Of a stretch of 13,323 bases of DNA, positions 1-13,323 are shown in pieces. The stretch comes from an uncultured archaeon (GTDB lineage: Archaea > Asgardarchaeota > Thorarchaeia > Thorarchaeales > Thorarchaeaceae): contig CAYHAA010000030.1 of the NCBI GenBank assembly GCA_964354495.1, positions 1 through 13,323 of the forward strand, given 5' to 3'. Positions within the stretch are counted from its first letter, which is position 1, and each line of letters opens with the position of its first letter. The translations under genes and the position numbers were made by a program. The notes beneath the pieces were generated by a model that had not been told where the DNA came from, did not search any database, and was given only the letters and a program-made list of their open reading frames with translations.

Positions 1-179
1 GTCGAGGCAACCTGATGATTGCACCGCGTTCCCCGTCGAAGGCCCTTACCTCTCTTGCATTCCCGAAGGACTGCAAGACCAAGCTGCTTCTACCTCTATG
101 AAGTAGAAAACAGAGGAGGTGAGTGATGGAAGGTGAGGAACTCTCATCCTCTTCCATCCGCAGCTTCCGCTACGGATAC
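1..179. repeat. Repeat copy R0 (left part cut by window edge; complete right module)
   Basis: 1-176 is nearly identical to 8639-8815 (gcaacctga.gattgcaccgcgttccccgtcgaaggccc...gctacgga). Confidence 0.95.
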
Positions 180-262
180 GGTCTATTTTTCCAGCAAGAG
201 GAGAAACTTTTAGATAATGTCCAGTCATAACCCTATCTTGCAGACAGCTTGGAGGAAGTAAG

Positions 263-1024
263 ATGAAGAAATGGTACGAGGCCCTGTTCGAGAACTACGC
301 TAGGAAGTACGACGAGGAGGTGTTCGTCAAAGGCACGCTGGGGGAATGCGACTTCATCGAGAAGGAGCTATCCCATGACAAGTCACTCCGCATTCTTGAC
401 GTGGGCTGCGGTACTGGAAGGCATGCAATAGAACTGGCCAGGAGAGGATACGATGTAACTGGCATCGATCTGTCAGCGGCCCAGCTTGCTAGGGCCATGC
501 AGAAAGCGGAGATGGCTGGTGTGGATGTGGATTTTCTGCGTCTTGATGCTAGAGAGCTGCCATTCCAAAATGAGTTCGACGCCGCCATCATGCTCTGCGA
601 GGGCGGCTTTCCACTGATGGAGACCGATGAGATGAACTATCAGATACTGGAGGGTGTGGCCAGGGCTCTTCGCAATCCTGGCAGGTTCATCTTCACCACC
701 CTGAACGGGCTGTTTCCACTTTATCACTCGGTTGAGGAGTTCATGGCAGAGGCCACTGAGGATGGGAAGGCCACGTACAGGTCCAATACATTCGACCTTA
801 TGACCTTCAGGGACCACAACATCACCACCATCATTGATGACGACGGTGAAGAGGTGGAACTTAGGAGCAACGAGAGGTACTATGTGCCCAGCGAGATAAC
901 ATGGCTGCTAAAGAGTCTCGGTTTCAAGGACATAGGCACTTTCGGTGCCAGGCTCGGCGACTTCTCCAGAGAGCATGAACTGACAACCGAGGACTTCGAG
1001 ATGTTGGTGGTCGCCTCATTCTGA
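263..1024 (+). CDS. Class I SAM-dependent methyltransferase
   Basis: 253 aa ORF; motif I ILDVGCGTGRH, motif II VTGIDLS, DARELPFQNEFDAAI; GGAGG SD at 251-255. Confidence 0.93.
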   Translation: MKKWYEALFENYARKYDEEVFVKGTLGECDFIEKELSHDKSLRILDVGCGTGRHAIELARRGYDVTGIDLSAAQLARAMQKAEMAGVDVDFLRLDARELPFQNEFDAAIMLCEGGFPLMETDEMNYQILEGVARALRNPGRFIFTTLNGLFPLYHSVEEFMAEATEDGKATYRSNTFDLMTFRDHNITTIIDDDGEEVELRSNERYYVPSEITWLLKSLGFKDIGTFGARLGDFSREHELTTEDFEMLVVASF

Positions 1025-1062
1025 AATGCAGTCCCCAAAGTGCAGACAGATAGTAAATTCAG

Positions 1063-1196
1063 AATCCACTAGGATGAGTAGATGGGTGAAAAATGAAAAG
1101 GGTGGCTCAACAGCGAACAGCACGAGCAAGTTCTCCACTTTTGCATCGGGCAACCTGACGATTGCGCCGCGCTCGCTATCAGTAGCACGCACCTCT
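1063..1196. repeat. Repeat copy R1 (left motif + core hairpin, diverged right part)
   Basis: aatccact-N16-tgaaaaatgaaaagggtggctcaacagcgaacagc...gcacgcacctct; alignable to R7 up to about 1196. Confidence 0.93.
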
Positions 1197-1264
1197 TCCT
1201 TTCAGATGATAGGTGATAGAATCGTTCTCTGCTCCAAGGCTGATGGACCATGCACAGCATCATT

Positions 1265-1672
1265 CTAGTAGGACTCAGCACTCAAACCTGGAACCCGTTG
1301 GAACTCTCGGATGTTATGAGTCACTAGCCGCGTTATCCCCTTGGAAAGGGCCGTACCAGCGATCATGACATCACGTGCACCAATAGGGTCACCGCTATTC
1401 ATCAAAAGAGAGATAACATTTGCGGATTCAATGGCCGCGTTTCTGTCAAAGGAGAGCACTTCCATCCGGGAGAGAAGTTGTTCAAGCTCAGAGGTCCTCT
1501 TCTTCCGTTTTGCCTTAGAACCTTCCGAGATTCGGAAGAGACCCGTGTATAGTTCAAAGGCATTAATCTCTGAAGTATACAGAGCGTGTTCTTCCAGGTC
1601 ATTCAGCCATGAAATTGCCGCGCTATCCTTTCTCAGGAGATCTACAAGGAGTGTGGTGTCTAGAAATATCAC
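1265..1672 (-). CDS. vapC: VapC PIN-domain toxin
   Basis: IFLDTT, SEINAFEL, DVMIAGTA, LVTHNIREF PIN motifs; 4-nt overlap with the upstream small ORF. Confidence 0.92.
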   Translation of the reverse strand: MIFLDTTLLVDLLRKDSAAISWLNDLEEHALYTSEINAFELYTGLFRISEGSKAKRKKRTSELEQLLSRMEVLSFDRNAAIESANVISLLMNSGDPIGARDVMIAGTALSKGITRLVTHNIREFQRVPGLSAESY

Positions 1673-1917
1673 TCAAGATCAACCTCCTCGGAATGCATTG
1701 TGGTGCTTATTGTTTCAAGTGTGTCCTCCAGTCTTGCCTCTTCGTCGGAGGTCAGATCACTCCAGCCATCTGAGGATTCAGCCCAGAGACGGAGGGAGAG
1801 TGATGTCTTGGACTTGCAAAGCCGGGTGATGGTTTCACCAAAGCTCTCACCAGGCAGTTGCATCTTCCTGAGGAGGTTGTAGACGTCCACTGTCACAGAA
1901 ATTGTCTTCGATGTCAC
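1669..1917 (-). CDS. vapB: Archaeal VapB-type antitoxin
   Basis: 82 aa; KTISVTVDVYNLL...GESFGETITRL resembles archaeal antitoxins of the DUF217 type; acidic C-terminus; directly upstream of vapC; GTG start. Confidence 0.8.
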   Translation of the reverse strand: MTSKTISVTVDVYNLLRKMQLPGESFGETITRLCKSKTSLSLRLWAESSDGWSDLTSDEEARLEDTLETISTTMHSEEVDLE

Positions 1918-1929
1918 AACATATCACAG

Positions 1930-1958
1930 TCTACATATGTAGATGTAGATATATAAAT
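1930..1958 (-). promoter_or_regulatory. Putative vapBC promoter: TATA box plus palindromic operator
   Basis: Minus-strand TTTATATA at 1957-1950; perfect 14-bp palindrome TCTACATATGTAGA at 1930-1943 between the TATA box and the start codon. Confidence 0.65.
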
Positions 1959-1984
1959 CCCTGCATAGATTGCTAGCGAGTAGT

Positions 1985-2189
1985 TGAAAATCGGAGAGAG
2001 TGGCCCAATAGCCACAGTTAGGGCAAGTTCCCTGTTTGCCCGACCCCGTCGAAGGCCCGTACCTCTCTCACAACCCGAGAGCTGTGAGCCAAGCTGCTTC
2101 TACCTCTATGAGATAGAAAACATAGGAGGTGACTGATGGAAGACGAGGTAATCTCATCCTCTTCCATCTGCAGCCACCACTACGGATAC
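1985..2189. repeat. Repeat copy R2 (short-core variant with complete right module)
   Basis: tgaaaatcggagagagtggcccaatagccacagttagggcaagttccctgtttgcccgaccccgtcgaaggcccgtacc...ctacggatac; 2044-2189 aligns with R0/R7. Confidence 0.92.
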
Positions 2190-2221
2190 CTTTCAGTTCG
2201 ATAGAAGGTAAATTCAGCGAC

Positions 2222-2276
2222 TTTATATGTATACCTGATATATAATGATATATCAGGTAATATGCCTGAAATCAGG
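2222..2276 (+). promoter_or_regulatory. Putative TA promoter/operator
   Basis: TTTATAT at 2222-2228; perfect 12-bp inverted repeat TACCTGATATAT-aatg-ATATATCAGGTA at 2232-2259; second CCTGA-aa-TCAGG at 2265-2276. Confidence 0.7.
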
Positions 2277-2285
2277 TGATTCACA

Positions 2286-2540
2286 ATGAGTCTGACTACT
2301 GAGGGTCAAATCGGAAAGAAACATACAATCTATCTTCCGAAAGCAGTTGTTGAAGAAGCAAGTCTCGAAGTGGGAATGAAGGTCTTGATAACTGTAGAGG
2401 GAAATAGGATTATCATTGAGCCAGTTCCAGATCCTGTTGCTCTCGCAATCCATGGGGAAAAGTTTGCATCAATGACGCTAGAGGAAATAGAGGTCATCAG
2501 CCTTGAAGAACAGTCAAAGCACACGGAAAATTCTTCTTGA
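2286..2540 (+). CDS. AbrB/MazE/SpoVT-family antitoxin
   Basis: GQIGKKHTIYLPKAVVEEASLEVGMKVLITVEGNRIIIEP is a typical AbrB-fold pattern; overlaps the downstream PIN gene. Confidence 0.88.
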   Translation: MSLTTEGQIGKKHTIYLPKAVVEEASLEVGMKVLITVEGNRIIIEPVPDPVALAIHGEKFASMTLEEIEVISLEEQSKHTENSS

Positions 2541-2955
2541 TACTTCTTTCCTTCTACCAACTCTTGGGATTGAAGTAGAGAGAGAAGTGGTGCAGACTCT
2601 TTCAAAGATTAACCACGAACAGACTCAACTGTTCTACTCGGACTGGAGTCTACTTGAGAGTAGCTGGGTAGTACTACGACTGATCAGACAGAAGAGGTAT
2701 GAAGAACCAGTCTATCGAAGAGGCCTTCTGAGCATAACCAAGACCCATGTCTATGATGCCGTTGCGATGAGCCCGGACGATTACCTGACCGCCATTAGAT
2801 TCTTTCAGAAGGGGCATCCAGACATGATTGACAATCTGTTGTATGCTGCTGCTCTTAGAGAGGGGTGTCATTTTCTCACATTTGATGGGGAACTCTCACG
2901 CTTCATCTCGAAAAATGACATCGAGAATGTTATACTAACTCCGAAGAACATCTGA
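2503..2955 (+). CDS. vapC: PIN-domain (VapC-like) toxin
   Basis: ILLDTSFLLP, SLLES, DNLLYAAA, FLTFDGEL; TTG start, exact start uncertain. Confidence 0.85.
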   Translation: MKNSQSTRKILLDTSFLLPTLGIEVEREVVQTLSKINHEQTQLFYSDWSLLESSWVVLRLIRQKRYEEPVYRRGLLSITKTHVYDAVAMSPDDYLTAIRFFQKGHPDMIDNLLYAAALREGCHFLTFDGELSRFISKNDIENVILTPKNI

Positions 2956-2968
2956 GCAGATTCAGCTA

Positions 2969-3078
2969 GGCCACTCTTGATAAGAGAATGAGAGGGTGGC
3001 TCAACAACGAGCAGCAAGAGCAAGTTCCCTGACTTGGCGTCGGGGCAACCCGTGTTTTGTACCGCGTCCTCCACTGAT
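2969..3078. repeat. Repeat copy R3 (diverged core, shortened left motif, no right module)
   Basis: ggccact...aatgagagggtggctcaacaacgagcagcaagagcaagttccc...gtaccgcgtcc aligns with the R6/R7 core. Confidence 0.9.
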
Positions 3079-3165
3079 TCTGTTCCATATGAATAAAACA
3101 CATAGGCACTTTTTTATGCCATGTTCAAATGTTGGTAATGAAAACAGAAGGACTGAATTAGCATC

Positions 3166-4437
3166 ATGCATAGCCAAGGAGTAGATATCTTTGGTAATGA
3201 ATCAGGAATTGCAGAGCAATCAAGACATGTTGTGTTGTTAGGTGCGTTAACTTTCCTAACTATATCGGCAGCCGCGATGCTTCATGTGAATCAGCCAGAG
3301 TTCATCTTAGACCGCTTTATTGGCATCACAGAACTTGAGTACACATTTTTTGACAGCACTTTGTACATTTCGTACATTGTCGGTGGATTGTTGACAGGAG
3401 CATTATCTGATCGACTGGGAATACGTAAGCCATTCGTGATTGTAGGAACATTCGGATCCGCGCTTTTCTATTGGCTGATGACAATCACCTTGGATTATCC
3501 ATTACTTCTCATGTACAGGTTCATACAGGGTTCCTTCACGGTCATGGTGTGGCAGGTGTTTATGACCATCGTACTTGATATTTCTTGGCCACATAATCGT
3601 GGAAAGAACATAGGCATCTTCTCGACATTTCTTGCCTTGGCAATGGGAGCAGGACCAGTACTAGGAGGAATAATCGCGGCTGCTGGTGTGTTTATGCCCT
3701 ACTACACTGCGACCGTGTTGAACCTCATCGTACTGGGAATAGCAGTTCTTGCTCTCAGAGAACCATTAGTGACCAAAAAACGTCCAGACTTTGTACATAG
3801 TCTAACAATTGTGACACGGTTGCCAAAGCTAATAATACCCGGAGTTTTCAATCTCATCGACAGACTCCATATTGGCTTTATATTGACTGCTTTACCATTG
3901 TTTCTCTCTTTGGTTCTAGGCTTATCACAGGCGTTAAGAGGAGTAGCATTAGGTATCTTTGCACTGCCTTTTATCTTGCTGCAATATCCTATGGGAAAGA
4001 TGTCGGATAGGTATGGGAGGTATCCTCAGCTGATATCAGGCAGTGTCGGGTTTGGAGTTGTGTTATCATTCTTTGGTTATTTTGGCGGTTATGGATTTTC
4101 AGCTGTCCTCATCATGCTTGCAGTGATGGGATTACTCAATGGCGTGACTTCGCCTCCTTCACTAGCATTGGTCGGTGATGTCGCAAAGACAGAAGATACA
4201 GCAATGGCTACAGGTTTCTTTAGTTTTATGGGAAACATAGGTATCGCAATTGGCCCGTTACTATTCGGATATCTGATTTTCACAACAGATTTCATAATTG
4301 CATTTCTAGCTGTCGGACTATTAGAACTGTTGACACTATTCTTGAATATAGTTCTAATCAAGGCCGTTTTTCATGAGAAACTCCTACCTTCTAGTGGACA
4401 CAGGTCGATTACTGTTGAGGACCTCGAGATCTCTTAA
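3166..4437 (+). CDS. Major facilitator superfamily transporter
   Basis: 423 aa with about 12 hydrophobic segments; MFS motif A twice (GALSDRLGIRK, GKMSDRYGRYP). Confidence 0.93.
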   Translation: MHSQGVDIFGNESGIAEQSRHVVLLGALTFLTISAAAMLHVNQPEFILDRFIGITELEYTFFDSTLYISYIVGGLLTGALSDRLGIRKPFVIVGTFGSALFYWLMTITLDYPLLLMYRFIQGSFTVMVWQVFMTIVLDISWPHNRGKNIGIFSTFLALAMGAGPVLGGIIAAAGVFMPYYTATVLNLIVLGIAVLALREPLVTKKRPDFVHSLTIVTRLPKLIIPGVFNLIDRLHIGFILTALPLFLSLVLGLSQALRGVALGIFALPFILLQYPMGKMSDRYGRYPQLISGSVGFGVVLSFFGYFGGYGFSAVLIMLAVMGLLNGVTSPPSLALVGDVAKTEDTAMATGFFSFMGNIGIAIGPLLFGYLIFTTDFIIAFLAVGLLELLTLFLNIVLIKAVFHEKLLPSSGHRSITVEDLEIS

Positions 4438-4634
4438 ATTGCTTTTATCTGTTACATAAGTAATTGCTATTTCGGAAAGATCAGGAGTTTGAAGCCATTT
4501 CTGGCTACTACTAATGTTCTCTTGGTAATTATCTCACCACGGTATTGTTACTATAATAAGAATGGATCGAAGATTGTTATCTGACTTGCAAAGATTGGAG
4601 AATCGAATTGTGGAATCATTTGTAGTATGATTTA

Positions 4635-4704
4635 TGAGAAATGAGATCGTGGCTCGACAATGTGAGGCTAGGGAAAGGTCACTGATGACCCGACCCCGTC
4701 AGCC
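4635..4704. repeat. Repeat copy R4 (minimal, most diverged short-core copy)
   Basis: tgagaaatgagatcgtggctcgac...tagggaaaggtcactgatgacccgaccccgtcagcc; shares aaatgaga, gtggctc, taggg and cccgaccccgtc with R2 and the other copies. Confidence 0.75.
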
Positions 4705-4729
4705 TATATCCCTGTCCATCCAAGGGAGT

Positions 4730-5011
4730 CTATTCCAGCCACTTGTAACCTTTGCTTCTATGGATTATTTCAGTGACTTGGACATCATGACCTATTACGA
4801 AGCAGATTGCTCTGTAATCACCAATACGCAATCGGAAGAGAGGCGGTTCATCATGAGTGATGAGTTTCTTGATGTCGGCCCCAGAACGTCTTCGAAAAGG
4901 ATTTTCTTCCAATTCTTGTAGACTAGATTTGATTCGACTCTTCTGCTTGAAGTCCAACAGGCCCAATTGAGCCACTGCAGTCTTGGACAAGAAGACCCTA
5001 TACTTGGTCAA
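4730..5011 (-). CDS. relE: RelE/ParE-family toxin
   Basis: YRVFLSKTA...LQELEENPF...IKKL...FRLRIGDYRAI...HRSKGY; likely TTG start at 5011 overlapping the antitoxin stop (the ORF-track start at 5083 lies inside the antitoxin). Confidence 0.9.
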   Translation of the reverse strand: MTKYRVFLSKTAVAQLGLLDFKQKSRIKSSLQELEENPFRRRSGADIKKLITHDEPPLFRLRIGDYRAICFVIGHDVQVTEIIHRSKGYKWLE

Positions 5012-5195
5012 GGGGAACGAACTCCTCTTCTTCGAGAATTCGTCTCTGTCTTCTGGCAAATTCAATCTGCTCTGCCATCTCAAGAAGGCGGCGGATTAGC
5101 TCATCATAGGTCTCTCCCTTCTGACCGTATCTCTTCAATAGGTCCCGGGTTTCCTTTGATAAGGGAATTGTAGTCGTTTCGCGCACATCTATCAC
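4998..5195 (-). CDS. Small archaeal antitoxin (RelB-like position)
   Basis: 65 aa; TTIPLSKETRDLLKRYGQKGETYDELIRRLL is a ribbon-helix-helix-like archaeal antitoxin pattern; directly upstream of relE. Confidence 0.82.
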   Translation of the reverse strand: MIDVRETTTIPLSKETRDLLKRYGQKGETYDELIRRLLEMAEQIEFARRQRRILEEEEFVPLDQV

Positions 5196-5263
5196 GACTT
5201 ATAGTGTTGATAGTTACTTATGACTTCATAGATTTGATAGTGAAAAATCGAGCACCAATGGAA

Positions 5264-5409
5264 AATCCACTCATTTGTGAAAACGGGTAAAAATGAGAAG
5301 GCGGCTCAACAGCCGCAGCAAGAGCAAGTATCTGCCGTGCTTCGGGCAACCTGAACGATTGGACCGCGTTCCCCGTCGAAGGCCCGTACTTCACTCACTA
5401 TCCCGAAGG
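5264..5409. repeat. Repeat copy R5 (core + right module truncated at the cgaa loop)
   Basis: aatccact-N16-taaaaatgagaaggcggctcaac...ccgcgttccccgtcgaaggcccgtacttcactcactatcccgaagg. Confidence 0.92.
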
Positions 5410-5422
5410 TTTTTTCTAAGCT

Positions 5423-5659
5423 TCACAATAAGCGTAAGAATTCCTCTTTCGATAGTCCACTCTGTTTGATGATTGAGAGAAGTGTCCCCTTTGGAATCGG
5501 GTTCCTATGAGGGATAATAATAAGATATGGTCGATTATCGGTATCATATCTGACAAGGGCGATGTGGCTACCTTTTCCTCTCACAGGAGCATATTGAAAA
5601 CCAGCCTTGAGTAACCTCCGGATTAGCTTCGTACTGCTAATCTGAGGCAGTTTACTCAT
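5423..5659 (-). CDS. hicA: HicA-family toxin
   Basis: KLPQISSTKLIRRLLKAGF...RGKGSHIAL...IIIPHRNPIPKGTLLSIIKQSGLSKEEF; start set at MSKLP (5659; 5665 also possible). Confidence 0.92.
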   Translation of the reverse strand: MSKLPQISSTKLIRRLLKAGFQYAPVRGKGSHIALVRYDTDNRPYLIIIPHRNPIPKGTLLSIIKQSGLSKEEFLRLL

Positions 5660-5704
5660 TGACATCACTGTGTGCCAGCTATAACGACCATGCAAATCTA
5701 GGAC

Positions 5705-5941
5705 TTAGACATTGATCTCAATCGTACGTGTGGACTTCTCAGAGGCAGTCATCATCGGGAGATACTCATCTATGACCCCAAGCTCACGAGCATTGACAAG
5801 CCAGAGCTCTATTGCCTCTTTGAGATTGGCCAGAGCCTCATCTGCGGTATCACCTGCTGATGATACATCAATCTCGGGACATTTGGATACATAGGTCCCA
5901 TCTTCTTCCCATACAACAGCAGTGAATTTTACTTTCATCAT
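5705..5941 (-). CDS. hicB: HicB-family antitoxin (short, UPF0150-like)
   Basis: FTAVVWEEDGTYVSKCPEIDVSSAGDTADEALANLKEAIELWL; upstream of hicA. Confidence 0.9.
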   Translation of the reverse strand: MMKVKFTAVVWEEDGTYVSKCPEIDVSSAGDTADEALANLKEAIELWLVNARELGVIDEYLPMMTASEKSTRTIEINV

Positions 5942-6107
5942 CGTATACTACCATCCGAAGGTTATGAATTAAACTCTTTCATCAATGAGAATTCGGATTA
6001 ACTCTCTACGTTGTAGTTAGAAACGGTCAATATTAACTACTACCAACCAATGTATGATTCATGTTAAAACGAAGCAGGAGAGGTCTTCCATTAAGATAGT
6101 TAATAGA

Positions 6108-6260
6108 GAGTCCACTGAATTAGAAAAGCAAGTGAAAAATGAGAGGGTGGCTCAACAGCGAAGAGCACGAGCAAGTTCCCCACTTTGGCATCGGGCAACC
6201 TGACGATTGCACCGCGTTCAACGTCGTCCAAGGTCAGTGCTTCGCTTACATTCCGAAGAC
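6108..6260. repeat. Repeat copy R6
   Basis: gagtccact-N16-tgaaaaatgagagggtggctcaac...gcaccgcgtt; diverged but alignable through aaggtcagtgcttcgcttacattccgaag. Confidence 0.92.
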
Positions 6261-6510
6261 GGTTGCTGAAAATGCAGTCCTTTTTGTTGGAACACATCCA
6301 CACTCCCAAAGGCGTTACCATTCTTAGAGTGAAGGAAAGGATCTTTGGTATTATTGTTAGGTTTCTATCAAATTCCGAAGTGATTCAGACCTTTGCGTTA
6401 TGGGCTAGATAGAGCTTGACTTCAGGTGCGGAAAAAGTGGTTGTATTCTGATTGAAGATTGTAGTATCTATGGTCGATTGGACAAAATATGATTACTTCA
6501 TCCACAAATA

Positions 6511-6557
6511 ACATGTTTTATCCATGTCTTTATATCGTGTTGAATGGATATTCATGT
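6511..6557 (+). promoter_or_regulatory. Putative TA promoter flanked by an inverted repeat
   Basis: TTTATAT at 6529-6535 lies between ACATGttttATCCAT (6511-6525) and ATGGATattCATGT (6544-6557); 38 nt upstream of ATG 6573. Confidence 0.6.
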
Positions 6558-6572
6558 AGGGTGTTCATCTTG

Positions 6573-6812
6573 ATGGTTCGAGTTCGAATGGATGGCCAAC
6601 GACGCATCAGAATCCCAAGGAAGGCCGGAGTGGAAGGAGATACATTCCTCCTCCTCGCTCTTGGATCATATCACATTCTCTTTCCTGTTCCCTCTGAGAA
6701 ACCAGAACTGGATATCGAGGGACCAATAACAGAGCTTCTTTCACAGGCAGAAGTGGAGATTATTAGAGATGTGACCGAGAGATGGAGGAGGAAAGACCAA
6801 GATGCTGATTGA
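6573..6812 (+). CDS. AbrB-like antitoxin
   Basis: MVRVRMDGQRRIRIPRKAGVEGDTFLL resembles an AbrB N-terminus; start reassigned from 6489 to 6573 because the TATA box lies at 6529; overlaps the PIN gene. Confidence 0.72.
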   Translation: MVRVRMDGQRRIRIPRKAGVEGDTFLLLALGSYHILFPVPSEKPELDIEGPITELLSQAEVEIIRDVTERWRRKDQDAD

Positions 6813-7218
6813 GAATGACATGATCTTGGCATTCTATAAGAGAAACGACCACCTAAAACCACTTGCCACTCGTCTATTCTCAAGAATTGAACAGGGTGAT
6901 TTCGGTACAGTCGTTATACCTAGTGTCTTTTCGATTGAGCTCTACTATATCTTAAGATGCCTCACTGGTGTGACTCCAGTTCGAGATGTTATAAGCCACC
7001 TCATTACATTTCCCAATTTATCAATAATTCCTTCCACTATTGATCATCAATTGGCAGCCTTGTTCCTCCTAGAGAATTACCAACTAGAATCTATCTTTGA
7101 TGCAGTCTATGCCGCAGTATCACTCAGTGATGACAACCCAGACCACACGATCATCTCTACAGATCATATCTATGATAGAATTGAGGGCTTGACAAGGCTC
7201 GATCCCACCAGTATTTAG
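6802..7218 (+). CDS. vapC: PIN-domain (VapC-like) toxin
   Basis: MLIEND, SVFSIEL, IFDAVYAAV, IISTDHIYDRIEGL. Confidence 0.83.
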   Translation: MLIENDMILAFYKRNDHLKPLATRLFSRIEQGDFGTVVIPSVFSIELYYILRCLTGVTPVRDVISHLITFPNLSIIPSTIDHQLAALFLLENYQLESIFDAVYAAVSLSDDNPDHTIISTDHIYDRIEGLTRLDPTSI

Positions 7219-7227
7219 TGAACTGCA

Positions 7228-8466
7228 ATGAGGAATAAATCTCGCATGATGAACTTGATTACCTTCAGAGTATCCAGAGTCAGTTGCAGGCTCAGCGTTT
7301 CGCTGATACTGATCCTACTTGGATTTGCATACTCAGGTCTGCCTATGGCCTCTACCTATGTAGCAAAGATAGAGCCTGCACAGACTCAGACAACAACATG
7401 GATATCCCTTGAAACCGACTACCCAGAGGCAAAATTCTATGATGTTGAGTTCATCAATTCCTCTCACGGATGGGTCGTTGGATTATTGTACTCCAACACA
7501 TCTTCGGGCGGAATCATCCTTCACACAGAAACCAGTGGAGATACATGGGACACCCAACTTACTGATGATGCGCAAATATTCTATCAATTAGAAGTGGTGA
7601 ATGAACAAACAGCATGGGTGACCGGACTCGGTCGTCTCTACTTCACGAATGATAGTGGAGAGTCATGGTACACCTCTCTTGTGGGGAATAATCGCCTGTC
7701 TGGAATGAGCATGGTTGAGTTCCTCAATGAAACCCATGGATGGACTGCCACGATGCAGATACTATTCAGAACGACGGATGGTGGGCAGACATGGCAGAAT
7801 GTAACTGGTTGGACGTTCGATGACCATCCTTCGGACATGCAGTTCTTGACCGACTATGAAGTATGGGCGATTGGTTCTGACGGTATCTACCATAGTGACG
7901 ATGGCGCGGAAACTTGGGAGATGGTCTTTGATAAGGGGGGCTGGAGCCTATCGTTTCCAAACGAAGACGAAGGGTGGGCTGCGAGTCATAAATACTTCTT
8001 CCATATGAAGCAAGACCATACGTGGGAAGAGATTGTCATCCCCGGAAGACTTCCTTCATTTCGACTCTTATCTCCATATTGTTCAGATATACAGTTCATT
8101 GATGACGAACACGGATGGATTGTAAGCAGTGAGATTCCTATAATGCACACGCCGAACGGTGGAAGCAACTGGTATGAACAATCAGTTCCCGCGGATAGAG
8201 GCGGTCTCATGATGGCTGTCTGTTTCATTGATGAGTTGCACGGGTGGGTAGTGGGAAGCGATGGCTGTATTCTTAGAACCTCTACAGGAAACAATCTTGA
8301 CGCACTTCTCCTCTCCGGTCAAGAGGATCTTCTATTGATCGTTTTTGGAGCCACTGGAGTCGCAATCGTGCTGCCCGTCGGTCTGATTATTCTTCGTTGG
8401 AGAAAGCGGAGAATTCACGCCACTCAAACAGTTGGAGATTTGAAATTGGTTCCTGAGCTACCATGA
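7228..8466 (+). CDS. Membrane-anchored BNR/Asp-box (Ycf48-like) beta-propeller protein, paralogue 1
   Basis: N-terminal hydrophobic signal; repeated HGWVVG and TxDGGxTW units; C-terminal TM helix followed by RWRKRR. Confidence 0.85.
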   Translation: MRNKSRMMNLITFRVSRVSCRLSVSLILILLGFAYSGLPMASTYVAKIEPAQTQTTTWISLETDYPEAKFYDVEFINSSHGWVVGLLYSNTSSGGIILHTETSGDTWDTQLTDDAQIFYQLEVVNEQTAWVTGLGRLYFTNDSGESWYTSLVGNNRLSGMSMVEFLNETHGWTATMQILFRTTDGGQTWQNVTGWTFDDHPSDMQFLTDYEVWAIGSDGIYHSDDGAETWEMVFDKGGWSLSFPNEDEGWAASHKYFFHMKQDHTWEEIVIPGRLPSFRLLSPYCSDIQFIDDEHGWIVSSEIPIMHTPNGGSNWYEQSVPADRGGLMMAVCFIDELHGWVVGSDGCILRTSTGNNLDALLLSGQEDLLLIVFGATGVAIVLPVGLIILRWRKRRIHATQTVGDLKLVPELP

Positions 8467-8556
8467 CATGATTGTCTGTCTTGGTGTGATACTTGACATA
8501 GTAGCAAACTTGTTAGGGAGAACAGACAAGAAGCTACCACTCAGAAGATAATTAGA

Positions 8557-8815
8557 AAGTCCACTCATAATAATAGATGAATGAAAAATGAAAAGGGTGG
8601 CTCAACAGCGAACAGCAAGAGCAAGTTCTCCACTTTGGCATCGGGCAACCTGACGATTGCACCGCGTTCCCCGTCGAAGGCCCGTACCTCTCTTGCATTC
8701 CCGAAGGACTGCAAGACCAAGCTGCTTCTACCTCTATGAGATAGAAAACAGAGGAGGTGAGTGATGGAAGACGAGATGACTCTCGTCTTCTTCCATCCGC
8801 AGCTTCTGCTACGGA
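8557..8815. repeat. Repeat copy R7, the only complete copy in the window (about 260 nt)
   Basis: aagtccact-N16-tgaaaaatg + core + all right-module hairpins ending at gctacgga. Confidence 0.96.
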
Positions 8816-8908
8816 ATGAGCTCTTCAATTACAAATGCTGATGGGCTTGACTTGATCGCTCCAGAGTTCACAAAGTTCTCGTTCCAAAACAGCATCTTCA
8901 CTTTATTA

Positions 8909-9328
8909 TTAGTACACAAGTTGACAAAGACCTGCAAAGTCAGAATCAAATGTGGCCAGATATCCAACATCATTAGCATCAATGAATGATAGAATGCAAC
9001 AATCGGTGAAGCTCAGGGGTCTCTCAGGCCACCTGGCAAAGCGTTCCCATTTCTCCCACGCGAGGTCTAGGACTCTGGGTGTTATGTATTCAAACTTGAT
9101 GAACTCGGGAGTACCACGAACAAGCTCGTAAGCCTTTGTCACCGCACTCTTTTGGCGGGTATGTATCCAGAGGGTCGTGAGCACTTCGTCTAGGACATAG
9201 TCAATCGTGAGCCTCATTCCATACTCTTGGTCCTTAAGCTTGGTAAGAAGCTCTCTCGCTTTTGGATGATTTCGGTCTCGCGTGTTCAGCAATGCAATGA
9301 CGACATTACTATCTATGAGGACAGTCAT
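8909..9328 (-). CDS. vapC: PIN-domain (VapC-like) toxin
   Basis: VLIDSNVVIA, DYVLDEV, SFTDCCIL, LATFDSDF; 4-nt overlap with the upstream ORF. Confidence 0.9.
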   Translation of the reverse strand: MTVLIDSNVVIALLNTRDRNHPKARELLTKLKDQEYGMRLTIDYVLDEVLTTLWIHTRQKSAVTKAYELVRGTPEFIKFEYITPRVLDLAWEKWERFARWPERPLSFTDCCILSFIDANDVGYLATFDSDFAGLCQLVY

Positions 9329-9618
9329 GTAGAGTCACCGCCGTATACCACATCATCCACTCTCGATGAGAGTTCTTCACTCCCAGGTCCCAAGTCCTCT
9401 GCCAAGGAAAGGACTTTCTGAATGATATCATCACCCAGAGGATAGTCCATCAATCGCACCTCATTAACTATGAGATCATAGTTCTCAAGACCGATTCTGA
9501 ACACGATCTCTAGTATCTCCTTCTTTGTCAGACGCTTTCGTGTCTCCAGATATAGACGTGCCTGCAACTCTTCTAGGTCATCTTTAAGATCGAATTTCAC
9601 CGTGGACACTGATAACAC
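9325..9618 (-). CDS. Putative antitoxin (VapB position)
   Basis: 97 aa, acidic C-terminus, coupled to the PIN gene; minus-strand TTTATAT at 9650-9644 about 26 nt upstream of the GTG. Confidence 0.7.
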   Translation of the reverse strand: MLSVSTVKFDLKDDLEELQARLYLETRKRLTKKEILEIVFRIGLENYDLIVNEVRLMDYPLGDDIIQKVLSLAEDLGPGSEELSSRVDDVVYGGDST

Positions 9619-9687
9619 CCAGTAACTGAGTCACCAGGACACCATATAAACTTGTAGAGTTCTCCACTTCCAGTGGTGAAAGGGAAA

Positions 9688-9875
9688 GAGTCCACTGAGT
9701 CTGATTGATGATTGAAAAATGAAAAAGGGTGGCTCAACAGTGAACAGCAAGAGCAAGTTCCCCACTTTGGCATCGGGCAACCTGACGATTGCACCGCGTT
9801 CCCCGTCGAAGGCCCGTACCTCTCTCACTGTCCGAAGACCGTGAGCCAAGCTGCTTCTACATCTATGAGATAGAA
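9688..9875. repeat. Repeat copy R8 (right module truncated after the second hairpin)
   Basis: gagtccact-N16-tgaaaaatg...ccgtacctctctcactgtccgaagaccgtgagccaagctgcttctacatctatgagatagaa. Confidence 0.95.
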
Positions 9876-10119
9876 GACACTATTCAGTGGGTGCTTAAAT
9901 TGAACGTACCAAGAATGAGGAGAATGAGCATTGCTTCAGCTCAACATGCCAACACGAACCCTAGCTTGTTCGGGAACCAATTGGCTTAAAACAAGGAGAG
10001 TCTATCACAAAACACACTGACTTCGTGATTAGGTATCGACTGTCTTGAATTGTATCACCAAAAGGAAACGCTGCGCATGCCTGTTCACGTAGTCAGATAT
10101 TCGTGGTTAGGAGTCGAAA

Positions 10120-11967
10120 ATGGTGAATTCAAAGAGAGCAATATTAAGCATATTATTAATTCTGATAATGATAACACCAGTTGTTGGTGTCGGCAATCTC
10201 AATCCTTCGCATGAACCAGCACTTTTGATTTTGAAAGCAGAGTCTGGGGATGCCAGTATCGATGTCGGAGTCAAAAATCTAAGACTTGGTCTGCGTGACA
10301 CAGTATCTGATGTGAGAGTAAGATATCTAGAAAGGCTGGACACACTTGACGCAAATGGGGAGTACCTCATTATTATAGGTCATGGATTTCCAGAGGGGCT
10401 TGAAATCAATGGAAGGACAATACCTTGGGAGGAACTCTATGCAGCCATAAGAAGAGCTGGTCCGGAAAGGGCTTTTGTTCTAGCATGTTACTCACCGGTT
10501 GATGAGGAGATCATTGGGTTCAATGCTCCAATTGATGCAAAAGCTGGGGCGATTCTAATATCTTGGCTGATATGTAGCTCTTTGAGACCAGAAAAGCAAT
10601 CCAGTTTTCCTATCGAAGATGCAATAACAGCTCAAAGGGACATGAGAAATCCTTTGAATCGATACGTGTACTTTGTACATGGATACTTTGGGTCTAATGC
10701 AGACTTTGACACAATGGTTGATAGATTCGGAGACGAGAATATTTTAACAAGCTATTCTGAAATAAAATATTTCGGCTACTGTGAGCACTATGGTTTGGAA
10801 TTGCCACAGGATGTCTTGCTAATTGATGCAATGCACCAAATCACAACGATTTCTGCTTATGCCAATGATTTTGCCGACGAATTATACGATCTGCCATCTG
10901 GTTCACATGTATCTATAGTAGCTCACAGTATGGGTGGGATAATCACGAGGGAAATGCTTGGGCTTCACAGAGCTGATCTTGACGCTGCAGGAATCTGGAT
11001 TGACAAGGTCATCACACTTGGTACACCAAATCTAGGAACATGGCTTGCCAATCCGATACAGCCATGAGCGGTAATCCTGACACTGATTGGTGGAATCCTT
11101 AATTTCGGTCAATTTTGGCCCAGCCTAGTCTTTTACTCGTTGAATCCACTGTCTCTCCTAATGTACAATCTAAATGCAGACCCCATAAGTTACTCCTATG
11201 GTATAGAGTGGTATACAGCCGCGGGATATGACCCCGTAATGAGCATCCTTACCTATCCAATACACTTCGATCTAAGCGATCCATTGGTTGCGGTCGGGAA
11301 AGCACACCTCTCGTTCCTTGGCGTGGAAGAGTCAGTGACGTATGACGGAATTGATCATATAGGACTCATTCAGAACTCCGATCCAGCTGGAACATTCTCT
11401 GATGTCTGCAGCTGGTTATGTTCAGGCGACGATTACGATGGAGACGGACTGACTGATGATGCTGAACTCTATACCTGGGGAACCAATCCTTATGACACTG
11501 ATAGCGACAATGATGGTCTCTCGGATTACGAGGAGGTCGTTGATTATAAGACCAATCCAAACAACCCAAACACGGATGGTGATGCAATTAATGATGGCAC
11601 TGAGATCGCTTGGAACTATGACCCTCTGGACAGTTCAAGTCCAATTCAGGCATCTTCACTGATCCAGAGTATGCAAATATACAGTGGTTCGATAATGTCA
11701 GTGACGGCAAGTAGCTTGACAGGGGTCACCAAGGTACTGTTCTATGCACAATACAAGGACTATTATGGCACATGGACATCCTATCAACTCATAGGCACGG
11801 ACTCCTCATCGCCATTCGTCAAATCATGGGTTATTCCTGCAGGCTATGTTGCGATTAGGGTCAAGGTAGAAGCATATAACTCAGGTAATGTCTATTTAGG
11901 TTGTGATACTGCGTACATGACCCTGGGTGGCGGCGGTGGTGGCGGCGGCGAGCCTGTACCTTATTGA
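10120..11967 (+). pseudogene. Secreted alpha/beta-hydrolase (lipase-like) with Ca-binding DxDxDG repeats, interrupted by one in-frame TGA at 11065-11067
   Basis: The 10120-11067 and 11140-11967 ORFs share a frame with only the TGA between them. VHGYFG, VAHSMGG and TLGTPNLG precede the stop; candidate catalytic D (DPLV) and H (DHIGL), the DYDGDG/DSDNDG/NTDGD repeats (about 11428-11631) and a Gly8 tail follow it. Confidence 0.75.
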
Positions 11968-11989
11968 TGGCGTATTCAAAACCAATCCT

Positions 11990-13201
11990 ATGAGGAAAAC
12001 ATCGCACATGATGAACATGATTCCCCTCCGAACATTCAGACCCGGCTACAGCCTAAGTGTTGTGCTCCTGCTGACCCTACTTGGATTTGCATACGCAGGT
12101 CTGCCTATGGCTTCTACCTATGCAGCAAACATAGAGCCTGCACAGACTCAGACAACAACATGGATATCCCTTGAGAACGATTACCCAGAGGCTATATTTC
12201 GTGATGTCGAGTTCATCAATTCCTCTCACGGATGGGTAGTGGCAGGTGGTATTATCCTTCACACAGAAGACGGTGGAGACTCCTGGGAAACCCAGCTCGC
12301 TGATGATTCACAGGCATTCCGACAGCTAGAAGTAGTGAATGAACGAACAGTATGGGTGACTGGGCTCGGTTGTCTCTACTTCACGAACGATAGTGGAGAG
12401 TCATGGCATACCTCAGTTGCTTACAGTAGTCTGTCCACTATGAGTATGGTGGAGTTCTTCAATGAAACCCATGGATGGACTGCTACAATGCAGATGCTGT
12501 TCAAAACGACTGACGGTGGGCAAACCTGGCAGAATGTGACTGGTTGGACGTTCGACGATCATCCTAAGGACATGCAGTTCTTGAATGAGTATGAAGTATG
12601 GGCGATTGGCTATGACGGTGTCTACCATAGCGATGATGGCGCGGAGACCTGGGAGAAGGTCTTTGATAAGGGAGGCTGGAGCCTATCCTTTCCGAACCAA
12701 GACGAAGGGTGGGCCATCAGTGATGGCTACCTCTTCCACATGGAGCAAGACCATACGTGGGAGGAGCTGGCTGTTCCCGGAAGACTTCCTTCATTTCGGC
12801 TCACCCCTCCATATTCTTCAGATATACAGTTCATTGACGACCAGCACGGATGGATAGTAGGCGGTGAGATCCCTGTAATGCACACGCCAAATGGCGGAAG
12901 CAACTGGTATCAACAATCAGTTCCTGCTGACATAGGGGAACGTATGATGGCTGTCTGTTTCGTTGATGAGGTACATGGGTGGGTAGTGGGATACGATGGC
13001 TGTATTCTCAGAACCTCTACAGGAGGCAATCTTGATGCACTTCTCCTCTCCGGTCAAGAGGACCTTCTACTGATCGCTCTTGGAACCGCTGGAATAGCAA
13101 TCGCACTCACTATTGGTATCCTTGGTCTTCGTTGGAGAAGACGAAGGATTCGCGCGACTCACACAGGTATTGATTTAAAATCGACTCCGGAGATACTCTA
13201 G
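11990..13201 (+). CDS. Membrane-anchored BNR/Asp-box (Ycf48-like) protein, paralogue 2
   Basis: Colinear with 7228-8466; start reassigned to ATG 11990 (MRKTSHMMNMI vs MRNKSRMMNLI). Confidence 0.87.
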   Translation: MRKTSHMMNMIPLRTFRPGYSLSVVLLLTLLGFAYAGLPMASTYAANIEPAQTQTTTWISLENDYPEAIFRDVEFINSSHGWVVAGGIILHTEDGGDSWETQLADDSQAFRQLEVVNERTVWVTGLGCLYFTNDSGESWHTSVAYSSLSTMSMVEFFNETHGWTATMQMLFKTTDGGQTWQNVTGWTFDDHPKDMQFLNEYEVWAIGYDGVYHSDDGAETWEKVFDKGGWSLSFPNQDEGWAISDGYLFHMEQDHTWEELAVPGRLPSFRLTPPYSSDIQFIDDQHGWIVGGEIPVMHTPNGGSNWYQQSVPADIGERMMAVCFVDEVHGWVVGYDGCILRTSTGGNLDALLLSGQEDLLLIALGTAGIAIALTIGILGLRWRRRRIRATHTGIDLKSTPEIL

Positions 13202-13291
13202 CATTTTCATCGATTATGACGCGATGTTTGGCGAGGTACGAGATCTTTTGGAGAGAATCAAGAAAAGACTCCCTCTCAGATGACAAATAGA

Positions 13292-13323
13292 GAGTCCTCT
13301 AACAAGAATGGATGATTGAAAAA
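13292..13323. repeat. Start of repeat copy R9 (cut by window edge)
   Basis: gagtcctct-aacaagaatggatgat(16 nt)-tgaaaaa has the same motif and spacing as R1/R6/R7/R8. Confidence 0.75.

Follow-up and report, generated by a model that had tools for sequence, protein, structure and literature searches.

Ten copies of one structured repeat alternate with small, unrelated genes at a single locus of an archaeal genome. What is the repeat, and how do the genes between its copies come and go? The DNA examined here (the window) is the entire 13,323-nt contig C30 of a Thorarchaeota (Asgard) metagenome-assembled genome, G000, and both its ends lie within repeats. The original prediction, which correctly recognized the host as an Asgard archaeon, described an integron-like cassette array delimited by an unfamiliar structured repeat. 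Our analysis retains the array and gives the repeat a familiar source, the tail of the 16S rRNA gene together with its trailer.

Organization of the array

A profile search of the window yielded ten same-orientation copies of the repeat family, 120–280 nt long, all matching on the plus strand, i.e., on the complement of the 16S rRNA 3′ end. Their E-values range from 1e-85 to 3e-4, the weakest being that of a diverged copy at 4628. Between the copies lie nine cargo blocks of approximately 0.5–3.4 kb with 1–3 genes each, in either orientation, and six of the nine blocks contain toxin–antitoxin pairs. The open reading frames that touch repeats are all short and are broken by 1-nt indels between copies, hence no repeat falls inside a credible gene. 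Profile calls and the ORF check thus agree with the predicted layout of ten repeats, nine cargo blocks, and no interrupted genes.

The cargo was annotated with Pfam. The first block encodes a SAM-dependent methyltransferase (263..1024, plus strand; Methyltransf_25, E 7e-21), and the second a VapC (PIN) toxin with its VapB antitoxin (1265..1917, minus strand; Pfam and blastn), a cassette that G030 also carries at 78% identity (blastn). The MazE-like antitoxin and PIN toxin at 2286..2955 (plus strand) form a cassette common to G060 and G007. An MFS transporter follows (3166..4437, plus strand; MFS_1, E 2.5e-46), whose cassette is about 97% identical in soil-metagenome contigs with differing neighbors. 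Block 4730..5233 holds a ParE toxin (4730–5083) and a small DUF7557 antitoxin (4998–5195), both on the minus strand, together with the promoter/operator, and was found in eight arrays from seven genomes. HicA toxin and HicB-like antitoxin genes (5423..5941, minus strand) are common to G030 (83%) and G060. Block 6489..8466 contains, on the plus strand, genes for a 107-aa protein and a PIN protein (6489–7218) and for a BNR/YCF48-like repeat protein with a C-terminal transmembrane anchor (7228–8466). The PIN toxin and its 97-aa partner (8909..9618, minus strand) are shared with G036, G007, and G060, their orientation to the repeats being unchanged. Finally, block 10120..13201 encodes a DUF676-type serine esterase (10120–11067), a bacterial TSP3-repeat protein (11140–11967), and a second BNR paralogue (11927–13201), all on the plus strand.

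The repeats, given here as minus-strand features, differ in extent. The longest, about 280 nt, is the full-length reference copy R7 (8534..8820), which is 98% identical to the native 16S tail on contig C31. It comprises a piece of 16S including a 31-nt insert (8760–8815), the complement of the anti-Shine–Dalgarno sequence (8750–8759), trailer hairpins (8590–8750) with a conserved core (8596–8625), and the complement of an oligo-T terminator (8575–8595). R0 (1..179) is the 3′ part of another full-length copy, as indicated by nhmmer, by a 55-nt contig overlap, and by alignment with a G030 copy; its 5′ part is C17:68806-68938. R0 ends at ..CGGATAC within 16S helix 45. R2 (1975..2200) has an internal deletion and reaches furthest into 16S sequence (..GGATACCTT). 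R1 (1048..1208) and R8 (9685..9880) consist of trailer only, R3 (2955..3077) retains the core and the proximal trailer, R4 (4628..4767) is the diverged copy and has a different trailer type, while R5 (5257..5415) and R6 (6085..6264) were called as profile matches. R9 starts at 13291–13323, where the contig end cuts it, and is directly preceded by a remnant (13244–13290, minus strand) of the last 12 or so codons of a 1,630-aa gene, the neighbor of the native 16S trailer.

The repeat as a copy of the 16S rRNA tail

Read on the minus strand, the repeat corresponds to the last ~65–95 nt of the 16S rRNA gene followed by a ~210-nt 3′ trailer. On the minus strand of C31, the Rfam model of archaeal SSU rRNA (RF01959) is matched over positions 1232–1478, and the last copy on this contig (12766–13014) is contiguous with that match. 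Over their whole length, the repeats align with the 16S tail. In G030 and G042, complete 16S genes have 11 and 8 copies, respectively, directly behind them. A full copy runs from its start zone in 16S through helix 45, a 31-nt hairpin insert, and the anti-Shine–Dalgarno end into the trailer, which is made of hairpins, a 28-nt core, and the oligo-T terminator. Shorter copies lack the 16S-proximal part; in the rRNA sense, the terminator-side end is constant and the 5′ truncation is variable. Full copies from eight genomes (21 copies) all start within one 15-nt zone (query positions 296–312) adjoining a 30-nt insert in the decoding-region part of 16S.

By its sequence, then, the repeat is a duplicated piece of chromosome consisting of the 16S rRNA 3′ end and trailer, and it loses the unfamiliar character first ascribed to it. 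Given this identity, its hairpins are structures of pre-rRNA processing and termination rather than a dedicated recombination fold. The trailer and processing stem of archaeal pre-16S rRNA belong to established rRNA biology, and the repeat has the sequence of this trailer, with an oligo-T stretch at its end. The 28-nt core resembles the trailer strand of a leader–trailer processing helix, and in G030 and G042, the two genomes where this was seen, 10–12 nt of it are complementary to part of the leader lying some 140 nt upstream of the 16S gene, which points weakly to the same role. What sets the locus apart from an ordinary pre-16S trailer is the presence of about 17 copies, 16 of them detached from rRNA genes and interleaved with accessory genes. 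Conservation along the internal copies parallels that of native trailers, so a function in recombination gains no independent evidence from the conserved core.

Genomic context and distribution

In the 3.3-Mb genome, an iterated nhmmer profile matched the family only at C17:60098-68938 (the 3′ end of that contig), C30, and C31, always on one strand, and found no match elsewhere. C17 and C30 overlap by 55 nt within a repeat; the link between C30 and C31 is one that we infer, as these contigs have no overlap. The ~17 copies on the three contigs extend over ~35 kb. The window forms the central part of this accessory-gene island, which ends at a metallo-beta-lactamase-fold gene (C17) and at the 3′ end of the 16S gene (C31, minus strand). 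Continuation of the array on both sides, as had been anticipated, agrees with the C17 overlap and with the further copies on C17 and C31. The original prediction had named scattered repeats as contrary evidence; the profile scan places all copies in one array, so the description as a localized cassette array rich in toxin–antitoxin modules stands. A dispersed MITE is ruled out by this restriction to a single locus, and the repeat has no terminal inverted repeats. Matches to the repeat were obtained in 61 of the 85 genomes of the archaeal family, many of them with multiple, clustered copies.

Cassettes shared between relatives

Cassettes of the array recur in G030, G060, G036, G007, and G042 at 68–95% nucleotide identity, crossing species and genus boundaries. 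Their orientation to the repeats is fixed and their order differs, which, together with a metagenome contig that joins the MFS cassette to other neighbors, bears out the expectation that cassette order varies between relatives. Chimeric repeats support the further claim that the repeats are the points at which units recombine. Thus, repeat Rb of G030 combines the left flank of R3 of G000 with the right part of R4, switching at the core. A ParE–GNAT unit with its full tail copy is 94.5% identical between G000 and G030 up to ..GGATAC, and the cargo beyond differs. One switch point is therefore at the 28-nt core and another at the 16S-proximal edge; the full copies share a 15-nt start zone. Crossovers at more than one position along the repeat are easier to reconcile with homologous recombination than with one fixed site of exchange.

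The 31-nt insert is present in all ~21 internal copies that include a 16S piece but in only 8 of 27 native 16S genes, being absent from the native genes of G030, G036, and G042. In a phylogenetic tree, 18 of the 21 internal copies group with the insert-bearing native genes (SH-aLRT 96), apart from the native genes of the same three genomes. Judging from the tree and the insert, the internal copies are a tail lineage of their own, distinct from the 16S tail of the host. In G000, several copies are closest to its own trailer (83–98%), and R4 and the copy at C31:2090 have, in place of the G000 type, the type of trailer seen in G042 and G033, whose native trailers are the nearest to R4. When close relatives were compared for filled and empty sites, a 2.5-kb insert between 219-nt tail repeats in G024 was absent in G023; since both tail copies are of a type foreign to the G023 trailer, the block looks imported as a whole.

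Search for recombinases and attC sites

No match to the tyrosine recombinase family PF00589, XerA, IntI, Y1 HUH, or RVT_1 was found in G000 (97.7% complete). A search of the whole genome with TIGR02249, PF00589, and NF040815 was likewise negative, and 14 of 14 control genomes were matched. The original prediction had advised a look at the array ends for a recombinase; we searched there and inside the array and found none, the ends being the two genes named above. Tyrosine recombinases were not found in the array-rich genomes G030, G036, G053, G021, and G042 either. Of the 86 family genomes, 29 do have them, and among the matches listed none shares its contig with a tail copy. The only serine recombinases of G000 are two 201-aa ORFs on contigs C22 and C24; the genome also has 16 TnpB-like genes. 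A scan of viral contigs gave no further homology to the repeat, and no circular intermediate was seen among the contigs of related strains. As the genomes are metagenome-assembled, a recombinase might reside on an unbinned plasmid or virus.

attC sites are imperfect palindromes of 55–141 nt with paired RYYYAAC and GTTRRRY boxes. The core of the repeat contains GCTCAAC, which fits RYYYAAC, and the GTTRRRY partner is absent. Our own crude scan counted zero attC-like sites on either strand of the window, in keeping with the prediction that the repeats are not attC.

Mechanism and alternatives

We consider the locus to be, probably, an integron-like but mechanistically different accretion array, in which units recombine through 16S-tail copies with host homologous recombination as the simplest agent. 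What the repeat is, and that the units are mobile, we hold to be close to secure when taken jointly; homologous recombination as the agent is proposed tentatively, at slightly less than an even chance. Of the cassette-shuffling system proposed originally, the localized array, the changes of order, and the repeats as points of recombination remain; its repeats have turned out to be 16S tails, and no recombinase was found.

A unit comprises one tail copy and 1–3 cargo genes, mostly toxin–antitoxin pairs with their own promoters. Recombination between tail copies, most simply by the host's homologous recombination, would insert, delete, and reshuffle such units. The substrate may be a circular "pop-out" unit, one tail plus cargo, that re-enters by a single crossover, or imported DNA carrying tail copies. 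Pop-in/pop-out (Campbell-type) integration by homologous recombination is a procedure of archaeal genetics, in which a circle with a single homology enters by one crossover, the insert is flanked by direct repeats, and recombination between these excises it. That is a laboratory procedure, and we found no description of a natural, family-wide cassette system run on it, nor any publication describing such 16S-tail cassette arrays.

CIME/ICE elements and composite SCC islands at rlmH are known to accrete in tandem at a target-gene 3′ end. With repeats that are copied from the end of 16S and its trailer, the array is closer to such accretion than to an integron: the direct repeats are partial copies of the target-gene 3′ end, one of them contiguous with the intact gene, new units would push older ones outward, and units devoid of a recombinase lie between att-like repeats. 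The differences are the target, here the 16S rRNA gene with its processing trailer, the repeat length (up to 280 nt versus tens of nucleotides), the small units of only 0.5–3.4 kb, and the lack of an integrase in this genome and in the most array-rich relatives.

A rather unlikely alternative is site-specific accretion. Integrative elements would enter the 16S gene at one set position in helix 45 by means of an integrase that has since been lost or that rare plasmids or viruses provide in trans. Each would bring a replacement 16S 3′ end, trailer, and terminator, with later insertions displacing older units; the integrase modules would decay, leaving addictive toxin–antitoxin remnants as integrase-less, cis-mobilizable units. 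The fixed start of the 21 full copies would then be the crossover, and the distal repeat end the limit of what rRNA maturation needs restored. The 8 of 27 native genes with the element-type insert, which cluster with internal copies, look as if their 3′ ends had been replaced. The tycheposon islands of Prochlorococcus have been built up in a similar way, by tandem accretion at a target-gene 3′ end with partial tRNA copies (10.1101/2020.12.28.424599). Against this stand the absence of tyrosine recombinases from G000 and the five genomes with the largest arrays, their separation from tail copies in the listed matches from the other genomes, the location of the two serine recombinase ORFs on other contigs, the negative viral-contig scan, and breakpoints that fall at the core in one case and at the 16S-proximal edge in another.

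It is highly improbable that the rRNA flank and resident genes were merely duplicated in place by slippage or unequal crossing-over, with immobile units. All copies do share one orientation and one locus, and several are closest to the trailer of G000 itself. Local duplication alone is nevertheless contradicted by the tree and by the distribution of the 31-nt insert, since internal copies in G030, G036, and G042 have an insert and a lineage missing from their own 16S; moreover, several genera have these cassettes in common but arrange them differently, and a foreign trailer type is seen in two copies of G000.

We give hardly any credence to a true integron or CALIN with very divergent attC sites and IntI encoded elsewhere. 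Integrons, mostly CALINs, have been reported in Asgard MAGs (PMC9668308). The array resembles them, and sedentary chromosomal integrons, in its single locus, small cassettes, one repeat family, richness in toxin–antitoxin modules, content and order that vary between relatives, and units that recombine at the repeats, and the GCTCAAC of the core adds one fitting box. In contrast to attC hairpins, however, the repeats are 120–280-nt copies of the 16S tail, variable in extent and contiguous with the gene itself, with no R″/R′ inverted pair; IntI (TIGR02249) and PF00589 are unmatched, the anchor is the 16S gene rather than attI, and the cargo genes, which point either way, have promoters of their own. 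An origin of tail copies from reverse-transcribed 3′ fragments of pre-rRNA joined to cargo is scarcely conceivable: it would suit the constant terminator-side end, the variable 5′ truncation, and the start of full copies at the 3′ edge of the 30-nt insert, but the genome has no reverse transcriptase, the copies retain the 31-nt insert, and the cargo has genes on both strands as well as promoter/operator DNA, which is not transcribed.

Implications for the rRNA locus

Recombination between 16S-tail copies by the host, the reading that we prefer, leaves two features to other events. The first tail–cargo junction cannot have been created by homologous recombination alone, and the common 15-nt start zone of the full copies is unexplained by it; this 16S-proximal boundary looks like the product of specific cutting, of an att-type crossover, or of one founder event. 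Since the order of shared modules changes between related species, the rRNA flank serves as a landing pad for exchanged genes.

A more speculative proposal, which we regard as distinctly unlikely, is that the tail copies are a self-propagating lineage of element-borne "16S 3′ ends" marked by the 31-nt insert, which would rely on a still undiscovered activity for cutting or recombination at the insert site of the decoding region. If so, cassette insertion would give the single 16S rRNA gene of the host a new 3′ end, and the element-type insert in 8 of the 27 native genes would be explained. The micro-inserts of rRNA and the traffic of cassettes would then be two sides of one process in Asgard archaea.

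Organization and Genomic Distribution of the Array

The window is the complete contig C30 of a 3.3-Mb Thorarchaeaceae genome (G000; 51 contigs). Repeat search and an iterated nhmmer profile identified ten copies of a single repeat family, all on the plus strand of the window, at positions 1–179, 1048–1208, 1975–2200, 2955–3077 (R3), 4628–4767 (R4), 5257–5415, 6085–6264, 8534–8820, 9685–9880, and 13291–13323. They separate nine cargo blocks of 0.5–3.4 kb with genes on both strands, for which Pfam gave a SAM methyltransferase (block 1), VapBC (2), MazE-PIN (3), an MFS transporter (4), ParE with a small antitoxin (5), HicAB (6), a PIN pair followed by a BNR-repeat protein (7), a second PIN pair (8), and an esterase, a TSP3-repeat protein, and a second BNR protein (9). 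A coding role of the repeat was rejected, as 1-nt indels between copies disrupt every overlapping frame; the repeat is hence non-coding, and the layout described in the original prediction, ten repeats alternating with nine blocks of cargo genes in either orientation, is correct. The two BNR/YCF48-like paralogues (7228–8466 and 11927–13201), located in different units, share ~81–85% nucleotide identity and have C-terminal membrane anchors; their orthologue in a related genome, G030, is located in the unit adjoining its 16S rRNA gene.

In the whole G000 genome, the profile confines the family to the last 9 kb of contig C17 (60098–68938), C30, and C31 (L002), on one strand throughout. The overlap between C17 and C30 is exactly 55 nt, lies inside a repeat, and equals the word length of the assembler, whereas the link between C30 and C31 is inferred from the end of the former and the start of the latter both lying within repeats, without overlap. 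With this link included, the array comprises about 17 copies and 16 units in ~35 kb. A dispersed element (MITE) was rejected, since the copies form one localized array rather than scattered repeats, as the cassette interpretation had supposed. Within the family, the repeat is present in 61 of 85 genomes, often in multiple, clustered copies.

A second array of the same logic was observed at C32:9248–13290, where two small modules are set apart by three ~90-nt direct repeats made up of the 23S rRNA 3′ terminus plus trailer. A 41-nt overlap connects C32 to the 5′ end of C17.

The Repeat as a Copy of the 16S rRNA Tail

The last copy on C31 (12766–13014) runs unbroken into the 3′ end of an archaeal SSU rRNA gene on the minus strand (Rfam RF01959, model positions 1232–1478), the plus strand there being the complement of universal 16S 3′ sequences. 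This contiguity identifies the repeat as a 16S tail. Complete 16S genes of two relatives from one genus, G030 and G042, have 11 and 8 tail copies directly behind them. Full repeats, read in the direction of the rRNA, begin with the final segment of the 16S gene, which comprises helix 45, a 31-nt hairpin insert, and the anti-Shine-Dalgarno end; a trailer of ~210 nt with several hairpins, a 28-nt core, and an oligo-T stretch follow. Rfam yielded no family in the window at E up to 1, since the 16S piece, short and interrupted as it is, does not reach a score by itself. Thus, the structured, modular character noted originally is that of a pre-rRNA flank, and the repeat that had seemed unfamiliar is the 16S end plus trailer. 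Compensatory changes among copies can stem from different source trailers.

The core is probably the trailer strand of a pre-rRNA processing helix, since its 10–12-nt complement sits ~140 nt upstream of the 16S gene in two genomes (G030 and G042 only); this leader–trailer pairing is taken from the short complementary block, as an RNAduplex calculation with both complete sequences was uninterpretable at that length. The conservation profile of the core, tested as a sign of recombination function, is alike in internal (array) copies and native ones (the genome's own trailers), and core conservation is therefore evidence neither for nor against a recombination role.

On the 16S-distal side, copies stop roughly together, ~50 nt beyond the oligo-T stretch, and some retain the last 12–45 codons of the gene flanking the native trailer (e.g., window 13244–13290). 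The 16S-proximal extent varies among copies. All “full” internal copies (n = 21, in 8 genomes) begin at positions 296–312 of a query running from inside the 16S gene, and none of them extends deeper into it, despite the high conservation there. This start zone is at most 15 nt from a variable 30-nt insert that 17 of 27 native 16S genes carry. Candidate explanations for the fixed start are a founder boundary, an att-type crossover, and a cut site.

Internal Copies and 16S Inserts

The 31-nt insert, located directly 5′ of the anti-Shine-Dalgarno sequence, is found in all internal copies having a 16S piece but in only 8 of 27 native 16S genes; it is absent from the native genes of G030, G036, and G042, whose internal copies have it. 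A quick maximum-likelihood tree built on about 290 columns placed 18 of the 21 internal copies in one clade (SH-aLRT 96), together with 6 of the 8 insert-bearing natives (one of the other two falls outside the clade and one was left out of the tree) and a single insert-less native (G078); the natives of G030, G036, and G042 are placed apart. By these data, the internal copies form a separate lineage. Further, R4 and the copy at C31:2090 match a shorter trailer type native to G042 and G033, not the trailer of G000 itself. In genus g10, a 2.5-kb insertion between two 219-nt tail copies is present in G024 and missing in G023; in G024, both tail copies contain the 31-nt insert and their trailer is of a type foreign to G023, so that the block looks imported as a whole. 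The insert-marked lineage and the foreign trailer types exclude in-place duplication of the resident flank as the main process.

The 16S gene on C31 itself has two 30–31-nt inserts in its last 100 nt (12960–12990 and 13023–13052); among the 27 native genes, the insert beside the anti-Shine-Dalgarno sequence occurs in 8 and the other in 17.

Evidence for Exchange of Units between Genomes

Cargo common to arrays of different species and genera shows 68–95% nucleotide identity and constant orientation relative to the repeats, in different order. As an example, G000 has the order [87-aa gene][LVIVD][ParE-GNAT][methyltransferase], and G030 has [LVIVD][other][87-aa gene][ParE-GNAT][PIN pair]; the variable cassette order expected of a shuffling system is indeed observed between relatives. 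In a 5.4-kb soil-metagenome contig, the MFS cassette (~97% identity) precedes the PIN pair of window 8909–9618, with 2.9 kb of other DNA between them. In a search of sequencing runs, the best run contained at most 19% of the sampled words, no RNA run was among the matches listed, and the four runs compared represent contigs of related strains.

The repeats themselves contain junctions. One G030 repeat, Rb, is chimeric: its left flank is that of G000 R3 and its right part that of G000 R4, with the switch at the core, just as recombination of two repeats would produce. G000 and G030 share the ParE-GNAT unit, including its full tail copy, at 94.5% identity up to ..GGATAC, beyond which their cargo differs. 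Hence, breakpoints are located at more than one place in the repeat, i.e., at the core and at the ..GGATAC edge.

Search for a Recombination Engine

The array is bounded distally by a metallo-beta-lactamase-fold gene and proximally by the 16S gene; the recombinase envisaged at the array ends is found at neither. The unit nearest the 16S gene contains an MvaI/BcnI-type restriction-modification pair, a 580-aa TnpB-like gene, and a 1,630-aa gene of no known family. The endonuclease and DNA methylase genes of the pair are convergent (C31:3580–5699).

The search covered the whole G000 genome (97.7% complete). PF00589, archaeal XerA, and integron integrase had no match in G000, all control genomes being positive; G000 is thus devoid of any tyrosine recombinase, including the XerA type. 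Genome-wide, neither a Y1 HUH transposase nor a reverse transcriptase was matched. Two 201-aa serine recombinase genes are located on contigs other than those of the array, and 16 genes are TnpB-like. Family-wide, tyrosine recombinases occur in 29 of 86 genomes and are absent from the most array-rich ones; none was on the same contig as a tail copy among the matches listed. In viral contigs, the 16-mer of the core was found at 16 loci, with similarity never beyond ~30 nt around the seed; being at about chance level for a 16-mer, these matches were dismissed as homologues.

A TnpB-like gene (about 550–730 aa where intact) stands head to head with a ~1,600-aa gene of no known family at seven places in G000: C31:5934–7676 (minus strand) and 7857–12749 (plus strand), C3:~77123/79427–84244, C6:~13956/15564–20222, C17:~679/2257–6750, C27:~7606/9218–11719, C1:777–5591/~7658, and C7:25207–28092/~28236. 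Such pairs may be mobile modules, or may consist of a regulator derived from TnpB and the gene that it targets; as the engine of the array they were rejected, having no tie to the repeats except adjacency on C31. Many genera of the family have an orthologue of the C31 giant gene in convergent orientation to their native 16S trailer, and an ESM Atlas search with the 1,630-aa protein gave no usable match. Genes for tRNAs lie within 8 kb of 2 of 8 giant-gene paralogues checked; ARAGORN detected only 14 tRNA genes in G000. Local direct-repeat clusters, with sequences unrelated to the 16S tail, were also observed at C3:84818–95527, beginning ~570 nt after the giant-gene paralogue, C7:111372–121891, and C10:2015–32579.

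Proposed Mechanism and Comparison with Known Systems

The most economical mechanism would be recombination of units through their tail copies by the host's own machinery. A circle of one tail and its cargo, popped from a donor array, would integrate by a single crossover; alternatively, imported linear DNA with tail copies would replace or add units by a double crossover. Host recombination fits the chimeric repeats with breakpoints at several places, the lack of a recombinase, and the homology already present in every relative. It explains neither the first joining of new cargo to a tail nor the fixed 16S-proximal start, and on these two grounds site-specific recombination at the 16S tail, while less likely, retains an appreciable share of the probability. 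The array resembles an integron in outcome, as a one-locus store of exchangeable small cassettes, and in this respect the integron-like label holds; on the other hand, the defining IntI and attC are both missing, and our own scan with crude criteria found no attC-like sites in the window.

In anatomy, the array corresponds to tycheposon islands, in which units accrete at a target gene's 3′ end; it departs from them in using the 16S gene plus trailer as the target, in its very long repeats, and in lacking an integrase. The published survey of integrons in Archaea concerns attC/IntI integrons (PMC9668308), and aloposons are large tRNA-targeting elements with giant genes (PMC8813620). The present arrangement is described in neither paper, nor was it found in the literature on integrons in Asgard archaea, aloposons, tycheposons, or 16S-linked Thorarchaeota islands. 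Tools based on attC or integrases miss arrays of this kind.

Only a few strains of Asgard archaea have been cultured, and little is known of how these organisms exchange genes. The tail arrays are a cassette platform that is family-wide, poor in recombinases, and anchored on the cell's most conserved gene, and they connect the traffic of cassettes with the unusual short 16S inserts of Thorarchaeota. Since every recipient already has the homology, such a platform would be a simple route for accessory and defense genes across species and genus borders.

Follow-up and report, generated by a model that had tools for sequence, protein, structure and literature searches.

A putative orphan copy of the 16S rRNA 3' trailer in place of an attC site at the cassette joints of a Thorarchaeaceae array

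The 79-nt element at positions 8601-8679 of the DNA studied here, which an earlier note had described as attC-like, is very probably an orphan copy of the 16S rRNA 3' trailer, that is, of the 3' strand of the helix formed by the trailer and the 5' leader. Homology of this hairpin, here called R7, to attC is not upheld; judged from sequence, a trailer origin takes its place. The window, 13,323 nt in length, is the entire contig C30 of a metagenome-assembled genome (MAG) of 3.3 Mb that is 97.7% complete. This genome encodes the archaeal ribosomal protein L31e and a eukaryote-like actin at 415 bits, fitting an Asgard archaeon. A literature search returned no account of arrays of 16S-trailer copies that act as cassette joints.

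Alignment of the repeat units to the 16S ends of congeners identified the minus strand of the window as the rRNA-sense strand. On this strand, R7 and two further units of the window, R0 and R2, can be aligned with the true 16S locus of five congeners (G012, G017, G005, G042 and G015), from the 3' end of 16S (..TCCGTAGCGGAAGCTGCGGATGGA / TCACCTCCT) through trailer and core as far as the oligo-T run. As in a pre-16S trailer, the sequence is continuous on the same strand with the mature 16S 3' end (..GGATCACCTCCT). In the genome itself, positions 12776-13014 of contig C31 differ from window positions 8577-8815 by 4 mismatches, so that the orphan R7 is 98% identical to the true trailer over 239 nt, and the R7 core at 8599-8682 is 100% identical to the core of that true trailer. 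The block of identity begins at window position 8577, and beyond the matched block C31 runs into ~300 nt of the genome's own 16S rRNA gene, inside which the contig ends. Taken together, the trailer alignments and the match on C31 indicate that the minus strand is rRNA-sense, that the array ends at a 16S gene and that R7 is a near-perfect orphan copy of the trailer. The C31 copy lies directly 3' of the 16S gene, whereas R7 does not: it has cargo on either side and no leader partner nearby, and with C31 placed after C30, ~17.8 kb would separate it from the 16S gene. A 16S gene adjoins the repeat array in all five congeners in which both are assembled. An Rfam scan of the window returned no match at E<=1, the copies of the 16S end being too short or too interrupted to score, and an Rfam search for small-subunit rRNA in the genome overlooked the 300 nt of 16S with which C31 ends.

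Nine copies of the repeat family lie in the window in one shared orientation. The genome's other copies are found only at the end of C17, which overlaps the start of C30, and on C31. The array thus delimited has at least 18 units across C17, C30 and C31 and ends at the genome's own 16S gene. In a full unit, the final ~33 nt of 16S, into which 31 nt are inserted, are joined to the trailer and its local hairpins; the core comes next, and an oligo-T run precedes the distal box.

In R7, all parts are assigned to the minus strand. The core (8599-8682), of a long type with a branched middle, is interpreted as an orphan 3' strand of the pre-16S processing helix on the basis of the alignment to true trailers, its fold and leader cofolds of the homologous true cores. 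At one end of the core lies box 1, or junction zone 1 (8577-8607), which reads GTTGAGCC on the minus strand followed by ACCC and by T4 and T5 runs (A5 at 8584-8588 on the plus strand) and is nearly invariant across the genus. At the other end lies box 2, or junction zone 2 (8663-8689; CCCCGTCGAAGGCCCGTACC on the plus strand), where joints and loose ends of public contigs fall. According to the alignments, the proximal trailer copy follows at 8683-8751 with two local hairpins, one of which has a cUUCGg loop on the minus strand. Trailer-copy hairpins with this loop are also present on the minus strand at 44-110, 2058-2125 and 9815-9879, and their stems vary between copies with pairing kept (TTGCA/TGCAA versus TCACA/TGTGA). 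Alignment and folding place a copy of the last ~33 nt of 16S rRNA (..TCCGTAGCAGAAGCTGCGGATGGA / TCACCTCCT), interrupted by the 31-nt hairpin insert, at 8752-8815.

The 31-nt insert is a perfect hairpin at 8761-8791, situated between GGATGGA and the anti-Shine-Dalgarno sequence TCACCTCCT. It is also present in the true 16S 3' end of the genome (C31, ~12960-12990) and of G015, and it is absent from G012, G017, G005 and G042. Compared with G012, the 16S 3' region of the genome carries another insert of ~30 nt. On the far side of box 1, the distal box of R7 (AAAGTCCACT on the plus strand) and most of a 16-nt variable stretch occupy 8556-8576, as delimited by comparison within the repeat family. 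The distal layout, conserved AGAGTCCACT followed by 16 variable nt and TGAAAAATGA, recurs at 8556-8590, 1061-1093, 6107-6139, 9687-9719 and 13291-13323. The distal box travels with the left-hand cargo; it follows the true trailers of G012 and G042 and is missing from the true trailer of the genome itself.

The other units of the window, all on the minus strand, differ in how much of the full unit they retain. R0 (1-179), inside which the contig starts and which overlaps the end of C17, comprises the right half of a core and a full 16S-end module, and R2 (2002-2189) combines a short core (2002-2057) with a full 16S-end module. Long cores with a truncated trailer copy are found in R5 (5303-5409) and R6 (6149-6260), and a long core with a partial trailer copy in R8 (9731-9879). 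R1 (1104-1187) is a core of the long type with AGCG/CGCT, R3 (2998-3082) is a long-type core with a degenerate box 2, and R4 (4651-4707) is a short, chimeric core. The last positions of the contig, 13291-13323, hold a distal box and the first part of the following unit.

The conserved and variable parts of the core can be understood from predicted pairing with the 16S leader. We cofolded a 260-nt 16S leader with the trailer for four genomes (G012, G005, G017 and G042), the genome's own leader not being in the assembly. In all four predicted cofolds, both arms of the core pair with leader positions -161 to -104, which run from GGCTCAAC to CCCCGTTACGCC, and only the middle of the core makes local trailer hairpins. 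At the true locus, box 1 is predicted to pair with GGCTCAAC of the leader, and the minus-strand complement of box 2 with CCCCGTTACGCCTGTAC. Since the prediction for the true locus has both arms paired with the 5' leader, the core would correspond to the 3' strand of the pre-16S processing helix. Three of the four cofolded genomes have almost identical leaders but different core types. According to this model, the conserved outer boxes (GACGGGG... and ...GTTGAGCC on the minus strand) would be the segments that pair with the conserved leader, and the middle, which has its own stem, would be free to vary. Outer boxes that must pair with the leader around a middle that is free would account for the attC-like layout. 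Similarly, the G-T pairs of the minus strand would be RNA G-U pairs inherited from the rRNA precursor, given that the boxes pair with the leader.

The layout of the leader segment resembles that of the plus strand of a core, GGCTCAAC ... CCCCGTTACGCC (L076, 1340-1397; also L074, L073 and L075). Based on this layout, leader and trailer could each self-fold, a four-way alternative to the long helix.

Folding of the repeats agreed with much of the earlier description of the hairpin itself. The minus strand of R7 had been read as a hairpin that pairs from end to end; the sequence at 8599-8682 is as quoted there, and its minimum-energy fold contains GAC/GTT, GGGG/CGCT, AAC/GTT and a bulged T. The R1 arm has AGCG instead of GGGG, as described, and the alignment indicates that its other arm changes (AAC to AGC and GAC to GAT) still pair through G-T. 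Likewise, the short copies keep the outer ends and vary in the middle, with GGCTCGAC...GTCAGCC in R4 and GGGCAA/TTGCCC in R2.

The proposal that folding is strand-specific held for RNA energies and failed for DNA energies when both strands were compared with shuffled sequences. As DNA, the minus strand of R7 folds at -13.9 kcal/mol (z -0.76) and the plus strand at -9.9 kcal/mol (z +0.47). This single copy is unremarkable as DNA, since 49 of 200 shuffles of the minus strand were equal or better. As RNA, the minus strand reaches -33.0 kcal/mol (z -1.71, 13 of 200 shuffles) and the plus strand -18.8 kcal/mol (z +0.95). We gathered ~90 sites from 25 of the 28 genomes of the genus and folded both strands of the 58 that are distinct and well delimited. 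With RNA energies, the minus strand is the more stable one in 86% of the 58 sites, by a median of 5.1 kcal/mol (p 1.7e-9), with a mean z of -1.25 for the minus strand versus -0.48 for the plus strand. With DNA energies, 52% of the same sites favor the minus strand and the median gap is 0.15 kcal/mol, with mean z values of -0.55 (minus) and -0.69 (plus). An asymmetry of the RNA (G-U) kind is what an origin of the boxes in leader-pairing rRNA segments would leave behind.

For 19 short-type sites from several genomes, RNAalifold returned an end-to-end consensus on the minus strand, in which 94.7% of the alignment cells are paired, versus 46-65% with slid partners. Four of the six outer consensus pairs are G-U pairs, which would be C-A on the plus strand. 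Covariation among these 19 sites is modest, with 4 pairs changed on both sides, a number equaled by 17 of 500 shuffles. A MAFFT alignment of all 44 short sites gave merely a 4-bp helix because different core types are out of register in it, and it was replaced by the type-restricted alignment.

The cargo between the copies consists of blocks of 1-3 genes. In the window these encode a SAM methyltransferase, MazE-PIN, an MFS transporter, ParE, HicAB, more PIN toxins, two BNR/Ycf48-like paralogues and a DUF676 hydrolase. The two BNR/Ycf48-like genes (7228-8466 and 11927-13201) share ~81-85% DNA identity, and each closes a multi-gene block. These paralogues either recombine or are confused in assemblies, since a public contig joins position 7498 to 12244. 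In G012, a BNR/Ycf48-like homologue is the first cassette behind the 16S gene. On C17, cassettes with LVIVD and GNAT genes are in synteny with G012, in which one additional cassette separates the two, and the genes upstream of the array encode POR, MFS and MBL-fold proteins. Within or close to the distal part of the array, C17 also has three ORFs (2922-3815, 13978-14904 and 15059-16399), 297-446 aa long, that match nothing in Pfam.

Cassettes differ between species and populations and are shuffled between genomes. Among pairs of sites, cargo is shared on the left side alone in 18, on the right side alone in 37 and on both sides in none; 21 further pairs have the 16S gene on the right. We also placed contigs of four public DNA runs on the window, and some of these join units that are not adjacent in it: 2986 to 6138 (with 20 ambiguous bases), 5370 to 8670, 3050 to 8653, and 13293 to 8577. 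Cargo shared on one side only and public contigs joining non-adjacent cassettes both bear out the earlier suggestion that the copies sit at cassette joints.

The breakpoints of these exchanges are concentrated in the pair of conserved boxes; full units also have them inside the 16S end. This clustering is partly a matter of visibility, as breakpoints are seen only where the flanks differ. In pairs with the same left cargo, identity drops directly after GGCTCAACA. In pairs with the same right cargo, agreement starts at the GGCTCAACA box in some and at CCCCGTCGAAGG or farther right in others. Loose ends of the public contigs fall in the box 1 zone at 8577, 8592, 6134-6136 and 1116, and in the box 2 zone at 8671 and 8689 and at the equivalent positions 6218 and 9795. 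The earlier note had asked whether crossover falls at CCCC/GTC. A cluster within a few bases of this position exists (5370 to 8670, 8671 and 6218), but a second zone lies at the opposite, GGCTCAAC end, and with joints and loose ends of public contigs at both ends of the core, CCCC/GTC is one breakpoint zone among others. One precise crossover inside the invariant ~25-nt box 1 may be compatible with the breakpoint data. Three-way SNP mapping of one cassette indel, comparing the genome with two sites (A and B) of G012, put the switch between a GAGAGGG stretch and CCTTACG, with very few informative sites.

Chimeric cores are present, and within the window right modules are joined to different core types. 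The identity of the core middle is 0.48 between sites with the same left cargo and 0.62 between sites with the same right cargo, compared to 0.56 for random pairs between genomes. An identity of 0.8 is reached by 64 of 267 pairs within genomes versus 20 of 600 pairs between genomes. Based on these figures, the core is homogenized per genome and is not carried by the cassette.

Searches for a recombinase that could act on the repeats covered MAGs, in which a gene on an unbinned contig, a plasmid or a virus would escape. With this scope, the 97.7% complete genome has 0 matches to TIGR02249 (IntI) and to PF00589, and tblastn of relatives' recombinases against it found nothing. In the 41 genomes searched, comprising the genome and 40 relatives, 24 of them congeners, no match exceeded the IntI cut-off, and just 3 of the 24 congeners have weak tyrosine-recombinase matches. 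PF00589 is absent from four of the five array-bearing congeners; the fifth, G015, has three copies, all on contigs other than that of its array. A tyrosine recombinase domain was detected in 14 of 14 control genomes, whereas the genome studied here is without even an Xer-type enzyme. No Y1 HUH transposase was found, and serine recombinases occur in this genome only, where they are IS607-like and encoded on C22 and C24. TnpB-like genes are present in the genomes without being universal, and the genome has 16 matches. One TnpB/Cas12f-like ORF of 580 aa is located inside the array on C31 (~6342-6545, minus strand). The array of G012 is internal to a contig of 120 kb, with the 16S gene on one side of it and ordinary genes on the other.

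With modest confidence, we favor a route of cassette exchange in which orphan trailer copies are combined with homology-driven recombination and gene conversion between units. The orphan copies would offer stretches of homology or recognition where cargo could be inserted, deleted or swapped, most likely through homology-driven recombination and gene conversion between units and not through an integron-type reaction on folded single-stranded DNA. Gene conversion between units would also homogenize the cores within a genome. This route would be the simplest account of several breakpoint zones, chimeric cores, homogenization per genome and the lack of a dedicated recombinase. Two considerations speak against it. 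Homologous recombination between direct repeats should also erode arrays, and the proximal end common to full units is sharp, agreeing to within ~6 nt at CTACGGA/TACCTT, so that it resembles a defined att boundary more closely than random homology.

The main rival explanation is tandem accretion of integrative elements whose att site copies the 16S 3' end and trailer and which use a yet-to-be-found site-specific recombinase, possibly in trans. Integrative elements pile up at the ends of tRNA and tmRNA genes in a similar manner. Accretion would fit the co-orientation of all units, an array that starts at a gene end, and units with a common distal end and a varying reach toward 16S, which form a ladder of truncated units; it would also fit the termination of full units within ~6 nt of one another inside 16S. 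The true 16S 3' ends of the genome and of G015 carry the 31-nt insert of the unit type, as if replaced by an element copy, and the elements HeimM2 and HeimV2 are located at the 16S flank of Heimdallarchaeum (PMC8813620). On the other hand, at least two to three breakpoint zones are seen, not one, and the middles of the cores are genome-specific and do not travel with the cargo. The recombinase searches also argue against accretion: they detected no Y1 HUH enzyme, serine recombinases in the genome alone, and no tyrosine recombinase either there or in four of the five congeners with an array. We consider accretion rather unlikely as the explanation of the array.

It is improbable that the orphan units are kept chiefly for a role in RNA or transcription, with cassette exchange as a side effect. 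In such a role, a hairpin and oligo-T run could form terminators or insulators of rRNA-sense read-through, or the units could give rise to small RNAs that pair with the leader. Consistent with this are the RNA-type strand asymmetry, the T5 run that directly follows the minus-strand core in almost every unit, the cUUCGg loops, whose stems vary, and the high conservation of box 1 across the genus. A new function is not needed to explain them, however, since the true trailer passed on all of these features, and many of the units have been truncated or have degenerated.

There remains the comparison with attC. The attC sites of integrons are strand-specific hairpins with extrahelical bases and variable terminal structures, and one end of the core fits the attC end motifs in either reading: GCTCAAC on the plus strand fits RYYYAAC, and GTTGAGC on the minus strand fits GTTRRRY. 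The other end, GTCGAAG / CTTCGAC, has GTC/GAC instead of GTT/AAC. With DNA energies, the predicted folds of the 58 sites are not strand-selective. The site does not travel together with one cassette, and there is no single R' crossover (G/TT). An integron would have an intI gene, encoding a tyrosine recombinase with an IntI-specific extra domain, and attI at the head of the array; neither was found. The plus strand was also considered as an integron top strand with intI upstream on C17; no integrase is encoded there, and the 16S gene was found at the other end. With homology to the 16S trailer, predicted pairing with the leader, an asymmetry of the RNA type, two breakpoint zones and no tyrosine recombinase, the interpretation of R7 as an attC-equivalent substrate of single-stranded DNA is not supported.

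Integrons and integrase-less clusters of attC sites (CALINs) were reported in MAGs of Asgard archaea including Thorarchaeia (Ghaly et al. 2022, PMC9668308), and the motifs of the site were not found in the accessible supplement text of that report. A true noncanonical attC in an archaeal CALIN, whose folded single strand is recombined by an IntI encoded elsewhere, would agree with that report, with cargo typical of chromosomal integrons, with the fit of one end to RYYYAAC and GTTRRRY, and with the architecture of the core (inverted boxes on the outside, an unpaired spacer, a stem farther in, a middle that varies and, on the minus strand, a 3' arm with a bulged base), but it is highly improbable because 16S-trailer homology accounts for the boxes, DNA folding is no better than in shuffles and has almost no strand bias, the opposite box has GTC/GAC and not GTT/AAC, breakpoints fall at both ends of a site that does not move together with a cassette, and no IntI exceeds the cut-off in the genome and 40 relatives (24 of them congeners), most congeners being without any tyrosine recombinase.

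Given the trailer origin, the cassette joints of a genus-wide gene-exchange locus in Asgard archaea are copies of the flank of the rRNA gene itself. The flux of accessory genes is thereby tied to an essential, single-copy and highly conserved locus. This raises the question of how cassettes move in genomes without a detectable tyrosine recombinase, even of the Xer type. As a tentative possibility, the genus may have an integrase-free system of gene capture that employs the sequence of the 16S processing stem as a universal docking site, through either an unrecognized recombinase family or a directed homology route. In that case, cassettes would be inserted, swapped and homogenized right behind the cell's only assembled 16S gene, and some of the archaeal CALINs in the literature may be such 16S-trailer arrays. 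In view of our findings, surveys of archaeal MAGs in which structure is the sole basis for calling attC sites deserve caution. For the biology of Asgard archaea, the findings point to a hot spot of horizontal gene exchange that holds toxin-antitoxin modules and other accessory genes.

By comparison with known systems, the array is of the kind of cassette arrays, or of accretion at the ends of stable-RNA genes, in a variant with 16S-trailer copies as joints. As in the archaeal pre-16S processing stem, which leader and trailer build on the two sides of 16S and which serves as the substrate of precursor processing, core and flanks are homologous to the true trailer and both arms have the 5' leader as their predicted partner in four congeners; unlike that stem, R7 is an orphan and belongs to a set of at least 18 copies with accessory genes in between. 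Tandem integrative elements are known at the 3' ends of tRNA and tmRNA genes, for example, the tycheposons of Prochlorococcus. The array shares with these elements blocks of cargo bounded by partial copies of a stable-RNA 3' end, in one orientation and starting at the gene. It differs from them in that the target is the flank of 16S, no dedicated recombinase was found, and the repeats are up to ~240-270 bp long and homogenized within genomes.

In Heimdallarchaeum, the mobile elements HeimM2 and HeimV2 reside between the 16S gene and a tRNA-Arg gene (Wu et al. 2022, PMC8813620). In both cases, an Asgard archaeon has mobile DNA immediately behind its single 16S gene. HeimM2 and HeimV2 are single, tRNA-adjacent elements of 8 and 44 kb, one with a homing-endonuclease-like gene (PMC8813620), whereas the array described here is composed of multiple units of trailer copies. 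Finally, the array resembles attC arrays and CALINs, including the long Vibrio cholerae repeats known from sedentary chromosomal integrons, in that imperfect palindromes of the same orientation bound cassettes of 0.5-3.5 kb that are rich in toxin-antitoxin genes, and in having conserved outer boxes, a variable center and one box that fits RYYYAAC/GTTRRRY. It is set apart from attC by its origin in an rRNA flank, the GTC/GAC triad, the lack of a folding signal at the DNA level and the lack of co-inheritance with a cassette, and from integrons and CALINs by breakpoints at both ends, by searches that found no IntI and no attI, and by an array that begins at the 16S gene.

Follow-up and report, generated by a model that had tools for sequence, protein, structure and literature searches.

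We found that repeat copy R7, on the minus strand of the window, partially duplicates the 16S rRNA gene end and its 3' external transcribed spacer. The duplicated 16S end and the module to its left most probably form an att-like arm (we put the probability at about 0.8) that closes one cassette in a row of cassettes behind the only 16S gene of the genome. This reading is based on the homology to the gene end, the pairing with the 16S leader, the position in the array, the movement of cassettes, the junctions in the core, and the relaxed constraint on the copies. The window is the whole 13.3-kb contig C30 from a 3.3-Mb genome in 51 contigs with an estimated completeness of 97.7%. The initial annotation had described the repeat as a structured ncRNA of roughly 230 nt that could not be assigned to a family. 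This part of the annotation was not borne out: the RNA element itself is already known as rRNA and pre-rRNA sequence, and no new ncRNA class is involved.

The structural claims of the initial annotation, by comparison, were confirmed. The four first hairpins of the UUCG type were located on the minus strand at 8692-8715 (R7), 54-77 (R0), 9824-9845 (R8), and 2067-2088 (R2). The further hairpins claimed for the same strand were found at 8726-8746 (loop ATA), 8761-8798 (GATGGA...TCCATC), and 8796-8815 (loop AGAA). The minus strand of 8540-8830 folds with -111.3 kcal/mol (z -5.6), and none of 200 shuffled sequences folded as well; the plus strand folds less well (-86 kcal/mol, z -2.2). G-U pairs of the RNA type also agree with the proposed strand, as evidenced by columns 81/91 and 82/90, which are compatible with the minus strand only. 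To score covariation, 21 copies from 12 genomes were aligned and the four hairpins were treated as five helices. The observed score was matched by none of 500 shuffles, so the claimed covariation is real. Standard pairs occupied 93.4% of the cells, compared with 36-56% when the partners were slid by 1-3 columns, and the UUCG hairpin had both-side (compensatory) changes at 8 of its 9 pairs. We also observed that AAGCUGC, the 3' strand of helix 45 (see below), is perfectly complementary to GCAGCUU just after the first spacer hairpin. This alternative pairing is invariant in 21/21 copies (A1 columns 16-22 with 97-103; approximately 8794-8800 with 8719-8725 in the window) and might represent a conformational switch of the pre-rRNA.

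The initial annotation had named a confident Rfam match to a known family as a result that would count against it. Such a match was obtained indirectly: the window itself had none, but the 97-98% identical paralogue on contig C31 matched the archaeal SSU rRNA family RF01959 (85 bits, E 1e-22). A search of the window at gathering thresholds, and of 8480-8920 at E<=10, returned nothing relevant, because R7 carries too little 16S sequence to score. The identification came through relatives, in which the archaeal SSU matches of Rfam reach, or stop just short of, the hairpin TCCGTAGC-GGAA-GCTGCGGA (L032 9001-10532 and L035 9208-10795). In the host, the minus strand of C31 (L002) from 12982 to 13317 is the 3' part of the 16S gene and corresponds to RF01959 model positions 1232-1478. 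The SSU_rRNA_archaea alignment of this region places the hairpin at model positions of approximately 1447-1466, which is helix 45. Over 239 nt, R7 and the real gene end with its downstream sequence on C31 share 98% identity; for the right module of R7 alone, the identity with the real end is 96.8%.

The right module can thus be read feature by feature on the minus strand. The segment 8752-8815 copies the last 64 bases of the 16S rRNA. It comprises a copy of helix 45 (8796-8815), in which the 8-bp stem is kept and the loop is AGAA, although all five aligned real copies have GGAA; a 31-nt hairpin insert (8761-8791) between GGAUGGA and UCACCUCCU of the 16S tail, which corresponds to the GATGGA...TCCATC hairpin of the initial annotation; and the anti-Shine-Dalgarno 3' terminus UCACCUCCU itself (8752-8760), which reads GGAGGTGA on the plus strand. 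In the segment 8692-8751, it is the 16S 3' spacer (trailer) whose first two hairpins are duplicated. Hairpin 1 (8726-8746) lies just after CCUCCU in real 16S genes, and hairpin 2 (8692-8715), which has the cUUCGg loop, is also found after CCUCCU in real 16S genes. Many genera in the family have both spacer hairpins behind their real 16S genes, with stem sequences that differ by species. R7 is not contiguous with a 16S body, and a PIN gene lies upstream in place of helix 44. As the window also lacks an Rfam match, R7 is a fragment copy and not an rRNA gene. It resembles the SSU rRNA 3' end (RF01959) in the stem sequence and pairing of helix 45 and in the GAUCACCUCCU-type tail; it differs in being a fragment approximately 17 kb from the gene, behind a toxin gene and with AGAA in place of the GNRA-type loop GGAA. 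By its established homology, the right module duplicates the 16S 3' end and the start of the 3' spacer and is no longer ribosomal.

These results bear on the proposal that the repeat is an independent functional ncRNA of approximately 230 nt with a role of its own, such as a ribozyme or a guide. The strong minus-strand fold (z -5.6), the genuine covariation, and the lack of an Rfam match in the window would fit this proposal. However, the homology to the 16S end and spacer accounts for every structural element, the right module is missing from most copies, and the cassette copies are mutated at positions that are invariant in real genes. Given the 16S homology, the proposal is largely refuted, and we consider it very improbable. 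An origin as a TnpB omega-RNA, an IS200/IS605 end, or a group II intron was also rejected, since no such gene adjoins R7 and the 16S homology explains the structure.

The 31-nt insert links R7 to the real gene and also varies between relatives. R7 and the real 16S gene of the host have the same 31-nt insert between GGAUGGA and the anti-Shine-Dalgarno sequence UCACCUCCU. The real 16S genes with the insert are those of the host and of G002, G014, G015, G028, G029, G067, G072, G080, G081, and G082; those of G012, G017, G030, G035, G063, G064, G076, G077, G078, G084, and G086 lack it, so that its presence varies even inside one genus. In G012 and G017, the cassette arms bear the insert but the real 16S ends of the same genomes do not. 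When the insert was considered as a BHB intron, the sole 31-nt deletion that restores the canonical tail put the 5' junction inside a helix. The real 16S gene of the host has hairpin inserts of 29-31 nt at two sites, GTAA^CAAGG and GGAUGGA^UCACC (L002 12961-12991 and 13020-13050, minus strand). Both are present or absent by species within one genus, and the insert at GTAA^CAAGG covaries between species. The full-length cassette arms start beside this insertion point. In addition, 16S genes of 2.3-2.4 kb were observed in three relatives (G035:C2:589938-592348, G080:C10:124412-126689, and G014:C73:13812-16104); this length implies inserts of approximately 0.8-0.9 kb, which are probably introns.

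The left module (8582-8691, minus strand) consists of the 3' strand of a processing stem, a core, and T-runs that are the likely terminator. The 5' part of the host 16S gene and its leader are located on contig C15, with the leader running from 758 to 509. Cofolding of the leader with the R7 arm produced the paired blocks GGCUCAACAGUG/CGCUGUUGAGCC, CAAGGGUAAG/CUUGCUCUUG, UCUCUGCU/AGUGGAGA, CCCCGUU/GACGGGG, and CCUGUACUUU/GAGGUACGGG. Within the first of these, leader GGCUCAACAGUG and the invariant core of the repeat, CGCUGUUGAGCC, form a perfect 12-bp helix. The C15 leader formed the same seven helices whether it was cofolded with the real trailer or with the R7 arm, and the pairing of leader and trailer was likewise obtained in G012, G029, and G030. 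Since the leader pairs block by block with the arm, the left module can be identified with the 3' strand of the pre-16S processing stem, which on the basis of the cofold occupies 8597-8691 (minus strand) and has one internal hairpin. Such a stem is a standard archaeal feature (PMC7038931, PMC10351888), and the known stem and 3' spacer are alike in that the spacer strand pairs with the 5' leader and T-runs come next (PMC7038931, PMC10351888).

The invariant core GCTGTTGAGCCACCC (8595-8609, minus strand) is conserved in 36/36 junctions compared. It is followed by the T-runs TTTTCATTTTTCA (8582-8594, minus strand), and the cassette junctions lie in this stretch of core and T-runs, at the base of the processing stem. 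The T-runs are likely the terminator of the 16S transcript, and those behind each cassette may serve as a terminator for the cassette genes. In 16S orientation, the T-runs are the first part of each cassette. We also observed that, at 8557-8581 and at its counterpart after every core, approximately 16 variable nucleotides follow the T-runs and then a semi-conserved box, GAGTGGAYTCT, which is also found behind several real 16S trailers. A hairpin formed by the core (GAGCCAC) and this downstream box was considered as an analogue of attC and rejected, since a different core, as in G077, is not accompanied by a matching change in the box.

The position of the repeat in the genome was then considered. 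The repeat is approximately 250-275 nt long and occurs in about 16 copies, at the end of C17, all along C30, and on C31, with identical orientation in all of them. C17 and C30 share an exact overlap of 55 nt within a repeat, indicating one locus that was split by the assembler; C30 and C31 are plausible neighbours in the array. The array spans at least 30 kb, from the 16S gene to a conserved flank. The cassettes between repeats are 0.5-3 kb long, with the exception of one stretch of approximately 9 kb on C31 that has no repeat. The cargo genes lie in either orientation and include toxin-antitoxin pairs (PIN/VapB, ParE, HicAB, and MazE-PIN), an MvaI/BcnI restriction enzyme with a methylase, an REase-ARP nuclease, a SAM methyltransferase, an MFS transporter, BNR proteins, a peptidase, a GNAT acetyltransferase, and further genes. 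Among the larger ORFs tested on the C17 tail, C30, and C31, none had a Pfam recombinase domain and several had no Pfam match at all; the ORFs of 308 and 446 aa at the end of the array matched no Pfam family. Among the sequencing runs compared, no RNA run matched, which does not bear on expression either way, and the DNA runs all share no more than 0.16 of the sampled words.

The cassette closed by R7 contains a PIN toxin gene (8909-9328, minus strand; Pfam PIN domain, E 1.5e-10) and an upstream gene for a 97-aa partner (9325-9618, minus strand). An orthologous PIN cassette in G027 is closed by an arm of the same kind. Most repeat copies have no right module, and the arms are often truncated. 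Three further arms on the minus strand of the window illustrate the range. R0 (6-176) is a full-length arm with helix 45 at 157-176, and its left part continues on C17. The R2 arm (2044-2186) has helix 45 at 2167-2186 with the loop GGUG. R8 (9689-9879) is shorter: spacer hairpin 1 already lies outside this arm, which includes the UUCG hairpin at 9824-9845.

We searched relatives for the repeat and obtained matches in 30 of 36 genomes of the same family and in none of 24 genomes outside it. Arrays of the core begin directly behind the 16S gene in the host and in G012, G017, G029, G077, and G082. In G012, the entire array is on one contig, from the 16S gene to the same flank genes as those of the host array. 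This far flank, common to the host and G012, comprises a 308-aa ORF, an MBL-fold gene, and POR genes; the MBL-fold gene also lies beside the arrays of G017 and G027. The cassettes common to the host and G012 are ordered differently. A cassette that has moved keeps the arm on its 16S-distal side, and the arm in front of it changes. Where the same cassettes stand in different contexts in the two genomes, the breakpoints fall within the 13-nt core TGTTGAGCCACCC. The core and T-runs are common to all copies, and the length of the similarity upstream of them varies by copy. The full-length arms of unrelated cassettes start within approximately 20 nt of the start of helix 45, and the 16S body upstream of helix 45 is in no repeat copy. 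A simple model in which the length of homology is arbitrary leaves this common starting point unexplained. Beyond the gene, many 16S contigs of the family continue for less than 150 nt, as would be expected if assemblies break at the repeated trailer.

Constraint was compared between real and cassette copies. In the real copies, helix 45 and hairpin 1 were 100% paired and the GGAA loop was present in 5/5. In the cassette copies, pairing was 87% in helix 45, 96% in hairpin 1, and 82% in hairpin 2, and the universally conserved helix-45 loop was mutated in 5 of 16 copies, including R7 (AGAA) and R2 (GGUG). These comparisons indicate that the cassette copies are under relaxed constraint. The 82-99% pairing still seen in them possibly reflects some remaining constraint or recent gene conversion. 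We suggest that the compensatory changes were selected in real pre-rRNAs and inherited by the copies, rather than selected there, and that the hairpins, tetraloops, and G-U pairs likewise come from the pre-rRNA of various donor lineages. This is a general caution, as the covariation of a repeat can come from a functional parent gene and not from selection on the copies.

The lineage of the arms was also informative. R2 shares 80% identity with the host's real 16S end and 87% with that of the congener G002. In a tree of the module, in which the shortness of the alignment limits the support, real and cassette copies of different genomes are mixed. Most simply, the arms can be read as captured states of the real 16S ends of several different lineages. 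A related observation was made in a real gene: the 16S end of the congener G012 (L024, G012:C81 8405-8570) has spacer hairpins like those of another genus (G030), and its processing strand is of the host type despite these hairpins, which makes this gene end a mosaic.

Passive debris could also leave gene-end copies of this kind, if the cassettes were immobile and the rRNA gene end had been duplicated locally time after time, with the copies then decaying. The near identity of R7 with the real end and the decay seen in the copies are what such an origin would predict. Nevertheless, no copy has 16S sequence upstream of helix 45, the arms differ in lineage from the real gene of the host, the order and content of cassettes vary between congeners with breakpoints at the core, and the cargo genes are unrelated and typical of mobile DNA. 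We therefore regard debris as a very unlikely origin.

The copies might instead have been exapted. As 3' UTRs of the cassettes, they could act in trans as an anti-Shine-Dalgarno sponge, as a competitor for the 16S leader, or as bait for biogenesis factors of helix 45 and the 3' end. The R7 arm and the real trailer can pair equally well with the 16S leader, the cassette copies show almost no variation in the anti-Shine-Dalgarno sequence or in the 3' strand of helix 45, and toxin-antitoxin genes lie upstream on the same strand. Set against this, the helix-45 loop or the anti-Shine-Dalgarno sequence is mutated in several copies, and most arms are truncated and have no anti-Shine-Dalgarno or helix-45 parts. 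A decoy or regulatory role is accordingly unlikely, if less so than debris.

The arrangement of the array also raised the question of integrons. If the repeats were attC sites, the array would be a CALIN of the type reported in Asgard archaea and would be recombined by IntI. The repeats lie in the same orientation between small cassettes rich in toxin-antitoxin genes, the sequence GTTGAGC within the core fits a GTTRRRY box, and integrons/CALINs are reported to be enriched in Asgard genomes (PMC9668308). In an attC site, complementary R'' (RYYYAAC) and R' (GTTRRRY) boxes close an imperfect palindrome of 50-150 nt. However, neither strand of the window contains such a complementary pair at a spacing of 45-160 nt, the GTT box is on the 5' arm of the only local palindrome, and the unit is approximately 250 nt long and homologous to pre-rRNA. 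Furthermore, IntI (TIGR02249) had 0 matches in the 97.7%-complete, 51-contig genome, as did the tyrosine recombinase domain (PF00589), even of the Xer type, although the control search for the latter matched 14/14 reference genomes. With neither an R''/R' palindrome nor IntI, identity with attC was rejected, and we consider it very unlikely.

The preferred reading is thus that of an att-like arm, for which we propose the following mechanism. Cassettes would enter or be exchanged by recombination of the arm or core with the 16S trailer or with another arm. Each cassette would bring a copy of the gene end, so that the rRNA gene stays whole and the displaced copy is left behind. No circular forms, empty sites, or variants within the population were seen. 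The arm would likely also provide a terminator that shields the cassette genes from rRNA read-through. The agent of recombination could be homologous recombination or an unrecognised site-specific recombinase. Homologous recombination on conserved islands (helix 45 with the tail, and the core) is a viable alternative, and would also explain the mosaic 16S 3' ends and spacers in the genus. The only two serine recombinases in the genome, of 200 aa, are on C22 and C24 and have no link to the array; neither Cas1 (PF01867) nor the Y1 transposase (PF01797) was matched anywhere in the 97.7%-complete genome. A bolder version, in which the arms are the recombination sites of an undescribed, integrase-independent, integron-like gene-capture system of Thorarchaeota-type Asgard archaea on the 16S gene that swaps the last approximately 60 nt and the spacer across species, is possible, with the odds somewhat against it. 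Such capture would also exchange the 31-nt insert beside the anti-Shine-Dalgarno sequence between species, and its driver may be homologous recombination following RNA-guided (TnpB) cleavage.

C31 (L002) contains a gene for a 580-aa TnpB-like protein (5934-7676, minus strand), which has approximately seven paralogues in the genome. The non-coding stretch downstream of it (5700-5760) ends in GGGGATCACCTCCTACGTTTCT, which holds the canonical 16S terminus GGATCACCTCCT (12/12) and the start of the spacer. In G015 and G030, the orthologous loci show conservation of this stretch, which overlaps a hairpin with the Shine-Dalgarno sequence of the next gene. It could be a guide aimed at the 16S end that has no insert. 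A paralogue of the TnpB-like gene on C27 adjoins a putative tRNA gene end.

The context is out of the ordinary, as a family-wide row of mobile cassettes probably lands at the end of a single 16S gene. In the literature searched for 16S-linked cassette arrays in Asgard archaea, we found no paper that describes the 16S gene end as both anchor and repeat. If the reading is true, it would provide a route of gene flow, including defence and toxin-antitoxin genes, in Asgard archaea devoid of classical integrases. It would also explain the discordant 16S 3' ends and spacers within a genus, and why the 16S contigs of these MAGs break at this point.

Long rows of cassettes with toxin-antitoxin and defence genes are known from sedentary chromosomal integrons and CALINs, including archaeal ones (Ghaly et al. 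2022, PMC9668308). The array resembles these in its structured repeats, which point one way, and in cassettes that are shuffled between relatives. It differs from them (PMC9668308) in that it has no attC architecture and no IntI, its anchor is an rRNA trailer and not attI, and its cargo lies in both orientations. A further comparison may be drawn with the direct att repeats that arise when integrative elements accrete in tandem at the 3' ends of tRNA and tmRNA genes, including integrase-less CIME-like elements, and with SCC at the 3' end of rlmH. In these systems, as here, the target gene is rebuilt and its 3' end is what the repeats copy, the elements are stacked one way, and the length of the gene end varies; the 16S gene of the host is likewise intact and the repeat copies its 3' end. 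Unlike in those systems, the array described here is in a genome without a detectable tyrosine recombinase, it consists of at least 16 stacked units of 0.5-3 kb without an integrase, and its target is the end of a 16S gene together with the spacer.
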